DNA of 10,832 bases from a virus. Made by a program: the position numbers and the translations under genes. This document shows positions 1 to 10,832 of the stretch, in pieces (position 1 is the first letter of the stretch; the number at the start of each line of letters is the position of its first letter). The stretch lies in IMG/VR virus record IMGVR_UViG_3300035208_008211. The stretch is one strand, 5' to 3'. The notes beneath the pieces were generated by a model. That model had not been told where the DNA came from, made no database searches, and was given only the letters and a program-made list of their open reading frames with translations.

Positions 1-545
1 AATTTTCCTATTTCCTTTTTGAGATCATCTAATATTATAGTCGCTGCTTTTAATGAATCTCTTTTTTCTTGTGGCTCTATAAATGTTTCTGATAATTTCT
101 GTAAATTATATAATGCAGCCGTAGCTTCTGCTAAAGTATGAGTTAAAACATCTCTTTTAATTGTTTTATCAATTAATTGATCATAAGCAGTTTGTATTAT
201 ATTAATAAGTGGTTCTGCTGATGTATATTTTCGTGCTAATAATGATAAATATTTATCAGCATCATCTACTGAATACACAGGGCTTCTGGCTGGAAGGCTA
301 GGAACGAGAGATGACTCCGCTTCTTCTTCCCAATCGTAATCATCCTCATCATCTTCTAGTTCATTTAACCAAGCAGGACTTTGCCATGCCGGTTTTGCTA
401 CAGGATCTGGCATGGGTATGTGTGGTATTTTTTGACGAGATAATAATGTACGGTCGTCTGTAGACTCTTCTACTCCAATATCTCGTAGCAAAGACTCTGG
501 GCTAATAGAGTCTATGGATATTTCTGTGGAAAACTTATTTGGCAT
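1..545 (-). CDS. Hypothetical acidic protein, 3' end truncated by the window edge. ATG at 545..543; about 181 codons stay open to position 1.
   Basis: I translated the minus strand 545->1 by hand and found no stop codon. The product is MPNKFSTEISIDSISPESLL...ELEDDEDDYDWEEEAESS...LINIIQTAYDQLIDK... The ORF is missing from the supplied track only because it is incomplete. There is no clear SD. It is in the same frame as the upstream 567..1187 ORF, separated only by a TAG at 567-569. Confidence 0.45.
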   Translation of the reverse strand, partial: MPNKFSTEISIDSISPESLLRDIGVEESTDDRTLLSRQKIPHIPMPDPVAKPAWQSPAWLNELEDDEDDYDWEEEAESSLVPSLPARSPVYSVDDADKYLSLLARKYTSAEPLINIIQTAYDQLIDKTIKRDVLTHTLAEATAALYNLQKLSETFIEPQEKRDSLKAATIILDDLKKEIGK

Positions 546-566
546 AACTAAATGCCAAATAATTGC

Positions 567-1187
567 CTATCTACCATAACCAAGTATTTCAGTAAATTGT
601 TGAGCATGATATTCATCATACTCAGTTTTACAGGTATATTTCTCTTGTGGGCTTGCTTGGTTACAAGGATAATTATCATATATATCGTAATACATACTCA
701 TTGCATGGAATAGTTCATGTACGAAAGTAAGGTCCCAATAACGATCTGTTTTGGAATACATGAAAATATATTTAGCTTTTAAATCTGTATATCCAATAAT
801 ATTATTATTTTTAATGAATATATCTTTAAACCTATCTTTTCTATCATTTAAGCATCTATGACATGTACCCTCTGGAATAAAAGAAATATTCCAGGAAAAA
901 TCATATGGCTTTTCCATATGGTTATAAAGAAAGAAGTATTTATGCGCAATATTACAATGTTTATTCAATCTATTAATAGTTCTTTTATCTAATTTGTTAC
1001 CAGAAAATTCACGAATTATCAAACCACACTCTAAAACTATTGGACTGTCCAGTACTTCATGTGGTAATGGAAATATTGATCTTGTTTGTGCAAAAGAATG
1101 GCTAGCGGTAAATAAAACTATAAGAGTTGTATAGATATATTTTATCATAAACAGTGGTTTTCCTTTCATGCTATACAACTCTATCAT
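567..1187 (-). CDS. Secreted HExxH zinc-metallopeptidase-like protein (206 aa). The true start is probably the internal ATG at 1169.
   Basis: Track ORF. The N-terminus MKGKPLFMIKYIYTTLIVLFTASHSFA-QT is a classic Sec signal peptide (basic n-region, hydrophobic core, SFA cleavage motif). A single HExxH motif (VHELFHAM) lies near the C-terminus. No closer family assignment is possible from sequence alone. Confidence 0.6.
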   Translation of the reverse strand: MIELYSMKGKPLFMIKYIYTTLIVLFTASHSFAQTRSIFPLPHEVLDSPIVLECGLIIREFSGNKLDKRTINRLNKHCNIAHKYFFLYNHMEKPYDFSWNISFIPEGTCHRCLNDRKDRFKDIFIKNNNIIGYTDLKAKYIFMYSKTDRYWDLTFVHELFHAMSMYYDIYDNYPCNQASPQEKYTCKTEYDEYHAQQFTEILGYGR

Positions 1188-1206
1188 AGTGCCAAACTGT
1201 TGTCAA
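1178..1206 (-). promoter_or_regulatory. Possible sigma70-like promoter for the 567..1187 gene: -35 TTGACA, 17-nt spacer, -10 TAGAGT (read on the minus strand).
   Basis: The minus-strand sequence is TTGACAacagtttggcactatgaTAGAGTtgtatagcATG(1169). The -35 is a perfect consensus and the spacer is 17 nt. The -10 matches TATAAT at only 4 of 6 positions. This placement favours the 1169 ATG as the start. AT-rich DNA produces many false promoter hits. Confidence 0.2.
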
Positions 1207-1254
1207 GTACTTTGTTCTAGAGAAAAACAATAAGGATTTCAGCTGTTTACCACA

Positions 1255-1272
1255 ACACTTACATGTAAGTGT
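1255..1272. promoter_or_regulatory. 18-bp perfect palindrome ACACTTACATGTAAGTGT in the intergenic region between the 1315..1698 and 567..1187 genes.
   Basis: The palindrome was read directly and checked against its reverse complement. No T-tract follows it on either strand, so an operator or protein-binding site is more likely than a terminator. Confidence 0.3.
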
Positions 1273-1314
1273 ATGTAAGAAAACAATGCTTTACTTAGGA
1301 ATATCCCTAGCAAA

Positions 1315-1698
1315 TCAACGTGTCATATTAGACTTCAGACATGCCACCTCCTGATATTTCTCTATATCCGCCCCAGGAATATACTTGGCAAACATATATG
1401 CACACCAAGAATCTTTACATGCTGCCTCCTGACATTTCTCTATATCTGCTCCAGGAATATCAAAGGCAAAACAATATGCATAATAAGGATCTTTACATAC
1501 CGCTTCTTGGCATTTCCCTATATTTGCCCCAGGAACATCCAAGGCAAACAAATATGCCCATTTAGGTTTTTTACATGCTTCTTCTTCATCATTTAATATT
1601 AGTAAATTATTTTTAAGTTTATAACTTATGGTATGTGGAACGTTTTTAGCATCTGATAATATATTATTTAATATATTAACAAACATATTGTTTGACAT
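1315..1698 (-). CDS. Hypothetical protein (127 aa) with three tandem 26-aa repeats: (W/Y)xY(L/C/M)FAxD(V/I)PGA(N/D)I(G/E)K(C/Y)QEAxCKD.
   Basis: Track ORF in the dominant minus orientation, with a non-repeat N-terminus MSNNMFVNILNNILSDAKNVPHTISYKLKNNLLILNDEEEACKKPKW. The repeats are encoded by the 78-bp DNA tandem repeat listed below. The opposite strand (1341..1565) is also open across the repeats, so the orientation call is uncertain. Confidence 0.5.
   Translation of the reverse strand: MSNNMFVNILNNILSDAKNVPHTISYKLKNNLLILNDEEEACKKPKWAYLFALDVPGANIGKCQEAVCKDPYYAYCFAFDIPGADIEKCQEAACKDSWCAYMFAKYIPGADIEKYQEVACLKSNMTR
1339..1590. repeat. Imperfect tandem repeat, period 78 bp, about 3.2 copies. 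Copies start at 1339, 1417, 1495 and 1573; the last is partial.
   Basis: Each copy begins ACATGC(C/T)(A/G)CCTCCTGA(T/C)ATTTCTCTATATC...CCAGGAA(T/C)AT... and ends ...GATCTTT. By eye the copies are about 75-80% identical. One copy equals one 26-aa protein repeat. Confidence 0.8.
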
Positions 1699-2050
1699 TG
1701 TTATTGGTTGAGAAAGATCTAGCGTGCCATAATAATTTTTGTTTTGTTTTAGCGTTTCTGTTTCTTATTTCTTTTTCTTCTATTTCGGAAGCTGTTCTAT
1801 TTCTAACTTGGTATCCAGTAGCTGATGCAAAAAAATAAGATCCATCACCAAAAGCTAAAACATGAGTAGTTAATATACCTTTCCATTTATATTCTATTTG
1901 TGCTTTTGTTAATATCTCTGATATTGGCATTGGTTTATCAAATAATTTGTGTAACATTAATACTCGTTGTTCCCATATAGGATCATTACTACCCTCTATT
2001 TTACATTTTGGTATTTTTCTTTCCTTATTTTTTAAAACTTTTCTAATCAT
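1676..2050 (-). CDS. Hypothetical protein (124 aa), basic N-terminus. It overlaps the next gene by 23 nt in a different frame.
   Basis: Track ORF with an ATG start at 2050. The product is MIRKVLKNKERKIPKCKIEG...WKGILTTHVLAFGDGSYFFASATGYQ... I recognised no family. Confidence 0.45.
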   Translation of the reverse strand: MIRKVLKNKERKIPKCKIEGSNDPIWEQRVLMLHKLFDKPMPISEILTKAQIEYKWKGILTTHVLAFGDGSYFFASATGYQVRNRTASEIEEKEIRNRNAKTKQKLLWHARSFSTNNNVKQYVC

Positions 2051-2104
2051 GTTGTTACCAGTAAGGTTTAGTTTTTTTCAAATGACAACAATAAGACGTA
2101 TCAT

Positions 2105-2124
2105 GGTATAATTTTAATTATACC
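2105..2124. promoter_or_regulatory. Inverted repeat GGTATAATT-tt-AATTATACC (9-bp arms, 2-nt spacer), 55-75 bp upstream of the 1676..2050 gene.
   Basis: Read directly. It contains TATAAT in both orientations. It is a candidate promoter or operator, but such sites are common by chance in AT-rich DNA. Confidence 0.22.
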
Positions 2125-2289
2125 AATGTCTAATCACTCCACACACGATAATTGTATTGGTTATTAGGTTAACTAATACAATTAATGTTCTTATAGCTGC
2201 TACTTTGTCAGCTTCTTGTGTACTAGATCCGCTTTTTTCGCCTAGTGCTTTAGCCCAAAGACGCCACATATATATCCATTATACATTTA

Positions 2290-2323
2290 AAACAACAAAG
2301 ACGGGTAGTTATACAGCTACCCG
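2290..2323 (-). terminator. Rho-independent terminator immediately downstream of the MVP-like gene.
   Basis: On the minus strand a GC-rich 7-bp stem (CGGGTAG/CTACCCG, 2302-2308 pairing with 2317-2323) with an 8-nt loop is followed by TCTTTGTTGTTTT. It begins about 17 nt after the TAA stop at 2340-2342. Confidence 0.5.
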
Positions 2324-2339
2324 CCTTTGTGTATGTGAA

Positions 2340-4187
2340 TTACTTATCTTTTGCCGATTCGGTTATTAACTGTTCTACCCGATCAGCAAATGGGGTTCCA
2401 TTTAACAAACCAGATATGATTGACTTGACGTCAGAACCACCAACAACTTTAAGAATTTGTGTTGGACCAAGAGCTTCAGCAAATTTAGACACAAGCTCTG
2501 CATCGCCAAACCCTCTCAAAGCCGAGATTAAATGATCACTAATAGCAGATGCTTTGATTGTTAAAGCGTCGGCTTCGGCTTTTTGGGCATTTGCAACAAT
2601 CTCAGATGACTGTTTATCAATTGATAATTGCACATCAGCATCTGCTATACGCCTATGTCGTTTAATGGTTTCGGTTAAATCTTTAATTTCTTCAAGAGCA
2701 AGAATGGTTTTTTCCTGTAAAGAAGCTTCTTGATGCGCTGCTTTTGCCTTTAACTCAGCAAGCTCTGTAAATAAAGCAACACTTTGTTTTTCAAACTCTT
2801 TTTGCTCCCTAAAGGTTTGGTTTTCTTCAGCAAAAAGCTTGCGTTTAATTTTTTCTGATTCTGAAATAAAGCTAAACTCTCTATGCTTAGACTCTAAATA
2901 AAGATTTTGTTTTACTACACGTCTTTGAGTTCCAATTAATAAATCTGAAATTTCCTTGTCAAGTGAGATATATAACACCTCTACGTCAGCAACAACCATA
3001 TTGTTGTCAAAAACATGTCCAGATCTAGATCCGTTTTCTAACTTCTTACCAAGGGTTAAATCCCTGATAATTTCCGATGCGTTTTCATAAAATTCTCTAA
3101 TTGTAAACTTTTTAACTGCGCCTCTTAATACAGATCTCATATGATCGCATAAAAACTTAACATAATTTTCTATAGAGAACCAACTGGTAAAATCTTCTCC
3201 AGTAAAGGAAACTCTATATGCAAGCTTAATTTCAATCTTGCAATAATCCTTTGTTTCAACACTTACAATATCTGTAACTGGATTGTTATTAATCTTAAGA
3301 TAAATTGTATTTAAAAGACTCTCTGTGTTTTTTGGCTTTCCTGTAGATAGAGATACTACATGAGGAATCTCATGGTATTCTAACATAGCCGTTTTAGGAC
3401 CAACAATTACTCTTCTAATACCAGATTCACCTTTAGAGGTTAACATAACGGCATAACCATCCCAAACATCTATGGTTACACATCCGTCATATTTGGCATT
3501 TAATGTTAATGTGCGCGGGGGCGTGTATTTATTGCTTCTATTTAATTCAGTTCCAAAAGTGGAATTTCCAGTTGCTTGCTTAACACGCCTATTAAAACTT
3601 CGTAAAGGCAAACAGGCGTCCTCATCAATTGCACACGCCGCAGATGCAACTGATGCAGAATACACAGCAGCTTCAAATGGCTCTGTAGTATTTGCCTGTA
3701 AAGATATATTATGAGATAATGCCTCGTTGTTTCCAGGATACATTACTTCACATAGTGAAGGATCCAAAACCCTACGGACAATTACCTCTGTTCTAGGATC
3801 TGGTAAAAATAATAATGGTCCTTTAATTATAGAAATAATTCCGGTGTTTCTATTGGCAACATATCTAGCTTCACCTTCCGGTATCATTACTCCATAATGA
3901 ACATCTTGATCTTCATACTTAATTATAGAATTTTCTTTTCTAGGAAAGTAAATTGGGGTATCCTTGCCGGTAATAAATAATTCATCACCAGCTTTATAAG
4001 CCCCATATTCATCTTGATAATTTTCTATTACTTTAACATACAAACCTGAGTTTGGAGTTAATTCATAAGCTTTAAACTTACGAACTAAAACTCCATCTTT
4101 GTTGTTTTTTTTCATAAAACTCTTCAGTTGGCTGTGGAAATACAACAGCAGGCCCTTGAACATATCGTTTATCTCCACTTTGGTCAA
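2340..4187 (-). CDS. Segment 3 of the disrupted MVP-like gene (615 aa): remaining vault repeats, shoulder domain, cap-helix and cap-ring.
   Basis: Longest track ORF in the window. Its MVP shoulder and cap motifs are strong (see the pseudogene entry). The annotated M at 4187 is internal to the real protein. Confidence 0.7.
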   Translation of the reverse strand: MTKVEINDMFKGLLLYFHSQLKSFMKKNNKDGVLVRKFKAYELTPNSGLYVKVIENYQDEYGAYKAGDELFITGKDTPIYFPRKENSIIKYEDQDVHYGVMIPEGEARYVANRNTGIISIIKGPLLFLPDPRTEVIVRRVLDPSLCEVMYPGNNEALSHNISLQANTTEPFEAAVYSASVASAACAIDEDACLPLRSFNRRVKQATGNSTFGTELNRSNKYTPPRTLTLNAKYDGCVTIDVWDGYAVMLTSKGESGIRRVIVGPKTAMLEYHEIPHVVSLSTGKPKNTESLLNTIYLKINNNPVTDIVSVETKDYCKIEIKLAYRVSFTGEDFTSWFSIENYVKFLCDHMRSVLRGAVKKFTIREFYENASEIIRDLTLGKKLENGSRSGHVFDNNMVVADVEVLYISLDKEISDLLIGTQRRVVKQNLYLESKHREFSFISESEKIKRKLFAEENQTFREQKEFEKQSVALFTELAELKAKAAHQEASLQEKTILALEEIKDLTETIKRHRRIADADVQLSIDKQSSEIVANAQKAEADALTIKASAISDHLISALRGFGDAELVSKFAEALGPTQILKVVGGSDVKSIISGLLNGTPFADRVEQLITESAKDK

Positions 4188-4518
4188 TTAACAAACAATA
4201 CTCAAGCCTTTCTAAAGTAACAGCGTCACGGACATATATCCGATTTGGTCCATCAAAACCCGCTGTTACTACCTCAAAACCAGTTGTTGGCATATAGAAG
4301 CTAACCTGATCGCCTCTAATAACTAACAACTTGCCAGTTCTAAGATCTGTTGGCTTGTCAATATTAAGCTTATCAGTTGTTTCTGTGTTTACTTCTTCAC
4401 CTTTTCTGGTTTTTAGCAGCTGCTTATCCCAGTTAGCATTTGCTGTATCTTCATTATAAACTCTAATAATCAAATATTGATTGTGACGAAGATGATGTCC
4501 TTGAATTATACGAACCAT
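4078..4518 (-). CDS. Segment 2 of the disrupted MVP-like gene (vault repeats, 146 aa as an ORF).
   Basis: IIQGHHLRHNQYLIIRVY is close to the MVP repeat EIIQATIIRQNQALRLRA, and GKLLVIRGDQVSFYMPTTGFEVV is close to [21 protein letters not shown]. The frame is lost after ...EFYEKKQQ inside GAA AAA AAA CAA. Removing one A restores ...EFYEKNNKDGVLVRKFKA..., which continues into the 615-aa ORF. Confidence 0.5.
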   Translation of the reverse strand: MVRIIQGHHLRHNQYLIIRVYNEDTANANWDKQLLKTRKGEEVNTETTDKLNIDKPTDLRTGKLLVIRGDQVSFYMPTTGFEVVTAGFDGPNRIYVRDAVTLERLEYCLLIDQSGDKRYVQGPAVVFPQPTEEFYEKKQQRWSFSS

Positions 4519-4878
4519 TTATCCAGGCCAAGAGCTAAAACTCACAGGGCCAGGAACAATAATCTTTCTACTAATCTCTAAATCCGGCATTACTGATGCT
4601 GTGCCATCAGTAGGATGTTTCTTGTTTGGATCTTTTGCGGGATTTTTGAGAGATATATACCAGCCTTCTGGTGCTACATGCTTTACCATCTTAGCATTAG
4701 ACCAGTTTACAGATTCAAATTTTTTGAGTTCGCTATTAAATCTAACTAGCTGATCTGTTTTTGATAAACTATGGTTAAACGGACCAGAGAACGTTCTTAT
4801 AGATCCACTTTGAGAACCCATGCAAAACGCATACTCATTTGGAGCCAGAGCAAGATCTTTAGATTCTGTTTCAGACAT
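4519..4878 (-). CDS. Segment 1 of the disrupted MVP-like gene (N-terminal vault repeats). It ends at an in-frame TAA directly abutting the next ATG (TGG CCT GGA TAA ATG GTT).
   Basis: Track ORF 4519..4923 starts at TTG. The first ATG is at 4878 (MSETESKDLALAPNEYAFCMG...), which aligns with the MVP N-terminus MATEEFIIRIPPYHYIHV. Confidence 0.5.
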   Translation of the reverse strand: MSETESKDLALAPNEYAFCMGSQSGSIRTFSGPFNHSLSKTDQLVRFNSELKKFESVNWSNAKMVKHVAPEGWYISLKNPAKDPNKKHPTDGTASVMPDLEISRKIIVPGPVSFSSWPG

Positions 4879-5064
4879 TTTTGTTCTTCTATCTACGCAG
4901 TTTACTTTCGAAATGGTTTGCAAACTTTACTTTTTAAATCTTGAAACCTAAGACGGATCGTTTGTTTTGGTAGTGTTTTTATATTAACAACATACTCACA
5001 TGAACATAAATATGCATATTCTTTTTCTGATATTGTGTTTTTTATTTTATAAACTTTTATACGA

Positions 5065-5086
5065 TTATTCATAATATTATGAATAA
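5065..5086. promoter_or_regulatory. 22-bp perfect palindrome TTATTCATAATATTATGAATAA in the 525-bp AT-rich spacer between the RNA-repair module and the MVP-like gene.
   Basis: Checked against its reverse complement. It lies about 190-210 bp upstream of the MVP ATG at 4878 and is a candidate operator. An (AT)6 tract sits nearby at about 5104-5116. Confidence 0.3.
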
Positions 5087-5448
5087 ACATGTGTGAATTT
5101 GACAATATATATATATAACTACAAAGCCACCTATAGCAAAAACTATTGGAACAATACCAATTAACATACATTTTAATATATTTTCCACCCCAAGCAATAT
5201 CCAACCTGTAATACCAGAACACATAACACTAATATGAGCATACCTTAAAACTGGATAATTAAAAAATAGATTGTTATTTCTTGTGAAAAATTTATATTCT
5301 CCTGCTGGTCCCCATAAAGTACTAAAAGTATTAAATTTAAAATCAAACCAGAATATCTTACATATGAACTTCATAATGGTTAATAAAATTAACCGTATTA
5401 ATGTGAACAAAAAAGAAAACAAAAATATTATTGGCTGTACTGAATATG

Positions 5449-6108
5449 CTAATAGTCTTCTTTTTCTAAAATCACATTCATTATTTGGTTTTGTATTCCA
5501 AAAGAAATTGACCCAATTTTTCCCCAGCTAGGCGGTTCTTTTGCAAAAATACCATCAGGAACCTCAACGTCTAAATATGTTGATGTGATCACTGATTTGT
5601 CATTAATAAATATGTATCTTTTTTTAGTATGAAATAAATCTTCATTCCAATTATCTTCAGATACAAAATTCCCAGATACGTCTTCATACATTATTTTAAA
5701 ATAATCAAAAGAAAAACGAGTTGACTTCTTATAATCATAAATACATTGAAAAATTCTTGCAAAAATTCTATGTTTTCCAGGTTGGTTAAACTGTATGTAT
5801 GTAGCTAAATCTGATAATGGTACAACTATTGTTTCGTGATATTTTATAATTTCATTATATTTTATGGGTGATGTAAATATAGCAATGACAGGCTTGTAAT
5901 AATCTATATTTTTATTAGTTATTAATGTGTTTTTCTTGGGGTTAAAATAATCTAATAATTCTTTATTTACACACCAGGATATTAATATAGAACCAGACGT
6001 TATATCGTCATCATTAATCTTTAATGATACTCCTTGAATCTCTTCTTCTTCTTCTTCTTCTTCTTCTTCTAAGAAATCTGTATTAATATCTTTAGAAATA
6101 TCTGTCAT
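5449..6108 (-). CDS. Hypothetical protein (219 aa) with an N-terminal poly-Glu tract (E10). It is the last gene of the RtcB/Nudix module.
   Basis: Track ORF with an ATG at 6108 and AAAGG 8 nt upstream. It starts 11 bp after the Nudix stop. The product is MTDISKDINTDFLEEEEEEEEEEIQGVSLKINDDD... I recognised no family. Confidence 0.6.
   Translation of the reverse strand: MTDISKDINTDFLEEEEEEEEEEIQGVSLKINDDDITSGSILISWCVNKELLDYFNPKKNTLITNKNIDYYKPVIAIFTSPIKYNEIIKYHETIVVPLSDLATYIQFNQPGKHRIFARIFQCIYDYKKSTRFSFDYFKIMYEDVSGNFVSEDNWNEDLFHTKKRYIFINDKSVITSTYLDVEVPDGIFAKEPPSWGKIGSISFGIQNQIMNVILEKEDY
6040..6069. repeat. Trinucleotide microsatellite CTC(TTC)9 on the plus strand, which is GAG(GAA)9 in the mRNA. 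It encodes the E10 tract.
   Basis: Counted base by base: TTC units at 6043-6069, preceded by CTC at 6040-6042. Confidence 0.9.
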
Positions 6109-6119
6109 TTCAAATACCT

Positions 6120-6536
6120 TTACACAGGAAGAACATCTTTATGTTGTTTCAAAAAATTTTGTATAGGTTCAAATAGTGGATCAGGCAAGTCTTCTTCGTG
6201 AAACCATTTCCACTCTGCACATTTATTTGGTTCCATTAATGTAGGGGTAAGGCACTCTCCAACATCATATCCAAAATATAATGTAATATATCTTTTTTCT
6301 GGCGAAAACTCACTTAACACAAACCCAAGTTTATTTAAAGGACCTTCAATTTCAATACCAGTCTCTTCTTTAAGCTCTCTAATAACAGATTCTTCTGGGT
6401 TTTCAATACCATCAACATGTCCACCAGGAAAGCTCCATGTTCCTGCCCCATGAGAACTTTTTCTTAAACCCATCAATACATATTGATTATGCCTTAGAAC
6501 AATACAAGTTCCAACTTTGAATGGTGTAGTAGTCAT
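6120..6536 (-). CDS. Nudix hydrolase (138 aa).
   Basis: Complete Nudix box GGHVDGIENPEESVIRELKEETGIEI, matching Gx5Ex7REUxEExGU. The size is typical of single-domain Nudix enzymes. ATG start at 6536. I cannot assign a substrate. Confidence 0.85.
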   Translation of the reverse strand: MTTTPFKVGTCIVLRHNQYVLMGLRKSSHGAGTWSFPGGHVDGIENPEESVIRELKEETGIEIEGPLNKLGFVLSEFSPEKRYITLYFGYDVGECLTPTLMEPNKCAEWKWFHEEDLPDPLFEPIQNFLKQHKDVLPV

Positions 6537-6551
6537 TATGTTACCAAGGAT

Positions 6552-6704
6552 TTATTTGTTTTTTAAATCTTCTTTTAAGATAGTTATTAGGTAGTGAACA
6601 GCTCCATACTCAACATTTTCTTGTCTAAATTTATCCTCAATTATTTTTAACGTATGATCAAATAGTAAGTCAAAATATTTTTCTTCAACTATTATTGCTT
6701 TCAT
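6552..6704 (-). CDS. Small ORF (50 aa: MKAIIVEEKYFDLLFDHTLKIIEDKFRQENVEYGAVHYLITILKEDLKNK) between rtcB and the Nudix gene.
   Basis: Translated by hand. It is absent from the track because of its size. AGGA lies 9 nt upstream of the ATG. It starts 12 bp after the rtcB stop and ends 15 bp before the Nudix start, so it fits a co-translated operon member. It could still be spurious. Confidence 0.3.
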   Translation of the reverse strand: MKAIIVEEKYFDLLFDHTLKIIEDKFRQENVEYGAVHYLITILKEDLKNK

Positions 6705-6716
6705 GTTTAATTCCTA

Positions 6717-10832: not shown

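Follow-up and report, generated by a model that had tools for sequence, protein, structure and literature searches.

The window analysed in this study, a stretch of 10,832 nucleotides, carries on its minus strand a gene of the prokaryote and phage type of major vault protein (MVP), which in the window lineage is distributed over three reading frames (Table 1). The first piece starts at the ATG at 4878, ends at the TAA at 4519-4521 and encodes 119 residues from MSETES, or 134 residues if the TTG at 4923 is the start. The third and longest piece spans the rest of the repeats together with the shoulder, cap helix and C-terminus. Its start in the NCBI annotation is the ATG at 4115 (591 residues), and an alternative start at TTG 4187 would give an ORF of 615 residues ending at 2340. 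An earlier note on this DNA had described an MVP frame broken by the TAA and by a run of eight A nucleotides at 4105-4112 (T8 on the plus strand, A8 on the coding strand), with an intact 615-residue segment and a good terminator behind it. All of these coordinates were confirmed, and a terminator-like hairpin (2330-2295) does follow the gene. The length of the long segment also holds, but only 588 of its 615 codons are homologous to MVP, the first ~27 being an out-of-frame overlap with ORF2; across the 588-codon C-terminal part there are no added stops or frameshifts. The frame switch sits in EEFYE/K..NNKDG, and deletion of one A restores ...EEFYEKNNKDG..., identical to the intact sister allele described below (P0125). 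Each break directly precedes an ATG, in the form of TAAATG at the stop and tATGaaaaaaaac at the frameshift.

Table 1. Features of the MVP-like gene and of the gene upstream of it in the window. L006 is the sister sequence described in the text.
Feature	Coordinates	Strand	Description
Intrinsic-terminator-like hairpin	2295..2330	-	14-bp stem and T tail; 10 nt past the MVP stop
MVP-like gene (prokaryote/phage type)	2340..4878	-	845 codons once repaired; probable pseudogene, in three frames in the window lineage
Fragment 3 / ORF3	2340..4115	-	591 residues from an ATG overlapping the start of the A run
Fragment 2 / ORF2	4078..4518	-	ATG 4518, 146 residues; the final 9, KQQRWSFSS, are an out-of-frame tail past A8
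A8 homopolymer	4105..4112	-	In-frame A7 of the sister plus one A; the part beyond is in the +1 frame
Premature TAA	4519..4521	-	In place of Gln120 in the WPGQM motif; conserved Met codon directly after (TAAATG)
Fragment 1 / ORF1	4519..4878	-	119 residues, MSETES...SSWPG; premature stop included
Upstream neighbor gene	4902..6108	-	No family match; N-terminus acidic, C-terminal half hydrophobic
Frameshift lesion 2, upstream gene	5106..5117	-	(TA)6 in the window only; (TA)5 in L001, L007 and L006
Frameshift lesion 1, upstream gene	5517..5525	-	G4A5 in the window versus G3A7 in L006, net -1 nt; common to L010

The joined protein matches two MVP families in Pfam, MVP_shoulder (PF11978, E = 1.4e-26, 93 bits, cut-off 25) and Vault_3 (PF17795, E = 3e-09, 37 bits, cut-off 28.8). 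More than 100 full-length homologs of 812-951 residues align with the repaired protein from end to end (97-100% query coverage). The repaired protein shares 40-66% identity with thousands of metagenomic homologs and 41-44% identity with ORFs of huge phages whose genomes are published (LR756500, LR756501 and LR756503), and it matches MVP chains in the PDB (E ~6e-19). The profile domains of MVP, shoulder and vault repeats, are therefore present in the window, and a single continuous ORF for the whole protein is absent. Similar to the prokaryotic and phage MVP homologs described previously (Sokolskyi 2019, 10.1101/872010; Santos et al. 2023, 10.1101/2023.11.10.566534), the repaired protein has N-terminal beta repeats, an MVP_shoulder, a long C-terminal helix and a like length (845 residues). 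Unlike them, the window lineage has a frame that is broken twice and a relaxed constraint, on a background that is AT-rich (34% GC) and ORFan-rich, whereas the contigs of the nearest homologs have 46% and 54% GC. No synteny was found with the contigs of the nearest homologs (L002, L004 and L005). In an AlphaFold model of one homolog (P0002), a helix is predicted at residues 636-770; the pLDDT of this model is moderate (70.5) and poor near the frameshift region, and domain boundaries taken from it are tentative. The earlier note had placed the TAA inside a conserved vault repeat with homology on both sides. Homology indeed resumes, but the model puts the TAA in a short loop that links two predicted strands rather than in the middle of a strand. 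A bypass similar to that of T4 gene 60, at GGA-TAA, was dropped as a candidate because the codon right after the TAA is already homologous again.

The standard genetic code applies in the window. TAA terminates MVP as well as rtcB and the NUDIX gene, and other ORFs end in TAG or TGA. Reassignment of TAA to Gln, or another alternative code, was rejected on the grounds that all three stops terminate window genes. The use of TAA as the normal stop of rtcB, from which an alternative code had been excluded earlier, is borne out by the rtcB product, which reaches position 426 of 426 in its Pfam model. An in-frame TAA at a sense position occurs only once, in one gene.

A sister sequence, L006 (Logan SRR27370451), has 96.5% DNA identity to the window over positions 1603-6069. 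Its MVP allele is one intact ORF of 845 residues, in which the lesion sites read CAG and A7. The TAA corresponds to Gln120 of the WPGQM motif, a column occupied by Q in 99% of 119 homologs, and the codon at this position is CAG in the sister and in three other homologs (L002, L003 and L011). One of the earlier explanations had counted a single substitution at the stop; TAA differs from CAG at two nucleotides. At the frameshift site, L002, L003 and L011 are in frame and lack the A run. Since the sister keeps an intact ORF with CAG and A7, both lesions are derived and lineage-specific. The broken allele was found in one near-clonal population only (at least 99.8% identical): the same TAA and A8 are present in the window, in L001 (ERZ27247350) and in L007/L008 (ERZ27247363 / JGI 3300029288), which are set apart from one another by private SNPs and indels (positions 1907, 4217, 5374 and 5116-5117). 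A scan of JGI metagenomes yielded a 69%-identical MVP (L011) and one distant match, with no further close alleles and no single-lesion intermediates, and a scan of IMG/VR with the N-terminal 395 residues found no relative.

The window copy and the sister differ by 20 amino acids. Three of these changes in the window copy, D21G and G103S in fragment 1 and H316N in fragment 3, are at columns invariant in the 119 homologs, and two more, D142N and N236D, are at columns that are >80% conserved. Across the family, private substitutions at invariant columns number 38 per ~11,120, and the probability of at least 3 among 20 is 4e-5. The variant in L007/L008 (P0124) adds T221I in fragment 2, at a column with 90% conservation. 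As a control, rtcB was compared between these two lineages; it shows 7 differences, none of them at its 64 invariant columns. These results show that constraint has been relaxed specifically on the window copy of MVP. The intact sister also has one change at an invariant column, R618K, and the clade as a whole may therefore be slightly lax. The dN/dS ratios of the three MVP pieces against the sister are 0.06, 0.27 and 0.26 (the last for ORF3), ~0.2 overall, similar to those of the intact neighbors rtcB (0.19), the transglycosylase gene (0.19) and the NUDIX gene (0.17). Because the overall ratio is still ~0.2, the inactivation is recent, in agreement with the earlier argument against ancient decay. 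Furthermore, the MVP ratio matches that of the intact neighbors, and therefore most of the divergence built up under selection and the neutral period was short.

The gene upstream of MVP is also broken. In the sister it is a single ORF of at least 379 residues, and in the window it is split across three frames by two frameshift lesions (Table 1). The annotated neighboring "gene" of 219 residues is itself a fragment. Simple repeats in the region vary in length among assemblies, including (TA)5/(TA)6 at 5106-5117, (GAA)n at 6065-6070 and A7/A8. The contig is ORFan-rich and binned as "Clostridia bacterium", and relatives of the MVP gene are located on phage-like contigs of 190-735 kb. The contig may represent part of a large phage-like element. 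The only PHROGs matches are to rtcB, the NUDIX gene and the transglycosylase gene, which do not separate phage from cell, and a megablast search of phage genomes with the entire window gave no match. The framing of this locus as part of a reductive genome or an AT-rich endosymbiont gains no support from these features, and no evidence of an endosymbiont origin was found.

Taken together, the MVP gene in the window is probably a recently inactivated copy, or pseudogene, of a prokaryote/phage-type MVP gene. The recent pseudogene was among the explanations offered earlier, and it is favored by the intact allele in a 96.5%-identical relative, the changes at invariant residues, the broken adjacent gene and the low dN/dS. 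Disabling lesions relative to an intact close ortholog and a copy-specific relaxation of purifying selection are both present. In the window lineage, the Gln120 codon changed to TAA, and the A7 run encoding Glu-Lys-Asn gained one A via ordinary homopolymer slippage in replication. Either lesion alone blocks synthesis of the 845-residue protein, and we infer that function was lost in the sense that no full-length protein is made. Substitutions have since begun to gather at otherwise universally conserved residues of this copy. With the adjacent upstream gene frameshifted too, decay appears to extend over a small patch of two genes. Young bacterial and phage pseudogenes, which carry nonsense mutations and frameshifts from homopolymer slippage, resemble the window in these respects: it has lesions relative to an intact ortholog, located at a Gln codon and at simple repeats (an A run and a TA run), a neighboring gene that is also broken, and radical substitutions that are starting to build up. 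There is no essential difference from such pseudogenes, the affected gene family being the sole unusual point.

We also considered the possibility, which we regard as unlikely, that the gene is only partly dead, either with the 591-residue ORF3 still translated as an N-terminally truncated MVP or with all three pieces made through termination-reinitiation as a non-covalent split gene. Separate translation is mechanically possible, as a conserved Met codon comes right after the TAA and the frameshift coincides exactly with an ATG of the new frame. However, both ATGs already exist in the intact sister (in the conserved WPGQM motif and at TAT-GAA) and are inherited coincidences rather than adaptations. 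The TAT-GAA of the intact sister likewise led to the rejection of a compensatory origin of the frameshift ATG, by a change of TTT to TAT. Neither internal ATG (4518 or 4115) has a clear Shine-Dalgarno motif upstream, though such motifs are weak throughout the contig. According to the model, both breaks would fall in a predicted loop or in a region of variable length and low confidence. ORF3 is free of further lesions, and its dN/dS is 0.26 as given above. It also keeps the cap-helix domain, which drives MVP self-assembly according to the literature summarized in 10.1101/2023.11.10.566534. The changes at conserved sites are weakly skewed toward the cut-off N-terminal part, the first 257 residues (P = 0.04-0.08), which would fit a C-terminal product still under constraint; yet H316N, at one of the invariant columns, falls within ORF3. 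The split state is known from the one near-clonal population, with no sign of persistence under selection. It is a little less probable still that the lesions made a split or truncated MVP that remains in use, with ORF3 as a shortened shell protein bearing the shoulder and cap-helix assembly domains and possibly with small N-terminal pieces produced by reinitiation at TAAATG. If this were true, the split MVP would amount to a natural fission experiment on a vault protein carried by a phage-like element.

Rescue of the full-length MVP by recoding is very improbable. It would combine polymerase slippage on A8 (giving A7 or A10 transcripts) or a ribosomal +1 shift with read-through or suppression of the TAA; slippage at poly-A with stop read-through had been proposed earlier and finds no support. 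Rescue of poly-A frameshifts by transcriptional slippage occurs in AT-rich endosymbionts, and dnaX and prfB are genes with programmed frameshifts. Like these systems, the window has an A run exactly at the frame change, and from the sequence, A8 could be a slippage site where tRNA-Lys on A AAA AAA might re-pair in the +1 frame. Such a slippery motif alone is not evidence of function. Unlike these systems, the window site is not conserved, its run is just 8 nucleotides long, and a separate nonsense codon upstream would still block the product. The split-frame arrangement at the A run is absent from the orthologs, the 96.5%-identical sister having an uninterrupted ORF with an in-frame A7 and L002, L003 and L011 having no run, and two inefficient events would have to occur one after the other to give a full-length product. 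Suppressor tRNAs can be carried by large phages, but no tRNA, suppressor tRNA or Rfam family was found within the window, where TAA is a genuine terminator of three genes. The substitutions at invariant residues also argue that the MVP product is no longer selected.

Two further explanations are hardly credible. One is that the gene is in reality intact and that errors of sequencing or assembly account for both breaks, as would be suggested by homopolymer indels being a classic type of error. The earlier proposal of a homopolymer error plus a substitution is effectively refuted by the recurrence of the same TAA and A8 in at least three assemblies that can be told apart by variants at other sites. 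One of the lesions is a substitution that differs from the CAG of the sister at two positions of the codon, and the contig names (k141_...) point to short-read MEGAHIT assemblies, in which A8 indel errors would be rare. The other, equally improbable, is that MVP expression is switched reversibly by phase variation at the A7/A8 tract, as at a contingency locus; differences in simple-repeat length are frequent across assemblies in this region, but A7 versus A8 separates two lineages that are 3.5% diverged rather than variants within one population, the (TA)5/(TA)6 difference among near-identical assemblies lies in the neighboring gene rather than in MVP, and the TAA is not reversible by slippage, so that reversal of the tract would not restore the protein.

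That MVP homologs occur close to rtcB and NUDIX genes, on contigs that are phage-like and rich in ORFans, is mildly interesting, has already been reported in preprints and is independent of the two lesions. The pseudogene reading carries little mechanistic weight; the locus provides a clean, well-controlled case of a very young pseudogene for which the intact allele is available. Its value is for annotation, in that the three separate "hypothetical proteins" in the NCBI record (WC942_05150, WC942_05155 and WC942_05160) need to be read as pieces of one MVP gene.

The MVP-like gene is interrupted at two sites, both of which were seen on the coding strand where the earlier note had placed them: a premature TAA at 4519-4521 (TGG CCT GGA TAA ATG GTT) and a frame change at the A8 run 4105-4112 (GAG TTT TAT GAA AAA AAA CAA CAA). 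The resulting ORF1, ORF2, and ORF3, from the N- to the C-terminus, are of 119/134, 146, and 591/615 aa. Once joined, they match the Pfam families MVP_shoulder (1.4e-26) and Vault_3 (3e-09), and alignments of the joined protein with full-length homologs (812-951 aa) span 97-100% of its length. The TAA occupies the Gln position of a WPGQM motif, a column with Q in 99% of 119 homologs, and the frame change falls in a stretch of variable length among homologs.

An exact-sequence cluster look-up started from the 591-aa fragment found that its 90% cluster also contains P0125, an 845-aa protein encoded on the sister contig L006 (Logan, SRR27370451). L006 shares 96.5% identity with window 1603-6069, and L009, another contig of that run, shares 97.2% identity with 6041-10784. 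L006 has GGA CAG ATG and GAA AAA AAT AAC AAA at the two sites: the Gln codon is a sense codon there and the A7 run is in frame, and both lesions in the window are therefore derived. The orthologue comparison proposed in the earlier note thus finds the gene uninterrupted in the sister, and the note's reconstruction of one nonsense change and one extra A was right. The stop codon differs from the sister codon at two positions (TAA vs. CAG, the latter also in the more distant loci L002, L003, and L011), the chance of one more change within that codon being roughly 5% at 2.5% divergence; CAG to CAA to TAA and CAG to TAG to TAA both fit, and we give this two-step path no weight. Directly 5′ of the MVP start codon, a 40-nucleotide insertion/deletion relative to L006 (4897-4936) gives the upstream gene a different C-terminus (LRFQDLKSKVCKPFRK then stop vs. 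LRFQDCR then stop) and makes the spacer to the MVP gene longer.

The window and sister copies of the MVP gene differ by 27 synonymous and 20 non-synonymous changes. The dN/dS values of the three pieces are 0.06, 0.27, and 0.26 (about 0.2 overall), the same as those of the neighbors in the same comparison (rtcB 0.19, transglycosylase 0.19, NUDIX 0.17), so the bulk of the divergence is older than any relaxation of constraint, and the gene was inactivated recently. We polarised the 20 replacements against the 119 homologs. In the window copy, D21G, G103S, and H316N are located at columns invariant in 119 of 119 homologs, and the columns of D142N and N236D are 93% and 82% conserved; T221I, found in a sub-variant of the broken lineage, is at a column 90% conserved. 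The sister copy has R618K at an invariant column and also D298N. Family-wide, private substitutions on otherwise invariant columns number 38 per about 11,120 (0.34%), and the probability of at least three in at most 20 is low (P = 4e-5), while neutrality could account for three of about 10 (9.8% of columns invariant, P = 0.07). Since the effect amounts to two orders of magnitude, the conclusion of relaxed constraint is independent of the crude branch-length proxy used, half of the distance to the nearest neighbor. As a control, the rtcB products of these two lineages differ at seven positions, each of them a variable column, with 0 of 64 invariant columns changed.

In L006, the upstream neighbor gene, which has a hydrophobic C-terminal half and no family match, forms a single ORF (at least 379 aa); in the window it is spread over three frames. 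A net loss of 1 nt at 5517-5525 (G4A5 vs. G3A7 in L006) is shared with the independent contig L010, and an expansion at 5106-5117, (TA)6 vs. (TA)5, is found only in the window, L001 and L007 having (TA)5. Its dN/dS of 0.3-0.6 is above that of the other genes compared. Judged from its reading frames, it is also a putative pseudogene in the window, and the annotated 219-aa protein WC942_05170 is merely its N-terminal fragment. A GAA (poly-Glu) tract at 6065-6070 is two units shorter in L010. Tract lengths thus vary at 5106-5117, 6065-6070, and 4105-4112 among near-identical assemblies and L006, and the region is prone to slippage. The further disruptions that the earlier note regarded as a mark of ordinary pseudogenisation occur in this twice-frameshifted neighbor and not in the MVP gene itself. 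The intact sister allele, the changes at invariant sites, the broken neighbor, and the low dN/dS argue that the MVP-like gene, a member of a known family, is probably a recent pseudogene specific to this lineage, the first of the explanations listed in that note.

It is rather unlikely that ORF3 is instead made as a truncated yet functional product. A conserved Met codon comes directly after the TAA, and an ATG in the new frame, where NCBI's 591-aa call begins, overlaps the start of the A run (tATGaaaaaaaac); however, the intact sister has both ATGs too, so they are inherited rather than compensatory. In an AlphaFold2 model of the homolog P0002 (mean pLDDT 70.5), residue 120 is in a loop between predicted strands 112-114 and 121-126, and the frameshift site is within a stretch of low confidence that is indel-prone in the homolog alignment. 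Changes at conserved sites lean to the N-terminal 257 residues (4 of 5, P = 0.08; 5 of 6 including T221I, P = 0.04). ORF3 retains the shoulder and the long helix, which drives MVP self-association (literature summarised in 10.1101/2023.11.10.566534), and a functional truncated product is thus conceivable. Shine-Dalgarno motifs in the 30 nt 5′ of each start codon are weak or absent across the window (best, AGGA before rtcB and the 50-aa ORF), which limits inference on initiation at internal sites and is a hint that the host may initiate translation independently of SD motifs.

Rescue of full-length MVP by A8 slippage and TAA read-through, another option in the earlier note, is highly improbable, as it requires both events in series and clashes with the relaxed constraint on the window copy. 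Programmed frameshift and read-through sites are conserved among orthologues; the nearest MVP orthologue has an unbroken ORF and the A run is absent from more distant ones, which rules out a conserved recoding signal. Sequencing or assembly error at both sites is very unlikely; the note had considered a homopolymer error together with one substitution. Identical TAA and A8 were found in L001 (ENA ERZ27247350), L007 (ERZ27247363), and L008 (JGI 3300029288), assemblies that differ from the window elsewhere: L001 has C for A at 1907 and (TA)5 for (TA)6, L007 and L008 share T for C at 4217 (T221I), and L007 has an additional change at 5374. L007 and L008 are probably one sample, given their common SNP and the L013 and L014 contigs that tie both accessions together; counted as one, they leave at least three distinguishable populations with the same two lesions. 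An altered genetic code is ruled out, as the note had held from the normal TAA stop of rtcB: TAA ends rtcB, NUDIX, and MVP itself, TAG and TGA end other ORFs, and the rtcB product finishes at Pfam model position 426/426 (homologs, 397-435 aa). The observed breaks are neither a sequencing artefact, a code change, nor a conserved recoding signal.

The window is a complete contig of 10,832 bp (GC 34%) whose minus strand carries all credible genes, and its proteins are found at NCBI as "MAG: Clostridia bacterium" (locus tags WC942_051xx). Searches of the window for tRNAs and Rfam families found none. The transglycosylase-rtcB interval (7962-8552) has 590 nt without a convincing ORF, the GC maximum of the window (~41%), and, against L009, 21+5+4-nt indels at 8046-8085; its folding z-score is only -1.8, and Rfam gave no match for it up to E = 1. 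rtcB and NUDIX share the strand of the MVP gene and lie 1.2-1.8 kb upstream of it. Vaults of eukaryotes are ribonucleoproteins, and an RNA-related module of rtcB, NUDIX, and MVP is therefore conceivable; this arrangement shows no synteny at the other MVP loci L002 and L004.

Features of the window and MVP homologs in published huge phages
Feature	Location	Strand	Remark
Family-51 transglycosylase	8553-10205	-	
rtcB	6717-7961	-	RNA-repair ligase
50-aa ORF		-	listed between rtcB and NUDIX
NUDIX hydrolase	6120-6536	-	
Upstream neighbor gene	4902-6108	-	no family match
MVP-like gene	2340-4878	-	
Several ORFans		-	
MVP homolog	LR756500 (462 kb) 20907-23363		published huge phage
MVP homolog	LR756501/LR756503 (735 kb) 17611-19605		published huge phages

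Nothing supports the AT-rich endosymbiont framing of the earlier note. The nearest MVP homologs are P0002 (65% identity) and P0003 (58%). P0002 is on a 4.9-kb contig (L002) with a GC content of 46% vs. 34% in the window, and P0002-like MVP is thus evidently from another genome. A second, intact, P0002-like homolog (69% identical) is on L011 (Ga0265297_10050206), from JGI 3300029288 as is L008. The contigs that carry P0003 measure 16-331 kb (in the JGI assembly, 190 kb) and are full of short same-strand ORFs without Pfam match. L013/L014 (JGI 3300029288 / ERZ27247363) carry a 71%-identical rtcB on a 34-kb ORFan-rich contig from the same sample; two opposite-strand TnpB (OrfB_IS605 / Cas12f-like) genes interrupt this contig. 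Within the phage collection, only the huge phages LR756500, LR756501, and LR756503 gave MVP matches (41-44% identity), and preprints describe both phage and bacterial MVPs (10.1101/872010; 10.1101/2023.11.10.566534). It is possible that the window comes from a large phage or another extrachromosomal element, as a fragment wrongly binned into a Clostridia MAG. The PHROGs matches, which are to rtcB, NUDIX, and the transglycosylase alone, and the phage protein searches do not separate phage from cell. Whether its origin is phage or Clostridia has no bearing on the reading of its MVP-like gene as a probable pseudogene.
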